Translations under genes and position numbers: made by a program
Shown here: positions 1-3,432 of the stretch, in pieces
Layout of the letters: the number at the start of each line of letters is the position of its first letter
Numbering within the stretch: the first letter of the stretch is position 1
Sequence record: KU159289.1
Length of the DNA stretch: 3,432 bases
Reading direction: 5' to 3' (one strand)
Source: Escherichia phage DT571/2
Notes under the pieces: generated by a model
What the model saw: only the letters and a program-made list of their open reading frames with translations
What the model was told of the DNA's origin: nothing
Databases searched by the model: none

Positions 1-120
1 ATGGCACTTAAAACTAAAATTATTGTACAGCAGATTCTGAACATAGATGACACTACAACTACTGCTAGTAAGTATCCTAAATATACAGTAGTTTTAGGTA
101 ATTCTATTAGTTCTATTACT
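1..120 (+). other. N-terminal module (aa 1-40), putative virion attachment region of the fibre
   Basis: Non-repetitive, hydrophobic-rich segment MALKTKIIVQQILNIDDTTTTASKYPKYTVVLGNSISSIT that precedes the low-complexity shaft. In modular tail fibres the N-terminus is the conserved part that docks to the tail. The assignment is by position and analogy only. Confidence 0.4.
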
Positions 121-3100
121 GCTGGTGAATTAACTGCTGCTGTAGAGGCCTCTGCAGGATCCGCTGCTGCTGCTAGAGGTTCTGAAATAGCAGCTAAGGA
201 CTCTGAAAATAACGCTAAAGATTCAGAGATTCAGGCGGGTATTCATGCTGGTGCTTCCGAAGCTTCAGCAACTCAATCTGCTGCCTCTGCTACTGAGTCA
301 GAAAGACAGGCGGGTTTAGCCCAAAGCAGTGCAGATAATTCTGCAGCTTCTGCGCAAGAATCAGAGGGATTTAGAGACTCTGCAGAATTGGCAGCGCAGA
401 ATGCTGAACAAAGTCGTTTACTAGCTGAACAAGCTAAAACAGCTGCGCAACAAGCTCAAATAGCCGCAGAAGCTGCTAAGACTGGTGCTGAAACAGCTAA
501 AGATGGAGCTGATGCTGCTGCTACCACTGCTGGCGAACATGCTGCTGCTGCAAGGCAATCAGAACTAAACGCTAAGATTTCTGAAACTAATGCTGCTGGT
601 TCTGCTACTGAAGCCGGTGATAAAGCTATCGATGCTACTACTGAGGCAGATCGTGCTAAAGCTGAGGCAGATCGTGCAACTCAGATTGTTGATAGTAAAC
701 TTGATAAAGTAGATATTTCTGGTTTTATCAAAGTTTATAAGACTAAAGCAGAAGCTGATGCCGATGTTGTAAACCGTGTGCTAGACGAAAAGGTTCTAGT
801 CTGGAACCAAACTAACTCAAAATTTGGGTGGTACAAAGTAGCTGGAACTGCTGAGACTCCAGTATTAGAGTTAGTAGAAACAGAGCAAAAGTTAGTTTCT
901 GTTAATAACGTTCGTGCAGATGATGGGGGTAACGTACAGATCACCCTTCCTGGTGGTAACCCCTCTTTATGGCTGGGTGAAGTTACTTGGTTCCCTTATG
1001 ATAAAGATTCAGGTGTTGGCTACCCTGGTGTTCTTCCTGCTGATGGTCGTGAAGTTCTTCGTGCAGACTATCCAGATACTTGGGAGGCTATTGAGGCTGG
1101 CTTAATTCCTTCTGTACCAGAAGCTGAATGGCAAGCCGGTGCGTCTCTTTACTTCTCTACGGGTGATGGCTCTACAACCTTCCGTCTACCAGATATGATG
1201 CAAGGACAGGCATTCCGTGCACCAACTAAAGGCGAAGAAGATGCTGGCGTTATTAAAGATCAGATTCCTTATGTTGTGACAGTTAATGGTATCTCTCCAG
1301 ATGATATAACTGGTAACGTTGAAATTGATACCTCACTACAAGGTACTGTTAGTATTAATCAAGGCGGTACTGGTGCAACAACTAAAGAAGACGCCCGTAT
1401 AGCCCTCGAGTTATATAGTACTACGGAGGTTGATTCTGCTTTAGCAGATAAGGCTGATATTGCTACCACGTATACTAAGATGGAGGTTGATTCTGCTTTA
1501 GCAGATAAGGCTGATATTGCTACCACGTATACTAAGATGGAGGTTGATTCTGCTTTAGCAGATAAGGCTGATATTGCTACCACGTATACTAAGATGGAGG
1601 TTGATTCTGCTTTAGCAGACGCTAAAACTCAGTCAGATACTGATTACTTATTAAAAGCTAATAACCTTTCGGATTTGGCAGACCGTGCTGCCGCATGGCT
1701 TAACGTGCGACCCGTTGGTTCAACGCCGCTGGCTGGTGATCCTGTTGGCGACTACGATGCTGTTACTAAGCGTTGGGTAGAGAATAAGATTAACACCGGT
1801 ACAGTAGGGCCAACAATGAATGGTGTCATGAACTATGGGGTAGGTGACTTTCACCTGCGGGATAGTCGCGCATACATTCAGCCGTACGAGGTGGTGAGTG
1901 ATGGTCAGTTGTTGAATCGTGCTGACTGGCCCGAACTCTGGGCGTATGCGCAAATGCTATCGCCAATTAGTGACGCTACCTGGCTGGCTAACCCAAATCA
2001 GCGCGGCAAGTATTCTACTGGTGACGGCACAACGACCTTCCGAGTGCCAGACCGTAATGGTGTTCAGCCTGGGTCAATATTCGGCTTGTTCTGCCGGGGG
2101 GACGGCGGGCAAAGTGGCAACGATGGGTATATCTACGAATCAGGAGCACCTAACATCACAGGCCGCGTCGAATTACACGGCGGCGGGTCCGCAAGTATTA
2201 TCAACGGTGAAAGTGGCGCGTTCCATGGGTCTGGTGGCGCGGATTCGCAATATCGGACGCCAAGCAACCTAACTGTTAGTAACGGCGCGGTCTCCTACGG
2301 CATCATTAACCTGGACGCCTCGAGGGTCAGCGCGATCTATGGTCGGACCGTAACGGAGTTGCGTCCAAATAACTTCATGGGTGTGTGGGTTATTCGAGCG
2401 TCAGGCGGGTTCGTGGCGGCGAATACGTCTTGGAGTGTGATCAATGGTGATGCGACACGTCCAGCTGACGGCACAATTGCTCAAGGTGGTAACATATTCT
2501 CATTGTACAAGATTAGTGGCGCCAATGAGGCTGAAGCTAGTTTCTGTGCCCGTGCCGATATCGGCGGTAACTATTCTGCTCGTATTTCCGTAACGAACAG
2601 TACCACACAAAGAAGCGCGAATCTGGATTTTGACGAAACAGGTAAACTAACTATACCGAATAGTATAGTTGTGAACTCGGTGAACTCCGATTTTGACGGT
2701 GTATGTTGGGCGGATTCCGCCGATAAAGTACGCTGGCGTATGGGGATTAACGACGCTTCGGGCAATTTTAAGTTGCAATCATATGACGCGTCGGGCGCGT
2801 ACCGAGATACCGTCGTGGAGATCCCCGGAGCGGGAACAGGCGGAGTAGTGTGGGCCCGTGATATAACCATTCGCCCGACTACCGACGGTCCGGTGAAGTC
2901 TTTCGTTCTACACAACGCAAAAGATTCAGTCCCGGCTGGTAATTTCCGCACGATGTGGGATTCGGTTAATATCAATAGTAACCAGATCTATAAATATTTT
3001 GAGAAGGGAAACGGCACTGGCATTACAATCAACTGGCCTTCATCTGGTGGTGTTCTTGCCTTGCAAGGCACATCGGGGCGGGACTTTAAGAAAGATATTG

Positions 3101-3432
3101 TCAATGCAGACGTTACAGAAGCGGTTGCACGTATTGAACAAATGCGCATGGTGAACTACGTGTATAAGGACGATGTGCAGGAGCGCGTCCGCTTCGGCAT
3201 AATTGCCGAGGAGGCTGAAGCGATTGCACCTCAATACATCAAACATCGAGAAGAGACGTACGATGTGGAGGTGGACCCAGAGACTAACGCTATTATCGGT
3301 GGTAAGACCCGCGACAGGCCGTCGGTGGATGTAAACCCGATCGTTATGGATTTGATGGGTTGTGTGCAGTATCTCAATAAGCAAATCGAGGATTTGAAGG
3401 CAGAGATAGCCGCGCTGAAGGCAGCGAAATAA
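1..3432 (+). CDS. Phage long (L-shaped-like) tail fibre protein, 1,143 aa, with C-terminal intramolecular chaperone / autoproteolysis domain
   Basis: Single ORF spanning the whole window, ATG at 1-3 and TAA at 3430-3432, no in-frame stops. The translation shows an Ala/Ser/Glu-rich shaft, two tail-collar-like motifs (STGDGSTTFRLPD, STGDGTTTFRVPD), the L-S-D-L-A-D-R-A-A-A-W-L-N linker motif common in tail fibres, and a C-terminal chaperone-like domain ending in a heptad helix (QIEDLKAEIAALKAAK). The N-terminus (KYPKYTVVLGNSISSIT) resembles, from memory, that of phage T5 L-shaped tail fibre pb1; this is not verifiable here, so no gene symbol is assigned. The true start cannot be confirmed because there is no upstream sequence. 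Confidence 0.9.
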   Translation: MALKTKIIVQQILNIDDTTTTASKYPKYTVVLGNSISSITAGELTAAVEASAGSAAAARGSEIAAKDSENNAKDSEIQAGIHAGASEASATQSAASATESERQAGLAQSSADNSAASAQESEGFRDSAELAAQNAEQSRLLAEQAKTAAQQAQIAAEAAKTGAETAKDGADAAATTAGEHAAAARQSELNAKISETNAAGSATEAGDKAIDATTEADRAKAEADRATQIVDSKLDKVDISGFIKVYKTKAEADADVVNRVLDEKVLVWNQTNSKFGWYKVAGTAETPVLELVETEQKLVSVNNVRADDGGNVQITLPGGNPSLWLGEVTWFPYDKDSGVGYPGVLPADGREVLRADYPDTWEAIEAGLIPSVPEAEWQAGASLYFSTGDGSTTFRLPDMMQGQAFRAPTKGEEDAGVIKDQIPYVVTVNGISPDDITGNVEIDTSLQGTVSINQGGTGATTKEDARIALELYSTTEVDSALADKADIATTYTKMEVDSALADKADIATTYTKMEVDSALADKADIATTYTKMEVDSALADAKTQSDTDYLLKANNLSDLADRAAAWLNVRPVGSTPLAGDPVGDYDAVTKRWVENKINTGTVGPTMNGVMNYGVGDFHLRDSRAYIQPYEVVSDGQLLNRADWPELWAYAQMLSPISDATWLANPNQRGKYSTGDGTTTFRVPDRNGVQPGSIFGLFCRGDGGQSGNDGYIYESGAPNITGRVELHGGGSASIINGESGAFHGSGGADSQYRTPSNLTVSNGAVSYGIINLDASRVSAIYGRTVTELRPNNFMGVWVIRASGGFVAANTSWSVINGDATRPADGTIAQGGNIFSLYKISGANEAEASFCARADIGGNYSARISVTNSTTQRSANLDFDETGKLTIPNSIVVNSVNSDFDGVCWADSADKVRWRMGINDASGNFKLQSYDASGAYRDTVVEIPGAGTGGVVWARDITIRPTTDGPVKSFVLHNAKDSVPAGNFRTMWDSVNINSNQIYKYFEKGNGTGITINWPSSGGVLALQGTSGRDFKKDIVNADVTEAVARIEQMRMVNYVYKDDVQERVRFGIIAEEAEAIAPQYIKHREETYDVEVDPETNAIIGGKTRDRPSVDVNPIVMDLMGCVQYLNKQIEDLKAEIAALKAAK
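121..684 (+). other. Ala/Ser/Glu/Thr/Gln-rich low-complexity quasi-periodic shaft region (aa 41-228)
   Basis: Strong compositional bias visible in the translation (e.g. SAASATESERQAGLAQSSADNSAASAQESE, AEQAKTAAQQAQIAAEAAKTGAETAKDGADAAATTAGEHAAAA). It contains 21-nt (7-aa) periodic sub-repeats, e.g. gctaaggactctgaa at 193-207 vs gctaaagattcagag at 214-228, and the 16-nt exact direct repeat ctgaggcagatcgtgc at 641-656 and 662-677. Alanine is encoded almost entirely by GCT. Confidence 0.7.
964..1224 (+). other. Tail-collar-like domain 1 (aa ~322-408)
   Basis: The segment GVLPADGREVLRADYPDTWEAIEAG...YFSTGDGSTTFRLPDMMQGQAF fits the phage tail collar pattern as I recall it (c-d-G-x-x-L-x-x-x-x-Y-P-x-L-f-x-x-i-G ... 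G-d-G-x-t-t-F-x-L-P-D-l-r-G). Boundaries are approximate. Confidence 0.55.
1426..1619 (+). repeat. In-frame tandem direct repeat, 57-bp unit x 3 perfect copies + 23-bp partial fourth copy, encoding the 19-aa unit EVDSALADKADIATTYTKM
   Basis: Identical 57-nt units gaggttgattctgctttagcagataaggctgatattgctaccacgtatactaagatg at 1426-1482, 1483-1539 and 1540-1596, then a partial copy gaggttgattctgctttagcaga at 1597-1619. The sequence just upstream (YSTT, nt 1414-1425) looks like a degenerate edge of an older copy. Confidence 0.95.
1813..2070 (+). other. Tail-collar-like domain 2 (aa ~605-690)
   Basis: VVSDGQLLNRADWPELWAYAQ...KYSTGDGTTTFRVPDRNGVQPG repeats the same pattern as domain 1, but in the GC-rich codon style. 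Boundaries are approximate. Confidence 0.55.
2071..3075 (+). other. Gly/Ser/Asn-rich distal module, putative receptor-binding (host-range) domain (aa ~691-1025)
   Basis: Gly-rich beta-type composition (GDGGQSGNDGYIYESGAPNITGRVELHGGGSASIINGESGAFHGSGG ...) located immediately upstream of the predicted chaperone cleavage site. That position is where the distal receptor-binding domain sits in chaperone-dependent fibres. I recognise no catalytic motif. Confidence 0.45.
3076..3429 (+). other. C-terminal intramolecular chaperone / autoproteolytic domain (peptidase S74-like; aa 1026-1143), predicted to be released after cleavage following Ser1025
   Basis: Ser1025 (tcg, 3073-3075) and Lys1030 (aag, 3088-3090) have the S-x4-K spacing of the Ser/Lys dyad of endosialidase-type chaperone domains. 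They are followed by DIVNADVTEAVARIEQMRMVNYVYKDD, an acidic/hydrophobic core and a terminal heptad helix LNKQIEDLKAEIAALKAAK. Recognised from memory of the family, not from an HMM search. Confidence 0.65.

Follow-up and report, generated by a model that had tools for sequence, protein, structure and literature searches.

The question raised by this locus is why a single tail fibre gene changes abruptly in synonymous composition near its middle, and whether that change marks a recent joining of two genes or an older boundary between modules. The window analysed here, i.e., the whole stretch of 3,432 nucleotides, is one open reading frame (nt 1-3432) of 1143 amino acids and a stop codon, and it holds no other long ORF. 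By exact look-up the protein is AMM43564.1 (UniRef100_A0A3S5WLY1), annotated as 'fused tail fiber protein [Escherichia phage DT571/2]'. The phage concerned, DT571/2-ABF, carries a spontaneous LtfA-LtfB fusion that was selected in the laboratory (locus KU159289; Golomidova 2016, PMC4728585); it was isolated from a DT571/2 ltfB-opal stock and growth on the O87-type host HS3-104 was reported (PMC4728585). The published account gives 1143 aa, a deletion of 71916-74004 and an additional copy of a 19-aa repeat (PMC4728585), all of which agree with the window, and the window protein does not differ from the fused LtfA-B of DT571/2-ABF. The exact protein match together with the match to the parental DNA therefore identifies the window with the published mutant, and the gene has been known since 2016, together with its phenotype and its origin by fusion. 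A nucleotide search of the phage collection returned no record covering 80% or more of the window, and all of its sequence is traceable to wild-type ltfA and ltfB.

1 to 3432, + strand: fused ltfA-ltfB ORF, L-shaped lateral tail fibre of DT571/2-ABF (exact protein match, PMC4728585 section 3.8)
824, + strand: A to T (Y275F), sole difference from wild-type DT571/2 ltfA within the ltfA-derived part

The substitution Y275F is absent from the text of PMC4728585.

A preliminary description of this DNA had noted a jump in GC between two adjacent 60-nt lines, and the jump is as large as described (0.333 at nt 1621-1680 and 0.633 at nt 1681-1740); the GC ranges given for the two sides also hold, at 0.29-0.50 upstream and 0.42-0.58 downstream in 120-nt windows. 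When GC3 is followed along the gene the step is clear, from 0.231 over codons 1-554 to 0.531 over codons 555-1143, with a change-point log-likelihood gain of 55.4 against a mean of 2.6 and a maximum of 11.8 in 1000 permutations. It falls at the conserved motif in which it had been placed (nt 1666-1707 read LSDLADRAAAWLNV), and no further significant change point was found within either half (nt 759, p ~0.08; nt 3141, p ~0.37).

1644 to 1746, + strand: 2-log-likelihood support interval for the GC3 step, whose maximum-likelihood position is nt 1662

The accompanying change in the choice of Ala, Gly and Arg codons was likewise recovered. Upstream and downstream counts are 61 and 15 for GCT but 6 and 19 for GCG among Ala codons (p=3e-6), 0 and 20 for Arg CGC+CGG+CGA, and 9 and 35 for Gly GGC+GGG; only the string quoted to illustrate the downstream usage needs correction, as it has one surplus g and nt 2091-2110 actually read ctgccggggggacggcgggc. 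Seven of the eight codon families tested shift significantly and in the same direction (Val, Ser, Leu and Thr each at p<0.002), and Pro codons follow the trend just short of significance (p=0.057). GC1 (0.586 upstream, 0.557 downstream) and GC2 (0.479, 0.467) are flat. Because of these flat positions and the shift in seven of eight families, the step is purely synonymous. The two halves do differ in the protein they encode, a repetitive Ala/Glu/Thr-rich shaft on one side and globular domains on the other, and it could be argued that amino-acid content or codon selection, i.e., an Ala-rich shaft followed by a Gly-rich globular head, produced the step irrespective of ancestry. This is very unlikely and was rejected on the unaltered GC1 and GC2 across the boundary, on the one-way shift of the synonymous families with Pro trending alike, and on collar modules that are ~87-90% identical in protein and yet differ in GC3 according to genome (L6jm 0.32, ltfA 0.39, ltfB 0.52, Envy 0.61). 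As near-identical collar proteins differ in this way, composition tracks genome and history rather than protein.

The position of the laboratory junction can be mapped from the parental genes. Of 79 informative sites, the first 19 (nt 1717-1827) agree with ltfA and the remaining 60 with ltfB, with a single clean switch between the final ltfA-type site at nt 1827 and the earliest ltfB-type site at nt 1839. Both ends of the published deletion (71916-74004 in KM979355) map to window nt 1828, with 2088 nt lost in frame, so that the crossover interval, which was obtained independently, contains the published end point. By the nucleotide coordinates of PMC4728585 the two parts of the fused protein meet at aa 609/610; the paper's amino-acid coordinates for the fusion (LtfA 1-663/LtfB 288-767) conflict with these. 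In the respective parts there is one mismatch to ltfA and none to ltfB of the parental phage.

1828 to 1838, + strand: crossover block ATGAACTATGG, 11 nt identical in ltfA and ltfB (informative sites, published deletion coordinates)
1663 to 1827, + strand: ltfA-derived start of the distal module, GC3 0.44 (identical to DT571/2 ltfA)
1839 to 3432, + strand: ltfB-derived collar, receptor-binding region and C-terminal chaperone, GC3 0.54 (0 mismatches to DT571/2 ltfB over 1594 nt)

This provenance also bears on whether the window could be a natural single-gene fibre, ancestral to ltfA and ltfB before their duplication. Single-gene lateral fibres do occur in T5, BF23 and other phages, but a protein exactly equal to the deposited mutant protein, parental matches this close with one clean switch, and an isolation history on record (PMC4728585) leave such an origin practically no probability, and the sequence provenance rules it out.

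The step and the junction are not the same. The crossover at nt 1828-1838 lies ~170 nt downstream of the step and outside its support interval, and the ltfA-derived nt 1663-1827 are already raised in GC3 relative to nt 1-1662 (0.44 vs. 0.23, Fisher p=0.0016). At nt 1828 itself no significant compositional signal was detected (nt 1663-1827 vs. 1828-3429, p=0.16). Wild-type ltfA steps from GC3 0.23 to 0.43 at the homologous position (gene nt 1605), the step has its homologous place in DT57C ltfA and DT530 too, and in ltfB GC3 goes from 0.26 to 0.53 at gene nt 588, exactly where the ltfA-ltfB homology starts. The GC3 step is thus an older module boundary, inherited from wild-type ltfA and present in both parental genes. 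That it should instead be a scar of the ltfA-ltfB fusion, step and junction being identical, is hardly credible: the fusion did import a GC3-richer distal part (ltfB nt 700-2301 at 0.54 vs. 0.43 in the deleted distal part of ltfA), and the change-point gain is indeed higher in the window (55) than in wild-type ltfA (25), but the unfused parental genes and their relatives carry the step without this fusion, which rules the idea out. The step is sharper in the window because the fusion swapped the partly AT-shifted distal part of ltfA for that of ltfB.

The fusion arose when the neighbouring genes ltfA and ltfB lost 2088 nt in frame between their paralogous collar regions, giving one polypeptide. 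The ltfA-derived and ltfB-derived modules are ~75% identical to each other. The wild-type DT57C and DT571/2 fibre is branched and made of two proteins, with LtfB docked on LtfA, whereas the window encodes one polypeptide that lacks the distal part of ltfA (gene nt 1771-3120) and the N-terminal docking part of ltfB (gene nt 1-699). A similar spontaneous in-frame deletion is found in the sister phage DT530(1), whose LtfAB (KU236381, AMB48779.1) also joins ltfA and ltfB via their paralogous distal regions. There the crossover lies in another homology patch, equivalent to window nt 2385-2391, the extra 19-aa repeat is missing and the ltfA part is DT57C-type (95.8% identity); the DT530(1) fibre was reported to be nearly inactive (PMC4728585). 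Within the window the repeat VDSALADKADIATTYTKME is complete at aa 477-495, 496-514 and 515-533 and partial from aa 534, and alignment to ltfA of DT571/2, DT57C and DT530 reveals a 57-nt insertion, i.e., one repeat copy, which was gained in the course of the fusion.

The remaining features of the proximal half and of the C-terminus are as follows.

1 to 1272, + strand: proximal part conserved in T5-like phages (tail attachment, shaft), GC3 ~0.22 (342 phage records)
667 to 1455, + strand: phiEco32 gp14-type fibre homology, aa 223-485 (BLASTP to Kuravirus O18-011 gp44, 42% identity, E=3e-53)
1363 to 1413, + strand: first junction-type motif GGTGATTKEDARIALEL, aa 455-471 (read from the translation)
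1425 to 1619, + strand: 57-nt (19-aa) tandem repeat, 3.4 copies, 100% identity (Tandem Repeats Finder)
3076 to 3237, + strand: Peptidase_S74 intramolecular chaperone domain, aa 1026-1079 (Pfam PF13884, 40.5 bits vs. a cut-off of 22, E=3.4e-10)

The 342 records matching nt 1-1272, at the ltf locus, are mostly T5-like, at 85-90% identity, and most of the matches stop at nt 1272-1275; GC3 over nt 1-1413 is 0.223. The parental gene adjoins ltfC and stfB. T5 pb1 (Ltf) resembles the window in that its locus lies beside ltfC, its N-terminal attachment region is homologous and it ends in a Peptidase_S74 chaperone; according to the literature the window protein otherwise shares no homology with T5 Ltf. 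For T5-like Ltf proteins the literature describes a chaperone released by autoproteolysis and the binding of O-antigen, and in the DT57C cryo-EM paper LtfA was resolved in its N-terminal part only, short of the motif region. The phiEco32 gp14-type region has been proposed as the docking site of LtfB in the branched wild-type fibre (PMC4728585 section 3.2.2). For the tail collar, PF07484 scores 24.9 bits over the whole protein against a cut-off of 24; two regions scanned separately reach 21.1 and 16.7 bits, below the cut-off, and each aligns only to profile positions 38-54. No Pfam domain was found in the receptor-binding segment, aa 821-1020.

That the fibre is chimeric, as the preliminary description had proposed, is borne out: the proximal part is matched by T5-like phages, more than 300 of which share nt 1-1272 only, and the distal half finds its nearest relatives outside the DT57C group in Dhillonvirus fibres, with homology starting at the motif.

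1663 to 1707, + strand: motif NLSDLADRAAAWLNV, aa 555-569, start of the collar module common to phage lineages (homology comparison)

ltfA, TrudiGerster, L6jm ORF132 and Envy all have this motif, preceded by unrelated sequence. More generally, the module from the N-L-S-D-L...AWLNVRP motif onward is common to Dhillonvirus, Wifcevirus and other T5-like fibres with unrelated upstream parts, and Kuravirus homology to it starts ~25 residues beyond the motif. The points at which homology between lineages breaks off are concentrated in aa 530-580 (~530, ~550, ~560-565 or ~580 by lineage) and, since their positions vary with lineage, the motif marks a zone and not a point. The conserved motif may have served as a recombination site.

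In the Dhillonvirus fibres (Envy gp19, phage bob) homology to the window sets in at the NLxxL...AWLNVRP motif and takes in the collar, receptor-binding region and chaperone. Protein identity in the collar block is ~93%, and ~81% of nucleotides are identical over 64% of the distal half; the receptor-binding segment in the centre has diverged and the N-terminal half is unrelated. Unlike in the window, GC3 in the Envy fibre gene is uniform at 0.64 without a step, and the locus has a GC of 0.544 (54% GC genome) and gene GC3 values of 0.54-0.67. The backbone genes of the T5-like phage (exo, dut, ltfC and stfB) have GC3 values of 0.21-0.35, to be compared with 0.53 in the distal half of the window, and this difference in GC3 with flat GC1 and GC2 is what horizontal acquisition predicts. 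So is the presence of a homologue in a lineage of matching composition, together with an incongruence: the ltfB collar block is nearer to Envy (80% nt, 93% aa) than to the neighbouring ltfA (74% nt, 89% aa). In L6jm and TrudiGerster the shared module has a GC3 close to that of the backbone, which makes the strong step a specific property of the DT57C/DT571/2 lineage. Synonymous differences from Envy are skewed to A/T in the T5-like copies, to a graded extent (L6jm 72:15, ltfA 42:11, ltfB-derived part 23:18).

Taken together, the window is very probably the DT571/2-ABF fusion with an inherited step where the T5-like shaft meets a distal cassette from a GC-richer, Dhillonvirus-like source. According to this reading a T5-like proximal shaft at backbone composition (GC3 ~0.23) would have been joined at nt 1662 to a cassette of collar, receptor-binding region and chaperone that circulates among several coliphage lineages and that, in the DT57C/DT571/2 lineage, still retains the synonymous-site composition of its source. 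We infer a transfer into the T5-like genome from pairwise identities and the asymmetry of synonymous substitutions, in an unrooted comparison. The opposite, a module that belongs to T5-like phages by origin and reached Dhillonvirus and others by export, with the high GC3 of ltfB otherwise caused, is improbable. Collar-module copies are numerous in T5-like phages and the pairwise distances are near star-like (~0.72-0.74 nt identity), so that the tree is poorly resolved; against export, a GC3 of 0.53 is far from equilibrium among such backbone genes, the Envy copy fits its own genome perfectly, and ltfB specifically is nearer to Envy than to its neighbour ltfA. The closeness of the ltfB cassette to Dhillonvirus in both sequence and composition argues for separate acquisitions by ltfA and ltfB and not for an in-genome duplication.

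With regard to the source, the best relatives outside the T5-like phages are only ~80% identical in nucleotides. No donor above ~81% nucleotide identity was found among phage records and 5,426 complete E. coli genomes, and a megablast of the distal half (nt 1663-3432) against the latter returned nothing, i.e., no prophage donor at ~85% identity or above. The distal GC3 (0.53) is below that of Envy (0.64), and the module could in truth stem from some other lineage with ~50% GC. The preliminary description had derived the whole distal half from one higher-GC lineage; the GC-richer deep history stands, but the half is not one import, because the ORF is a laboratory fusion of ltfA (nt 1663-1827) and ltfB (nt 1839-3432). 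The chimera reading was hence largely right on deep history, but the recent junction escaped it, as did the fact that the distal half stems from two genes.

The GGTG form of the first junction-type motif directly precedes the shared collar block in ltfB and in FEC19. It is tempting to speculate, although only tentatively, that the paired motifs NLSDLxDRxxAWLNVRP and GGTGxxxxxxxW/R, just upstream of the highly conserved collar block, constitute a shared recombination adapter by which at least four coliphage lineages (Tequintavirus/Epseptimavirus, Dhillonvirus, Wifcevirus and Kuravirus) exchange entire host-recognition cassettes.

In T5-like phages and small siphophages it is well established that lateral tail fibres are mosaics, conserved at the 5' end and exchangeable in their distal cassettes (PMC4728585, PMC8594841), and little is added here beyond the known case except two modest points. 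First, the compositional step is a module boundary inherited in both parents and separate from the laboratory junction. Second, the distal cassette of ltfB is nearer to Dhillonvirus fibres than to its neighbour ltfA, in sequence as well as in composition. Were the adapter reading true, the graded GC3 of the T5-like copies (0.32, 0.39, 0.52) could act as a clock ordering successive imports. For engineering the host range of tail fibres, the conserved junction region could offer a practical place to splice.

The 3432-nt stretch is the already published fusion gene of DT571/2-ABF, a laboratory-selected mutant of DT571/2. Its protein is AMM43564.1, 'fused tail fiber protein [Escherichia phage DT571/2]' (exact-sequence look-up). 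Among phage records megablast returned no full-length match to the window; it returned two partial matches, with the window split over two genes of the same phages. DT571/2 ltfA matches nt 1–2061 and ltfB matches nt 1717–3432. These genes, whose products form the branched lateral tail fibre, are neighbours downstream of ltfC in both DT571/2 and DT57C, and a record from the sister phage DT530 is annotated as 'tail fiber protein AB; fusion of ltfa and ltfb'. The source of DT571/2-ABF was a DT571/2 ltfB-opal stock, out of which it was selected for its ability to grow on E. coli HS3-104; positions 71916–74004 are deleted so that LtfA is fused to LtfB, and the 19-aa repeat gains one additional copy (Golomidova et al., 2016, PMC4728585, section 3.8). 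The features of the window are as follows.

Whole 3432-nt window, + strand: complete ORF of 1143 codons, the sole ORF making up the window
nt 628–681: short tandem repeat (21-nt unit, 2.5 copies, 78% match) encoding EADRAKAEADRAT in the Ala-rich shaft
nt 1363–1413 (aa 455–471): second junction-type motif, GGTG-type, GGTGATTKEDARIALEL, just ahead of the 19-aa repeats
nt 1425–1619: tandem repeat (57-nt period, 3.4 copies, 100% identical), one unit above wild type
nt 1828–1838 (aa 609–613): crossover block ATGAACTATGG, 11 nt identical in ltfA and ltfB
aa 1026–1079, C-terminal: Peptidase_S74 intramolecular chaperone (Pfam, 40.5 bits, cut-off 22)

The tail-collar signal of the whole protein is borderline (Pfam, 24.9 bits, cut-off 24), and the two collar-like regions alone score below threshold.

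Aligned base by base, the window equals DT571/2 ltfA up to nt 1827, bar one substitution (nt 824) and one additional 57-nt repeat unit, and from nt 1839 onwards it equals ltfB without a single mismatch over 1594 nt. In the paralogous region 79 sites distinguish ltfA from ltfB; the leading 19 carry the ltfA base and the other 60 the ltfB base, and this single switch therefore places the crossover inside the 11-nt block. The published record coordinates map to nt 1828 from either side. The 2016 paper states the fusion as LtfA residues 1–663 plus LtfB 288–767 (PMC4728585), but its own nucleotide coordinates, 71916–74004, together with the sequence, put the junction at fused-protein aa 609/610, about LtfB residue 234; both versions total 1143 aa. 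Recombination on just 11 nt of identity, between sequences that are ~77% identical, is noteworthy. Longer perfect ltfA/ltfB blocks lie nearby, one of 26 nt (1771–1796) and three of 14 nt (1750–1763, 1921–1934, and 2044–2057). The recombinant that came through may owe its recovery to selection for a working fibre. The sole substitution relative to wild-type DT571/2 ltfA changes codon 275 from TAT to TTT (Y275F), within the phiEco32 gp14-like region (aa 223–485) that is the proposed LtfB dock. The 2016 paper (PMC4728585), searched as text, does not mention Y275F; the substitution may be a further, compensatory mutation, or mere strain or sequencing variation.

A composition step had been described from the sequence at the L-S-D-L stretch, and it is confirmed by GC counts, GC3 change point and codon families. 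The hand-counted GC was exact on recount (0.333 for nt 1621–1680, 0.633 for nt 1681–1740), and nt 1666–1707 do translate as LSDLADRAAAWLNV. GC3 rises from 0.231 in codons 1–554 to 0.531 in codons 555–1143, with the maximum-likelihood change point at nt 1662 (2-log-likelihood support interval nt 1644–1746) and a likelihood gain of 55.4 against a permutation maximum of 11.8 (1000 permutations). No second significant GC3 change point was found inside either half. As GC1 (0.586 upstream, 0.557 downstream) and GC2 (0.479, 0.467) are flat across it, the step is purely synonymous. The reported change in codon usage also holds, as seven of the eight families tested (Ala, Gly, Arg, Thr, Val, Ser, Leu) move significantly to G/C-ending codons and Pro shows the same trend (p = 0.057).

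The step is not the fusion junction, since the support interval does not reach nt 1828 and the unfused parental genes have the step too. Between step and junction, the ltfA-derived nt 1663–1827 have a GC3 of 0.44, which differs from upstream (0.23, p = 0.0016) and not from downstream (0.54, p = 0.16). In unfused DT571/2 ltfA the step is at gene nt 1605, i.e., window nt 1662 (GC3 0.23 before, 0.43 after), a position shared by the steps of DT57C ltfA and DT530; in ltfB it is at gene nt 588 (0.26 before, 0.53 after), precisely at the start of ltfA-ltfB nucleotide homology. The fusion merely sharpened an existing contrast (likelihood gain from 25 to 55), because the distal part of ltfA (GC3 0.43) was swapped for that of ltfB (0.54).

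The backbone genes around the locus (exo, dut, ltfC, and stfB) have a GC3 of only 0.21–0.35, and the distal module is therefore compositionally foreign. Beyond the DT57C group its best nucleotide matches are lateral fibre genes of Dhillonvirus phages (Envy, Sloth, bob, and JLBYU37; ~81% identity, 64% of query). The Envy locus has 54.4% GC and its genes a GC3 of 0.54–0.67; the Envy fibre gene has no significant GC3 step, being uniform at 0.64. Homology to Envy starts at Envy's own copy of the motif, NLAGLTDKPQAWLNVRP, with unrelated sequence upstream. In the collar block ltfB shares 80% nt and 93% aa identity with Envy but just 74% nt and 89% aa with ltfA, its neighbour in the genome, and is thus nearer to Envy; ltfA is about equally distant from all other sequences compared, which argues for separate acquisitions of the two modules, as judged from these identities, over a recent tandem duplication. 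Where the T5-like copies differ synonymously from Envy, the bias is to A/T and graded (72:15 in L6jm ORF132, 42:11 in ltfA, 23:18 in the ltfB-derived collar). Collar-block GC3 follows as 0.32 in L6jm, 0.39 in ltfA, 0.52 in ltfB and 0.61 in Envy, with proteins still ~87–93% identical, so the same module sits at near-backbone composition in other T5-like phages. TrudiGerster has a weak step only and the L6jm module is near backbone composition; the strong step is a trait of this lineage's alleles. We infer a direction of transfer in which the module would have been imported from a GC-richer source and then drifted to the resident composition. The searches, which took in 5,426 E. coli genomes, turned up no close donor. 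The receptor-binding and chaperone end (nt 2692–3362) is 84–87% identical to fibres of Oekolampad, ADB-2, Sodalis phage SO-1, and SECphi18, small siphophages that form a different set from the best collar matches (Envy, bob), and the distal half is thus itself mosaic.

The preliminary description also expected homologous exchange at the short conserved motif. Exchange near this stretch is compatible with the comparative pattern, because homology starts depend on lineage and the sequences upstream of the collar module have no mutual relation, but it would map to a zone of ~50 residues and not to a single site. The module occurs in 437 phage records, including T5-like, Dhillonvirus, Wifcevirus, and Kuravirus phages (tblastn, query aa 531–720), with homology starting at aa ~530 in L6jm ORF132, ~550 in Envy, ~560–565 in FEC19 and ltfB, and ~580 in Kuravirus gp41. 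In Salmonella phage L6jm (L005, 4468–6198) it is a separate 576-aa protein, ORF132, homologous to the window from its N-terminus, ~25 residues upstream of its NNLSDI motif; among T5-like phages the same boundary region can thus be either where a protein begins or an internal junction. NLSDLxDRxxAWLNVRP is present in ltfA, Envy, and L6jm, and ltfB and Wifcevirus FEC19 have GGTGx-xxxxxxW..(V/I)RP at that place, directly before the collar block. These may be two connector motifs that can replace each other. What more than 300 T5-like phages share with the window is nt 1–1272 alone (85–90% identity); the matches stop abruptly at nt 1272–1275, which marks a further mosaic boundary within the proximal half, without a GC3 change.

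The LtfAB fusion of DT530(1) arose as that of the window did. It differs in lacking the additional 19-aa repeat copy and in its crossover (nt 2340–2346 of the DT530(1) locus L002, window nt 2385–2391), which lies in a second ltfA/ltfB homology patch ~550 nt downstream of the window's; the resulting fibre is reported to be nearly inactive (PMC4728585). In the DT57C cryo-EM study the N-terminus alone of LtfA was resolved. Reading the gene as a chimera whose distal half came from a higher-GC lineage captured the deep mosaic history and the GC-richer relative, but missed the documented recent fusion and that the distal half derives from two genes. The BASEL collection paper (PMC8594841) describes conserved 5' ends with variable distal cassettes, as well as one-protein and two-protein fibre architectures, in T5-like phages and in small siphophages.

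Follow-up and report, generated by a model that had tools for sequence, protein, structure and literature searches.

One 57-bp repeat unit gained in the fused LtfA-LtfB tail fibre gene of the laboratory-selected phage mutant DT571/2-ABF

By sequence comparison, the whole stretch of DNA analysed here (the window, 3,432 nucleotides from Escherichia phage DT571/2) is the ltfA-ltfB fusion gene of the laboratory-selected mutant DT571/2-ABF (GenBank KU159289), and its in-frame array of a 57-bp tandem repeat carries one unit more than the array of the wild-type gene. This one-unit gain happened within a single laboratory selection step, because the ltfA gene of ABF's immediate parent was re-sequenced and found to have 'no alterations' (Golomidova et al. 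2016, Viruses 8:26, PMC4728585). The best explanation overall, in which we place moderate confidence, is that the fusion arose in the laboratory, that slippage added one period to the fibre shaft and that the resulting allele was enriched by selection. The extra copy is already known, as the sequence and the gain were both published in 2016, and for that reason it carries little weight as a discovery. What is new here is the crossover at the nucleotide level, the substitution Y275F, the different crossover of the comparison mutant DT530(1), evidence for concerted evolution of the repeat units, a second array in Salmonella phage Kenya-K36 and the proposed assignment of the unit to the tandem β-layer motif.

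The protein encoded by the window matches UniRef A0A3S5WLY1 from end to end with 100% identity; this entry is the 'Fused tail fiber protein' of Escherichia phage DT571/2. Compared with the wild-type DT571/2 genome KM979355, which served as the reference, window positions 1-1838 correspond to wild-type ltfA nt 1-1781 with one extra 57-bp unit and one substitution, and positions 1828-3432 correspond to ltfB nt 700-2304 with zero mismatches (positions 2000-3432 were likewise 100% identical to DT571/2 ltfB). The diagnostic sites are all of the ltfA type upstream of the crossover interval, ATGAACTATGG, and all of the ltfB type downstream of it. In KM979355 coordinates the crossover falls at 74004/71916, which is the deletion 71916-74004 of the paper (PMC4728585). 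The ltfA/ltfB homology tract of ~345 bp, in which the two genes share ~78% DNA identity by blastn, is the substrate of this fusion deletion, and a protein comparison finds LtfA and LtfB identical over window residues 573-659. The published ABF fusion (KU159289) is identical in sequence to the window; its authors quote a protein boundary of 663/288, as against codons 610-613 here, and theirs is the edge of the zone common to LtfA and LtfB. The parental gene order in KM979355 is stfC-stfB-ltfC-ltfA-ltfB, so that ltfA follows ltfC immediately, within a tail module of the T5 type. The window itself contains just the one open reading frame, and the order of its neighbours is read from KM979355. The single substitution, A824T, is the sole mismatch to wild-type ltfA over nt 1-1562. 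The wild-type TAT at codon 275 is also present in DT57C and TrudiGerster, and a term search of the main text of Golomidova et al. 2016 found no mention of Y275F (PMC4728585).

Table 1. Features of the fused fibre gene, in window coordinates.
Feature	Position	Strand	Basis or remark
Single ORF, 1143 aa, fused LtfA-LtfB L-shaped tail fibre of DT571/2-ABF	1..3432	+	ORF list, UniRef match, paper section 3.8
Domain homologous to the long-tail-fibre proximal protein of kuraviruses phiEco32 (gp14) and SU10	691..1359 (aa 231-453)	+	phmmer
A824T: T in window, A in wild type; TAT to TTT, Y275F	824..824	+	In the phiEco32 gp14-like domain
First phage tail collar-like motif	1153..1200 (aa 385-400)	+	Pfam PF07484
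57-bp tandem array, 3.4 identical copies	1425..1619	+	Codes (EVDSALADKADIATTYTKM)x3 then EVDSALAD; TRF and exact check
LADKADIATTYTKME, first of three copies	1441..1485 (aa 481-495)	+	Further copies aa 500-514, 519-533; regex survey
Predicted β-layers of the first copy	KAD aa 484-486; TYT aa 490-492	+	Tandem β-layer consensus
ltfA/ltfB homology tract	1717..2061	+	Wild-type ltfA nt 1660-2004 vs ltfB nt 589-933; blastn
Crossover interval ATGAACTATGG, codons 610-613	1828..1838	+	Site-by-site comparison; 11-nt ltfA/ltfB identity
Second collar-like motif, below Pfam threshold	2008..2061 (aa 670-687)	+	PF07484, 16.4 bits, E=0.0089, segment 1621-2400
Peptidase_S74 intramolecular chaperone domain, LtfB-derived	3076..3237 (aa 1026-1079)	+	PF13884, E=3.4e-10, 40.5 bits (cut-off 22)

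A preliminary description of this DNA had reported three perfect in-frame repeats of 57 bp. Their identity and frame were borne out by Tandem Repeats Finder and by direct check, and the count is revised to 3.4. That description had recognised neither the ltfA-ltfB fusion nor the earlier publication of the extra copy. Tandem Repeats Finder returned a period of 57 with 3.4 copies, 100% matches, 0% indels and a score of 390 at 1425-1619; direct inspection resolves three full identical units (1426-1482, 1483-1539 and 1540-1596) and a partial fourth of 23-24 nt (1597-1619). The exact period-57 self-match spans 1425 to 1619, which amounts to 138 consecutive matches, and chance cannot be the origin of such a run (~4^-138). 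Since 57 bp is 19 codons, the array stays in frame within the 1143-residue reading frame, and every unit codes for EVDSALADKADIATTYTKM, in agreement with the 19-residue increment that had been given for each unit. The Pfam positions also confirm that the array lies downstream of the first collar-like motif (aa 385-400) and upstream of the second (aa 670-687). Identical head-to-tail units with a length that is a multiple of 3 characterise a slippage-prone coding minisatellite, and copy number here differs between near-identical genomes, with 3.4 copies in ABF and 2.4 in the wild-type parent between identical flanks.

The same gain was described by Golomidova et al. 2016 (PMC4728585), whose section 3.8 lists three complete copies and one incomplete copy of a 19-residue motif in the LtfA-derived part of the fused protein, against two complete and one incomplete in the wild type. 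They placed this stretch directly behind the part with homology to phiEco32 gp14, and they speculated that the duplication was compensatory (PMC4728585). ABF was chosen from ~200 plaques of an ltfB-opal mutant for its good growth on E. coli HS3-104 and was plaque-purified (PMC4728585). The claim that the expansion was very recent is thus upheld, as a gain of one unit over the wild type, on a laboratory timescale, from a parent with unaltered ltfA. We consider it highly unlikely that the third copy is instead an error of sequencing or assembly in the deposited ABF locus. Although perfect tandem repeats are notoriously prone to mis-assembly and the text of the paper leaves the sequencing method for this locus unnamed (PMC4728585), its authors explicitly noted and interpreted the extra copy (PMC4728585), an array of 195 bp would normally fall within one read, and what was gained is a single complete in-frame unit, no more and no less, between flanks that are as in the wild type.

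Natural relatives place this gain in context. Among 50,697 phage records the unit is present in just four lineages, DT571/2, DT57C/DT530, TrudiGerster and Yersinia phage phiR2-01, and all four have the array in the same place, in 2.4 copies, from aa 476 on (from aa 497 in phiR2-01). The 2.4 copies of wild-type DT571/2 ltfA are identical, and the two units of DT57C are 3 nt apart. In TrudiGerster both units are identical to each other and carry private synonymous variants (GAA, GCC), a pattern which indicates that they were homogenised by conversion or unequal exchange, or else re-duplicated. The units of phiR2-01 have diverged to 38/57 nt identity, and the 2.4-copy architecture is therefore old. 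A scan with an exact 20-mer of the unit matched DT571/2 itself only in IMG/VR and had zero matches in metagenome or genome contigs. The suggestion that copy number varies within natural populations is not borne out by these data, with 2.4 copies in 4/4 natural lineages and no further alleles by the 20-mer scan of IMG/VR, metagenome and genome contigs; the comparison of homologous genes that had been proposed alongside it did separate ABF (3.4) from the wild type (2.4), whereas the natural relatives all had 2.4. With the relatives all at 2.4 copies, natural length tuning by the 19-residue unit is likewise not seen, which counts against a benefit from the extra copy.

These comparisons bear on the idea that the three-copy allele was a neutral minority variant of the stock that hitchhiked with the fusion, an unstable length polymorphism that contributes nothing to the ABF phenotype. 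Expansion and contraction are to be expected of a perfect 57-bp repeat whose shifted copies share 81 bp, a minor variant would escape bulk re-sequencing of the parent, and the authors describe the ltf locus as spontaneously highly unstable, having found that ~30% of the DT571/2 plaques raised on C600 had lost growth on HS1/2 (PMC4728585). However, the parental ltfA had no alteration, the natural isolates all have 2.4 copies, the 20-mer of the unit was matched by DT571/2 itself alone in IMG/VR and by nothing in the metagenome and genome collections, and the allele is unlikely to have met a rare deletion as well as a point mutation by chance. We judge hitchhiking to be distinctly unlikely.

The phiEco32 gp14-like domain (phmmer match to PDB 7z47_D, E=2.5e-45, query 231-453) ends just upstream of the array, and LtfA aa 223-471 has been described as related to phiEco32 gp14 and proposed as the docking region of LtfB (Golomidova et al. 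2016, PMC4728585); the array lies directly distal to this proposed LtfB docking domain. The SU10 fibre entry 7z47 matches aa 231-453 in sequence, but its built residues are the first 90, and the branch domain and linker are without structure. DT57C LtfA (PDB 8hqz chain d) is near-identical to the fused fibre in the N-terminal region, as fits an LtfC-binding segment followed by a long trimerising α-helix, and the helices that AlphaFold2 predicts here span aa 41-120 and 125-231. Together with the C-terminal Peptidase_S74 domain and the neighbouring ltfC in the parent genome, this N-terminal part identifies an L-shaped fibre of the LtfA/pb1 type. The DT57C cryo-EM structure shows LtfA as a trimer and has its N-terminal part only built, and no solved homologue resolves the array region. 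The collar-like motifs are short: PF07484 scores 24.9 bits on the whole protein (cut-off 24) and 20.4 bits for aa 385-400 on the segment alone, and each motif match spans just 15-18 residues of the 57-position profile.

We read the unit as one 19-residue period of a trimeric α/β coiled-coil shaft, a reading that draws on its residue pattern and its conserved period. In a regex survey, LADKADIATTYTKME matched LxxKADKxxVYTKxE at 8/10 specified positions with exact spacing. This tandem β-layer consensus, with two β-layers six residues apart, occurs in 2C3F and in many bacterial ORFs (Hartmann et al. 2016, eLife 5:e11861, PMC4786415), and the register in 2C3F is a β-layer, ten helical residues, a second β-layer and three residues (Hartmann et al. 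2016, PMC4786415). These segments total 19 residues, which is the period of the array. Each period would then comprise a β-layer TYT, ten helical residues KMEVDSALAD, a β-layer KAD and finally IAT, and the extra unit would lengthen the shaft by one whole structural period, on a rough estimate ~2.5-3 nm, with the neighbouring domains undisturbed. When the array segment was used as the query of a protein search, many short, unrelated metagenomic proteins came up that carry 2-5 diverged units with a 19-residue period (TTYTKTEVDxALxxKAxxx). Long fibres were not among the matches of this search.

Other searches and models contribute less to this reading. The AlphaFold2 monomer model of the full protein, built on a 20-sequence alignment, has a mean pLDDT of 48 and a pTM of 0.26, and within the array (pLDDT 39-48, low confidence) it contains short helices only, over the EVDSALADKA-type segment of each unit. 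A search of the PDB with the array segment returned DT57C LtfA, in which the region is not modelled, and otherwise weak or non-significant matches only, those to prophage hyaluronidases being non-significant. The short tail fiber gp92 (9zd7, E=0.029) was rejected as a candidate, its alignment falling mostly on the downstream NLSDL flank and not on the units. Pfam searches gave a best E of 0.5, to unrelated families, for the isolated array segment and nothing relevant for six metagenomic proteins with similar repeats; no Pfam model covers the unit.

How the third copy arose can be outlined as follows. The array was already present at 2.4 identical copies in wild-type ltfA, and the ABF lineage gained one further unit, likely through slipped-strand mispairing or unequal exchange between copies in shifted register; in the wild type such copies share 81 bp of perfect homology. 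An out-of-register crossover between ltfA and ltfB arrays was rejected as the source of the third copy: ltfB is without the unit, and the array ends 209 bp before the crossover. Selection on E. coli HS3-104 would then have enriched the extra unit, and possibly Y275F too, through better assembly or stability of the fused fibre. The phenotype-selected clone carries three changes in one 3.4-kb gene, namely the fusion, the added 57 bp and Y275F, and because neutral chance co-occurrence of three changes is improbable, selection or a coupling to recombination is favoured. For the extra unit we lean, if only modestly, towards selection, that is, towards the compensation on which the original authors speculated.

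Coupling to recombination would make the unit gain a by-product of the fusion event. Here the synthesis linked to the exchange would have slipped by one unit on passing the array, which lies ~210-400 bp before the crossover; the same synthesis could have introduced Y275F by error, and the extra unit would be of little or no consequence for function. Changes of copy number are common when repair synthesis traverses tandem repeats. In line with this, a crossover on 11 nt of perfect identity in a 78% tract represents an unusual, strained exchange, the array (1425-1619) is near the crossover (1828-1838), a third change, Y275F, sits in the same gene and none of the three changes is found in the parent. 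Yet DT530(1) made a comparable ltfA/ltfB exchange that left its array unchanged, Y275F lies ~1 kb from the junction, and the picking of ABF by phenotype and its plaque purification on the selective host gave ample chance for selection. We regard a mere by-product as doubtful and favour slippage followed by selective enrichment.

The case for compensation was made by comparison with DT530(1), the fibre of which is functionally weak (PMC4728585). The DT530(1) LtfAB fusion (KU236381), from a sister phage, is also a spontaneous in-frame ltfA-ltfB fusion via homologous tracts, and its array has 2.4 copies without duplication. The two fusions differ in their crossovers, however. That of DT530(1) lies at nt 2341-2345 (~aa 781), in a second homology patch in the distal domain or head, ~190 aa downstream of ABF's, and whereas the ABF crossover is upstream of the second collar motif that of DT530(1) is not. 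Because its crossover is inside the distal head, the weakness of DT530(1) may reflect a chimeric head and not the number of repeats. Y275F is a further confound of the compensation argument because it is located inside the proposed LtfB docking domain (aa 231-453). The effects of the fusion, Y275F and the extra unit are therefore confounded, which weakens the published argument; given Y275F and the differing DT530(1) crossover, it still rests on a confounded comparison.

These findings raise the possibility, which we put forward tentatively, that the function of the fibre is tuned through how many 19-residue periods separate the LtfB-docking domain from the distal head and that one added unit was the compensation required to restore the folding, stability or reach of the branchless fibre. 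If so, T5-like phages could adjust fibre length fast via slippage-prone, homogenised β-layer repeats at the linker. Independently of its benefit, the extra unit provides a documented and clean case in which an in-frame tandem repeat in a phage receptor-binding fibre changed copy number in one laboratory selection step. That the unit is one β-layer period, if true, would explain why gains are tolerated, since a whole structural period is added, and on this structural reading the unit would be a plausible modular spacer for fibre engineers.

The array can be set beside several known systems. The wild-type LtfA proteins of DT571/2, DT57C and TrudiGerster and the g125 fibre of phiR2-01 have the N-terminal attachment and helical region, the gp14-like domain and the array in common with ABF; they differ from it in having 2.4 rather than 3.4 copies and in their distal modules. 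Across LtfA homologues the linker between GGTGATTKE..AR.ALE and NLSDLADRAAAWLNVRP varies in length: it is without a repeat in P0008 and P0013 and has one 13-residue unit in P0004 and P0007. In Salmonella phage Kenya-K36 (OQ291033) the linker holds a 39-bp array of the 13-residue unit YTQTEIDDKLADV, with 3.3 copies at 95% identity. This array is independent of the 57-bp array. The two share the linker site and consist of near-identical in-frame repeats with a YT(Q/K)xE(I/V)DxxL core, but the Kenya-K36 unit lacks the KAD hexad of the 19-residue unit and corresponds to one β-layer (VYT) plus ten residues. The closest structural parallel we propose is HylP1, a Streptococcus prophage hyaluronidase (PDB 2C3F). 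When the array segment is compared with HylP1 the motifs are in register, but the phmmer alignments are weak (E ~2) and not significant alone. The unit departs from the consensus in having T and not V at β1 of the second layer and I and not K after KAD. The spacing, 8/10 consensus residues and, probably, the context of a parallel trimeric phage fibre are common to both; HylP1 has about one such period, as against the 2.4-3.4 periods found here in perfect tandem.

At the protein level the fusion junction has been quoted as LtfA 1-663 joined to LtfB 288-767 (Golomidova et al. 2016, PMC4728585), yet residue 660 (T; window 1978) is already LtfB-type, and by nucleotide markers the exchange falls within codons 610-613 of the window, a crossover consistent with the genome coordinates in the same paper. 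In wild-type numbering this corresponds to ~aa 591-594, whereas the LtfAB fusion of the sister phage, DT530(1) (KU236381; comparison record L003), crosses over at gene nt 2341-2345, ~aa 781, in a second ltfA/ltfB homology patch within the distal head. The two "similar" deletions are thus not equivalent.

The fusion gene also carries a substitution relative to wild-type DT571/2 ltfA, A824T at window 824, which gives Y275F; codon 275 is TAT in DT57C and TrudiGerster as well. A term search of the main text of the 2016 paper found no mention of Y275F (PMC4728585). Since this residue lies inside the proposed LtfB-docking domain, the substitution confounds the claim that the gain of a repeat is the compensatory change.

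GC content rises from ~0.40-0.48 at window 1-1700 to ~0.50-0.57 at about 1700-3432, the LtfB-derived distal half. The latter shares ~80-87% DNA identity with tail-fibre genes of the unrelated ~45-kb coliphages Envy, Sloth and ADB-2, and likewise with those of Sodalis phage SO-1. This suggests that the distal half is a receptor-binding module exchanged horizontally.

Within the N-terminal helical region, which is rich in Ala and Glu, there is a second tandem repeat encoding roughly TEADRAKAEADRAT. A published primer, T5f2-R (GATATTGCTACCACGTATAC), which served for cloning the divergent ltfA region, falls inside the 57-bp unit and therefore has two annealing sites in the wild type and three in the window.

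Repeat and primer coordinates in the window
Feature	Position	Description
Second tandem repeat	628-681	imperfect; period 21, 2.5 copies, 78% matches
T5f2-R site	1456-1475	
T5f2-R site	1513-1532	
T5f2-R site	1570-1589	

Salmonella phage Kenya-K36 (OQ291033; comparison record L005, 4469-4595) has an in-frame 39-bp tandem array (3.3 copies, 95% identity, YTQTEIDDKLADV) at the same linker position as the 57-bp array, of which it is independent; the homologues P0004 and P0007 hold one copy each. In TrudiGerster (MZ501108; comparison record L004, 4414-4551) the two complete 57-bp units match each other exactly and have in common private synonymous variants relative to DT571/2 (GAA, GCC), which suggests homogenisation, that is, concerted evolution, or re-duplication.

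Follow-up and report, generated by a model that had tools for sequence, protein, structure and literature searches.

The lateral tail fibre gene of Escherichia phage DT571/2 analyzed here carries two stretches with a tail-collar signature, written in different codon styles, which raises the question of where each collar came from and what each contributes within a single fibre. A first-pass annotation of the sequence had suggested that one copy arrived with a captured distal module and that the protein may carry either two contact surfaces or a vestigial collar. The best overall explanation, which is considered probable, is a laboratory fusion of ltfA and ltfB in which collar 2 would be the flank of an exchangeable cassette and collar 1 the core of a docking module, now empty. 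The collar finding is largely explained already by a published laboratory fusion, a curated domain family and a composition break stemming from the known ltfA-ltfB deletion. Its discovery value is therefore slight, the gene being a published, construct-like laboratory mutant; the additional points concern the extent, the boundaries and the likely roles of the two collars.

Identity and parentage of the gene

The window (the whole 3,432-nt stretch of DNA that was analyzed) is filled by a single long open reading frame of 1143 aa on the plus strand, the product of which matches P0004 (UniRef "Fused tail fiber protein, Escherichia phage DT571/2") with 100% identity across all 1143 aa. The features that frame the fibre are:

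1..3432, plus strand: fused LtfA-LtfB lateral tail fibre open reading frame of DT571/2-ABF (the only long one; 100% match to P0004)
1..240, plus strand: T5-type N-terminal tail-attachment region (aa 1-80), matching DT57C LtfA chain 8hqz_d
1425..1619, plus strand: 57-nt tandem repeat present in 3.4 copies at 100% identity (TRF), each unit encoding the 19 aa VDSALADKADIATTYTKME; wild-type ltfA has one unit fewer
3076..3237, plus strand: Peptidase_S74 intramolecular chaperone domain (aa 1026-1079; Pfam PF13884, E 3.4e-10, 40.5 bits, cut-off 22)

The gene in the window is ltf of DT571/2-ABF, a mutant selected in the laboratory whose ltfA and ltfB were joined by an in-frame deletion. The fused fibre of this phage was described by Golomidova et al. 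(2016, Viruses 8:26, section 3.8; PMC4728585), who started from an ltfB-opal phage, obtained the mutant by laboratory selection for growth on E. coli HS3-104 and reported a deletion at coordinates 71916-74004 together with one additional 19-aa repeat. The window agrees with the DT571/2-ABF fibre in sequence, deletion coordinates and extra repeat, with no sequence difference between the two; the collar domains are not described in that paper, and two collar units are recognized here.

Wild-type DT571/2 ltfA is 99.9% identical to window nt 1-1562, and beyond a 57-nt offset, which arises because the window has one extra repeat unit, the similarity to ltfA drops to 87%. The ltfB gene is 98.9% identical to window nt 1717-3432, with all mismatches upstream of nt 1828 and 100% identity from nt ~1833 to the end of the window. 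The fusion thus begins with ltfA (nt 1 to ~1833), which has gained an additional 57-nt repeat unit and a single substitution, and continues as the 3' portion of ltfB over nt ~1833-3432. The N-terminus of LtfB, about 235 residues, is missing, and the distal module is joined in frame to LtfA. At the other end of the protein, the tail-attachment region of LtfA is 63% identical to that of T5 Ltf (PMC4728585), and the DT57C cryo-EM structure, in which LtfA is modelled at its N-terminal part only, places it inserted into the LtfC ring.

Two homologous collar units

The two collar-like signatures proposed in the first-pass annotation were exact in coordinates and motifs: copy 1 (ADGREVLRADYPDTW...GDGSTTFRLPD) ends at aa 398, copy 2 (SDGQLLNRADWPELW...GDGTTTFRVPD) occupies aa 633-684, and BLASTP aligned them with 22/54 identities (E 9e-11). 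The units were delimited as follows:

970..1209, plus strand: core of collar domain 1 (aa 324-403); compared with the Pfam profile it has a helical insertion of ~20 aa
1210..1335, plus strand: unit 1 extension (aa 404-445) up to SPDDITGNVEI, the homologous counterpart of aa 690-728 (hhalign local alignment)
1837..2067, plus strand: collar domain 2, core (aa 613-689), DNA wholly ltfB-derived
2068..2184, plus strand: unit 2 extension (aa 690-728), ending at APNITGRVEL (hhalign local alignment)

Non-redundant homologue alignments were built for each copy (A1 for copy 1, n=27; A2 for copy 2, n=22), and their profile-profile comparison gave a probability of 99.4% across 71 columns (E 1.6e-21). When the alignments were enlarged to 42 and 108 sequences and compared in local mode, hhalign reached a probability of 100% across 113 columns (E 2e-39), in which window aa 325-445 correspond to aa 614-728; the repeated unit, at ~120 aa, is therefore longer than first annotated. 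It starts at WLGEVTWF in unit 1 and GVGDFHL in unit 2, ends at (S/A)P(D/N)ITGxVE(I/L), and in both copies contains a ~20-residue helical insertion relative to the canonical PF07484 profile. This extent, together with the common insertion, is a modest new point. A description of collar 1 as a "headless" collar, with its closing strand QIPYVVTVN equated to RPNNFMGVWVIRA after the head of collar 2, was rejected; the hhalign alignment is colinear through ITGxVE, and no secondary alignment of the two units appeared when one was sought with hhalign.

The profile comparisons identify the two as anciently diverged paralogous Collar (PF07484) units of ~120 aa each. A recent internal duplication, or chance recurrence of a motif, would account for the shared motif and for nothing else. 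The aligned codons are 55% identical, third positions 38% identical and the longest common word is 8 nt, so the protein-level alignment has no counterpart in DNA-level similarity, the copies fall into two separate families, each conserved among unrelated phages, and the hhalign E-value given above is far from chance; this explanation is refuted and retains practically no probability. The first annotation was accordingly right that the copies are not a recent internal duplication.

The results do not refute the collar assignment of the first annotation, although the support is mixed: the copies in the window match the Pfam Collar family marginally, and their two families of homologues match it solidly. 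The whole window protein scores 24.9 bits via copy 1 against a gathering threshold of 24 bits, and in isolation copy 1 (22.4 bits) and copy 2 (19.2 bits) both lie below that threshold. At E<0.01, PF07484 was matched by 21 of 27 copy-1 homologues and 20 of 22 copy-2 homologues, with above-threshold scores in both families (40.8, 31.4, 31.2, 29.8 and 28.4 bits), and it was the sole Pfam family that both families of homologues matched. The window's copies align only to positions 38-54 of the 57-position profile; close homologues of both match positions 1-35 and 38-56, split by the ~20-aa insertion, and the window's copies align full length to homologues that match both halves.

Structural resources added less. 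Sequence profile searches of the PDB with A1, A2 and A3 returned only DT57C LtfA and SU10 gp12, without T4 gp12, gp37 or 8kec; Foldseek of model 1 against the PDB gave no significant match, and the link of the collar to gp12 is weak. The DT57C and SU10 cryo-EM papers contain a structure for neither collar because the fibre N-termini alone were modelled.

Crossover point and origin of the codon contrast

Position-by-position comparison with each parent located the junction within the following feature:

1828..1838, plus strand: ltfA-ltfB crossover tract, 11 nt identical in both parents (from the mismatch positions to each parent)

The last ltfB mismatch is at nt 1827 and the first ltfA mismatch in the crossover region at nt 1839, so the crossover took place within this tract, which encodes aa 610-613 and corresponds exactly to the published coordinates 71916/74004. 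It falls at the first residue of collar 2, and collar 2 is therefore ltfB DNA. At the protein level, Golomidova 2016 placed the junction at LtfA 663 / LtfB 288 (PMC4728585), close to the first residue that distinguishes one parental protein from the other (T660 in the window); at the DNA level the crossover lies earlier, at aa 610-613. The protein-level junction is ambiguous because LtfA and LtfB are identical from about aa 575 to aa 659; the mismatch between the junction residues of the paper and its nucleotide coordinates is only apparent and is resolved in this way. The exact placement of the DNA crossover at the edge of collar 2 is a further modest new point.

The codon contrast follows from this junction. 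GC content at third codon positions (GC3) is 0.26-0.28 in copy 1 versus 0.53-0.54 in copy 2, whereas total GC differs only modestly (0.48-0.50 versus 0.54); the description of copy 1 as AT-rich and copy 2 as GC-rich holds at third positions, and as a statement on overall GC it overstates the AT-richness of copy 1. Wild-type LtfA (P0006) already possesses both collars (aa 312-415 and aa 581-684), both in the AT-rich third-position style. Its own collar 2 and that of LtfB are 89% identical in protein and 72.5% in DNA, with a GC3 of 0.31 versus 0.54, and the contrast within the window exists because the laboratory deletion replaced the former by the latter. Copy 1, as native ltfA DNA, has the AT-rich third positions of the T5-like genome; copy 2 derives from ltfB and has a GC-rich style in common with Dhillonvirus fibres. 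Lateral fibre genes of Dhillonvirus phages such as Envy, Sloth, JLBYU37 and bob match the GC-rich ltfB segment, with collar 2 included, at 86-87% DNA identity.

The fusion is a collar swap and not a collar gain. The suggestion that one copy came with the distal module was thus correct in that collar 2 is entirely from ltfB, but the event was a laboratory deletion and not a natural capture, and the collar was exchanged and not added. More generally, a codon-style break in a fibre gene may mark a very recent, even laboratory, recombination between paralogues of the same phage, and not an ancient capture.

Collar 2 and the putative receptor-binding cassette

Two features follow collar 2 in the distal part of the fibre:

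2113..2325, plus strand: patch of hypervariable sequence following collar 2 (aa ~705-775), which may form the receptor-binding loops of a Gp12-like RBD1 (alignment identities)
2338..2475, plus strand: conserved block (aa ~780-825, RPNNFMGVWVIRASGGFVAANTSWSVINGDAT) closing the variable patch (alignment with PGT2, Envy and wild-type LtfA)

Collar 2 and its preceding linker (aa 560-650) have 93-100% protein identity among LtfB, wild-type LtfA, Envy (Dhillonvirus) and PGT2 (podovirus). Within the patch, identity to the window is 0.07-0.27 for wild-type LtfA and 0.33-0.47 for PGT2, versus 0.63-1.0 in the flanks. PGT2 was isolated on E. coli 3-104, an LtfB-dependent host, and the idea that it shares the variable patch of LtfB was unsupported, at 33-47% identity there.

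According to tblastn, aa 600 to ~885 are common as a unit to Wifcevirus, Kuravirus, phiKT-like and T5-like fibres, and aa ~890-1132 match other phages and are exchanged separately. For DT57C LtfA, experiments mapped a specificity determinant that matches the phiKT fibre; this fibre aligns to the aa 600-~885 segment only (tblastn). A similarity of EP335 gp13 residues 236-422 to the gp12 tip was reported from HHpred (PMC8217332).

The cassette would accordingly be laid out as collar 2, the hypervariable patch at aa ~705-775 and the conserved closing block, followed by a putative T5-like tip and the S74 chaperone. From these alignments collar 2 is inferred to be the conserved scaffold or flank of an exchangeable Gp12-like receptor-binding cassette, and its conservation may supply the homology for cassette exchange between phages and for the fusion itself. 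Conserved at 93-100% protein identity across siphoviruses and podoviruses, the collar-2 block could also be a natural splice point for receptor-binding cassette engineering.

Collar 1 and the putative LtfB docking site

Collar 1 lies inside a larger proximal module:

691..1335, plus strand: phiEco32 gp14 / SU10 gp12-like module (aa 231-445), proposed LtfB attachment region, holding collar unit 1 (phmmer match to 7z47_D residues 247-472, E 2.5e-45)
934..969, plus strand: VQITLPGGNPSL motif (aa 312-323), confined to collar-1-type units and almost without variation there (27-member family alignment)

Golomidova 2016 (PMC4728585) noted the relation of LtfA 223-471 to phiEco32 gp14 and suggested that LtfB attaches there. 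Genetics showed that LtfA is required as the attachment site for LtfB and is unstable without it. Collar 1 itself matches SU10 gp12 (7z47_D residues 318-431) with an E-value of 1.7e-41, and residues T4, P6, G8, N9, P10, S11 and L12 of VQITLPGGNPSL are invariant in the 27 non-redundant family members, Kuravirus-like ones included. Among 73 T5-like LtfA proteins, mean identity is 0.95 for aa 312-323 and 0.86 for aa 324-403 versus 0.76 for the tail-attachment N-terminus, making aa 312-403 the conservation maximum of the proximal half. Conservation collapses to 0.28-0.21 from aa 441, just beyond unit 1, and DNA similarity to >300 phage records stops at nt ~1272-1275, where LtfA conservation also collapses.

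These values contradict the earlier suggestion that copy 1 is vestigial. A decaying collar left from an older module capture would agree with the lack of a head or variable region in copy 1 and with the marginal Pfam score of the window's own copy; against this, the copy is the most conserved stretch of LtfA among the 73 homologues, is kept in T5-like, ~85-kb and Kuravirus-like phages, and is predicted by AF2 (single-chain) to have a confident core. Decay is thus very improbable.

The distribution of the module points instead to a partner. Viral loci with a relative of collar 1 numbered 18 and came from T5-like contigs (~110-120 kb), contigs of ~82-90 kb and Kuravirus-like contigs of ~77 kb; at 17 of them an LtfB-type N-terminus, with 63-100% identity over 45-60 aa, is encoded at a distance of 1-2.5 kb downstream. 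Across the phage collection, the full-length collar-1 unit was found in 242 records and the LtfB N-terminus in 236, with near-identical genus counts. The gp14-like docking module thus co-occurs in nature with an LtfB/gp15-type partner, which is deleted in the window's own phage. This near one-to-one co-occurrence of the collar-1 module with LtfB-type N-termini is a modest new point and lends quantitative support to the branched-fibre model.

In the proposed mechanism, collar 1 and the GNPSLWLGE motif would be the core of the gp14-like module, on which an LtfB-type N-terminus would dock to give a branched fibre. Most likely, judging from conservation and co-occurrence, collar 1 is a structural node that forms, or helps to form, the LtfB docking site. 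In DT571/2-ABF this site would be unoccupied because the LtfB N-terminus is deleted, and collar 1 in the fused protein is probably an unoccupied socket that still acts as a structural node. Direct docking of LtfB on the collar itself is a tentative proposal, falling somewhat short of probable, because co-occurrence does not separate the collar from its conserved flanks and because Salmonella phage SP3 keeps collar 1 without ltfB. The most specific version, in which collar unit 1 plus GNPSLWLGE would be the socket for the 45-residue N-terminus of LtfB/gp15-type proteins and a portable branching node left empty in the fusion, is speculative and rather unlikely as stated; if true, it would make the Collar domain a fibre-on-fibre branching node common to T5-like siphoviruses, ~85-kb phages and Kuravirus podoviruses.

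The same two limits favour an alternative in which the collars are purely structural trimer nodes, providing register and rigidity, and LtfB docks elsewhere in the gp14-like module, at aa 231-311 or 404-470. Residues 231-311 (43-49%) and 416-470 (37-50%) are also conserved across all three phage groups, and the fused ABF fibre is functional with the site unoccupied. Conversely, collar 1 plus GNPSLWLGE is the most conserved piece both within T5-like phages (0.86-0.95) and across the groups (47-62%), and its conservation exceeds what a simple spacer would need and parallels that of the LtfB N-terminus (93-98%). A purely structural role with docking elsewhere is therefore doubtful, about as much so as the specific socket.

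Collar 1 could also bind the host itself, with a conserved sugar of the LPS core as one conceivable ligand, and each fibre would then make two receptor contacts. The Collar domain is part of the receptor-binding region in T4 gp12 and gp37, unit 1 is homologous to the first ~120 aa of an RBD1-type unit, and high conservation is compatible with an invariant ligand. However, unit 1 ends before, and has no counterpart of, the hypervariable patch seen after collar 2; host range tracks the distal modules, with ABF growing on HS3-104 and not on HS1/2; specificity swaps map to the C-terminal divergent region; and GFP-tagged EP335 gp12, a collar-1 homologue, bound 0 of the strains tested (PMC8217332). 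A second host-binding surface thus has only a slim chance of being correct. Of the two receptor or contact surfaces initially suggested, the one at collar 2 finds support in the literature and alignments as the base of a Gp12-like binding cassette, whereas collar 1, which has no variable head, would more probably serve fibre-fibre assembly. For collar 1, a docking-site node is the reading preferred here. Both collars would be globular, conserved nodes along the trimeric shaft, and each lies proximal to a boundary beyond which the sequence varies; this placement of the pair is another modest new point.

Comparison with known fibre systems

An exhaustive HMMER search with a combined collar profile retrieved 2,843 representative proteins at E<=0.001, and at least two matched collar stretches were present in 41 of the best 150 of these (up to 12 in one protein), in a ranking by summed score that favours multi-copy proteins. 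Multi-collar fibres are common, and a two-collar fibre is ordinary. In the Pfam members T4 gp12 (residues 342-397) and gp37 (residues 814-860), the PF07484 collar stands directly before the receptor-binding part, as collar 2 in the window does before its putative receptor-binding part. In LAMP-like fibres the two collar types occur together, at aa 318-427 and 601-704, spaced nearly as in LtfA. The single 1083-aa fibre of SP3 also has both collars, with no ltfB and with dut directly downstream, and is a natural counterpart of the window's architecture.

In the Kuravirus fibre pairs (phiEco32 gp14/gp15, SU10 gp12/gp13 and EP335 gp12/gp13), collar 1 is likewise located in the gp14/gp12-like module, and the LtfB N-terminus is 67-76% identical to the gp15/gp13-like N-terminus. 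The Kuravirus collar 1 differs from that of the window in having an extra 11-residue insertion and no GDGxTTF motif. Most Kuraviruses distribute the two collars over two proteins, whereas LAMP-like fibres, like LtfA, hold both on one.

A related system for the distal part of the window is that of the LtfB-type "T-shaped" fibres described by Humolli et al. (2025, PLoS Biol; PMC11990801), which consist of a Gp12-like RBD1, a T5-like RBD2 and a chaperone; such dual-RBD fibres are found in Tequintavirus IrisVonRoten, Gordonclarkvirinae and Wifcevirus (PMC11990801). Window aa 600-1143 are homologous to Wifcevirus, Kuravirus SU10 and Dhillonvirus fibres, with 96% coverage and 41% identity to Wifcevirus Bas101 and, over aa 600-836, 60-63% identity to Wifcevirus WFH and WFC; the distal part is also homologous to Gordonclarkvirinae fibres. 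As in the T-shaped fibres, it has two independently exchanged segments with an S74 chaperone at the end. The T-shaped fibre is a separate protein that docks by its N-terminus on a proximal fibre or on the baseplate, whereas in the window the putative corresponding module is covalently fused to the proximal fibre.

Fusion crossover and features of the LtfA-derived part

The fusion of ltfA to ltfB is a homeologous recombination event rather than one between long identical repeats. The crossover tract (window 1828-1838) comprises just 11 nt of perfect identity, and around it ltfA and ltfB are approximately 75% identical, with a mismatch every few bases. There are two short motifs, INQGGTGATTKEDARIALELYS in window 1360-1425 and ANNLSDLADRAAAWLNVRP in window 1660-1700; both are similar to joint motifs repeated at the module boundaries of many phage fibres. 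ANNLSDLADRAAAWLNVRP additionally marks the start of a block common to ltfA, ltfB, Envy and PGT2.

Window 130-690 (aa ~45-230) encodes a long, low-complexity shaft that is rich in Ala, Ser, Glu and Gln, has a very low GC3 (0.13-0.23), contains a degenerate 21-nt repeat (nt 628-681) and gives weak matches to the N-terminal region of T7 gp17 (7boz; E 0.0019). Across nt 1-1562, the sole substitution relative to wild-type DT571/2 ltfA is at nt 824 (aa 275), within the gp14-like module; the codon is TTT (Phe) in the window, and the residue is Tyr in the LtfA of phage DT57C (SKYGWYK). No mention of this substitution was found in the consulted sections of Golomidova 2016 (PMC4728585). Window 1425-1619 holds a 57-nt tandem repeat (3.4 copies, units 100% identical) coding for VDSALADKADIATTYTKME; wild-type ltfA is one unit shorter here. 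Golomidova 2016 (PMC4728585) speculates that this additional unit makes up for the missing LtfB.

Collar units in other fibres

Two very large representative proteins matched by the combined collar profile, P0124 (3019 aa) and P0181 (4832 aa), contain 5 and 12 collar-type stretches, respectively; a single polypeptide can therefore hold heavily reiterated collar units.

The Autographiviridae podovirus PGT2 was isolated on E. coli 3-104, the LtfB-dependent host. Its fibre (locus L022, 211-2973) shares with LtfB the linker and collar 2, the aa 560-650 block (window 1678-1950) being 93-100% identical at the protein level, and the two diverge in the variable patch (33-47% identity).

A natural T5-like phage, Salmonella phage SP3 (MG387042.1), has a single lateral fibre of 1083 aa (L010 7068-10319, also L021) and lacks ltfB; dut follows directly on the fibre gene. 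This fibre combines both collar types in one protein and aligns colinearly to both LtfA and the window protein, at 63% and 65% identity, respectively.

Follow-up and report, generated by a model that had tools for sequence, protein, structure and literature searches.

A mosaic distal segment in the fused LtfA-LtfB lateral tail fibre of phage DT571/2-ABF and its probable role in host range

Can the receptor-recognising part of a lateral tail fibre be located from its position in the protein? The question is raised by a 3,432-nt stretch of DNA from Escherichia phage DT571/2 (KU159289.1), analysed here over its whole length and referred to as the window. A sequence-only reading had picked out nt 2071-3075, which are in frame and encode aa 691-1025, as a single distal module of unassigned specificity. 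We consider it very probable (roughly 85%) that this segment represents the mature distal end of LtfB, a lateral fibre protein, joined to the LtfA shaft by the laboratory-selected deletion that gave rise to mutant DT571/2-ABF, and that it is the part responsible for the O81 host range.

A fusion of ltfA and ltfB

The whole window is a single ORF of 1143 aa (Table 1). Nucleotides 1-1838 equal ltfA of DT571/2 (KM979355), except for one added 57-nt repeat and nt 824, with 99.9% nucleotide identity over nt 1-1562. Mismatches to ltfB end at nt 1827, and those to ltfA begin at nt 1839. The crossover maps to positions 74005 and 71916 of KM979355, which fits the published deletion. The N-terminal tail-attachment region is of the LtfA/T5 pb1 type: a phmmer search matched PDB entry 8hqz_d (LtfA of DT57C; 8hqz models the N-terminal part of LtfA only) at E=0 with aa 1-942 aligned. 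For the distal domain, no sequence homology to the C-terminal receptor-binding domain of T5 pb1 (4uw8, 5aq5) was seen, the pb1 chain being absent from the PDB sequence matches at E≤1, with the protein as query and with the family profile. In the wild type, LtfB is made from its own gene and docks on LtfA to give a branched fibre, whereas here its docking N-terminus (LtfB aa 1-233) is deleted and the remainder is fused in frame, so that one ORF takes the place of a two-gene layout.

An ltfA-ltfB gene fusion is the defining feature of ABF (Golomidova 2016, Viruses 8:26, PMC4728585), a mutant in which a spontaneous deletion (71916-74004), together with an extra 19-aa repeat, yields a product of 663+480 = 1143 aa (PMC4728585). 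Because the junction, the extra repeat, the ORF length and the parent sequences fit the published mutant, the window is most probably the LTF gene of DT571/2-ABF (GenBank KU159289), an assignment made by match to the paper's description. The amino acid junction given in the paper (LtfA 1-663/LtfB 288-767) is a few residues off, as aa 660 of the window is already of the LtfB type. The repeat array contains one copy more than wild-type ltfA, as seen in an alignment to ltfA at an offset of 57. The single-nucleotide change replaces a Tyr that is kept at position 275 in LtfA of DT571/2, DT57C and DT530; it is not mentioned in the text of the ABF paper (PMC4728585).

Around nt 1600-1900 the GC content, until then about 0.41, climbs to 0.52-0.57. 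The composition step that had been noted near nt 1680 is therefore real, and it falls where a distal module common to unrelated phages begins: homology to ltfB begins at nt 1717 and the alignment to phiKT at about aa 564. We rejected the step as the fusion junction, since both parent genes carry it and the crossover lies approximately 140 nt downstream. The flagged segment is 100% identical to aa 315-649 of LtfB of DT571/2 (AJA41760) and 99.4% identical to LtfB of DT57C (AJA41627), which have the same S74 chaperone and O81-type O-antigen as their assigned receptor. The expectation that this stretch would be of unassigned specificity and the most likely to be novel thus fails, as both the O81-type specificity and the gene are already published; gene and function are known, and nothing in the flagged stretch is new.

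Table 1. Features of the window (aa, residues of the fusion protein)
Feature	Position (nt)	Strand	Basis or remark
Complete ltfA-ltfB fusion ORF	1..3432	+	1143 aa + stop; agrees with the LTF gene as published for DT571/2-ABF
ltfA-derived part: tail-attachment N-terminus, Ala-rich shaft, first collar-like domain, 19-aa repeats, start of shared distal module	1..1827	+	Identity to ltfA of KM979355 except nt 824 and one 57-nt repeat
Single-nucleotide difference from DT571/2 reference	824	+	TAT to TTT, Y275F
57-nt (19-aa) tandem repeat	1425..1619	+	TRF; 3.4 copies, 100% match
Crossover interval ATGAACTATGG, joining ltfA to ltfB	1828..1838	+	11-nt microhomology, identical in both parents
ltfB-derived part	1828..3432	+	Zero mismatches to DT571/2 ltfB nt 700-2304
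Second collar-like motif STGDGTTTFRVPD, aa 672-684, just upstream of the segment	2014..2052	+	Pfam Collar, below cut-off
V1, aa 691-792, Gly-rich variable insert after the collar-like motif	2071..2376	+	Leading candidate for the site that sets O-antigen specificity
Conserved core, aa 793-822, VWVIRASGGFVAANTSWSVINGDATRPADG	2377..2466	+	90-97% identity across fibres of differing specificity
Neck, aa 823-885, semi-conserved beta-hairpin region	2467..2655	+	Moves between phages separately from V1 and from V2
V2, aa 886-1005, hypervariable, length-variable distal tip	2656..3015	+	
Conserved pre-cleavage strand, aa 1006-1024, ending ...GGVLALQGT	3016..3072	+	
Peptidase_S74 intramolecular chaperone, aa 1025-1143	3073..3429	+	Pfam PF13884 and Ser-Lys dyad

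Composition, fold and subdivision of the segment

Gly, Ser, Asn and Thr account for 14.0, 11.0, 8.1 and 6.6% of aa 691-1025, respectively, and together for 39.7%, compared with 27.8% in aa 1-690. The segment is thus rich in these residues, as had been described, but its Gly-richness is mainly that of V1: Gly is concentrated in the first 100 aa (19.6% in V1 vs 10% in V2). The repeated short motifs also described there are no commoner than in composition-preserving shuffles of the segment, with seven occurrences of G-x-G (6.4 expected, P=0.47) and six of N-x-S/T (4.7 expected, P=0.33).

The placement of the segment between a second collar-like motif and a predicted cleavage site is borne out. 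The second collar-like region (aa ~600-800, containing V1) matches Pfam Collar (PF07484) below the cut-off, with 16.8 bits (E 0.0067, cut-off 24) over positions 38-54 of the 57-position profile, and the family profile aligns it to the first collar region of LtfA in 8hqz_d (E 8e-6). In BFVD, Foldseek matched among others a protein annotated with a collar domain, at E 2.9e-8, and, more weakly, a short tail fibre of the T4 type, at E 0.016; no solved collar structure was among the PDB matches. On the other side, PF13884 matches aa 1026-1079 with 40.5 bits (cut-off 22). Ser1025 (nt 3073-3075) and Lys1030 (nt 3088-3090) occur in S-x4-K spacing, in ...LALQGTSGRDFKKDI, and a Ser-Lys dyad of this spacing defines the S74 family, as in the K1F endosialidase and T5 pb1 chaperones. 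Autocleavage is predicted between Thr1024 and Ser1025; in the source paper, the cleavage site was likewise predicted from the conserved motif (PMC4728585). A sub-threshold NCBIfam match to AdcR in the chaperone region was dismissed as spurious (16.6 bits vs a cut-off of 175).

Searched alone, the 335 aa match no Pfam or NCBIfam model, in agreement with the earlier remark that they carry no assignable motif. They also have no sequence match in PDB. A structure search had been proposed for the segment; Foldseek returned no PDB fold at E≤0.001, and the structural matches in BFVD are to other tail fibres only. Two AlphaFold2 models, both of monomers, predict only beta-strands within the segment, consistent with the beta-rich character that had been proposed, with low confidence in V2 and in the loops of V1. 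The mean pLDDT is 65 for the model of aa 574-1025, which is poor in V2, and 55.6 for a model of the tip only. The neck is modelled as long beta-strands with pLDDT of about 88-94.

The segment is a mosaic rather than the single distal module it had been taken for: besides a near-invariant 30-aa block, it has three or more parts that differ greatly in how well they are conserved. V1 is 33-39% identical among the three Ltf specificities, the neck 35-43% among paralogues and V2 5-14% to paralogous fibres. The pre-cleavage strand is 52-90% identical to other fibres, and the P..GG..ALQGTS columns are invariant in the family alignment. LtfA of DT57C (8hqz chain d) and of DT571/2 have the same architecture from the second collar module to the chaperone and differ from LtfB in O-antigen specificity (O22-like and O87). 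Against the window they are 92-93% identical in the N-terminal half of the second collar module and 90-97% in the core, compared with 35-39% in V1 and 8-13% in V2.

By sequence match, V1, neck and V2 occur separately in other phages. Dhillonvirus bob is 87% identical in V1, alone among the parts of the segment; the N-terminal half of the second collar module is 91-96% identical in bob and in the podoviruses phiKT and PGT2. The neck is 83% identical in Dhillonvirus PaulFeyerabend and 75% in P0002, though V1 of both is only 31-40% identical. V2 is about 70% identical to Tunavirus ADB-2 (70%, with the chaperone 85%) and to E. coli prophage protein P0121, both of which are without the collar domain and V1. 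None of bob, PaulFeyerabend, ADB-2, phiKT and PGT2 has all of the cassettes, and their virion attachment domains and morphotypes differ from those of the window fibre. An exhaustive phmmer search of 1.84 billion representatives recovered only two strong relatives of V2. Weak phmmer matches to V2, with E values between 1e-9 and 3e-4 and as many as 15 matching stretches in one protein, were to Gram-positive FctA or MBG repeat proteins and were set aside as repeat or composition artefacts. A short-query word-index search with the tip (aa 880-1025) was blank and missed even the identical LtfB, which reflects a limit of the index rather than absence; relatives of the tip were recovered by tblastn, a longer query and exhaustive phmmer.

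Host range and the site of specificity

ABF plates with an EOP of about 1 on E. coli HS3-104 (O81-type O-antigen) and does not plate on HS1/2 (O87) (PMC4728585). HS3-104 has an O81-type gene cluster, and growth on this strain is lost in an ltfB opal mutant. All LtfB-specific residues of the mature fusion protein fall within aa 660-1024, and therefore the host-range determinant lies inside the flagged segment. The gain of the O81 host and loss of the O87 host thus support the earlier proposal that the segment sets the host range of a chaperone-dependent fibre directed at surface polysaccharide.

Under the preferred reading, the S74 chaperone would drive trimeric folding of the distal part and then cut itself off at Thr1024/Ser1025. 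The exposed distal 335 aa would bind the O81-type O-polysaccharide of HS3-104 directly and reversibly, apparently with no enzymatic domain, allowing the virion to cross the O-antigen shield to the terminal receptor BtuB. In this process V1 may be the main specificity determinant, and V2 would be a tip or cap that perhaps makes a second contact. Purified LPS does not inactivate these phages and inhibits their adsorption only moderately. According to the authors, it is not understood how the fibre clears a way through the O-antigen layer, which would leave room for an unrecognised O-antigen-modifying or depolymerising activity, as in a tailspike, in place of a passive adhesin. Such an activity is very improbable, as searches of the segment against Pfam, NCBIfam, PHROGs and PDB sequences gave no catalytic-domain match, and the predicted architecture is one of thin beta-hairpins, with no beta-helix fold.

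The claim that the tip recognises the receptor by virtue of its position conflicts with what is known for LtfA. Host-switched LtfA recombinants gained only part of the divergent region, reportedly 82% identical to the phiKT fibre, and recombinants that had taken up a foreign V1 but kept their resident V2 are fully functional on the donor's host. Between phiKT and LtfA of DT57C, which have an O22-like host in common, V1 is 83% identical, compared with 35% for the neck, 6% for V2 and 24% for the chaperone. Because the specificity fragment matches phiKT at 82-83%, and V2 does so at only 6%, the fragment excludes V2. The experimentally mapped specificity site of LtfA thus corresponds to V1 and not to the tip. 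The source paper describes the experimental specificity evidence as being 'for LtfA only' (PMC4728585). By analogy, V1 may also be the main specificity determinant in the LtfB segment, to which we give slightly better than even odds.

The opposite assignment, with the O81-binding site in V2 and V1 merely a variable loop on the surface of a collar-type structural domain, appears unlikely. It follows the classical picture, which puts the receptor-binding head in the domain adjoining the S74 chaperone. Of all parts of the segment, V2 diverges most in sequence and varies most in length. With its chaperone, it has been swapped as a cassette into ADB-2-type and prophage fibres that have neither the collar domain nor V1, as expected of an autonomous receptor-binding tip. 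The L-shaped fibre of T5, formed by pb1, is of the same fibre type and tail position, has an S74 chaperone and binds O-antigen (polymannose); a C-terminal domain adjoining its chaperone has been solved (5aq5, 4uw8) and is reportedly the receptor-binding domain. Against V2 as the site stand the LtfA recombinants, which retained the V2 of the recipient and whose specificity-switch fragment cannot cover it.

A second, independent spontaneous ltfA-ltfB fusion, DT530(1) (LtfAB, KU236381), also bears on this choice. It has core, neck, V2 and chaperone in common with the window (99.5% nucleotide identity from nt 2374), and it differs in its junction, at window aa ~796 rather than ~610 and thus at the start of the conserved core, and in being without the extra repeat and functionally compromised. 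Its fibre combines the entire V1 of LtfA of DT57C with LtfB core, neck and V2. DT530(1) does not grow on 4s and shows residual inhibition on HS3-104. If V1 alone set the specificity, the reverse would be expected, except in the case of a merely defective fibre, which is what its authors argue. The weak activity on HS3-104 favours V2 as the site, but a fibre described as compromised is weak evidence.

The same pair of fusions may be read to mean that V1 and V2 both contribute, as a composite trimer surface or as two glycan sites per arm, with full O81 activity needing a matched pair: ABF, in which both are of LtfB, is fully active, whereas DT530(1), with LtfA V1 and LtfB V2, has hardly any activity on either of the two hosts concerned. 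V1, neck and V2 also vary and move independently, which fits diversifying selection on each. We regard joint action, too, as improbable. Matched pairs are not generally needed, given that LtfA recombinants carrying V1 from another fibre function fully, and the comparison is confounded by the extra 19-aa repeat, to which the authors credit the difference between ABF and DT530(1) (PMC4728585). Y275F is a further confounder in this comparison.

Two other phages were considered as correlates of host and cassette and found uninformative. LAMP was isolated on 4s, but its V1 and V2 are unlike those of the matching Ltf and it carries several fibre proteins. PGT2 has '3-104' in its GenBank host field; its V1 and V2 are likewise unlike those of the matching Ltf, and its paper names the host as 7s.

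Cassettes and fibre specificity

On present evidence, O-antigen specificity is best assigned to V1, the proximal insert, and not to the tip. It is conceivable, though on balance rather doubtful, that each arm carries two independently exchangeable glycan modules: a side-facing V1 that would set O-antigen specificity, in line with the mapping in LtfA, and a rare tip V2 that, with its own chaperone, would serve a different ligand. If so, the assumption that the tip is the receptor-binding domain would mis-assign specificity across a widespread cassette family, found in Tequintavirus, Dhillonvirus, Tunavirus, phiKT-like podoviruses and prophages.

The cassette boundaries (aa 691, 793, 823, 886 and 1006) fall at points where recombination has occurred in nature and in the laboratory. 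The value of the analysis as discovery is low; its use lies in a sharper map for host-range engineering of T5-like and related siphophages. If the role of V1 is confirmed, swaps should aim at the approximately 100 aa between two near-invariant blocks.

The fused gene and its junction

The window encodes a single plus-strand open reading frame of 1,143 codons (3,432 nt); the remaining ORFs are short overlaps. Among solved structures, the whole protein matches PDB 8hqz chain d, the DT57C 'L-shaped tail fiber assembly' (LtfA; E=0). A megablast search of 50,697 phage records found none that contains the gene intact at one locus. Its first ~2060 nt match DT571/2 ltfA, and by tblastn the segment at nt 2071-3075 (in frame, aa 691-1025) is 100% identical to LtfB of DT571/2 and 99.4% identical to LtfB of DT57C. 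Base-by-base comparison shows that nt 1-1838 are DT571/2 ltfA, apart from an added 57-nt repeat unit and a single changed base, nt 824, and that nt 1828-3432 are DT571/2 ltfB nt 700-2304 with zero mismatches. The crossover maps to KM979355 positions 74005 and 71916.

The mutant DT571/2-ABF arose spontaneously from an ltfB-opal phage under selection to grow on strain HS3-104 (Golomidova et al., 2016; PMC4728585, section 3.8). Its published description (GenBank KU159289) lists 'a large deletion from 71916 to 74004', one additional 19-aa motif copy and a fusion protein of 663+480 = 1143 residues. The window agrees with this description on every point, and from this fit we infer that it is exactly identical to the ABF gene. 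Gene, fusion event, chaperone and receptor assignment have all been published before, which removes the novelty that the sequence-only reading had expected. Added here are the exact nucleotide junction, with a small correction of the published amino-acid junction; the boundaries of cassettes within the segment and the other phages in which each occurs; the deduction that the site mapped by experiment in LtfA is the Gly-rich variable insert V1; and a previously unreported substitution, Y275F.

The junction was published as LtfA 1-663 / LtfB 288-767 (PMC4728585). At residue 660 the window already has the LtfB-type T instead of D, and at nucleotide level the crossover falls at aa 610-613. Residues 573-659 are identical in both parents, the last LtfA-specific residue being aa 572 and the first LtfB-specific residue aa 660. 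On this comparison the published nucleotide coordinates are right and the amino-acid coordinates approximate.

The authors speculate that the extra 19-aa copy compensates for loss of LtfB (PMC4728585). Y275F, of which the 2016 paper makes no mention, falls inside the phiEco32-gp14-like region (aa 223-471) proposed there for LtfB docking, and Tyr at this position is conserved in LtfA of DT571/2, DT57C and DT530. It is a second candidate, beside the extra repeat, for a compensatory change stabilising the fused fibre; alternatively, it could be a strain or sequencing difference. The Ala-rich shaft also contains, at nt 628-681, a weak tandem repeat of 21 nt (78% match over 2.5 copies). It encodes ...EADRAKAEADRAT... 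and probably reflects heptad-like shaft periodicity.

Features of the fused gene and its product; identities of cassettes are among three Ltf specificities
Feature	nt	aa	Strand	Remarks
Y275F	824	275	+	TAT -> TTT; sole substitution vs DT571/2 ltfA
Perfect 57-nt tandem repeat	1425-1619		+	3.4 copies; 19-aa motif VDSALADKADIATTYTKME; one more than wild-type ltfA
Crossover stretch ATGAACTATGG	1828-1838		+	11 nt common to ltfA and ltfB
Second collar-like motif STGDGTTTFRVPD		672-684	+	Pfam 16.8 bits, E 0.0067, under threshold
V1 (Gly-rich variable insert)		691-792		33-39% identity
Core		793-822		90-97% identity
Neck		823-885		35-43% identity
V2 (hypervariable distal tip)		886-1005		5-14% identity, length-variable
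Pre-cleavage strand		1006-1024		conserved, ...GGVLALQGT
Peptidase_S74 intramolecular chaperone		1026-1079	+	Pfam 40.5 bits, cut-off 22

Composition and cassettes of the distal segment

The segment alone has no matches in Pfam or NCBIfam, and PHROGs places it only in 'tail fiber protein' families. In the whole protein, Pfam matched a tail-collar domain marginally at aa 385-400. The second collar motif suggested from the sequence alone is present, although its Pfam score is under threshold; in a family-profile alignment, this region pairs with LtfA's first collar region (E 8e-6). The spacing of Ser1025 and Lys1030 is the S-x4-K known from S74 chaperones, and thus the end of the segment is the predicted cleavage site.

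The claimed richness in Gly, Ser, Asn and Thr was borne out (14.0%, 11.0%, 8.1% and 6.6%; sum 39.7%, compared with 27.8% upstream), although Gly is unevenly spread (19.6% in aa 691-792, 10% in aa 886-1005). The supposedly repeated G-x-G and N-x-S/T stretches are no more frequent than in shuffled sequence (P=0.47 and 0.33, respectively). PDB sequence and family-profile searches found no solved structure over the segment; LtfA is modelled only N-terminally in 8hqz. In an AlphaFold2 monomer of aa 574-1025, confidence is good at aa ~633-733, 763-793 and 813-893, with long beta-hairpins, and poor in the Gly-rich loop of V1 (aa ~724-763) and in V2. A tip-only model is all-beta (mean pLDDT 55.6). Both are consistent with the beta-rich character guessed from the sequence alone. 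BFVD structure matches are tail fibres only, including collar-domain proteins.

GC and GC3 climb from nt ~1600-1700, in both parental genes as well as here; GC3 is 0.22 in the T5-like N-terminal part (nt 1-1380) compared with 0.43-0.63 in the distal modules (nt 1681-3429). The step coincides with the start of a distal module that is 90-96% shared by ltfA, ltfB, phiKT, PGT2 and bob (ltfB homology from nt 1717; phiKT alignment from aa ~564). Given its presence in both parents and this coincidence, the step is a real, older module boundary. The composition step that the sequence-only reading placed at nt ~1680 predates the fusion, whose laboratory crossover lies ~140 nt downstream, within the shared module.

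Alignment with paralogous fibres of other specificity delimits parts of unlike conservation that move independently between phages, rather than the single-module tip first pictured. Dhillonvirus bob shares V1 (87% identity), whereas its neck is 39% identical and its V2 unrelated. In PaulFeyerabend, also a Dhillonvirus, the neck is 83% and V1 31% identical. Tunavirus ADB-2 shares V2 (70%), the pre-cleavage strand (90%) and the chaperone (85%) and wholly lacks the collar module and V1, as does a similar E. coli prophage protein. The PGT2 fibre (MG201401) shares neither V1 (39%) nor V2 with LtfB; for this phage the GenBank host field gives 'E. coli 3-104' and the genome announcement gives strain 7s as isolation host. 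When 1.84 billion cluster representatives were searched exhaustively with phmmer, just two strong relatives of V2 emerged. Weaker matches to Gram-positive repeat proteins were rejected as spurious.

The closest relatives of V1, the neck, and V2 with the chaperone thus lie in different groups (Dhillonvirus, Tunavirus, E. coli prophage). This pattern shows that cassettes have been exchanged between phages of different morphotype, the breakpoints lying at the conserved core and aa ~886. Third-position GC suggests that the distal cassettes were acquired from phages of different codon composition.

Location of the O-antigen determinant

ABF plates on HS3-104 and the rough strain C600; it does not plate on HS1/2, the host that DT571/2 LtfA recognises. 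An ltfB opal mutant lost HS3-104 (PMC4728585, Table 1 for ABF). HS3-104 has an O81-type O-antigen gene cluster. LtfB is assigned to O81, LtfA-DT571/2 to O87 and LtfA-DT57C to an O22-like antigen (PMC4728585 abstract and discussion; later papers). That paper gives O87 for HS3-104/LtfB in section 3.8 and in its Figure 4 legend, whereas the abstract, section 3.6 and discussion give O81; we take the former as a slip and use O81. The fibres are required only for passing the O-antigen shield, the terminal receptor being BtuB; the effect of LPS on adsorption is just moderate, and O81 binding by the fibre is putative (PMC4728585).

LtfB-specific residues begin at aa 660, and the mature fibre is predicted to lose its chaperone by cleavage; on that basis aa 660-1024 must encode the change from O87 to O81. 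Almost this whole interval is the segment proposed as host-range determinant, and that proposal is supported.

The mapped LtfA recognition site was reported to be 82% identical to the phiKT fibre. V1 is 83% identical between phiKT and LtfA-DT57C, compared with 35% for the neck, 6% for V2 and 24% for the chaperone. Thus, the mapped LtfA site must be V1, and the tip is excluded. By homology with LtfA, the strongest candidate for the O81 determinant of LtfB is V1 (probability roughly 0.55).

The poor activity of DT530(1), the other known ltfA-ltfB fusion, on both relevant hosts bears on the choice between V1 and V2. Its junction (nt 2341-2345 of its locus, window nt ~2386-2390) falls at aa ~796, the start of the conserved core, so it is a natural chimera carrying the whole LtfA-DT57C V1 with the LtfB core, neck and V2. 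It does not grow on 4s and only inhibits HS3-104 (PMC4728585 Table 1). This phenotype points against V1. The neck or V2 may play a part, or the fibre may simply be defective, which is what the authors propose. Specificity set by V2 alone would explain inhibition of HS3-104 by a fibre with the LtfB neck and tip, but we consider it unlikely, given that the LtfA site cannot include the tip and that the chimera may simply be defective. A contribution from both V1 and V2 is equally improbable. A fibre with two sites, its O-antigen specificity set by the collar insert and not by the tip, is a tentative, rather doubtful possibility.
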